A stretch of DNA of 19,946 nucleotides, taken from contig JBOGRD010000004.1 of assembly GCA_050749405.1 (NCBI GenBank), positions 30,001-49,946 of the forward strand, in the 5' to 3' direction. Of this stretch, positions 1 through 19,946 are shown in pieces. Below the pieces are notes generated by a model. The model saw only the letters and a list, made by a program, of their open reading frames with translations. It did no database searches and had not been told where the DNA came from. The first letter of the stretch is position 1; each line of letters opens with the position of its first letter. The position numbers and the translations under genes were made by a program. Source of the stretch: Nitrosotalea sp. GTDB taxonomy: Archaea; Thermoproteota; Nitrososphaeria; Nitrososphaerales; Nitrosopumilaceae.

Positions 1-2
1 TG

Positions 3-332
3 CAAAATATAGAGGTCGGTCACACGCCTGCCAGCATACGCGAATCATTGCTAGAAAAGGTAATAGAGGTAGGAGACAGGTTTGTTTCAGCAGTAAAAAA
101 AGAATACCCTCCAGGAATCATAGGTCCATTTTCACTTCAGAGTGTAATCACAAAAGACTTGGAGATATCAGTATACGATGTATCTCTTAGAGTTCCCGGC
201 AATCCGATTCTTGCAACTACCAGTCCCTATACAAAGTACAAGTATGGGACAACTTTTGGGGTAGGCAGAAGAATAGCAATGGAGATAAGAAAAGCCCAGC
301 AAGAAGGAAAACTCGAAGAGATAGTAACCTAG
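3..332 (+). CDS. purP: 5-formaminoimidazole-4-carboxamide ribonucleotide (FAICAR) synthetase PurP, C-terminal fragment; the 5' end lies outside the window
   Basis: The frame is open from the window edge, so the listed Met at 48 is internal. Translation reads QNIEVGHTPASIRESLLEKVIEVGDRF..GPFSLQSVITKDLEISVYDVSLRVPG..SPYTKYKYG..GRRIAMEIRKA. From memory this matches the C-terminal domain of archaeal PurP. TAG stop at 330-332. Confidence 0.65.
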   Translation, partial: QNIEVGHTPASIRESLLEKVIEVGDRFVSAVKKEYPPGIIGPFSLQSVITKDLEISVYDVSLRVPGNPILATTSPYTKYKYGTTFGVGRRIAMEIRKAQQEGKLEEIVT

Positions 333-754
333 GCTTCCATTTTTTCTTTTAAAAGATTTTTTCTGACAAGTATCGGTATATTGTAAAACGATGCCAGTGC
401 TATGGCATCTGAAGCTCTGTAGTTTCGCATGACAAGATCATTTTTTCCTGTAAAGTAAAGATTGGCACGCAGTACACTTCCGCTTTCATATACCTTTATC
501 CTAACAAGAACTAGTTCGTTGACTTCAGCAATTTCCTCAATCATGTTGTATATGGTAGGTATTGCCCCTCTTTCTCCTTCAATAAAATTTGTAATGTGTC
601 TTGCAACCTCGCCTGAAAAAGCTCTTATGTGAAATTCTTTACCATCATCAGCTCGTAGTATAACCAGCCCTTCTACTCCATATGGATCAATAAAACCAAC
701 ATAAGTGATCTTAGTCTCGGCATAATCAGAATCTTGAGGCTCGTCTATCTTCAC
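329..754 (-). CDS. Bifunctional nuclease (BFN/DUF151) domain protein
   Basis: 141-aa ORF with a GTG start (752-754 on the + strand reads cac). The beta-rich core VGFIDPYGVEGLVILRADDGKEFHIRAFSGEVARHI followed by ..IPTIYNMIEEI..VLVRIKV..LRANLYF resembles DUF151. Its stop overlaps the purP stop in the palindrome CTAG. Confidence 0.6.
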   Translation of the reverse strand: MKIDEPQDSDYAETKITYVGFIDPYGVEGLVILRADDGKEFHIRAFSGEVARHITNFIEGERGAIPTIYNMIEEIAEVNELVLVRIKVYESGSVLRANLYFTGKNDLVMRNYRASDAIALASFYNIPILVRKNLLKEKMEA

Positions 755-822
755 GGCTATTTTCTAGCGAGCATCATTGCAGATAAATACTTTGAAAAAA
801 ACAGATAGAATTTAATGTCACC

Positions 823-1683
823 GTGTCTCGTTTTTACTCGTTGGAAAAACAGAGCACAATACGTCGCTCGCATAGAGTGTTGATTATTGTTGGATTTTTA
901 GCAATAGCAGTGTCGTTTCTTGCCTATGCAAGAAACGATGAGATCACCATAACTCCAGCAGCCATGCCAGCACTGCAGAATTTAGCAGTAGCAACATATG
1001 TCATTTTGTTCATGTCGTTTGGTGCAATAGGATGGGGCCTGTACAAATTTTACAAGGCCAAGATAGAGCTTCCTGATTCATCAACGACTTCAATAATTTC
1101 TAATGCCATAAACAACAAGCGAGCAAAACAGATCTTTATCATTAGTGCCATAGGATATGGAATATTTTTTGGTCTGACATCTGGAATAATCTTATACAAA
1201 CCAGAGATCAGTGCAACTGACTATGGTTTTCCAGCTCCGCCACACATTGAACTCTCCCCTTGTTGCGATTTACCAGGATACATGCCAATGATATTTGCCT
1301 TTTTCACAGAACATGTAGGATTACAAATTGTGCCATTAAATTTGGTTCTTCTTGTCGTAGTATCCTTTCTAGTTGGATTGAATTTTGCCCTCTCTGCAAC
1401 TACATTTACAGTGGCAAGAGGAGTAGGAAAGTTTGGTACATTTGGTGCTGTAACAGGACTCTTTGTAGGATGTCCAACCTGTGCTGGCACTGCCTTTACG
1501 ATGCTTTTTGGCCTTGGAGCTAGTGCAACGGGTGTGACATTGTTTTTGACCAGTTATGAAGCCCAACTGCAAACCATATTCATAGCTGCTTCAATCCCTG
1601 TGTTAATTGCCACTCCATACATCATGGCAAGAAAGATAAGAAAAACTCAAAACGGAAGTTGCGCATTAGAGCCTAAGCAGTAG
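823..1683 (+). CDS. Polytopic membrane protein with paired Cys motifs (SPCCDLPGY and GCPTCAG); function unknown
   Basis: 286-aa ORF with a GTG start. It has about 6-7 long hydrophobic segments. The two Cys motifs sit at the edges of hydrophobic helices. Three overlapping ORFs (1221..1490 -, 1260..1523 +, 1369..1572 -) look like shadows. Confidence 0.7.
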   Translation: MSRFYSLEKQSTIRRSHRVLIIVGFLAIAVSFLAYARNDEITITPAAMPALQNLAVATYVILFMSFGAIGWGLYKFYKAKIELPDSSTTSIISNAINNKRAKQIFIISAIGYGIFFGLTSGIILYKPEISATDYGFPAPPHIELSPCCDLPGYMPMIFAFFTEHVGLQIVPLNLVLLVVVSFLVGLNFALSATTFTVARGVGKFGTFGAVTGLFVGCPTCAGTAFTMLFGLGASATGVTLFLTSYEAQLQTIFIAASIPVLIATPYIMARKIRKTQNGSCALEPKQ

Positions 1684-1963
1684 ATTTTGTGACCTGTGGC
1701 ATTTTCCAGTCACCAATATCATAGCCATCTTGTCGCAAATATTTGAGAGTAAGCTTGTAGACTAGCTCGTCGTTGCCAGAGACCTCTAGAATTTCTTTCC
1801 ATGTGACCATTCCTGTTTGCTCTATCTTCTTTTCAAGTTGAGAAGAGATAGATTTAGCTATTTCTCTGCATTGATTAAATGTTTTACCATTTTTGTAAGC
1901 TCGGGTCCTTGAATCACAGGTATCCATAGTTCTCAGAGTACAATACTCAGATAAAAAGTTCAA
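1673..1963 (-). CDS. Hypothetical small protein (96 aa; the true start may be the internal Met13)
   Basis: This is the only long ORF in the gap. It has mixed charged and hydrophobic composition (..KSISSQLEKKIEQTGMVTWKEILEVSGNDELVYKLTLKYLRQDGYDIGDW). It overlaps the preceding convergent gene by 11 nt. No motif recognised. Confidence 0.45.
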   Translation of the reverse strand: MNFLSEYCTLRTMDTCDSRTRAYKNGKTFNQCREIAKSISSQLEKKIEQTGMVTWKEILEVSGNDELVYKLTLKYLRQDGYDIGDWKMPQVTKSTA

Positions 1964-2020
1964 TTTTTTCCACCTGTTGATAGAAGAGTTTTAAACCAAA
2001 TAAGATTCATAATTTGTCAA

Positions 2021-2932
2021 GTGTCATCAAATAACAAACAGAAATTTGTCAGCATCAATCCCGTGGATGTATTTCTTTGGACGTTTCGTAGAAATGAAAA
2101 CGATGTCATAAATCTTTACGATGCCCTTTCATCCCTAATGCAGATCTCTACTGGAAGTAACATGCTCAACTTTGGGTATTGGAATGAGAAGATATCTGAT
2201 CCTTATCAGGCACAGATCACACTTTGTAAAACTATTGCAGAGATGGCGGAATTAAAATCAGCAAATGACATACTAGATGTAGGAAGTGGCTTTTCTGAAC
2301 CTGCAATTATCTGGAAATCAGAATTTCCTCATGCAAAAATATATTGTCTGAATGTAAATCCACAACAACTCAATTTTGCCTCAAGAATTCTTAAAGGAAA
2401 TGGTTCCACACCAAATCCATATCATTCGGGTTCAGACCACATCGGCCTTGTTAATTCTACTGCTACAAAACTGCCGTTTGCAAACAAATCCATGGATAGA
2501 ATAATTGCGTTAGAGTCTGCACAGCATTTCAAGCCATTTTCAGAATTCATATCAGAAAGTAAGAGAGTGTTGAGGGAAAATGGTATCTTGGTACTAGCCA
2601 TACCGACACTTGCAAAATCAGCAAAATCTCTCGAGGTTTTCAAGCTTGGCATACTATCTTTTACGTGGTCATCGGAACACTATGATCTTGAAAATATCAA
2701 AAAGACCATTACAGATGGGGGCTTTGATATAATTTCTACAGATTTCATAGGTTCAAAGGTATACGAACCACTTACTGACTATTACATAAGAAAAAGGTCA
2801 ACTCTAAAATCAAAGATATTACAACAATATTCGCCATATGTTGAGAAGATCCTCTTCAGATCTTTGCTAAAAATGAAAGAGGTTTCTGAAAACAAGACCA
2901 TCGATTACATTCTTTTAAAGTGTGTCGCATAA
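2021..2932 (+). CDS. Class I SAM-dependent methyltransferase
   Basis: 303 aa with a GTG start. Motif I ILDVGSGFSEPA, an upstream LNFGYW motif typical of small-molecule O/N/C-methyltransferases, and post-I/II motifs (IYCLNVN; MDRIIALESAQHF; GILVLAIP). Confidence 0.85.
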   Translation: MSSNNKQKFVSINPVDVFLWTFRRNENDVINLYDALSSLMQISTGSNMLNFGYWNEKISDPYQAQITLCKTIAEMAELKSANDILDVGSGFSEPAIIWKSEFPHAKIYCLNVNPQQLNFASRILKGNGSTPNPYHSGSDHIGLVNSTATKLPFANKSMDRIIALESAQHFKPFSEFISESKRVLRENGILVLAIPTLAKSAKSLEVFKLGILSFTWSSEHYDLENIKKTITDGGFDIISTDFIGSKVYEPLTDYYIRKRSTLKSKILQQYSPYVEKILFRSLLKMKEVSENKTIDYILLKCVA

Positions 2933-2958
2933 CAGATAACAAACCCTTATTTTGTAGT

Positions 2959-3030
2959 ATGGCACAGTATCATCATAATACCAGTTCGTCTGGTACCCAC
3001 TGCGTAGCGTAATTTCTACGCAGGTGCCAT
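2959..3030. other. 72-nt three-way-junction inverted-repeat element (candidate small structured RNA or terminator); strand unresolved
   Basis: Outer 7-bp stem atggcac (2959-2965) / gtgccat (3024-3030). It encloses hairpin 1, taccag (2979-2984) / ctggta (2990-2995) with loop ttcgt, and hairpin 2, ctgcgtag (3000-3007) / ctacgcag (3016-3023) with loop cgtaattt. All pairs are perfect Watson-Crick. A T-run follows at 3031-3033. Confidence 0.3.
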
Positions 3031-3173
3031 TTTATCACAATCGATGCCCTACAGGTAAAACATATGTTTCCATCAAAAGTTTTAAGAAATTTGCCATCAA
3101 AGATCAAAAAATATCGCGTGTTCCATTTAAGCTAGAGAAAAAGAATTATTAGTCATTTTAACTATCTTGGCAT

Positions 3174-3338
3174 ATGGGCCTATTTCGAAAAAAAGAACCA
3201 GATGAAACAAAATGTAAAGAGTGTGGCCTTGAATTCAATGACCCAGTACGTTTAGACAGACATATGAAAAAAGCCCATAAACATGCACCACAGAGAAAAT
3301 TTGACGAACAAGGATTTTCCACTGGTGGCATGTGGTAA
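3174..3338 (+). CDS. 54-aa single C2H2 (TFIIIA-type) zinc-finger mini-protein
   Basis: ATG at 3174, TAA at 3336-3338. Product MGLFRKKEPDETKCKECGLEFNDPVRLDRHMKKAHKHAPQRKFDEQGFSTGGMW contains C-x2-C-x3-F-x5-L-x2-H-x4-H exactly. It is below the 60-aa cutoff of the ORF track. The antisense 69-aa ORF 3158..3367 is Cys/Phe-rich and looks like a shadow. Confidence 0.65.
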   Translation: MGLFRKKEPDETKCKECGLEFNDPVRLDRHMKKAHKHAPQRKFDEQGFSTGGMW

Positions 3339-3383
3339 GTACGCGATAGGTATAATTCACTATTCAAACAACCATAGAAGAAG

Positions 3384-4013
3384 TTGGTTACGGCAGAAAT
3401 CCTTGGTAATTTGACGAATTTTATTATTCAAACCATATCAAATTCTGGATATATTGGAATTTTCTTCCTCATGGTTGCCGAGAGTGCACTCATTCCCATA
3501 CCAAGTGAGGTAATCATGCCATTTTCAGGCTATCTTGTCTCAACAGGAAAGTTCAATGTAATACTGGTTATAATTGCAGGCTCCATTGGAAATCTTGTAG
3601 GAGCACTAATTGCGTACTTTGTGGGGTCGTATCTTGGAAGAGGCTTTGTCTTAAAATATGGCAAATATGTCTTACTCAAAAAATCTCATCTTGAACTTGC
3701 AGAGTCTTACTTTAAAAAATATGGTGACAGATCAACTTTTATCAGTAGACTATTGCCAGCTATAAGGACATACGTTTCCCTACCTGCAGGGGTTGCCAAG
3801 ATGAACTTGAAGAAATTTGCAGTTTTCACCCTAATAGGCTCCATAATATGGAATACCGCATTGACATACATTGGCATAAAATTAGGCGAGGAATGGAATA
3901 ACATTAGAAAGTATTCAGATTATTTTGACGCGATTGTTGTAATAGTTGTGATAGTTGCCATTATTGCATATTGGAGGAAGAGAAAGTCCACACAGCCAGT
4001 CAACGATTCTTAA
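3384..4013 (+). CDS. DedA / SNARE-associated family membrane protein
   Basis: 209 aa with a TTG start. It has the characteristic YIGIFFLMVAESALIPIPSEVIMPFSGYL N-terminal motif plus ..FISRLLPAIRTYVSLPAGVAKMN.. and several TM segments. Confidence 0.85.
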   Translation: MVTAEILGNLTNFIIQTISNSGYIGIFFLMVAESALIPIPSEVIMPFSGYLVSTGKFNVILVIIAGSIGNLVGALIAYFVGSYLGRGFVLKYGKYVLLKKSHLELAESYFKKYGDRSTFISRLLPAIRTYVSLPAGVAKMNLKKFAVFTLIGSIIWNTALTYIGIKLGEEWNNIRKYSDYFDAIVVIVVIVAIIAYWRKRKSTQPVNDS

Positions 4014-4281
4014 AATGGCTTAGTTCTTCAAGTATTATTTTGAATATTGTTTCATTGTCTAGTAAAACACATGGAATGTTGTTTTCTTTGCATGCCTTAC
4101 CAACTTCGGTGTCTTCTGTGACCATTACCATTCCATTTTCGGCAGCATATTTTATCATTGAATAATCACTAGCAAGTTTCTTGCCTTCTGCAACCAATTT
4201 TTTTACACTTAGTGCATCATATCCAAATTCCTTTAGTTTTGTATCTATTCCATCATACATTGCATCAACTAGCACTTTCAT
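4000..4281 (-). CDS. PIN-like fold protein (Mut7-C / DUF5615-like), possible orphan toxin-type RNase
   Basis: 93 aa. MKVLVDAMYDGIDTKLKEFGYDAL..D..MIKYAAENGMVMVTEDTEV follows the pattern (f)LVD..L..L...L...GyD......D..i...A...g.i.vT.D seen in Mut7-C/DUF5615 families. The 3' end overlaps DedA by 14 nt in convergent orientation. Confidence 0.55.
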   Translation of the reverse strand: MKVLVDAMYDGIDTKLKEFGYDALSVKKLVAEGKKLASDYSMIKYAAENGMVMVTEDTEVGKACKENNIPCVLLDNETIFKIILEELSHFKNR

Positions 4282-4539
4282 ATTGTAACCTCAAAAGAGT
4301 TCCTATTTTTATCATTTGGTTTTAAGATATTGGATGTACGATTTGATTTGAACTGTTTTTCTTGTTAAAAAGTATGGTTTTACACGTAAATGAACACAAT
4401 TCTATGAAGATAATGTTGCAACTATGTCCTAAAAGGAATCCTTTAGAAGCATTGCATAAAACTTTTAGATCATGCCACTTTTTGTACCCCCATGAGAAAC
4501 GAATCAAAATGCGTATAAACACGTTCATCCCGCCCTAGC

Positions 4540-6210
4540 ATGAATATGGCACTAGATACAATTTTTCTAAATGTTTCATTGAGTGATTTTTCACATGTGC
4601 TTGTCTATTCTTCATATTCTTTGTTAAGAATGACAATTGCCCTTGTCATATCGTACATGTTTGCCATAACATTCGGTGTTGCAGCAGCACGTAATAAAAA
4701 AGCTGAAAAAATACTGATGCCTGTCTTAGACATCTTACAATCGGTTCCAATTTTGGGATTCTTTCCTGCTGCCATATTCTTCTTTATTGCCTTATTTCAT
4801 CAAAGTTGGGTTGGAGTTGAGATGGCTGCAGTATTTCTCATCTTTACAAGTCAAGCTTGGAATCTTGCTTTTGCAGTGTATGAATCAGTATCATCCATAC
4901 CTGCAGATTTGGAAGAGGCATCAGGTTCGTTGGGATTGAAAGGGTGGAAAAAATTCAAGATATTGTACATTCCAGCGGCAATTCCAAAGCTGATCTATAA
5001 TGGAATTTTATCATGGTCTACAGGATGGTATTTCCTGGTAGCTGCAGAAATGATCTCAATCGGATCACAGCAGTTTAACATGCATGGTATTGGCAGTTAT
5101 CTAGCTACAGCAACTTACACAGGAGATTATCAAGGAACGATCATGGGCCTTTCTGTGCTTGTCATGATAATTCTTTTCGTCGATTTGATATTGTGGCGTC
5201 CCCTAAGACACTATGCCGATAGATTCAGGTACGAGTCAGTGTCTTCCGATGAAAACCATCCTCATAAAGGAGCGCAGGATCAAAGAATCACATGGTTACG
5301 AAGTCATTTGTCCATGTTACCTGTCAGACCTGCAGGGCTAACTCAGGCAATTACCACTAGCAGATTCAGGCCAATCATTGCAACCGTCAGACATGCCACA
5401 GAAGAACCAAAATTTGTTCAAAAACACCGCAAACCAATATTGATTGCAGCGATAATTATCATCTTGAGCATATTTGGAATTACAAGCGAAGCTTTTCTTG
5501 TAGGACTAGTCTCGGTTCCATCTTCCATATCAAATGACTTGAAAAAACCAGATATAGCTGCGGTGGCAGAGCAGATCCCTGCAGCGCTAGGAGCTTCAAT
5601 ACTTCGACTACTGGCAGCCTATCTACTTAGTATAGCATGGATTATTCCTCTAGCTCTAGTGCTAGCAGGCAAACCAAGATCCTTTGGCACATCCATATTT
5701 ACAATGGAGATTCTTGCGTCGCTTCCTGCAACTGCGCTCTTTCCACTCATAGTACTAGGAACCATGAATTTGCCTGGTGGTCTGCAGCTCACGTCAATTA
5801 TTCTTACAATGACTGGAATGCAATGGTATCTGCTCTTTAACGTACTAGGTGGGGTCAAGTCAATTCCATCAGACTTGGTTGAGGCAGCAAAGACATATCG
5901 TATTACAGGACTACAAAAGCTTCGAAAATTTATCCTTCCTGCAATCCTTCCCACGTTTATTACTGGAAGCATAACTGCATGGGGTGGAGGATGGAACGCA
6001 TTGGTCTTATCAGAATACATTACATTTAACAAACAGACCTTGTCCGTGCAAGGTATTGGGGCATTAATGAATAAATCTGCTTATGACTTGGGTAGTGTCA
6101 CTTTGCTTACTTTGATTATTATTGTAATGGTCTGCGTCGTAGTAGGAATGAACAGACTAGTATGGAGACGACTTTACAAAATAACATTTACAAGGTATAA
6201 GTTAGATTGA
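4540..6210 (+). CDS. ABC transporter permease, duplicated (two BPD_transp_1-type modules), NitT/TauT-like anion family
   Basis: 556 aa. There are two homologous halves, each with about 5-6 TM segments and an EAA-like loop (IPADLEEASGSLGLKGWKKFKILYIPAAIP and IPSDLVEAAKTYRITGLQKLRKFILPAILP). A hydrophilic linker separates them at roughly residues 225-300. Confidence 0.9.
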   Translation: MNMALDTIFLNVSLSDFSHVLVYSSYSLLRMTIALVISYMFAITFGVAAARNKKAEKILMPVLDILQSVPILGFFPAAIFFFIALFHQSWVGVEMAAVFLIFTSQAWNLAFAVYESVSSIPADLEEASGSLGLKGWKKFKILYIPAAIPKLIYNGILSWSTGWYFLVAAEMISIGSQQFNMHGIGSYLATATYTGDYQGTIMGLSVLVMIILFVDLILWRPLRHYADRFRYESVSSDENHPHKGAQDQRITWLRSHLSMLPVRPAGLTQAITTSRFRPIIATVRHATEEPKFVQKHRKPILIAAIIIILSIFGITSEAFLVGLVSVPSSISNDLKKPDIAAVAEQIPAALGASILRLLAAYLLSIAWIIPLALVLAGKPRSFGTSIFTMEILASLPATALFPLIVLGTMNLPGGLQLTSIILTMTGMQWYLLFNVLGGVKSIPSDLVEAAKTYRITGLQKLRKFILPAILPTFITGSITAWGGGWNALVLSEYITFNKQTLSVQGIGALMNKSAYDLGSVTLLTLIIIVMVCVVVGMNRLVWRRLYKITFTRYKLD

Positions 6211-6219
6211 TGTGATTAA

Positions 6220-6993
6220 TTGACAACACAAGTTGAGATACCAAAACTAATTGAGCTTCGTAATGTTACCAAGACATACGGTCCTATGACTCAGAGACCA
6301 CAAGTTGTTTTGGAGCACATCAATTTCACCGTGCGACAGCATGAATTTATCAGCATAGTAGGACCATCAGGATGTGGAAAATCAACACTCCTGAGGATAA
6401 TGATCGGTCTTGCCAAACCTGAGGACGGTGAGGTATATTATCATGATAAGAAGCTGGGTGGAGTTTGTGAGGCAATGTCAATGGTTTTTCAGACGTTTGC
6501 ATTATTTCCATGGTTGAATGTTGTTGGAAACGTTGAACTTGGACTAGAGGGAAAGCCATTTTCCAAAGAAGAAAAGAAGAAAAGAGTCTTAGATGTAGTC
6601 AAAGTAATTGGCCTTGAAGGATACGAGGAAGCTTATCCAAGGGAACTATCAGGAGGAATGAAACAACGTGTTGGACTTGCAAGAGCAATGGTTTCAGAGC
6701 CTGAAATTCTTTTAATGGATGAACCTTTCTCAGCATTAGATCCTTTGACTTCAACACATCTAAGAGAAGAGGTATTGCACCTATGGGCTGACCCGACATT
6801 ACCCCCGGAAGCAGTAGTCATGGTAACACACAATGTAGAAGAAGCTGTCTACATGGCAGATAGGATTATTGTTTTGACGTCTAGACCAGGCACCATAGCC
6901 AAAGAGATCAACATCGACCTACCTAGACCAAGAGATCCGCGAAGCCCAGAACTATACAAACTTGTAGACGAGATAACAGGATTCATAGTATAA
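6220..6993 (+). CDS. ABC transporter ATP-binding protein (nitrate/sulfonate/bicarbonate-type)
   Basis: 257 aa with a TTG start 9 nt after the permease stop. Walker A GPSGCGKST, Q-loop MVFQ, signature LSGGMKQRV, Walker B ILLMDEPFSALD, H-loop VTHN. Confidence 0.95.
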   Translation: MTTQVEIPKLIELRNVTKTYGPMTQRPQVVLEHINFTVRQHEFISIVGPSGCGKSTLLRIMIGLAKPEDGEVYYHDKKLGGVCEAMSMVFQTFALFPWLNVVGNVELGLEGKPFSKEEKKKRVLDVVKVIGLEGYEEAYPRELSGGMKQRVGLARAMVSEPEILLMDEPFSALDPLTSTHLREEVLHLWADPTLPPEAVVMVTHNVEEAVYMADRIIVLTSRPGTIAKEINIDLPRPRDPRSPELYKLVDEITGFIV

Positions 6994-7026
6994 TGAAGAT
7001 TTATTTGGCAGCAAAAAAAATGGAAT

Positions 7027-7536
7027 TTGTTTTATGGAGAAGTTAGGTTGACCATTCCTCGTGTTCAAGTAGGAAGAGTGATTGGACTCTTGGAGGTTTT
7101 ACAAGACTTTGAGGGCAAGGTAGACTTGGCCAAAGTTGCAGACGAGCTTAGATTAGAGCTTGATGACATACTTCCCGCAGTTGACGCTGCAAAGCTTTTG
7201 CGTCTGCTTCAGGTAGATACAGGTGATCTTATTTTAACAGAAGATGGAAAAATATTACTCTCAAAAAACGCCGGCGGAAGAAAGAGAATGCTCAACAAAA
7301 TATTGTCAAGTCTTGGAGAATTCAAGGGTATTACAGATTTTATTAAAAACGATCATGATGGCAAAGTAACAAAAGATGATCTCATGGCATTTCTTAAAGA
7401 AAACATGCCTGATGTTGATGCAGAACAGACCTTTTCTTGGATTATAGAATGGGGGCGCTATTCATTACTTTTAAGATATGATAGTGGCAGTGAAAAAATA
7501 AAGATCACACAGAAAAACGCCGGTTCCAAAGAGTAA
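7027..7536 (+). CDS. Stand-alone AAA-associated C-terminal domain protein, an accessory component of this ABC transporter class
   Basis: 169 aa; the TTG start is uncertain. The pattern IPRVQVGRVIGLLEVL..GKVDLAKVADELRLELDDILPAVDAAKLL.LLQVDTGDLILTEDGK......WIIEWGRYSLLLRYD matches my recollection of the domain, which in other organisms is fused to the C-terminus of NitT/TauT-type ATPases (I believe Pfam AAA_assoc_C, PF09821 / COG4754). Confidence 0.7.
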   Translation: MFYGEVRLTIPRVQVGRVIGLLEVLQDFEGKVDLAKVADELRLELDDILPAVDAAKLLRLLQVDTGDLILTEDGKILLSKNAGGRKRMLNKILSSLGEFKGITDFIKNDHDGKVTKDDLMAFLKENMPDVDAEQTFSWIIEWGRYSLLLRYDSGSEKIKITQKNAGSKE

Positions 7537-7745
7537 CATCGTAGATAACATACGCGTATTATCAGTGGCTTTTTCATGATGGACATTTTTATCAAATCTT
7601 TGACTTCTTTGTTAGTTATTATGCTAAAATAGATCATTTCTATCAAAATTGATTTAAATCAACTATAAATCTAGAATATCTCTATTTTGTATAGAAAATC
7701 AAAGGTTCATAAATCGAATTCACCAACTCTCGGAGAATTACTGCT

Positions 7746-10121
7746 ATGAAAGAATTTGGAACATTGGAGTATGTCTTGGATACATACTCAAAAAACTGGA
7801 CTTGGAAGCTGACTGGCTCTAGAGCTGTTAGCATGGTTGCCCGAGTTATCCCCCAAGCTTGGTATGGCGACGGCCCGGAGGAAGCAATAGTACCCGACAC
7901 AGAACACAATGTTCAGAAAATCAAATGGATAATGGAAACTTATCCCCTTGAGATAAAATCTAGAAACATTTGGCAGAGAAAGACAAGGCATATGAAAGTA
8001 TCAAAAATAAAATGGACTAGAATAGAAAAGTTGCGAAAAGCAAATCCCGGGGAACAGTTCAGAGGAACTCTGCTTAATTTTCAAAGAGAGGGGTTGGATT
8101 TTCTGCTAAAATCTTCCGGCAATGCTCTTTTGGCAGACGAGATGGGATTGGGCAAGTGCCTAAAGTCTGATTCTCTAATTAGTACCACGAATGGGCATGT
8201 TACAATAAAAGATATTTGGGAACAATCTACAATAACTGAAAAAAACAATGATGAAGAGTGGGGCAAATTAAAAACTCCTATCAACATACAAACGTTTAAT
8301 GGAAAACAGTTAGTTGTCAAACAAGTAAACAGAGTTTTTAGGCAGAAAATTGACGAACAAATTACAAGGATCACTCTTTCTGATGGACTATCAATAGAAT
8401 GCACCAAGCGCCACATGTTTCTCACGCCCAATGGTTGGAAGATGGCTGGAAAATTAAACATGGATGACAAGGTAGCAATTCCTTCAAAGACCATGCATAT
8501 AGAAAAAAAATCATTATCACAAGATGTGGCTGAATTAGTTGCTTGGCAGAGTGCAGAGGCTAGAATATCATTACGTTCTCTAAATCAGTACACACCATAC
8601 AAGCATACACAAGGTACGAGCAAACAACTAGCACTTTGTGTTTCAGACAAACTAGAGACATTTCATGAACTTTCTGAACAATTGCAAGCGATATCAATGA
8701 AATCGATTAATTGGTGTTTGATCAAATCCATAGAAAGAAAACAATTTTGTGGATATGTATACGATTTATCAGTGCCTGAGACACATAATTATATTGCTAA
8801 TGGCATCATTACCCACAATACAGTTCAGACCCTAGCATACCTTGCAACGGAAAGACAGACGTTTCCAGCTCTAATTGTTGCGCCTCTTGTAACCCTGAGC
8901 AATTGGCAAAGAGAGATTCAAAAATTTCTCAAAAGAAGAAGTAGAAATGGAAGAATAGTTGAAGGCGAGTATCCGACATCAGTTTTAATCCGAACTGGCA
9001 AATCTCAGGAAATAGACAAGCATGATATTTATATCATAAATTATGATCTGCTATACAAAAGGTTAGATGATCTTTCAAAACTAAACATAAAGACACTGGT
9101 ATGTGATGAGGTACAACACCTTCGTTCAAAATCAACCAAGAAGTACTCCGCAGTAAAGAAACTTGCCGCACTCGAGTCTGTAAAGTACAGAATTGGATTG
9201 TCTGGCACTCCAATCTATAACAGAGGATCTGAGATTTGGCCCATAGTGGATATACTCAAACCAGGACTACTTGGAAGTTTTGATGAATTTTGTGAGTATT
9301 TCTGTTATGTAAACGAGAAGGGCAAGGCAATAGTCCTTGAAAATAAACGAGTTAGCCTGGGCGAAGAGCTAAGAAAACATGTAATGCTAAGACGCAAAAA
9401 GTCAGATGTACTAAAAGAGTTGAAAGAAAAAGTAAGATACAAAGAACTTATCGAGTCAGACATCAACTATTATCATGCTGAACTTGACAAAATATGGAAG
9501 CGCTTAGAAGAAGAACAGAAGACTGCGACCTCAGCCTTTGACAAGTTTGCATCATATAAAAGAGCCATACAGAGCGAGAGGCAGGCGGCAGGAGCTGCAA
9601 AAGTACCCCACGTCATAGAGTTTGTCAGAAATATTATGGAGATTGAGGAAAGTGTCGTGGTGTTTTGTCATCACAAGGCAATTCACGGATTGTTGCACAA
9701 GAGTCTTCATGAATATTCCCCGTCTTCCATCATAGGAGGCCAGACAGACAAAGACAGACAAGATAACATCGATAGATTCCAAAAGGGTGAAACAAAGCTA
9801 ATGATTGCAGGACTCAGGGCTGGCAATGTTGGAATTAATCTCAGCAGGGCAAGATATGTAATATTTGCAGAGCTTGATTGGAGTCCTGCCATTCACAGAC
9901 AAGCTGAAGATAGGCTGCACCGGATAGGCCAGAAAAATACGGTATTTGCATACTATTTGATGGGTAATGGAACATTAGATGACCACGTAGCAAATGTATT
10001 AGTTGACAAGAGTTATGAGATCGATGCCATCATGGACGAAAAAGAAGAGTCCTTTGAAGACAAGGACAAGGCTGAATTAATCTTGGCTCAAATTCATGAC
10101 AAACTATCAACTAAGCGCTAG
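7746..10121 (+). CDS. SNF2-family (Rad54/Swi2-like) DNA-dependent ATPase/helicase, intein-containing precursor (791 aa; 570 aa after predicted splicing)
   Basis: LLNFQREGLDFLL (Q-motif-like region). Motif I DEMGLGK|..|TVQTLAYL is split by the insert. Motif II DEVQH lies at 9105-9119. Motif III LSGTPIYN. The helicase-C motifs read LMIAGLRAGNVGINL and DWSPAIHRQAEDRLHRIGQ. Confidence 0.95.
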   Translation: MKEFGTLEYVLDTYSKNWTWKLTGSRAVSMVARVIPQAWYGDGPEEAIVPDTEHNVQKIKWIMETYPLEIKSRNIWQRKTRHMKVSKIKWTRIEKLRKANPGEQFRGTLLNFQREGLDFLLKSSGNALLADEMGLGKCLKSDSLISTTNGHVTIKDIWEQSTITEKNNDEEWGKLKTPINIQTFNGKQLVVKQVNRVFRQKIDEQITRITLSDGLSIECTKRHMFLTPNGWKMAGKLNMDDKVAIPSKTMHIEKKSLSQDVAELVAWQSAEARISLRSLNQYTPYKHTQGTSKQLALCVSDKLETFHELSEQLQAISMKSINWCLIKSIERKQFCGYVYDLSVPETHNYIANGIITHNTVQTLAYLATERQTFPALIVAPLVTLSNWQREIQKFLKRRSRNGRIVEGEYPTSVLIRTGKSQEIDKHDIYIINYDLLYKRLDDLSKLNIKTLVCDEVQHLRSKSTKKYSAVKKLAALESVKYRIGLSGTPIYNRGSEIWPIVDILKPGLLGSFDEFCEYFCYVNEKGKAIVLENKRVSLGEELRKHVMLRRKKSDVLKELKEKVRYKELIESDINYYHAELDKIWKRLEEEQKTATSAFDKFASYKRAIQSERQAAGAAKVPHVIEFVRNIMEIEESVVVFCHHKAIHGLLHKSLHEYSPSSIIGGQTDKDRQDNIDRFQKGETKLMIAGLRAGNVGINLSRARYVIFAELDWSPAIHRQAEDRLHRIGQKNTVFAYYLMGNGTLDDHVANVLVDKSYEIDAIMDEKEESFEDKDKAELILAQIHDKLSTKR
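8157..8819 (+). mobile_element. Intein (221 codons) inserted in the Walker-A GLGK|T of the SNF2 helicase
   Basis: The insert starts with Cys (tgc 8157-8159) and ends His-Asn (cac aat 8814-8819), followed by Thr +1 (aca 8820-8822). Block A is CLKSDSLISTTNG, block B GLSIECTKRHMFLT (T-x-x-H), block F GYVYDLSVPETHNYIANG, and block G IITHN|T. Removing it restores DEMGLGKTVQTLAYL. Confidence 0.9.
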
Positions 10122-10123
10122 TT

Positions 10124-10324
10124 TCATCGCTCTTCACGTATCTCGTACTTGTCAAAAAAATCCTGACCCTCCCCTAATTGTTGTTTAAGAAATGACTCTA
10201 GTTTTTTAATTACTTCGGTACGATTCATTCTTCCTTCCGAGGATACATAATATTCTACATGTGATTCTCGAAATTTCTTGTAGTTCATTCCTTTGGCCAT
10301 TGGTATTACTACAGAATTATCCAT
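10124..10324 (-). CDS. Hypothetical small protein (66 aa from the ATG at 10324)
   Basis: The ORF track gives 10124..10369, but that start overlaps the upstream J-domain gene by 31 nt. The first ATG outside the overlap gives MDNSVVIPMAKGMNYKKFRESHVEYYVSSEGRMNRTEVIKKLESFLKQQLGEGQDFFDKYEIREER. It is on the same strand as, and directly downstream of, the J/TPR gene. No motif recognised. Confidence 0.35.
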   Translation of the reverse strand: MDNSVVIPMAKGMNYKKFRESHVEYYVSSEGRMNRTEVIKKLESFLKQQLGEGQDFFDKYEIREER

Positions 10325-10338
10325 AATAAGAGGTCTGG

Positions 10339-11073
10339 TTATCGCAACTTTTTTGCCTGCTTGATGCACTTGTCACCCTCATTTTTCCTTCCTAGTTTGA
10401 GCAATAGGCTTCCCTTGTTATACCAAGCATTTGCAAAACCCGGATCAAGACTTGTTGCTTTATCAAATGATTCCAATGCTTTATCATATATTTTCAGATT
10501 GTAGAGACAGACACCGTTAAGATTCCATACTGCTGCATGTTCTGGATTGAGCATTATTGCCTTGCCAAAGGACTCCAACGCTTCATCATATCGCCCCAAG
10601 TCAGAGAGGCATACGCCCTTTAGGTTCCACGCACCAGATGATTTTGAATCAATTTCCAATACTTTGTCATAGCATACTAGTGCCTCCTCATATCTTTTCA
10701 AATTAGAAAAACAGTCTCCCTTCTTGAGCCACGCATTTGCATATCGTGGTAACTGACTGGTCGCCTTGTCATAGCATGCAATTGCCTCATCATACTTGCG
10801 TTTGGCAAAAAACGCTTCAGCTTGGACGTACCATGAAACAGCATCTTCCGGATAAAAGTCAGCAAATTTTTTGTTGGACATTACCATAACTTTGTGATGA
10901 TTTAGCAAGATTTTGTATGCATCTATGATTAGTTTGAATTGCTTGTCGTCTTTTTCTGACGAATTTTTATCAGGGTGATGCTTGAGGGCCAATTTTCGAT
11001 ATGCACTTTTTATCTCTTTTAGTGATGAGTCTGGCGTCACGCCCAAAATTTCATAACATTTGGAGAGATTCAA
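10339..11073 (-). CDS. J-domain protein with five C-terminal TPR repeats
   Basis: 244 aa with a TTG start. The J-domain reads [32 protein letters not shown] (HPD motif). Five 34-residue TPR units follow, each with the W-x2-G....Y-x-x-A pattern ([15 protein letters not shown]; [15 protein letters not shown]; [15 protein letters not shown]; [15 protein letters not shown]; [10 protein letters not shown]). Confidence 0.9.
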
Positions 11074-11078
11074 CTCGT

Positions 11079-11085
11079 ATCACCT
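11079..11085 (-). promoter_or_regulatory. Shine-Dalgarno-like site for the J/TPR gene
   Basis: The minus strand reads AGGTGAT-acgag-TTG. AGGTGAT is complementary to the conserved 16S 3' end (..GAUCACCUCC). An in-frame TGA lies just upstream, so TTG is the only possible start. Confidence 0.4.
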
Positions 11086-11327
11086 TTCAAGAAGAACATC
11101 TCATCAATTCCAATATACAAAAACCTCTACAAATTAGGCTTTCATAGTATAACATTATTAGTTTTATCATGCATAAATGTAAAAACTCTATCTTTATGAC
11201 ATATTTATCAACAATCCAAACGATCATTTGGAGATCACAACATGCAACTTCGTTGAACTTTATTTAATTCAAAGTATCAAAAAATTATTCCCAAGAAATA
11301 AATTGAAAAATATTTCAGCAGAATGGA

Positions 11328-11492
11328 ATGGCAAATCAAACAATAAGTGAACTTGTCAAAATGGCTGACAAGATAGTAATTGACGAAGTAAAGGGAAAAA
11401 GGGTGACTTTGAAGATAAGCTGGTTTGATCTCAAAGGAACAAGAAAATCAAAAAAATTTTTGTTGACTGAAAAGGAAAAGATCGAGTTTTAG
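11328..11492 (+). CDS. Hypothetical 54-aa protein (below the ORF-track cutoff)
   Basis: ATG 11328 to TAG 11490-11492. Product MANQTISELVKMADKIVIDEVKGKRVTLKISWFDLKGTRKSKKFLLTEKEKIEF has a balanced, beta-strand-like composition. It stands isolated in a 900-bp AT-rich spacer. No homology recognised. Confidence 0.3.
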   Translation: MANQTISELVKMADKIVIDEVKGKRVTLKISWFDLKGTRKSKKFLLTEKEKIEF

Positions 11493-11599
11493 ATCTAACC
11501 TAATCATCTTTTTTGTTGTCCCAATCTAATTTTTCTCAAATTTTTCCATTTTATAGAATAAAAATATTGTTCATAAGTTCTTCCTATCACTAATAAGCA

Positions 11600-11808
11600 A
11601 AAAAAAGTTCCAAGGTATGGCGAACATTCCTTGTTTGTGAGCAGGAACTCAGGCTAACCGCCATGACCTGAACGATCCTTACCCACGCAAGCAAGGAACG
11701 CCTACATTTTACCCAGATACAGTTACATGGGATTGATACAGTAATGACAAATCTGGTTTTACTCCTTTTTTCTCTCAAACTAGCGAAATGCCCAAAACAC
11801 TTGATGAC
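11600..11808. ncRNA. Candidate structured non-coding RNA (GC-enriched island in an AT-rich spacer); identity and strand unresolved
   Basis: 11611-11730 is about 49% G+C by my hand count, and the flanks are visibly AT-rich. There is a long imperfect hairpin, ggtatggcg (11614-11622) / cgccatgacc (11659-11668), enclosing ttcct(t)g/caggaa. A second hairpin is tcctt (11676-11680) / aagga (11693-11697). The direct repeat gatacagt occurs twice (11715-11722 and 11734-11741). Homopolymer runs bound it on both strands (A8 at 11600-11607, T6 at 11765-11770). TATA-like tracts lie upstream on either strand. The only ORF here (11590..11778 -) is Cys/Arg-rich and unconvincing. Confidence 0.35.
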
Positions 11809-11981
11809 GTAATATTATTTGATGGGTTTTATATTATATAATAAAAGACAGTGGCTTTATAGAAAATCATTTGTTTTGTATCCAGATCATTATGAAATAA
11901 CCGAAGAGGAAGACTAGAAGTTATACATCTAAACATATAACCATCAATAAACATCATAAATAAGCAAGCCCAGATTTGTTT

Positions 11982-12218
11982 ATGAACAAGCATGAGGTCA
12001 ACAAATCTCTCCTTGACAAATTTACGCTAAGTCAGCTACACGATCTTTGCAAAACATACAAGAGAGAGATGAATCAAATAGATTACAAGGACAGGATAAT
12101 TCTTGGCGAATCAAATCCTGAAATAATAAAGAAGAGATTCATTCCATACATAGTTGGCTTTTTTGATCAATCAGAGATTATGGAATTTGCCAATAGATGC
12201 AATATAAAGATAGACTAG
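11982..12218 (+). CDS. Hypothetical small protein (78 aa from the ATG; the track starts at TTG 11976)
   Basis: Clean ORF, MNKHEVNKSLLDKFTLSQLHDLCKTYKREMNQIDYKDRIILGESNPEIIKKRFIPYIVGFFDQSEIMEFANRCNIKID. No motif recognised. Confidence 0.45.
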   Translation: MNKHEVNKSLLDKFTLSQLHDLCKTYKREMNQIDYKDRIILGESNPEIIKKRFIPYIVGFFDQSEIMEFANRCNIKID

Positions 12219-12512
12219 ACCTAAAAAAACAAACATCTCAAGGGCCTGACAATACGGAATTGTTTTCTGTCGAGTTTGTTTCATTTGTATATTCTATTGC
12301 ATTATTTCCATCTGCAATGCCACCAGAATAAAGAAGATATGCTGCAGACATGCGTGCTTGTACAAGGGTTAATTGTTGTCGGACATTGTCAGATACGTAG
12401 CTTTGCACTGACTGGACAATCAGGAGACGGAAACCTTGAATTGTTGGTCAACACTCGCTCTGTGCATGAATGCATTCTTTGAGATGCGAACCAAGATTCG
12501 TATTGTGGTACC

Positions 12513-12788
12513 ATGAAACGCGGATACGGTATCTTGATAACCGGCACAGGAATGTTTGTTATTGGTCGTTTTCTTTCACAATGGATAGTAAACAACATAC
12601 CTACAATCAATCAGGCCCATTCGTCTATGATGATGGATGCACAATATCACATGTTATCGTGGAGCAGTCAACTATCCACAATCAGCCAGTGGGGAATAAT
12701 TGTTCTTGTCATAGGAGGGTTTGTAACTGTCTTTGACAGAATGAAAAAAATCAAACAAGATAAAAGATCTACAAGGCATGGAATCTAG
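12513..12788 (+). CDS. Hypothetical two-TM membrane protein (91 aa)
   Basis: ATG start. Two hydrophobic segments (YGILITGTGMFVIGRFL and WGIIVLVIGGFVTVF) and a basic tail KKIKQDKRSTRHG. It is the most protein-like of four mutually overlapping ORFs in 12276..12788. Confidence 0.4.
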   Translation: MKRGYGILITGTGMFVIGRFLSQWIVNNIPTINQAHSSMMMDAQYHMLSWSSQLSTISQWGIIVLVIGGFVTVFDRMKKIKQDKRSTRHGI

Positions 12789-12904
12789 GCACAATACATA
12801 TGCCATAACTATACTAACAATCACACATTAGAAAATAATTTCATGATTTATTGAATTAAGATAAAACAATCTTACTATGAATTAATATCGCAAACAAGTG
12901 TTTT

Positions 12905-13918
12905 TCAATGCTCTTGTACAAATAAGTTCAATGATTCTTTGAGTCCCTTGTACCTGTTTCGTATTGTGACCTCGGTCACGCCCGCAGCCATAGCAATTAC
13001 TTTTTGAGTTGTACTGTCTCCATTTACGGTACACGATAGATACAGTGCAGCAGCAGCAAGTCCCATAGGGTCTTTTCCTGCTGAAAGTTCCATGTCGTTT
13101 GCTTCCTTCAAAATCTCAAGTGCTCTTCGCTTTACCTTCTCGCTTAATCCTGCTTGACTTGCAATCCTTGACATGCATTTTATTGGATCAAGTACCGGCA
13201 TTGTCATGTCAAGCTCTTCTAGTAACAACCTGTAAGATCGTGATATGTCCTTTCTTTTTATATTGATTTGGCGTGCAATCTCGTTTAATGTCCTCGGAGT
13301 GCTAGATTCTCTACATGCCATGTATAATGCAGCCGCAATAAGACCAGAGATTGACCTACCCTTTGTGAGTCCCCTTTCCAGCCCCTTTCTGTAAATGTAT
13401 GCAGTCTTTTCAATTACTGCGTCAGAGAGGGCAAGCTTGTCCCTAAGTCTGTTGAGTTCACTGAAAGCTTGTCTCAAGTTCTTGTCGGCTGATTCACTAG
13501 CCTTACTTCTATTATCCCATGTCCTGAGACGATCCATAGTATGTTTCATTGAGGAAGAAAGCGGTTTTCCCATTGCATCTGTTCTACCATGCCCTATCAT
13601 AGTGGCAAGCCCCATGTCATGCACTGCAAGCGATGTAGGCAGTCCTGTTCTTGCTCTATCGTCATATTCTTCCTTTGTAAATGCGCGCGTCTCAGAACCC
13701 AAGTCTACGATACGATCAGGTATAACAAAGCCGCAACCACTACAAAATTTTTCTCCAGTCGAACTGTCTGTTACGAGTAAATCCTTTCCACATCGCATAC
13801 ATCCACCAGCATTATAATTATGTAAAACCATGCAATTTGTCATCTGCATTGCATGACATATCAATAAGAACTCTCGTATTTCATAATGTGTACAATTCAA
13901 CATGCTTAATAGCGACAT
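12905..13918 (-). CDS. tfb: Transcription initiation factor IIB (TFB)
   Basis: N-terminal zinc ribbon C-MR-C ... C-SG-C (GGCMRCGKDLLVTDSSTGEKFCSGCGFVI), a B-reader/linker, and two cyclin-fold repeats (..GRSISGLIAAALYMACRE.. and ..GKDPMGLAAAALYLSC..). The start is uncertain: five Met codons precede the ribbon, and the longest form adds about 40 atypical residues. Confidence 0.93.
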   Translation of the reverse strand: MSLLSMLNCTHYEIREFLLICHAMQMTNCMVLHNYNAGGCMRCGKDLLVTDSSTGEKFCSGCGFVIPDRIVDLGSETRAFTKEEYDDRARTGLPTSLAVHDMGLATMIGHGRTDAMGKPLSSSMKHTMDRLRTWDNRSKASESADKNLRQAFSELNRLRDKLALSDAVIEKTAYIYRKGLERGLTKGRSISGLIAAALYMACRESSTPRTLNEIARQINIKRKDISRSYRLLLEELDMTMPVLDPIKCMSRIASQAGLSEKVKRRALEILKEANDMELSAGKDPMGLAAAALYLSCTVNGDSTTQKVIAMAAGVTEVTIRNRYKGLKESLNLFVQEH

Positions 13919-13933
13919 AAGTTCTCAAATGAT

Positions 13934-13993
13934 ATGGCAAAAGCCAAATCAAAAGCAAAATCGAAATCAAAATCTGCAAAGAAAAAAAGATAA
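13934..13993 (+). repeat. Imperfect hexanucleotide tandem repeat ((g/t)cNaaa x6, 13937-13972) that is codon-aligned with a 19-codon Lys-rich micro-ORF
   Basis: The repeat reads gcaaaa gccaaa tcaaaa gcaaaa tcgaaa tcaaaa. Read from ATG 13934 it gives MAKAKSKAKSKSKSAKKKR followed by a stop (TAA 13991-13993). It lies 16 nt from the longest tfb start, on the opposite strand. Confidence 0.5.
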
Positions 13994-14381
13994 AAAAAAG
14001 TGACCTGAAATGGTCATCTCATTTTTTCCATAAAAATTCTAAAAATATAACGACCAATAACACTTAGACATGTCATTATTCAATGAAGGTGTCGCTGTCG
14101 ATGCCTGTAAAACTGTGTGTTATTGGCGTCATCATGATGTGGTTTCGACCATCACATTTTATCCTAGAACAGAGATGGCTACAGTCTGGCCGGCATGAAC
14201 ACATAGACAAACAAGATACAACGTGACCAGAATTAACTTGCACTAGGATTACAAAAACATTTCTTGATGGATTCTAAGAACTTGCCCCTATGATAGAAAA
14301 ATTACTTGTTTATCATGAATTTTATTGAATTATTCTTGGTGGGCACAGGTTCTGAGTGCTATCAATTTGTTGATTATGCGT

Positions 14382-14837
14382 TTACACTGGTTTTTCTAAA
14401 TAAACTAGAGTTATTTTATCAGTGATTTCTTCAGTCTTAAATATTTTATACCCAATCTTTTGATAGAGGTTTATATTTTTCTCACTTTTATTTCCAGTGA
14501 ATAGTTCAAACCTTTTACATGACTTGAACAAACTCTCGATCTCATTCATCAGTTTTTTTCCAATGCCATGATGTTGAAAGTCAGGATGGACCATGAGCCT
14601 CCCTATATAACAAGTCTCTTCCTGTGCAAATGCTCTAACAGAGCCTATTATTTTTTCATCAACCGTGGCTTTAAGAAATACCTGGCGCCCAAATTCGTCT
14701 TGCATACTTTGTAGAGTCTGAGTCAATGGAGGTATGCTGAGATCATCGTAAAGATCTCCCTCACTTTTGTATGCTAATTTTTGAAGCAAAAGTATTTCTT
14801 CTTCATCAGAAACTGTTGCTTTTTCTATGATTGCCAT
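14382..14837 (-). CDS. GNAT-family N-acetyltransferase
   Basis: 151 aa with an ATG start. Acetyl-CoA binding motif A reads RLMVHPDFQHHGIGKKLMNEIE (Q/R-x-x-G-x-G/A). Motif B region is NLYQKIGYKIF. Confidence 0.9.
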   Translation of the reverse strand: MAIIEKATVSDEEEILLLQKLAYKSEGDLYDDLSIPPLTQTLQSMQDEFGRQVFLKATVDEKIIGSVRAFAQEETCYIGRLMVHPDFQHHGIGKKLMNEIESLFKSCKRFELFTGNKSEKNINLYQKIGYKIFKTEEITDKITLVYLEKPV

Positions 14838-14951
14838 GCAATTATTGATTCAACTCCCGTAACAAATCTTAAAGTTTTATTACAATTACATATTTTCATA
14901 CCTAAAGTACCTAAGCGTATCATTTAACTAGATATCACATATAGTGGAATC

Positions 14952-15293
14952 ATGGGCCAAAAAGTATCAGGGCTTGAAAAAATTATTGCACCCTCATTAA
15001 ACAGAATAGAAGAAGAGTTAGAGGCAATTCATGCAGAGATGAATACAGTAAAGGCAAAGATAGATGAGACTAGCAATAGGATAACAAAGACTGAGGAGGA
15101 CAACAGACGCCTTGCAAATAGAATAGATAAGATAGGCAGCGGGCTACCAACCGAGGTTCAAGTCTCGATCGATAACATAAATGAGATGGAAAAGCACGAT
15201 AGAGATGAGATTGATGTTCTAAAGCGTGGCATCGATGTAGTCCAAAGAAGGCTAATCGTTTTAGAGGCCAAAATGAAAGAACTCGGCAAATGA
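14952..15293 (+). CDS. Hypothetical coiled-coil protein (113 aa)
   Basis: ATG start. Heptad-like, highly charged sequence (LNRIEEELEAIHAEMNTVKAKIDETSNRITKTEEDNRRLANRIDKI ... VVQRRLIVLEAKMKELGK). Confidence 0.55.
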   Translation: MGQKVSGLEKIIAPSLNRIEEELEAIHAEMNTVKAKIDETSNRITKTEEDNRRLANRIDKIGSGLPTEVQVSIDNINEMEKHDRDEIDVLKRGIDVVQRRLIVLEAKMKELGK

Positions 15294-15376
15294 ATTATCA
15301 TTACAAGACAGTGCTTGAAAGAATTGTTTTGTTATTTTTTGAGTCTTACAATCCTGCAACCTAGAGAGATTTCATG

Positions 15377-15619
15377 TTAGGATGATCTCTTTTTTCTTTT
15401 AGGATCAGTCAATGTCGATTTCTTTTTGTCTAATTGCCTTATTCCAAAGCCAGCAAAGAAAACTAGCCAGCCAATAATAGTTACATATCCAAGTACGCCC
15501 TTGATCGAATTAATACCGTCGGAACTAAAACCAGACAACTGAGATGAAGTGGCAGAAAATATCCAGTTTATGATTTGCACTAAAAGTCCTGCGATCATAA
15601 TTATTGTGCCGCGTTGCAT
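15377..15619 (-). CDS. Hypothetical two-TM small membrane protein (80 aa)
   Basis: Hydrophobic segments IIMIAGLLVQIINWIF and VLGYVTIIGWLVFFAGFGI, with a basic tail KKKSTLTDPKRKKRSS. Confidence 0.5.
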   Translation of the reverse strand: MQRGTIIMIAGLLVQIINWIFSATSSQLSGFSSDGINSIKGVLGYVTIIGWLVFFAGFGIRQLDKKKSTLTDPKRKKRSS

Positions 15620-15813
15620 ACAATCATAACTTTCGCACTGATCTTAAAGATTCCCTCCGTATCTGATTTGAGAAATTATCCTGACAGCATTTAGTTTTTG
15701 CGCATAAAAGTGAGGTTTACTATTTTTTTGTCGCTATAAAAGGGCGGGACGACGTGATGCAAAGGCATGACTAGAAAGTAAATATTTAAATCAACTTCTG
15801 TTTCATATCAGGT

Positions 15814-16065
15814 ATGTCCACAAAGACGATTGGGATAATAATAGCCGGTTTTACCGCCGGTGCGGTCGCAATAGCAGTAGCGATGTTGGCTGGATCTGGA
15901 TGGGAGACACCCGGGACTTATGCCGGAGTAAGCGATGCCTCGCATGTTAACAATTCAACGAATTGTTATTCATTCCAGACAGGATGTTCGCATAGTACCA
16001 CAAATGTAACTGCATCAGACATGAGTAACGGACAATACTTGAGTGGCAGCTATAACGCACCATAG
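15814..16065 (+). CDS. Hypothetical N-terminally membrane-anchored small protein (83 aa) with N-x-S/T sequons
   Basis: N-terminal TM segment IGIIIAGFTAGAVAIAVAMLAG, then a Ser/Thr/Asn/Gly-rich tail with NNST and NVT sequons. G+C is locally elevated. Confidence 0.5.
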   Translation: MSTKTIGIIIAGFTAGAVAIAVAMLAGSGWETPGTYAGVSDASHVNNSTNCYSFQTGCSHSTTNVTASDMSNGQYLSGSYNAP

Positions 16066-16229
16066 ATCTAAAATCTACCATTTTTTTCATTTCAGACTAA
16101 ATTATAGCATAATTTTTGCATCAGGCAGGTTTGTAGGCTATGAGAAGAAAATGCTCTTCTTGCAAGAATAGGCGTTGGTTTTCTGAATTAAAACCAGTCA
16201 ATGACAAGTCTTAAGTCATCACAGAATAC

Positions 16230-16379
16230 ATGGTAAAAGAAATGGGCGAGGAACCGTGCTTGGAATGTTCGTCCAAGAATACCTGCGAATACATGAACCC
16301 AATTGAGAAGAGCGACGGAATGCATTATTATTTTTTATGCGAAGATTGCAAGCATGAATGGGAAATAATAAGAAAATAA
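16230..16379 (+). CDS. 49-aa zinc-ribbon mini-protein
   Basis: ATG 16230 to TAA 16377-16379. Product MVKEMGEEPCLECSSKNTCEYMNPIEKSDGMHYYFLCEDCKHEWEIIRK has C-x2-C ... C-x2-C. It is below the ORF-track cutoff. The antisense 60-aa ORF 16219..16401 looks like a shadow. Confidence 0.5.
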   Translation: MVKEMGEEPCLECSSKNTCEYMNPIEKSDGMHYYFLCEDCKHEWEIIRK

Positions 16380-16547
16380 GGAAATTAGAATAGTATTCCA
16401 AATAGCTACACCGATGACATTTCGCAGGAGCTCAGACGGGATAATTCTGCAAATGATGTCTTTGTTTTACAAAATGGGATTAATCTGTTTAATGGCAAGT
16501 GGAAACAGAGAGGATTTGGGAAACTATCAGGCAAGGATATTGAGCAT

Positions 16548-16796
16548 TTGGAGACCTTTGAGAAGAATGGAAAATTATTTTATAAAATCAAGGTATTGAG
16601 AAATTCTAGACTTAGAACTTCAATAATTCAGAATCAGTTATCTGAGATAGGGAAGATCAAGGAAGTTGTGAAGCAGTTTAATCTTAATGCCGATAGAAAG
16701 AGATTATGGTTAGGAAGGATTGAAAGTATTGATTCTAAAGTTATGAATGAGTCTATGCCTATATCGTTAAATCATTTAAAAAAAGATGAGATATAG
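16548..16796 (+). CDS. Hypothetical protein; the reading frame is open upstream to 16389 without any ATG/GTG/TTG
   Basis: The track start is TTG 16548. The same frame continues upstream as NSIPNSYTDDISQELRRDNSANDVFVLQNGINLFNGKWKQRGFGKLSGKDIEH, which looks as protein-like as the called part. The 3' end overlaps the next ORF by 11 nt. Confidence 0.4.
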   Translation: METFEKNGKLFYKIKVLRNSRLRTSIIQNQLSEIGKIKEVVKQFNLNADRKRLWLGRIESIDSKVMNESMPISLNHLKKDEI

Positions 16797-17524
16797 AATG
16801 GATGATGCATTGATTGGTGCAATTATCGGAGGAGGTATATCTGGCGCTGTTGGTATAATTATTGCACGATACACAAGTAGGCTCAAAGATAAAGAATTGA
16901 TGAAACAAAACACATACACCAGACTTTATGATTGGATTACGTCTAGAGAAGCCAATTTTCAATTTACTGATGACCAAGTTTATGCAATTCAAACAAAATT
17001 GCAAATTACTTCCTCGGAATATATCAAGATGGATAAGAAAATCAGGAAAAAGTTTGACATGTTTGTTGATGAGGGAGCAAAATGGGACAATATGTTCAGT
17101 ACAATCAACCAAAGATTTTCTGACGAGAGGACTAAGATCTTTGGAAATCTATGTAGCGATTTAAAAGATTCAAACATTCTAAATGATCGAGGTTATATAG
17201 AAATAGGAAATGCGGGAGGGTATTCAATGCGTAATTTTCTGGATCCTTTTTTCACTATACTAATAAATCCAGCAGTCAACAGCGGCCATATTCTTTATCA
17301 AAAAATGAAAGAATACGCAATGAAAAAAAAATCTTCACCAACTTGAATATCTTGAAGAAATTAAGAAGGAAAGACCACAATTTTTTGAACTGATAAATAA
17401 AAATCTACCAGAATTTAGAAACCTTGTACTATCAGGCGTAAACTATGATATTCTGATGGCTCAAGGTGAAAGGGCACGTGATAAGCTCCGTGATCTCATG
17501 AATGTATTGCAGGATAATTTGTGA
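16786..17524 (+). pseudogene. Glycine-zipper-like TM-anchored protein split by a frameshift at an A9 tract (ORF 16786..17346 plus a +1-frame continuation 17324..17524)
   Basis: ORF A ends ..YQKMKEYAMKKKSSPT and then stops. The +1 frame reads KKNLHQLEYLEEIKKERPQFFELINKNLPEFRNLVLSGVNYDILMAQGERARDKLRDLMNVLQDNL to a TGA at 17522-17524, open across the A9 run (17323-17331). Deleting one A gives a seamless product of about 245 aa. The N-terminal TM segment is LIGAIIGGGISGAVGIIIA. Confidence 0.55.
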
Positions 17525-17602
17525 ATTTTACATTTTAAATTCTCTACAAATCATACATATTCATTAAATTACTTTAAGAAATAGCAAATCCAGAACAAAC
17601 CA

Positions 17603-17872
17603 TTGGTCAATGAGAAAAGAATCGCGGTGATTCACATATTTCACACGACGGCAGTTACTATAGGAGCTGTATTATTAGCCATTGGGATCTTATTCTATTC
17701 ACTTGAATTTGAATGGATTCAGGCAGCACTATCTGTTATGCCAGAGTCTCAAGTGCTGAAAGAAGATACTGGAGAATTAATATTTTCTAGTTGGTTTTAT
17801 GGAGGTATTGGCGGGATAGTAATTTTCATTTCAACATTAATTTCTACTATGTTGATCAGAAAAACCAAGTAA
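17603..17872 (+). CDS. Hypothetical two-TM small membrane protein (89 aa)
   Basis: TTG start. Hydrophobic segments AVTIGAVLLAIGILFYSL and YGGIGGIVIFISTLISTMLI. Confidence 0.45.
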   Translation: MVNEKRIAVIHIFHTTAVTIGAVLLAIGILFYSLEFEWIQAALSVMPESQVLKEDTGELIFSSWFYGGIGGIVIFISTLISTMLIRKTK

Positions 17873-17946
17873 TTTCCAACAAATCATAACTTCCGTTATT
17901 ATCTAGTAGCTTCAATTTTCGTGCCTAGGGGAGGGGCTTACTCTTT

Positions 17947-19946
17947 TTACTCTTTGTCTACAAACTCGTCTGCTGTCGGAGGTTCCGGACTTAGGCCCTT
18001 CCTCTTTCTAAGATCAGCCACGATGGTTGACAGGATAGAGTTTGGAACCGGTGTCCATGCCTTAAAGTGCGTGTTCCACATTGCCTTTCCTGCAGTCTGC
18101 CCACGCATTACCTCAGACAAGTCAAATGTTTCAGATGCAGGAATCTCGCCAGTTATAATATTTACAACGCCTTTTTGCTCCATGTTTAGAACCTTGCCCC
18201 TCTTTCCTGATATGACACCTGCAACGTTGCCAATGAGTTCCTGCGGAATCCTGACCTCAATTCCAAGTGTTGGTTCCAACAGTACGGGTTGTGCAAGCAA
18301 CATTGCACCCATGCATGCGCGCCTTGATGCAGGTCCTAGTTGTGACAGGCCTCTGTGTGCTGGGTCCTCGTGAGGTACAAAATGATTAAAGGTAAACTTG
18401 CATCCCCTCACCTGTTCTCGTGTAAGAGGACCTTCCTTCATGGTATCATCAAATCCTGAAAGTATCGAATCGGTTGACTCCTGGACAAACTGGACACCTT
18501 TTGTGCCGTCAACCATAACATTTCCTCGGACATCAAATCGCATTACACGCTTTGCGTCGTCCTTGTCCCATCCTACCGCTTTTAGAATTTCTGCGACCTC
18601 TTTCTTGTCTTTGTATTCATTTAATGTACCGTTTCGTATCATCTCAGCTACCTTCTCGTCGAGCGGCTCTACTTTCATGAATATCTTGTTGTGTCGGTTA
18701 GGCGATTTTGCCATGATGGGCCCTGCAGAACCACGAATTGTCTCCCTGTAGTTTATCAAAGGTTGTGAAGTAACTATATCCACTTTGGCATCTGCAATCA
18801 GTGCCGTTGCAATCTCAAGGTGAAGCACACCCATACCCGCAATCACAGTCTCCCCGCTTTCCTCGTTTATCTTTACCACCAAGTTGGGGTCTTCAATTGT
18901 AATTCTGTTCAACGCCTCGACAAGTTTTGGCAAGTCTTTTGGATGTTTTGGCTCTACTGCAATTTGTACAACTGGTTCTGACACATACTGGATTCCCTCA
19001 AATGTATGAACACCTGCTACTGTAGATATTGTCTGACCCGCTCTTGCATGCTCCAATCCCAAAAGCGCTGGAATGTTTCCTGCTGCAAGCTCCCCCACCA
19101 TCTCTCTCTGGTTACCCATGAAAAAGTTGACAGACTGGATTCTTCCTTCTCGTTTTGTATCAATGATATGAATTCGGTCACCGTCTTTTATCTTTCCAGA
19201 AAATAATCTCCCTATTGCCACAGGGCCAGCAGCCGGGTCAACAGTCATGTTTACAATCATCATTATGGCAGGGCCATTATCATCGCAGTTGAGCAGTGCC
19301 TTTCCAATGTCAGATTCAAGGTCACCTTTCCAGATTTTAGGGATTCTGTATTTTTGTGCATCAGCAGGATTTGGATGATGTTTTACTACCATTCCAAGAA
19401 CGGCATCATATAGCGGTGCCTTTTCTGCAAGATCCTTGACATTTCCGCCCTCAGAATAAGCAGCAAAGATGTCTTTGAACGATATTCCTTTTTTCTTCAT
19501 CACATCAGCGTTAAACCCCCACTTGTCCTTGGCAGAACCAAATGAGACGCTACCGTCCTGAATGCTTACCTTCCACTTGTCCTTGTATTCAGGTTCTGCG
19601 TAAATATCGATTAATCTGTTAAAGTTGGTGATAATTTCACTTAGCCATTCTTGCATCTTGTCAGGAGCCAGTCTCAACTCCTTTATGAGACGGTCAATCT
19701 TGTTGATATAGAGAACAGGTCTTACTCTTTCTTCGAGTGCTTGTCGTGTCACAGTCTCAGTCTGTGTCATGATGCCTTCTACTGAATCAGATACTACAAC
19801 TGCACCATCAATTGCCCTAAGACTTCGAGTCACACGACCAGTAAAGTCAATGTGGCCGGGAGTATCAATCATGTTAATGACATATTCTTGATCATCTTTT
19901 TCATAGAGTAAAGTAACATTTGCCTGTACGATAGTCATCTGCCTGT
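17947..19946 (-). CDS. fusA: Translation elongation factor 2 (aEF-2); the N-terminal 65-70 residues lie outside the window
   Basis: The frame is open to the window edge, so the Met at 19938 is internal and the G1 P-loop is missing. G3 is DTPGHIDF and G4 is NKIDR. Domains II-V are recognisable. The diphthamide-site motif is HEDPAHRG. The C-terminus reads ..DEFVDKE, with TAA at 17947-17949. Confidence 0.97.
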   Translation of the reverse strand, partial: RQMTIVQANVTLLYEKDDQEYVINMIDTPGHIDFTGRVTRSLRAIDGAVVVSDSVEGIMTQTETVTRQALEERVRPVLYINKIDRLIKELRLAPDKMQEWLSEIITNFNRLIDIYAEPEYKDKWKVSIQDGSVSFGSAKDKWGFNADVMKKKGISFKDIFAAYSEGGNVKDLAEKAPLYDAVLGMVVKHHPNPADAQKYRIPKIWKGDLESDIGKALLNCDDNGPAIMMIVNMTVDPAAGPVAIGRLFSGKIKDGDRIHIIDTKREGRIQSVNFFMGNQREMVGELAAGNIPALLGLEHARAGQTISTVAGVHTFEGIQYVSEPVVQIAVEPKHPKDLPKLVEALNRITIEDPNLVVKINEESGETVIAGMGVLHLEIATALIADAKVDIVTSQPLINYRETIRGSAGPIMAKSPNRHNKIFMKVEPLDEKVAEMIRNGTLNEYKDKKEVAEILKAVGWDKDDAKRVMRFDVRGNVMVDGTKGVQFVQESTDSILSGFDDTMKEGPLTREQVRGCKFTFNHFVPHEDPAHRGLSQLGPASRRACMGAMLLAQPVLLEPTLGIEVRIPQELIGNVAGVISGKRGKVLNMEQKGVVNIITGEIPASETFDLSEVMRGQTAGKAMWNTHFKAWTPVPNSILSTIVADLRKRKGLSPEPPTADEFVDKE

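Follow-up and report, generated by a model that had tools for sequence, protein, structure and literature searches.

Inteins inserted in the P-loops of archaeal and bacterial NTPases, among them RadA, MCM-a, RFC-a, DnaB-b and aIF2, are described in the survey by Novikova et al. (2016; PMC4760082). The same survey records 15 inteins in bacterial SNF2/HepA proteins (COG0553), from Actinobacteria, Bacteroidetes, Cyanobacteria, Deinococcus-Thermus and Verrucomicrobia, and SNF2 is absent from its 15 leading archaeal intein hosts. The Snf2 intein of Deinococcus radiodurans belongs to class 3, and its splicing proceeds via a branched intermediate at block F (PMC3196547); inteins of this class have no N-terminal nucleophile, and their branched intermediate forms on a block-F Cys, with a WCT signature (PMC3196547, PMC2807308). 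The locus analyzed here lies in a stretch of 19,946 nucleotides from Nitrosotalea sp. (the window), where the gene for the conserved SNF2 ATPase of a Nitrosotalea-like, ammonia-oxidizing archaeon (Nitrosopumilaceae) is interrupted at the Walker A sequence GLGK/T (the slash marks the junction). The insert is very probably a splicing-competent class-1 mini-intein descended from a homing intein, and as such is a genuine yet ordinary member of the well-known P-loop intein class.

The interrupted SNF2 gene and the signature of its intein

Translation of 7746..10121 reads ...NALLADEMGLGK/CLKSDSLIST...YIANGIITHN/TVQTLAYLATER, and Pfam finds SNF2-rel_dom, Intein_splicing and Helicase_C in the precursor; the identical precursor protein is called on NCBI contig CCXHPL010000004.1 (GCA_973421715.1). 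The initial annotation had proposed that an intein at 8157-8819 splits Walker A (SNF2 motif I), and these coordinates are correct to the base: GLGK/T reads through, and motif I is restored, solely when residues 138-358 (663 nt) are taken out. The 570-aa sequence spliced in silico is a complete SNF2-rel_dom plus Helicase_C protein (PF00176, 143.8 bits; PF00271, 59.4 bits), with the N-lobe, the Helicase_C lobe and motifs I, II, III, V and VI of the SNF2 family ATPases, and among solved structures it is closest to the Sulfolobus SNF2/Rad54 ATPase 1z63 (E=7e-47, residues 118-534). The predicted mature product to be annotated is this 570-aa helicase and not the 791-aa translation. The Walker-A Thr coordinates Mg2+; the identification of Thr+1 with that residue stands in that it completes GLGKT, but to call it catalytic was loose wording. 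The features are collected in Table 1. An antisense open reading frame at 8081-8494 within the intein DNA matches no known family and was considered spurious; the window was also scanned for tRNAs and Rfam families, with no matches.

Table 1. Features of the interrupted gene, in window coordinates (sub-region dN/dS figures rest on 40-111 codons each)
Feature	Position	Strand	Evidence or remark
Precursor gene, intein-interrupted SNF2-family helicase	7746..10121	+	791 aa plus stop, single ORF
N-extein, residues 1-137	7746..8156	+	dN/dS 0.029 vs L005
N-extein end LLADEMGLGK, first half of Walker A / SNF2 motif I	8127-8156	+	
Predicted class-1 mini-intein, 221 aa / 663 nt, precursor residues 138-358	8157..8819	+	HMMs, AF2, Foldseek, empty orthologues
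Block A with Cys1 nucleophile (codon 8157-8159, residue 138)	8157..8195	+	TIGR01445 alignment starts at residue 1
Block B, ECTKRHMFL	8397..8423	+	TKRH (T-x-x-H) at 8403-8414, directly after Cys82
Remnant of deleted LAGLIDADG endonuclease/linker, intein residues 112-181	8490..8699	+	pLDDT <50; dN/dS 0.22
Deletion scar AWQ/SAE	8541..8558	+	Protein and DNA alignments to full-length L093, L096, L097
Blocks F and G, GYVYDLSVPETHNYIANG-IITHN	8751..8819	+	TIGR01443; dN/dS 0.06
Terminal Asn, residue 358	8817-8819	+	Penultimate His precedes; block-F Asp upstream
C-extein, residues 359-791	8820..10118	+	dN/dS 0.026 vs L005
Thr+1, completes GLGKT	8820-8822	+	In C-extein
SNF2 motif II, DEVQH	9096-9122	+	In C-extein
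SNF2 motif III, LSGTPIYN	9198-9221	+	In C-extein
SNF2 motif V	9819-9845	+	In C-extein
SNF2 motif VI, WSPAIHRQAEDRLHRIGQ	9879-9932	+	In C-extein

The insert matches the Pfam Intein_splicing model PF14890 (89.2 bits, E=3e-25; cut-off 35.8), TIGR01445 (41.8 bits; cut-off 24.5) and TIGR01443 (43.8 bits; cut-off 15.6) with scores far above chance, and intein residues 1-121 match the aIF2 intein model NF011418 (E=1.8e-22). The splicing signature that the initial annotation read from the sequence (Cys1, TKRH, blocks F and G, His-Asn, Thr+1) is present in full and invariant in relatives; Cys1, C82, T83, H86, D203, H210, H220 and N221 are the same in all 21 aligned members of the intein family. Blocks F and G with the terminal His-Asn and Thr+1 (GYVYDLSVPETHNYIANGIITHN/T) are those of class 1, and class 3 does not apply, as Cys1 is present and block F (VYDLSVPETHNY) has no Cys at the signature position.

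In the AF2 model of the intein, residues 1-110 and about 182-215, which form the two halves of the HINT domain, have pLDDT 84-95, and the values fall off over the last residues. The top 50 PDB matches of this model in Foldseek are inteins or intein-like HINT (BIL) domains (probability 1.00), the best being TvoVMA 4o1s (E=1.4e-10) and then Pho RadA 4e2t; the modeled intein has a HINT fold, at less than 25% sequence identity to any solved intein. By sequence, the best PDB match is the Ssp DnaB mini-intein 1mi8 (E=1.4e-11). BLASTN alignments to intein-free syntenic loci stop at 8155/8156 and restart at 8816/8817, in agreement with the predicted boundaries within a junction ambiguity of 1-3 nt, and GC content shows no anomaly over the insert. 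The predicted Glu-C peptide across the ligated junction is MGLGKTVQTLAYLATE; trypsin cleaves between K137 and T.

Empty and occupied sites and the loss of the endonuclease

Intein-free alleles, which the proposal of an intein led one to look for, are found in the same gene neighborhood. Syntenic orthologues with 98% extein identity (P0001-P0006) have an uninterrupted GLGKT at the same point, the 570-aa intein-free orthologues read ADEMGLGKTVQTL without a break in the same synteny, and intein-free loci L002 and L006 share the neighborhood; the empty homing site is GATGGGATTGGGCAAG/ACAGTCCAGACC. An insert at the identical site is present in 29 of the 120 closest orthologue clusters, with intein sizes of 163-425 aa, and all 29 inserts, which were extracted via the alignment and not via a motif, keep Cys1, His-Asn and Thr+1. 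When genome contigs were scanned with an extein profile, the 80 best contiguous matches were all intein-free, which proves the orthologue to be widely distributed and in most cases unbroken, and is no measure of the frequency of intein-bearing species. Presence is patchy even among close relatives (L005, with the intein, and L006, without it, are ~93% identical), and codon usage flanking the homing site shows no clear pattern of immunizing substitutions between intein-bearing and empty alleles. The Nitrosopumilaceae SNF2 locus is a dense single-site series of empty alleles, full-length LAGLIDADG inteins and at least 10 in-frame deletion derivatives, usable for study of the homing cycle and of the linker tolerance of the HINT domain.

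Relatives with inteins of 424/425 aa (precursors of 995/996 aa) carry PF14528 (LAGLIDADG_3). The window protein has no PF14528 match, its block C is reduced to the initial residues ELVAWQ, and block E is deleted; the element is therefore a mini-intein and not a bifunctional homing intein with two LAGLIDADG motifs. Loss of the LAGLIDADG endonuclease, and with it the mini-intein nature of the element, had not been a point of the initial annotation. At the scar, 606 nt (202 codons) are missing, and with them most of block C, the whole of block E and what else makes up the endonuclease core. The remnant of about 70 low-confidence residues (112-181) aligns, in the 424/425-aa relatives, to both flanks of their endonuclease domain. 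Some full-length copies have a direct repeat at both gap ends (ATTGCAGA, 8 nt, in L093; AGATTGCAGAA, 11 nt, in L097) that encodes I-A-E on either side of the core, and we infer that the deletion arose at this short repeat by microhomology. In independent lineages, the I-A-E repeat seems to have given rise repeatedly to the same in-frame loss of 606 nt, by which a mobile intein becomes a fixed mini-intein.

Proposed mechanism, descent and alternative readings

Splicing of the intein would begin with an N-S acyl shift at Lys137-Cys138, giving a thioester that the hydroxyl of Thr359 (+1) would attack to form a branched ester; cyclization of Asn358, aided by His357 and the block-F Asp/His, would then free the 25-kDa intein, and an O-N shift would leave a Lys-Thr peptide bond and an intact P-loop. 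Judged from the sequence, the unspliced precursor would be ATPase-dead and ATPase activity dependent on splicing, ATP binding and hydrolysis being expected solely from the spliced 570-aa protein. Thr+1 is a weaker nucleophile than Cys or Ser, and splicing could therefore be slow or conditional; a further caveat to the splicing reading is that no structure is predicted with confidence for intein residues 112-181, and that some engineered mini-inteins fold poorly when they carry a long flexible insert. The proposed origin is a 424/425-aa LAGLIDADG homing intein, still extant at the same site in related genomes, from which the 202 endonuclease codons would have been removed in frame at the I-A-E repeat in this lineage. 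Having lost them, the window copy would be unable to home; it would have been inherited vertically, with selection on the host helicase keeping it competent to splice.

Between the window and L005, dN/dS is 0.139 for the intein and 0.026-0.029 for the exteins, dS is 0.69 and 0.60-0.61, and nucleotide identity is 83.6% and about 90%, respectively; against intein-free lineages, extein dN/dS is 0.013-0.019. Similar dS together with purifying selection on both indicates co-descent of intein and extein with maintained function, and thus points to a long-resident, splicing-competent, immobile intein. In the intein tree, however, L005, which has the same deletion, clusters with the full-length L093 and not with the window copy (quartet support about 3:1), so that either the deletion recurred or recombination occurred; strictly vertical descent would sit uneasily with this tree.

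A regulatory role would add to the reading as a mini-intein: the intein may have been retained in some Nitrosotalea lineages not as a mere decaying parasite but as a switch that holds the SNF2 ATPase inactive until splicing is cued, for example by redox state (a Cys1-Cys82 disulfide), metal, pH or DNA. This is unlikely, as the intein is absent from 98%-identical orthologues and from most Nitrosopumilaceae, so that no essential regulatory role is implied, and its patchy presence among close relatives tells against it as well. Cys82, directly before the block-B TxxH, is invariant (21 of 21), but a conserved Cys beside block B can be structural; likewise the dN/dS of the endonuclease remnant (0.22, a sub-region figure) is below 1, but the need to splice fully accounts for purifying selection. 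What else favors a switch is that insertion in the P-loop would make activity strictly splicing-dependent, and that stress-responsive P-loop or helicase inteins are known, as described for mycobacterial DnaB (PMC6195587, PMC7360933).

Somewhat less likely again is a mini-intein that is still mobile, whether by an endonuclease acting in trans from full-length copies or by homologous recombination of flanking extein DNA. Such mobility would suit the co-occurrence of full-length and deleted forms in related lineages, their mixing in the intein tree, and patchiness at about 93% genome identity. Recent transfer, however, predicts the opposite of what is seen in the window and L005, whose inteins are more diverged than their exteins at similar dS, and 150-nt sliding windows show no raised identity (co-conversion tract) beside the junctions; recent horizontal transfer for this pair was ruled out on these grounds. 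Of the two LAGLIDADG motifs, moreover, the first is largely missing from the window copy and the second entirely, and IMG/VR viral contigs hold no close copy of the intein (best match 31% identity).

That the insert is an intein-derived domain that is never excised, or that the helicase gene is dead, is highly improbable. NCBI does call a near-identical protein in N-terminally shortened form ('SNF2-related protein', start 82 residues late, 709 aa), but the reading frame is open throughout, the catalytic residues are all intact and invariant, and the P-loop would be severed in an unspliced protein; the extein dN/dS between intein-bearing lineages, nearly as low as against intein-free ones, is moreover incompatible with a pseudogene. 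An assembly or binning artefact, in which a chimeric contig fuses a foreign intein into the helicase gene, is of negligible probability even for a window from a metagenome-assembled genome: the insert is in frame with collinear flanks, and the same architecture at the same codon recurs in at least 29 independent protein clusters and in 20 independent metagenome contigs from different studies.

Comparison with known inteins

Relatives of the mini-intein were sought with a family-profile HMMER scan of representatives of a 1.84-billion-protein library, from which the best 150 were taken and 40 junctions inspected; a word-index search of a 5.8-billion-protein index with the intein alone as query gave 2 matches, the word index being too coarse. 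Most of the 40 junctions have a GxGK/C N-junction, and the inspected relatives matched over the whole intein end in HN/T or HN/S. By these junctions, the closest relatives elsewhere are mostly at GxGK/T or GxGK/S P-loops of other NTPases, including other SNF2 subfamilies, and the description of P-loops as an intein hot spot is published (PMC4760082), as the initial annotation had stated. LAGLIDADG inteins occupy the homologous motif-I K/T in DUF3670-SNF2 proteins (P0123, and P0174 from Actinoallomurus), an SNF2_assoc protein (P0170) and a protein of Thermoplasmatota (P0126); hosts in these other subfamilies are paralogous proteins of 1300-1500 aa, and their inteins are about 39% or less identical to the window copy (L108). 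In IMG, relatives already carry the label of inteins from automatic annotation.

The clustering of inteins in P-loops, the occurrence of inteins in bacterial SNF2 proteins and the loss of endonucleases from inteins have each been published before, and the current understanding of inteins is unchanged by this case. The literature searched does not discuss the thaumarchaeal SNF2 allele. As a mesophilic, naturally minimized K/T intein with Thr+1, the element might have some use as a tool.

The bacterial SNF2/HepA inteins share the host superfamily of the window intein, and the earlier statement that Snf2 inteins occur in bacteria holds for the 15 COG0553 entries in the survey. It does not extend to the D. 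radiodurans example as a parallel: that intein is also in a Snf2-family protein but is of class 3, whereas the window intein has Cys1 and canonical class-1 blocks, and the two are therefore not the same kind. The extein has all SNF2 motifs, like the SNF2/Rad54-like ATPase core of Sulfolobus solfataricus SSO1653 (1z63/1z6a), and unlike that core it has a distinct 110-residue N-terminal region without a Pfam match. With P-loop NTPase inteins such as that of Pyrococcus horikoshii RadA (4e2t/2lqm), which is presumably inserted at K/T with Thr+1, the window intein shares P-loop insertion, predicted class-1 chemistry and the modeled HINT fold; it differs from them in its host, an SNF2 helicase of Nitrosopumilaceae. 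The Ssp DnaB mini-intein (1mi8) is likewise a HINT domain from which the endonuclease was removed with a residual linker left; it was reportedly made by laboratory deletion, whereas the deletion in the window intein is natural, has left ~70 residues behind, and can be located by comparison with full-length relatives that still exist.

The insert in helicase motif I and its splicing signature

The SNF2 helicase gene is read as one long ORF whose translation runs ...NALLADEMGLGK/CLKSDSLIST...YIANGIITHN/TVQTLAYLATER (slashes mark splice junctions here and below). The insert (221 aa, 663 nt, 8157-8819) has exactly the boundaries given in the initial annotation, which had called it an intein; that observation is confirmed and its interpretation supported. 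Only excision restores SNF2 motif I (Walker A), by joining GLGK to T, and the product is 570 aa. On the spliced sequence the SNF2-rel_dom score rises from 130 to 144 bits and the match becomes compact (residues 112-375); the Helicase_C match is the same before and after in-silico splicing. The insert does not stand out in GC content (0.375-0.39) from the DNA around it. The near-identical MGI0087537.1 ('SNF2-related protein [Nitrosotalea sp.]', a product name that does not mention an intein) is called by NCBI at 709 aa with an N terminus 82 residues shorter; the MKEFGTLEYV start at 7746 (gene start region 7746-7991) is common to all orthologues. The antisense ORF is probably spurious.

Coordinates of features in and around the intein-bearing gene
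Feature	Position	Strand	Remarks
SNF2 helicase precursor ORF	7746..10121	+	791 codons + stop
Antisense ORF	8081-8494	-	137 aa; across N-extein/intein junction; no family match
Intein Cys1	8157-8159	+	precursor residue 138
Intein Cys82	8400-8402		immediately before block-B T-x-x-H
Endonuclease-region remnant	8490-8699	+	intein residues 112-181; pLDDT <50
Intein terminal Asn	8817-8819	+	precursor residue 358
DnaJ-domain protein	10339-11073	-	about five TPR repeats; downstream of helicase, opposite strand
91-aa ORF	12513-12788		no family match
A-rich short tandem repeat	13937-13974		12/18-nt period, 2-3 copies; just upstream of minus-strand TFIIB gene
ORF	16786-17346		no Pfam match
ORF	17603-17872		no Pfam match

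Searched alone, the insert matches Pfam Intein_splicing at 89.2 bits (E=3e-25; cut-off 35.8). It also exceeds the cut-offs of two NCBIfam models, TIGR01445 for the N-terminal splicing region (41.8 bits) and TIGR01443 for the C-terminal one (43.8 bits). No catalytic residue is missing: the insert has Cys1, T83-x-x-H86 in block B, D203 and H210 in block F, H220-N221 and Thr+1, which is the class-1 signature. In an AlphaFold2 model built from 21 family members, intein residues 1-110 and about 182-215 have pLDDT 84-95, and the best 50 Foldseek matches listed from the PDB are inteins or intein-like HINT (BIL) domains, among the top ones TvoVMA (4o1s), Pho RadA (4e2t), PhoCDC21-1 and Ssp DnaB. Cys82 is invariant in 21/21 aligned family members; it may be a disulfide partner of Cys1 (redox control), or simply structural.

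Following established intein chemistry, splicing would begin with an N-S acyl shift at K137-C138, continue with trans-esterification onto the Thr359 hydroxyl and cyclisation of Asn358, and end with an O-N shift yielding the K-T bond that completes GLGKT; the excised 25-kDa intein, carrying no endonuclease, would presumably have no further activity. Before splicing the Walker-A Lys and Thr are 221 residues apart, and thus ATP/Mg2+ binding should be impossible.

Empty alleles, synteny and divergence

A search with the spliced extein finds orthologues with no insert (P0001-P0006, 570 aa, 98% identity) and uninterrupted proteins of 570-572 aa in Nitrosotalea devaniterrae and N. sinensis; by the best 80 contiguous matches to the extein, the gene is uninterrupted in at least 80 further Nitrosopumilaceae genomes. 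All 83 empty alleles examined encode a ADEMGLGKTVQTL-type motif I. Named relatives come from Nitrosotalea and other Nitrosopumilaceae, and NCBI assembly GCA_973421715.1 has a 209-kb contig that encodes an identical protein. Three related genomes were compared, two insert-free (L002, L006) and one insert-bearing (L005); gene order is the same in all of them on both sides, with ABC transporter genes upstream and, downstream, small ORFs followed up by TFIIB among the shared genes. In BLASTN the window aligns collinearly with each of the two empty loci; the match breaks at 8155/8156 and restarts at 8816/8817. L005 and L006 are about 93% identical yet differ in the intein, so in this group gain or precise loss takes little evolutionary time.

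A 98%-identical intein-free orthologue on a 1.9-Mb chromosome (L025, OY969559.1, 3001-4711) spans 1711 nt, not 1710, and a 106-aa fragment from a contig of equal length (1,915,938 bp) clusters with the window protein; that gene looks to be split by a single-base indel, either a long-read error or a real frameshift. In L002, L005 and L006 the interval between a 78-aa ORF and TFIIB holds three additional genes, two for proteins of 218-219 aa and 196-213 aa and one for a DUF1059 protein (115-118 aa). They are absent from window 12421-12911, where only the 91-aa ORF is found, a lineage-specific deletion or replacement. Window 16390-17900, for which no nucleotide match was found in L002, L005 or L006, is a variable region, and GC skew is unusually strong at 16200-17100 (0.32-0.33).

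The window is 87-90% identical in nucleotides to L002, L005 and L006 alike across 4.5-11.4 kb; against L005 the exteins are about 90% and the intein 83.6% identical.

Nei-Gojobori estimates, window versus L005
Region	dN/dS	dS
N-extein	0.029	0.60
C-extein	0.026	0.61
Whole intein	0.139	0.69
HINT-N	0.13	0.67
Endonuclease remnant	0.22	0.58
HINT-C	0.06	1.03

The similar dS of intein and extein counts against recent transfer of the intein. Extein dN/dS against empty alleles (0.013-0.019) is close to the ratio between the two intein-bearing lineages; so low a ratio in both indicates that the helicase is functional, which would require efficient splicing.

Loss of the endonuclease

With insert sites placed by extein alignment and no motif filter, the insert is present in 29 of the 120 closest orthologue clusters, always after K137 and always with C1, HN and T+1 (29/29). 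Sizes are 163-166, 197, 207, 214, 216, 222-226, 234, 270, 274 and 424-425 aa. Pfam LAGLIDADG_3 is present in the 424/425-aa forms, which show the two motifs ...ELMAWQIAEGYEY... and ...FVQAMFDSEGHVG... The window intein aligns with both ends of these full-length inteins; the 202 codons that lie in them between AWQ and (I)AE-xGISLRSL are missing. With only a remnant of the endonuclease left, the window element is a mini-intein for which homing is no longer possible. The remnant is probably a floppy linker, to go by the model. In the closest full-length relative (L093), ATTGCAGA stands at each end of the segment missing from the window; another full-length copy, L097, has an 11-nt repeat (AGATTGCAGAA), and other full-length copies keep 5-7 nt. 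We infer that the window deletion was microhomology-mediated and in-frame.

The AWQ/xAE junction is common to the window, P0009 (locus L005), P0100 (locus L089), P0111 and P0023, which fall into four separate clades of a neighbour-joining tree on shared columns; the first three each adjoin full-length or differently deleted copies. Within the window's clade, nucleotide quartets give 16-24 informative sites for L005 (deleted) with L093 (full-length) versus 5-9 for the window with L005. This suggests that the deletion recurred at the repeat, or that alleles recombined, which is likely rather than established because support is moderate and the tree simple.

Wider relatives and comparison with known inteins

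In a search of 1.84 billion representative proteins with the family profile, a single representative stood for the whole thaumarchaeal SNF2 cluster (387 bits), followed by a 1518-aa SNF2 protein (200 bits) and then a continuum of inteins. Junctions were examined in 40 of the best 150 matches: most inteins begin after GxGK at the Walker-A site, those whose matched stretch covers the whole intein finish in HN followed by T or S, and hosts include MCM-like (GDPGVAK/C..HN/SQLL) and aIF2-like (GHVDHGK/C) proteins. Several other SNF2 subfamilies are also interrupted at the homologous motif-I position; SNF2-rel_dom and Intein_splicing were confirmed in P0123, P0170, P0174, P0126, P0171 and P0185, all with LAGLIDADG_3 except P0171, from sources including Actinoallomurus and a Thermoplasmatota archaeon. 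Related LAGLIDADG inteins at the same Walker-A K/T position occur at loci L108 (Ga0207684_10001004) and L110-L112 and in proteins P0123-P0191, with other SNF2 subfamilies and unrelated helicases/NTPases as hosts; a giant-virus MAG contig (L112 = L168) is among these loci. No close copy of the window intein was found in IMG/VR viral contigs.

The relatives' Walker-A sites follow a known pattern: Novikova et al. (PMC4760082) described how inteins cluster in P-loops. That 2016 survey also records 15 inteins in bacterial SNF2/HepA proteins, and its top-15 archaeal hosts do not include SNF2. Among ranked literature matches, no paper paired 'intein' with Nitrosopumilus, Nitrososphaera, Nitrosotalea or Nitrososphaerota, and those pairing it with Thaumarchaeota did not, by title and abstract, concern this allele. 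IMG automatically annotates relatives as 'intein/homing endonuclease/superfamily II DNA or RNA helicase'. The element type, the insertion-site type and inteins in the SNF2 superfamily are already known, as is the origin of mini-inteins by endonuclease loss (review PMC7765530); the modest added value is a natural deletion series at one site, together with a deletion at a short repeat that seems to have recurred. By sequence, the closest solved structure is the Ssp DnaB mini-intein (1mi8). The Snf2 intein of Deinococcus radiodurans is class 3 (PMC3196547), and the window intein does not carry the signature of that class.
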